A DNA stretch of 7,745 nt. Source: Octopus sinensis (taxonomy: Eukaryota). The DNA lies in NCBI RefSeq assembly GCF_006345805.1, contig NW_021828895.1:1-7745 (forward strand), read 5' to 3'. Of this stretch, positions 1 to 7,745 are shown one piece after another. The position numbers and the translations under genes were made by a program. How positions within the stretch are numbered: the first letter of the stretch is position 1; each line of letters begins with the position of its first letter. Under the pieces are notes generated by a model. It was not told the origin of the DNA, made no database searches, and worked only from the letters and a program-made list of their open reading frames with translations.

Positions 1-9
1 TATTATATT

Positions 10-130
10 ATCATCATCATCATCGGTCATCACATCATCATCATCATCATTATCATCATCATCTTCCTCCCCATCAATATTATTATCATTATCTTCGTCA
101 TCGTCGTTGTCGTCTTCATCATCATCATCG
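10..130. repeat. Imperfect (CAT/TCA)n trinucleotide microsatellite
   Basis: Runs of tcatcatca with cgt/tat interruptions. Confidence 0.9.
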
Positions 131-377
131 TTAATAATAAGGAATATAATAATAGTAACAAGAGTAATAATAATATAATAACAAAATTATAACAGCAATA
201 AAGTAACAATAATCATAATAATACTAATTATAATAATGTAGTAGTAGTAGTACAAATAGCACAAAACGATAATAATATTAATACTAATAATATTATAACA
301 ATAATGATGAATGAGATGTTTTAATAATAATAATAATAGTAACCACCCACAACAACAACAATAATAATAATAGCAAC

Positions 378-420
<43 letters not shown>

Positions 421-528
421 TAATAAATAAAAACTAATAATAATGATGATGATAATACAGGTACTGGTCTCTCTATAAAAATAACAATCTGATAATAATA
501 ATAATACGATAATAATGATATAATAATA

Positions 529-588
<60 letters not shown>

Positions 589-655
589 GATAATAATAAT
601 AATAACGATAATGATAATATAATAATAATAATAAATAAATAATAATATTTAATAT
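131..655. repeat. Long imperfect (AAT)n microsatellite with AAC/AGT/GAT variants
   Basis: Pure aataataat runs at ~378-420 and ~529-587 with degenerate flanks. Confidence 0.95.
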
Positions 656-751
656 AAGAATGTGATAAAATGATGATAGAATAATTTTTATTTCCCCATC
701 CTCCTTAAAGAGATATATTCTGTTGTGTTTGTTTCATCTTTGTTGTTTTAG

Positions 752-808
752 AATGTTTCTGGTGAATTACGACAAAGCGATCCAACTCGTAGTCCATTGC
801 CATGATAA
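752..808 (+). CDS. Candidate short terminal coding exon of an unidentified gene (phase 0: NVSGELRQSDPTRSPLP then TGA TAA)
   Basis: T-rich tract tgttgtgtttgtttcatctttgttgttttAG ending at 751 (splice-acceptor-like), followed by the only complex sequence between two microsatellite fields and a double stop at 803-808. Another frame (MFLVNYDKAIQLVVHCHDNNC*) is also open. Protein not recognised. Confidence 0.4.
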
Positions 809-860
809 CAACTGTTAACGATAATCATAAAGATTCACTTATTTACATCAACGCACAACT

Positions 861-910
861 GCCGCCCGCCGCCGCCGCCGCCACCACCACCACCACCAAC
901 CCAACCAACA
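861..910. repeat. (GCC)n-(ACC)n compound microsatellite
   Basis: gccgccgccgccaccaccaccaccaccaac. Confidence 0.85.
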
Positions 911-956
911 GCATCACCCGCAATCACCACCTCGGTCACTTCGTTCGTCGTCGTTG

Positions 957-1087
957 TCATCATCATCATCATCACCATCATCACCATCATAATCAATATC
1001 ATCATCATCATCATCATCATGGTCATCATCACCATCATCGTCATCATCATCATCATCATCGTCATCATCATCATCATCATCACCATC

Positions 1088-1126
<39 letters not shown>

Positions 1127-1153
1127 GTCATCATCATCTTCATCATCACCATC

Positions 1154-1184
<31 letters not shown>

Positions 1185-1219
1185 TCATCTTCATCGTCAT
1201 CGTCACCATCATCACCATC

Positions 1220-1258
<39 letters not shown>

Positions 1259-1288
1259 TTCATCGTCATCGTCACCATCATCACCATC

Positions 1289-1327
<39 letters not shown>

Positions 1328-1392
1328 TTCATCGTCATCGTGACCATCATCATCATCATCATGGTCATCATCATCATCATCATCATCATCAT
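957..1392. repeat. (CAT)n microsatellite, ~435 bp, with a 69-bp higher-order period
   Basis: catcat runs interrupted by cac/cgt/cgc/ctt; the block ctt-cat-cgt-cat-cgt recurs at 1189, 1258 and 1327. Confidence 0.95.
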
Positions 1393-1418
1393 CTTATTCA
1401 TATGTTCTCTTATTCACC

Positions 1419-1912
1419 ATCACCTTCATTGTCACCATCGTCATTGCCATCGTCATCGCGATATCTATCAGCATCGTCATCATCATCATCATCATCATCA
1501 TCACCACCATCATCACCACAGACACCACCATCACCACACCATCACCACTCCATCACCACCAACACCTCCACAATCACCACCACCACCACCGCCACAATCA
1601 CCACTACCACAACCACCACCACCGCCATCACCCCCATCACCATTATCATTATCCCTCTCATCATCACTATCATCCTCAACAGCATCACCACAACCACCAC
1701 AAACACCACGACCACCACAACCACCACAAACACCACGACCACCACACCACCAACAAAATCACCACCTCCACTACAACCACCACCATCTCCACAACAACTA
1801 CCACCACCAATACCACCACCACCACGACCACCACTATCGTCGTCGCCCCCACCAACACCGCCACCATAATCATCATTCATTCTCTTCTCCATTATCACTA
1901 TAAGCACCACCA
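1419..1912. repeat. Degenerate (CAT)n grading into (ACC/ACA)n low-complexity repeat
   Basis: tcatcatca then accaccacc/acaaccacc runs; local duplication accacaaccaccacaaacaccacgacc at ~1687-1740. Confidence 0.9.
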
Positions 1913-1933
1913 ACGTAATACTAATAACACTAA

Positions 1934-2330
1934 TCTTTATATATAAAAGTGAGGTTGTGTGCTGTCTGTCTCCTACGATTTAGATTCCTAACTACTCCCA
2001 CATTTTGCGGTGCAGTTTTAAACCAAAACCGGGTATCCTATAGTCGTGATTCATATCGAGCCCTTCTGGTATTAGCGCGCGTCTACGATGAGTCTACGAT
2101 TTAAAAAAAAAATTACCATCAATTTTTCCCATTTTTAATGCATTTTTGGCATATATAAGGGAAGTAACTCTCTAAAAATTTATTATTAAATCTCAGAACG
2201 TAAAAAGCTACAGTAACACCCCCACTTTGTGGTTAGCCATATTGAGATGGTTATTATACTTTACATCTCTAAAAATGCTTATATAGTTATTTCCCTTACA
2301 AACCCGAGCAACGCCGGGAGATACTGTTAG
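1934..2330 (+). mobile_element. Non-autonomous Helitron-like (rolling-circle) element, ~397 bp
   Basis: Begins a|TCtttatatataaaa. Subterminal GC hairpin cccgagcaacgccggg (2303-2318) lies 12 nt before the end ...actgTTAG|t (CTRR consensus with one change). Sits between host A and T with no TSD. Confidence 0.75.
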
Positions 2331-2638
2331 TAATCTATAAATCCATTAATCTTACACGTATTCCACTCATCGTTTCCAACTGCTTTATTCTCATCATCGG
2401 TATCTATATTGTAATGCATCTGCCATTGGAATATGCTTGGAATATTTCAATTAAAATCTTGATTTGCAACATCGTGAAAATATTTCATCCATGTCATTCA
2501 ACAACCAAGCATTTATGTTCCTCTCTTGAACTCAAGACGGAATTACTTCGGCGACGGTTCTATAATTTTTACCTCTTCAACTTTGCAGTCTAAGTCTACA
2601 TTAGTTTACACCTCTGTACTTCAGTTTCTATGTATAGA

Positions 2639-2801
2639 GGCGTAGGAGTGGCTGTATGGTAAGTAGCTTGCTTACCAACCGCATGGTTCCGGGCTCAGTC
2701 CCACTGCGTGGCACCTTGAGAAAGTGTCTTCTACTATAGCCTCGGGCCGACCAAAGCCTTGTGAGTGGATTTGGTAGAAACTGAAAGAAGCCAGTCGCAT
2801 A

Positions 2802-2873
<72 letters not shown>

Positions 2874-3094
2874 ATATGTTTGTGTGTCTCTGTTTGTCAT
2901 CCCCAACATCGCTTGAAAACCGATGCTGGTGTGTTTACGTCCCCGTAACTTGGTGGTTCGGCAAAAGAGATCGATAGAATAAGTACTAGGCTTACAAAGA
3001 ATAAGTCCTGGGATCGATGTGCTCGAGTAAAGGTGGTGCTCCAGCATGGCCACAGTCAAATGACTGAAACAAGTAAAAGAGTAAAAAGAGTATA
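2639..3094 (+). mobile_element. tRNA-derived CORE-like SINE, family A, copy 1 (resembles octopus OR-type SINEs)
   Basis: A box tggctgtatgg (2649-2659), B-box-like gggctcagtccc (2691-2702), CORE-like gcaccttg(a)g(a)aagtgtctt, internal (CT)n(TA)n(TG)n, tail (gtaaaaga)n. Several homologous copies in the window. Confidence 0.9.
2799..2890. repeat. (CT)n(TA)n(TG)n compound microsatellite inside SINE A copy 1
   Basis: Directly visible dinucleotide runs. Confidence 0.95.
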
Positions 3095-3256
3095 AGCGAA
3101 GGAGTGGCTGTGTGGTAAGTAGCTTGCTTACGAACCGTATGGTTCCGGGTTCAGTCTCACTGTGTAGCACCTTGGGCAAGTGTCTTCTACTATAGCCTCG
3201 GGCCGACCAAAGCCTTGTGAGTGAATTTGGTAGACGAAAACTAAAAAAACCCGTCG

Positions 3257-3289
<33 letters not shown>

Positions 3290-3325
3290 AATATATAAAT
3301 ATATATATGTATATATATATATATT

Positions 3326-3408
<83 letters not shown>

Positions 3409-3594
3409 ATGTGTTTATATGTTTGTGTGCCTGTGCTTGTCCCCGTTACTTAGCGGTTGGGCAAAAGACAACCGATGGAATAAATACTAGTCTTACAAGA
3501 ATACGTCCTAGGGTCGACTTACTCGACTAAAGGCGGTGCACCAGCATGGCCACAGTCAAATGACTGAAACAAGTAAAAGAGCAAAAAGAGTATA
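3095..3594 (+). mobile_element. SINE family A, copy 2, directly head-to-tail after copy 1
   Basis: ggagtggctgtgtggtaagtagcttgc head, gggttcagtctc B box, ccttgggcaagtgtctt CORE-like block, same 3' end tgactgaaacaagtaaaagag. Confidence 0.9.
3257..3420. repeat. (TA)n microsatellite inside SINE A copy 2
   Basis: Long tatata runs with few interruptions. Confidence 0.95.
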
Positions 3595-3785
3595 GGAATA
3601 GTATACATTTAAATGGCGATGATTCTCACGGGAAGTTTTAATATCTGAATGCATATACCCTATCATAACACCTAATATACCCTAGGATGTGTTATTAGAA
3701 GGAAAATAGTCATTTGCAGATTTATCAAGATTTGTTTAGTACTTTGAATTTTAAATTGAAGAGTTACGAAGAAGACGCACAGAAT

Positions 3786-4202
3786 ATCATTATCATCATC
3801 ATCATCATTATCGTTTAACGTCCGTTTTCCGCGCTAGCACGGGTTGGACGGTTCGACCGGGGTCTGGGAAGCCAGAGGCTGCACCAGGCTCCAGTCTTAT
3901 CTGGCAGAGTTTTCTACAGCTGGATGCCCTCCTAACGCCAACCACTCCGCGAGTGTAGTGGGTGCTTTTTACGTGCCACCTGCACAGGTGCCAGGGGGGG
4001 GTCCGGCATCGGCCACGATCGGTTGGAGCTTTTAACGTGTCAGCGGCACGGAAGCCAGCCAAGGCGGCGCTAGCATCGGCCACGTTCGGATGGTGCTTTT
4101 TTATGTGCCACTGGCACTGGAGCCAGTCGAGGCAGCGCTGGCATCTGCCACATTCGAAGTTAAGTTGCATCGGCCGGGAACTTAACTTCGAACGTGGCCG
4201 AT
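3786..4202 (-). mobile_element. 3' portion of a non-autonomous retroelement with RTE-like end and (GAT)n tail; three internal ~65-bp repeats
   Basis: Minus strand ends ...ccaacccgtgctagcgcggaaaacggacgttaaacgataatgatgatgat and contains ggttggcgttaggagggcatccagctgtagaaa, a motif I associate with RTE-related elements (from memory). GC-rich against AT-rich flanks. Repeats ggtgcttttt..gtgcca..gcatcggccacg start at 3961, 4025 and 4092. Confidence 0.7.
4143..4202. repeat. Inverted repeat, 24-bp arms (2 mismatches), 12-nt loop
   Basis: atctgccacattcgaagttaagtt (4143-4166) / aacttaacttcgaacgtggccgat (4179-4202). Confidence 0.9.
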
Positions 4203-4515
4203 TCTAGTGATTACAAAGGTCTTACATACATTCGTCAGGCATGTATAGTACCATTTCCTCCTTATTTGAAGTCGTCAGCATGACATTAACTGAGGCAAAT
4301 AGCTTATACTAAACTTTACTAAGCGAGAATTATTTATTTAAGGAGTATAAATAAGTTATTATTGGTAATTAATTTCGCTCGCTTGACTCAAGAAACACGA
4401 CTAATTAATAAGTAACAATATCTGTGTGGAACTATCAAATCTTGTCAGTTTAAAAGAAGAGTACGCATTAACAATGACAACTCAAAGATGACGTGCTGAC
4501 TGTATGATATAACAT

Positions 4516-4851
4516 CACCGTGAGCGACCAGGCTATCGGATTTTGCTACACATCGCTGGTCACAATGCGCTTCGCATTGTTTCAGCCTTCAAATGACGCT
4601 ACCACCAAAGCCCACGGCACCCACACCAATACCCCGCTGCTGCTAAGGAGAAGGCAGGCCAACAGAAGAAAGAGAAGAGAGAAGTTGTGGCGAAAGAGTA
4701 CAGCAGGGATCGCCACCCACCCCATGCCAGAGCCTCGTGGAGCTTTAGGCGTTTTCGCTCAATAAACATTCACAACGCCCGGTCTGAGTATTGAAACCGC
4801 GATCCTACAACCGCGAGTCCGCTGCCCTAACCACTGGGCCATTGCGCCTCC
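4516..4851 (-). mobile_element. tRNA-derived SINE, family B (tRNA-Arg-like head), full length with 12-bp TSD
   Basis: Minus strand head ggaggcgcaaTGGCCCAGTGGttagggcagcggactcgcggttgtaggatcgcGGTTTCAATACTC. Direct repeats atgatataacat at 4504-4515 and 4852-4863. Confidence 0.88.
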
Positions 4852-4940
4852 ATGATATAACATAAATAGATATAATATGGGGAAGGTTAGAAAGAGTTAA
4901 TCAGACAATTTGAAATCTTTGTTTAACGCAAACTTGAATA

Positions 4941-5323
4941 TACTCTTTTACTCTTTTACTTGTTTCAGTCATTTGACTGCGGCCATGCTGGAGCACCGCC
5001 TTTAATCGAGCAACTCGACCCCGGGACTTATTCTTTGTAAGCCCAATACTTATTATACCGCTAAGGTACGGGGACATAACACACCAGCATCGGTTGTCAA
5101 GCAATGTAGGGGGACAACACACTCACACACACACCACACGCATATATATATACATATATACGACGGGCTTCTTTCAGTTTCCGTCTACCAAATCCACTCA
5201 CAAGGCTTTGGTCGGCCCGAGGCTATAGTAGAAGACACTTGCCCAAGGTGCCACGCAGTGGGACTGAACCCAGAACCATGTGGCTGGTAAACAAGCTACT
5301 TACCACACAGCCACTCCTGCGCC
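4941..5323 (-). mobile_element. SINE family A, copy 3 (inverted orientation)
   Basis: Reverse complement of ggcgcaggagtggctgtgtggtaagtagc...tgactgaaacaagtaaaagagtaaaagagta, with a short internal (TA)/(TG) tract at ~5117-5160. Confidence 0.92.
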
Positions 5324-5489
5324 TATAGTAGACTTTTATATATGAAACTGAATCTAAACGTAAATAAATAACGACTACAAAATGTCAAACTTAAAATAAT
5401 ACACCTTGAAAGGCCTACAGATGTGTAGATCATTAGAAATAAGATTTGCAGGCGTATTTCATATATATAACAACGCTTTCTTATATATA

Positions 5490-5695
5490 ACCTCATCCCT
5501 ACGGCTTGATGTCCGGTGTTAGTTTGATAAAGTCCTTGTAACGTAGCGCTTAGGTTGACTAAGTCCTTGTAATGTAGCGAATCGGCAAATTAAGCCGATA
5601 GACTTTATAAAGGCGTAAGAACTGGTGTCGATTTGTTCGAGTGAAACCTTCGAGGCGGTGCCCGAGTATGGCAGTTGTGAAACGATCTGAACCAT
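5490..5695 (+). mobile_element. Highly degenerate 3' half of a family-A-related SINE
   Basis: gtccttgtaatgtagcgaatcggcaaattaagccgataga ~ gtccccgtaacttagcggttcggcaaaagagaccgataga; gtcgatttgttcga..aggcggtgcccgagtatggc ~ gtcgacttactcgactaaaggcggtgctccagcatggc. Confidence 0.6.
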
Positions 5696-5843
5696 GCTAC
5701 AAGACCCGTGTTTCTCTTCTGCCAAAACGTCATTGAACAAAAGCAAATTTATCCCTTCCAAACAAAAAGTGTAATTTTATGTAATGCAGAAGAAATTTGT
5801 AACTTTTCGGACATCGTCTATTCACCTAGGAATCACATAAAAT

Positions 5844-7180
5844 ACTTGTTTCTTTATTGCCCACAAGGGGCTAAACATAGAGGGGACAAACAAGGACAGA
5901 CATAGGTATTAAGTCGATTACATCGACCCCAGTGCGTAACTGGTACTTAATTTATCGACCCCGAAAGGATGAAAGGCAAAGTCGACCTCGACGGAATTTG
6001 AACTCAGAACGCAACGACAGACGCAATACCTATTTCTTTATTACCCACAAGGGGCTAAACACAGAGGGGACAAACAAGGACAGACATAGGTATTAAGTCG
6101 ATTACATCGACCCCAGTGCGTAACTGGTACTTAATTTATCGACTCGAAAGGATGAAAGGCAAAGTCGACCTCGACGGAATTTGAACTCAGAACGCAACGA
6201 CAGACGCAATACCTATTTCTTTATTACCCACAAGAGGCTAAACACAGAGGGGACAAACAAGGACAGACATAGGTATTAAGTCGATTACATCGACCCCAGT
6301 GCGTAACTGGTACTTAATTTATCGACCCCGAAAGGATGAAAGGCAAAGTCGACCTCGGCGGAATTTGAACTCAGAACGCAATGACAGACGCAATACCTAT
6401 TTCTTTATTACCCACAAGGGGCTAAACACAGAGGGGACAAACAAGGACAGACATAGGTATTAAGTCGATTACATCGACCCCAGTGCGTAACTGGTACTTA
6501 ATTTATCGACCCCGAAAGGATGAAAGGCAAAGTCGACCTCGACGGAATTTGAACTCAGAACGCAACGACAGACGCAATACCTATTTCTTTATTACCCACA
6601 AGGGGCTAAACACAGAGGGGACAAACAAGGACAGACAAACGGATTAAGTCGATTACATCGACCCCAGTGCGTAACTGGTACTTAATTTATCGACCCCGAA
6701 AGGATGAAAGGCAAAGTCGACCTCGCGGAATTTGAACTCAGAACGCAATGACAGACGCAATACCTATTTCTTTATTACCCACAAGGGGCTAAACACAGAT
6801 GGGACAAACAGGACAACATAGGTATTAAGTCTATTACATCGACCCCAGTGCGTAACTTGGTACTTATTTATCGACCCCGAAAGGATGAAAGGCAAAGTCG
6901 ACCTCGACGGAATTTGAACTCAGAACGCAACGACAGACGCAATACCTATTTCTTTATTACCCACAAGGGGCTAAACACAGAGGGGACAAACAAGGACAGA
7001 CAAACGGATTAAGTCGATTACATCGACCCCAGTGCGTAACTGGTACTTAATTTATCGACCCCGAAAGGATGAAAGGCAAAGTCGACCTCGGCGGAATTTG
7101 AACTCAGAACGCAATGACAGACGCAATACCGCTAAGCATTTCGCCCGACGTGCTAACCACTCTGCCAGCTCGCTGCCTTT
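5844..7180 (-). mobile_element. Multimeric tRNA-derived SINE, family C: one full head plus 7 tandem ~184-bp bodies, 13-bp TSD
   Basis: Head on minus strand ggcagcgagcTGGCAGAGTGGttagc (A box 7157-7167). B box gagttcaaattcc in every unit. TSD aatcacataaaat at 5831-5843 and 7181-7193. Central gactttgcctttcatcctttcggggtcgataaattaagtacc resembles a conserved SINE central domain (Meta-domain-like, from memory). Confidence 0.9.
5849..7130. repeat. Tandem array, 7 units of 182-184 bp
   Basis: tttctttatt starts at 5849, 6033, 6216, 6400, 6584, 6767 and 6949; units nearly identical. Confidence 0.98.
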
Positions 7181-7588
7181 AATCACATAAAATGCCGTCA
7201 ATCGAACAAGTCAAATGCTTTTACATTTGGGAACCGAGAAAATAAGATCTAGATTCATGACGTCATACGTACGCTGACTTGTTTTATACTAGTCCAAAGT
7301 ACATGACACTCAGACCTACGTTAGACATATTTTAATTATCCGTCTATGAAATGTCGCCTCATAAGTCTTAGTCGACTGGACGTAATTGTAAGAATCATTT
7401 GCACAGAAATCAACAAGAAAGCAAATATTTGAGGAGTGATCATCAGAACTGCGTACTAATATCTGTGCCTTTATTCTGCTTATGAACCAATGAATAAAAG
7501 AAGAAAGGAAATTTTAGGCCGTAAAGAAGAAAAAAAAATTGGGACGTTTTCGGCATTGCCCCTTCACCAAAAAACGACATGAAATATT

Positions 7589-7745
7589 CTCTTTTACTCT
7601 TTTATTACTCTTTTTACTCTTTTACTTGGTTCAGTCATTTGACTGTTGCCATGCTGGAGCACCGTCTTTAGACGAGCAACTCATCCCCAGGACTTATTCT
7701 TTGTAAGCCTAGTACTTATTCTATCAGTCTCTTTTGCCGAACCGC
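7589..7745 (-). mobile_element. SINE family A, copy 4, 3' end (runs off window)
   Basis: ctcttttactcttttatt...tcagtcatttgactg..gccatgctggagcaccg..ttattctttgtaagcctagtacttattctatc, matching the reverse complement of copy 1's 3' part. Confidence 0.9.

Follow-up and report, generated by a model that had tools for sequence, protein, structure and literature searches.

The reading we favor, with a probability of roughly 0.58, is that a tRNA-type SINE of the octopus targets its own family: new copies enter older ones at the GGTATT just downstream of the head, giving rise to the joins and, likely, to single-headed arrays grown at the front. The window, the whole stretch of DNA analyzed, is one entire 7,745-base unplaced contig of a 2.72-Gb genome. 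It carries a seven-unit array of this family, one of tens of thousands built by the same mobile element. The initial annotation offered three origins for the array, namely serial template jumping over 5'-cleaved RNAs, copying of a multimeric or circular RNA and tandem expansion after insertion. It missed a fourth route, for which there is direct evidence: new copies insert into older family members at the join base.

The array lies on the minus strand, where a 47-nt head is followed by seven units of 182–187 nt (Table 1). All six internal joins are exact, with AAAGAAATA running directly into GGTATT. Only the 5'-most unit has the head, which contains the A-box-like TGGCAGAGTGG, and the B-box-like GAGTTCAAATTCC is kept in 7/7 units; both motifs were read from the sequence against the usual A- and B-box consensus. 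TRF describes the array as period 184 with 7.0 copies and 96% matches, and also as period 367 with 3.5 copies. The single head, the seven exactly joined units and the one bracketing target site duplication (TSD) reported initially all hold in the contig, and the exact 13-bp direct repeat AATCACATAAAAT can be extended to 16 bp with 2 mismatches. Position 7194 is A in the contigs of runs X5 and X8, so the 5' TSD copy there begins with GGTATT, the same hexamer as at the joins, and the target at this locus likely began with it as well. The transcribed strand of the 1,337-nt element has no run of four T. In Y units, three linked differences from type X produce AATACCTAT, which is precisely the join ATAGGTATT in reverse complement, and a predicted fold pairs the motif with the join; selection for this pairing or a templated quasi-palindrome change may lie behind it.

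Table 1. Features of the SINE array in the window. Each unit reads on the minus strand from its higher coordinate and opens with GGTATTGCG.
Feature	Position	Strand	Length (nt)	Remarks
TSD, 5' copy	7181..7196	-	16	13 bp exact (7181-7193); 16 bp with 2 mismatches
Single tRNA-like head	7131..7177	-	47	GAGTGG variant (uncommon); AAA (7178-7180) precedes
A-box-like motif TGGCAGAGTGG	7157..7167	-		read from sequence against the usual consensus
B-box-like motif of unit 1	7093..7104	-		repeated in every unit; read in the same way
Unit 1	6947..7130	-	184	type X (A16, C40, ATCCGTTTG); tail AAAGAAATA
Unit 2	6765..6946	-	182	type Y (G16, T40, ATACCTATG); 14-20 letter differences from the other units, clustered, which may be read error
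Unit 3	6582..6764	-	183	type X; a single gap apart from unit 1
Unit 4	6398..6581	-	184	type Y
Unit 5	6214..6397	-	184	hybrid: 5' part X, 3' part Y
Unit 6	6031..6213	-	183	type Y
Unit 7, terminal	5844..6030	-	187	5' part Y-type; 3' end A153, C172, C183 like young-subfamily monomers
TSD, 3' copy	5831..5846	-	16	13 bp exact (5831-5843)
AATACCTAT sites	5902-5910, 6086-6094, 6269-6277, 6453-6461, 6818-6826	-		

Elsewhere in the window there is another dispersed element with a central TA microsatellite, which we take to be CORE-like, at 2635-2778 and 3091-3234 on the plus strand and 5184-5327 on the minus strand. More copies of it lie at 2955-3092 and 3497-3594 (plus) and at 4946-5060 and 7606-7743 (minus). 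One long-tail SINE copy elsewhere (L078) is inserted at a GGTAAG site matching the head of this element. Short tandem repeats of 68 bp and 31 bp occupy 4006-4156 and 5519-5579, and ATC, TAA and CAC microsatellites fill about 1.5 kb of the region 10-1834, where 958-1515 shows a 69-bp higher-order period.

The family monomer is 231 nt long and its exact tail 19-mer occurs 121,635 times in the genome (control 0), well inside the size and copy number used for SINEs in SINEBase (<1 kb, at least 100 copies; PMC3531059). The accessible text of that source defines a tRNA-derived SINE by a head at least 60% identical to a tRNA. ARAGORN and Rfam return no tRNA match in the window, and the A- and B-box-like motifs were recognized by eye. 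A 231-nt monomer is too short for an endonuclease or reverse transcriptase of its own; since it codes for neither, it is not an autonomous self- or site-targeting non-LTR element, although it shares with such elements a fixed 3' junction together with a TSD (all 17 nested copies with a long tail join at GGT, 14 of them into an older body). At loci L002-L251, a hairpin with a CTTGT loop directly precedes a GAAA end in the long tail and in two short sister tails; it is likely a recognition site for a partner LINE. The GAGTGG head variant (window 7153-7166) is also present at five other loci among those retrieved (L021, L010, L017, L019 and L024), where it sits on units of subfamilies other than that of the window, indicating that heads and bodies are shuffled. 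Long satellites made from the 5' part of the SINE occur in G000 on C11606, C10257, C28 (at 20.09 Mb), C9071 and C10381, with periods of about 131, 118, 40, 32 and 26 nt, and look like true SINE-derived satellites.

The genome holds 36,010 copies of an exact 19-mer spanning the join and 0 of the control. This bears out the prediction that the same join recurs at unrelated loci; the possibility that arrays exist only here, named at the outset as a ground for refutation, is not the case, as the join is spread genome-wide. The density is about one exact join per 75 kb, and about 27–30% of tails are joined. In a tail-selected sample, 24/71 tails continue into family sequence, 19 of them at the exact join position of the window. 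Multimers with one head and one TSD, as in the window, are many among the sampled arrays; an outer TSD is detected in 10/17 and 9/21 multimers, compared with TSDs above the null threshold (mean 16 bp) in 29/45 monomers. A second class of join, from tail to head position 15, has 2,742 occurrences. The letter at tail column 172 predicts which site is used, with T172 in 43/46 joins at position 48 and C172 in 12/13 joins at position 15. The 29 monomer TSDs begin with GGTA in 9 cases, TATA in 8 and GATA in 3, and the family's own head directly precedes GGTATT. Loci biased toward the window's type were excluded from the resident-letter, TSD, head-age and matched-column tests. A sample of G7 junctions was set aside; it consisted mostly of sporadic T-to-G changes, with a young-subfamily unit downstream in only 5/64 elements.

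The nested loci are ordinary target-primed insertions into an older family member at the exact join base. They were found with a pattern of head, GGTATT, 2–22 nt and a second head, which gives 139 matches. Among the 30 of these that were fetched, 10 are head-repeat clusters (65-nt) and in 3 a long tail is missing where the spacing predicts one. GGT comes directly after the tail in all of the other 17, and in 14 of these an older SINE body continues behind it. The inserted body has 94.5% identity to the column majority and the resident 79.7%; the new head has 95% and the old head 76%. Non-majority letters are common to the inner duplicates in 16/42 cases against 6.0 in permutations (p=1e-4). 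A control pattern for the two-head search gives 130 matches, and among the 100 listed most come from tandem contigs. At head position 15, only 1/15 two-head matches examined is a nested insertion and most are 5' head duplications. A two-head match alone is thus no proof, and the case for nesting rests on the inner duplication and the age contrast rather than on the number of matches.

Three further observations concern the ends of insertions. The 5' end of new insertions often has a partial head duplication inside the outer TSD (L412-L424, L433-L434), which suggests template jumping at the RNA 5' end. Tandem repeats of 65–66 nt, made of the head plus 16 nt, are found at L258-L267 (G000 C1 194.2-195.6 Mb; also C7 and C18); they stand before a full copy, and some have their own outer TSD beginning with GGTATT. 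At L013 and L199, a full-length copy is placed directly after the tail of an older copy, into the TSD of that older copy, so the TSD of an old copy seems to be a reusable target.

Units along the arrays differ in type and in age. Column 172 is C in 1/77 first units and in 27/44 last units (p=2e-14), and many arrays end in the short-tailed sister family B or in other subfamilies. Because arrays mix subfamilies, expansion of one monomer cannot be their source. On 66 matched non-CpG columns, last units are more divergent than first units both in 41 B-ended arrays (5.4% versus 3.5%, p=0.003) and in 53 long-tail arrays (3.9% versus 2.7%, p=0.015), and the two divergences are uncorrelated (rho 0.10 and -0.04, respectively). 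Between neighboring units, the downstream one is richer in rare letters in 50 pairs and poorer in 21. A singleton-count version of the polarity test gives only p=0.058, and whole-unit counts of rare non-CpG letters, made with unequal thresholds, show no difference between B and L units (3.5% versus 3.3%, p=0.28). In the young subfamily of the window, first units ending in AAAC are monomers in 17/17 cases; first units ending in AAAT are followed by another unit in 11/13, with varied partners. Among the 1,176 pairs formed by 49 array-terminal B units, none shares three or more rare letters, so there is no signature of a few masters. Array B units are nearer each other than chance (20.9/28 versus 11.6, p=0.012), an effect driven by a few near-consensus hubs. 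Heads of B-ended arrays diverge by 9.0%, those of long monomers by 9.2% and those of B monomers by 17.4%, eight heads with position-15 joins being left out of this test; the array heads are young along their whole length. In the first 18 columns of unit 1, letters of the resident are not shared above chance for B or C partners, and a Mantel test of rare letters of B against those of the upstream L unit gives r=0.006. The TSDs of L and B monomers show no difference in age, and TSD age therefore cannot separate growth in place from recopying.

In the mechanism we propose, targets often begin with GGTA, GATA or TATA, as seen among the TSDs, and the family offers such a target as GGTATT after its own head. 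A young full-length copy then lands at this GGTATT and duplicates letters of the resident on its inner side, as shown at 14 fetched loci. Most events would have to end with one head, by either of two routes. In route A, the cDNA would pair in place with the matching sequence of the resident, as has been proposed for the precise 5' junctions of R1 and R2. Consistent with this route are the uncorrelated ages, the absence of sibling pairs from the 49 array B units, the high divergence of residents that keep two heads, and the AAAC and AAAT first units of the young subfamily with their varied partners. In route B, Pol III would start at the inner head and read through, there being no T4 run, and the multimer would be recopied. 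The young heads on B-ended arrays and the composites with their own outer TSD (L258, L264) fit route B; as the heads of B-ended arrays are as young as those of monomers, recopied multimers fit them better than growth in place. RNA read through past a join would pair with residents over a long stretch, which could raise the rate of hits. Repeated rounds would place young units before old ones, and at the window locus an X-Y pair may have been duplicated or converted locally to give seven units. Against the proposal, two-headed nested loci are rare beside the 36,010 joins. Target preference alone gives, by hand estimate, about 140 hits at the join site (85,625 tails x 6/35 x 3/305), a value with a wide error as it rests on 3/305 and 6/35. 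The join-making step is seen at a small number of loci, and more than 99% of the joins need an amplifying step, which we infer. That self-insertion is a main mode of spread, with read-through RNA of arrays pairing with residents, priming inside them and adding a unit and a head ahead of the old body, is a possibility that we hold tentatively.

Conversion at the DNA level from multimeric donors is a real rival. Here the join would have arisen a few times, ectopic gene conversion or unequal crossing-over would have spread the join tracts, and growth would proceed without reverse transcriptase. Such exchange would suit the donor-type letters found on both sides of the join in some arrays (L396, L404), the L-type letters at columns 14 and 16 in 7/28 array B units versus 0 and 3/39 monomers, and the supply of potential donors, which amounts to about 30% of tails; sSat and bivalve arrays are attributed to unequal recombination in the accessible text of PMC10702118 and PMC11481361. 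We nevertheless judge conversion to be on the unlikely side, as it leaves unexplained why nested copies have inner TSDs exactly at the join, why the tail letter goes with the join site, and why units run consistently from young (5') to old (3'). Still less likely is descent from one or a few multimeric masters, a linear form of the multimeric-RNA model, in which Pol III would read through the master, copying would take in the whole transcript or start at an internal tail, and unit counts would vary with the priming site and local slippage. Last units older than first units with uncorrelated ages, the lack of sibling terminal B units and the varied partners of one small young lineage all speak against masters, whereas the lack of a T4 run in the 1,337-nt element, the outer TSDs of multimers, the young heads, the head-repeat composites and the position-specific letters that distinguish first from last units would agree with them. 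Copying of a multimeric RNA, as in the initial annotation, may account for some copies, given the missing T4 run and the composites.

The serial jumping first proposed is not supported. In its wider form, the reverse transcriptase jumps serially over cleaved headless RNAs or a 184-nt circle, or switches between homologous RNAs within one insertion. Base-exact joins are what such jumping would produce; the 5' head duplications suggest that the enzyme is able to jump on reaching the 5' end of an RNA, template switching could have produced the chimeric first units, and AATACCTAT of the Y units pairs with the join in the predicted fold. However, of the 65 TSD-bounded 5' ends, not one begins at the join, and a single event predicts units of equal age while last units are older. 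Rfam finds no ribozyme, with nothing better than E 4.3 and two chance matches outside the array core; inspection by eye reveals no hammerhead or HDV topology, and predicted folds are no stabler than shuffles (z -0.03 and -0.57). A ribozyme or structured RNA was rejected on these results, and the family does not match retrozyme-type elements, which have a ribozyme in each unit. We regard jumping as improbable.

Pure local expansion, in which an inserted monomer is duplicated via GTATT microhomology between tail and head, is scarcely credible as the origin of the join. It would account for T40, which units 2, 4, 6 and 7 share and which occurs in 0/65 related units elsewhere, for an array period of two units, and for L014, where rare letters are common to all four units. 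The systematic difference between first and last units, the many arrays that end in another subfamily and the sharing of a rare letter by only 15/127 within-array pairs largely refute it, and it stands only as a secondary step. Tandem expansion, the third of the original models, fails for the join, since first units differ from last ones at linked positions such as column 172; it probably explains part of the window's unit count. T40 is private to the four window units and only one gap separates units 1 and 3; local duplication has thus likely added units, and after insertion an initially short array likely reached seven in this way or by conversion. The history of the locus was followed over the head and right flank in contigs from four of the 24 runs listed, X2, X4, X5 and X8. 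X2 and X5 both have the head joined to the right flank, with 4 differences in 440 bases and 13 in 339, respectively. The comparison of filled and empty alleles suggested initially yielded filled sites, with no empty allele seen in these four sets of contigs, of which X4 gives little coverage of the flank. The assembly contains the right flank only once, which excludes an allelic copy in it. No pair of monomer and multimer alleles is seen at any one site, and for head plus join no other scored locus exceeds a 96% match. The X5 contig has seven unaligned letters that end at the position of the GAGTGG head variant of the window, which would fit an in-place head swap.

Tandem SINEs as such are not new, since sSat, clam arrays and full-length multimers have been published. 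Squamate sSat (Vassetzky et al. 2023, PMC10702118) is described in the accessible text as satellite-like, homogenizing and likely subtelomeric, with mainly unequal recombination invoked; that text mentions insertion into the same locus briefly, and the terms TSD and target site are absent from it. As in sSat, the octopus units are shorter than the SINE and one terminal unit is longer and extends to the end of the SINE, with five middle units here where at least four are required, and alternating two-unit patterns occur in sSat too. Unlike sSat, the octopus arrays are short, dispersed, TSD-bounded, mosaic and age-polarized; with dispersed joins, mostly in mosaic arrays of 2–4 units, they do not form a homogenized subtelomeric array. 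The TSD1-(SINE)n-TSD1 arrays of the blood clam Scapharca broughtonii (Martelossi et al. 2024, PMC11481361), where about 3% of copies are tandem-like according to the accessible text, are also from a mollusc and resemble the window array in having a full head on one unit only, repeats of units truncated at the head, and a single TSD around the whole. Internal clam units are truncated at head and tail, whereas the octopus family keeps a full tail throughout, has joins on about 27–30% of its tails, and shows nested intermediates. Head-to-tail multimers of Dip, B2 and Ves in rodents and bats consist of full-length units joined at their tails (accessible text of PMC8466645), and Alu is a dimeric SINE (PMC10702118, in part). 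In contrast to these, the target of the window family is an internal site behind the head, giving headless units. A fixed Alu-like dimer does not describe it, as the number of units runs from 1 to at least 10 and last units come in three or more kinds.

For R1 and R2, precise 5' junctions were proposed to come from annealing of cDNA to matching target sequence (Stage and Eickbush 2009, accessible text of PMC2718515). The window SINE resembles them in its fixed first-strand site; R1 and R2 are autonomous and target rDNA, whereas the SINE is non-coding, targets its own family and also inserts widely elsewhere. Zepp of Chlorella is said to be a LINE whose nested arrays arise from insertions into its own earlier copies. 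It is reportedly autonomous, telomeric, low in copy number and variably truncated, unlike the window SINE. Zepp is named in the accessible part of PMC10088271. Octopus tRNA-derived SINEs OK, OR1 and OR2 (Ohshima and Okada 1994) are cited in PMC4758252, PMC4824008 and PMC3531059, and a tRNA-Deu class of SINEs is treated in PMC8967140, as far as the accessible texts go. According to these partial sources, tRNA-derived SINEs dominate octopus repeats; OK, OR1 and OR2 are set beside the window family here by class rather than by consensus. In the openly readable main texts searched, we found neither this join nor octopus SINE concatemers described, nor any SINE said to form headless arrays via an internal site within its family. 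The supplements of PMC10702118 and PMC11481361 may show similar joins.

For the route from an interspersed SINE to a tandem array, prior work, in its accessible text, invokes unequal recombination or leaves the matter undecided. With its 36,010 base-exact joins, its nested intermediates bearing inner TSDs, two join sites that follow two tail alleles and an age gradient, this family makes the route testable with the genomes of relatives. If arrays grow in place, insertion markers would be unstable, as head and units can postdate the insertion, and repeat-age profiles would be distorted. If the self-insertion reading is true, loci by the tens of thousands would record subfamily activity in order, as archives that grow at the 5' end; old, dead copies of sister families would gain new Pol III promoters, and homologous repair templated by RNA and carried out by a LINE enzyme would be observable across the genome.
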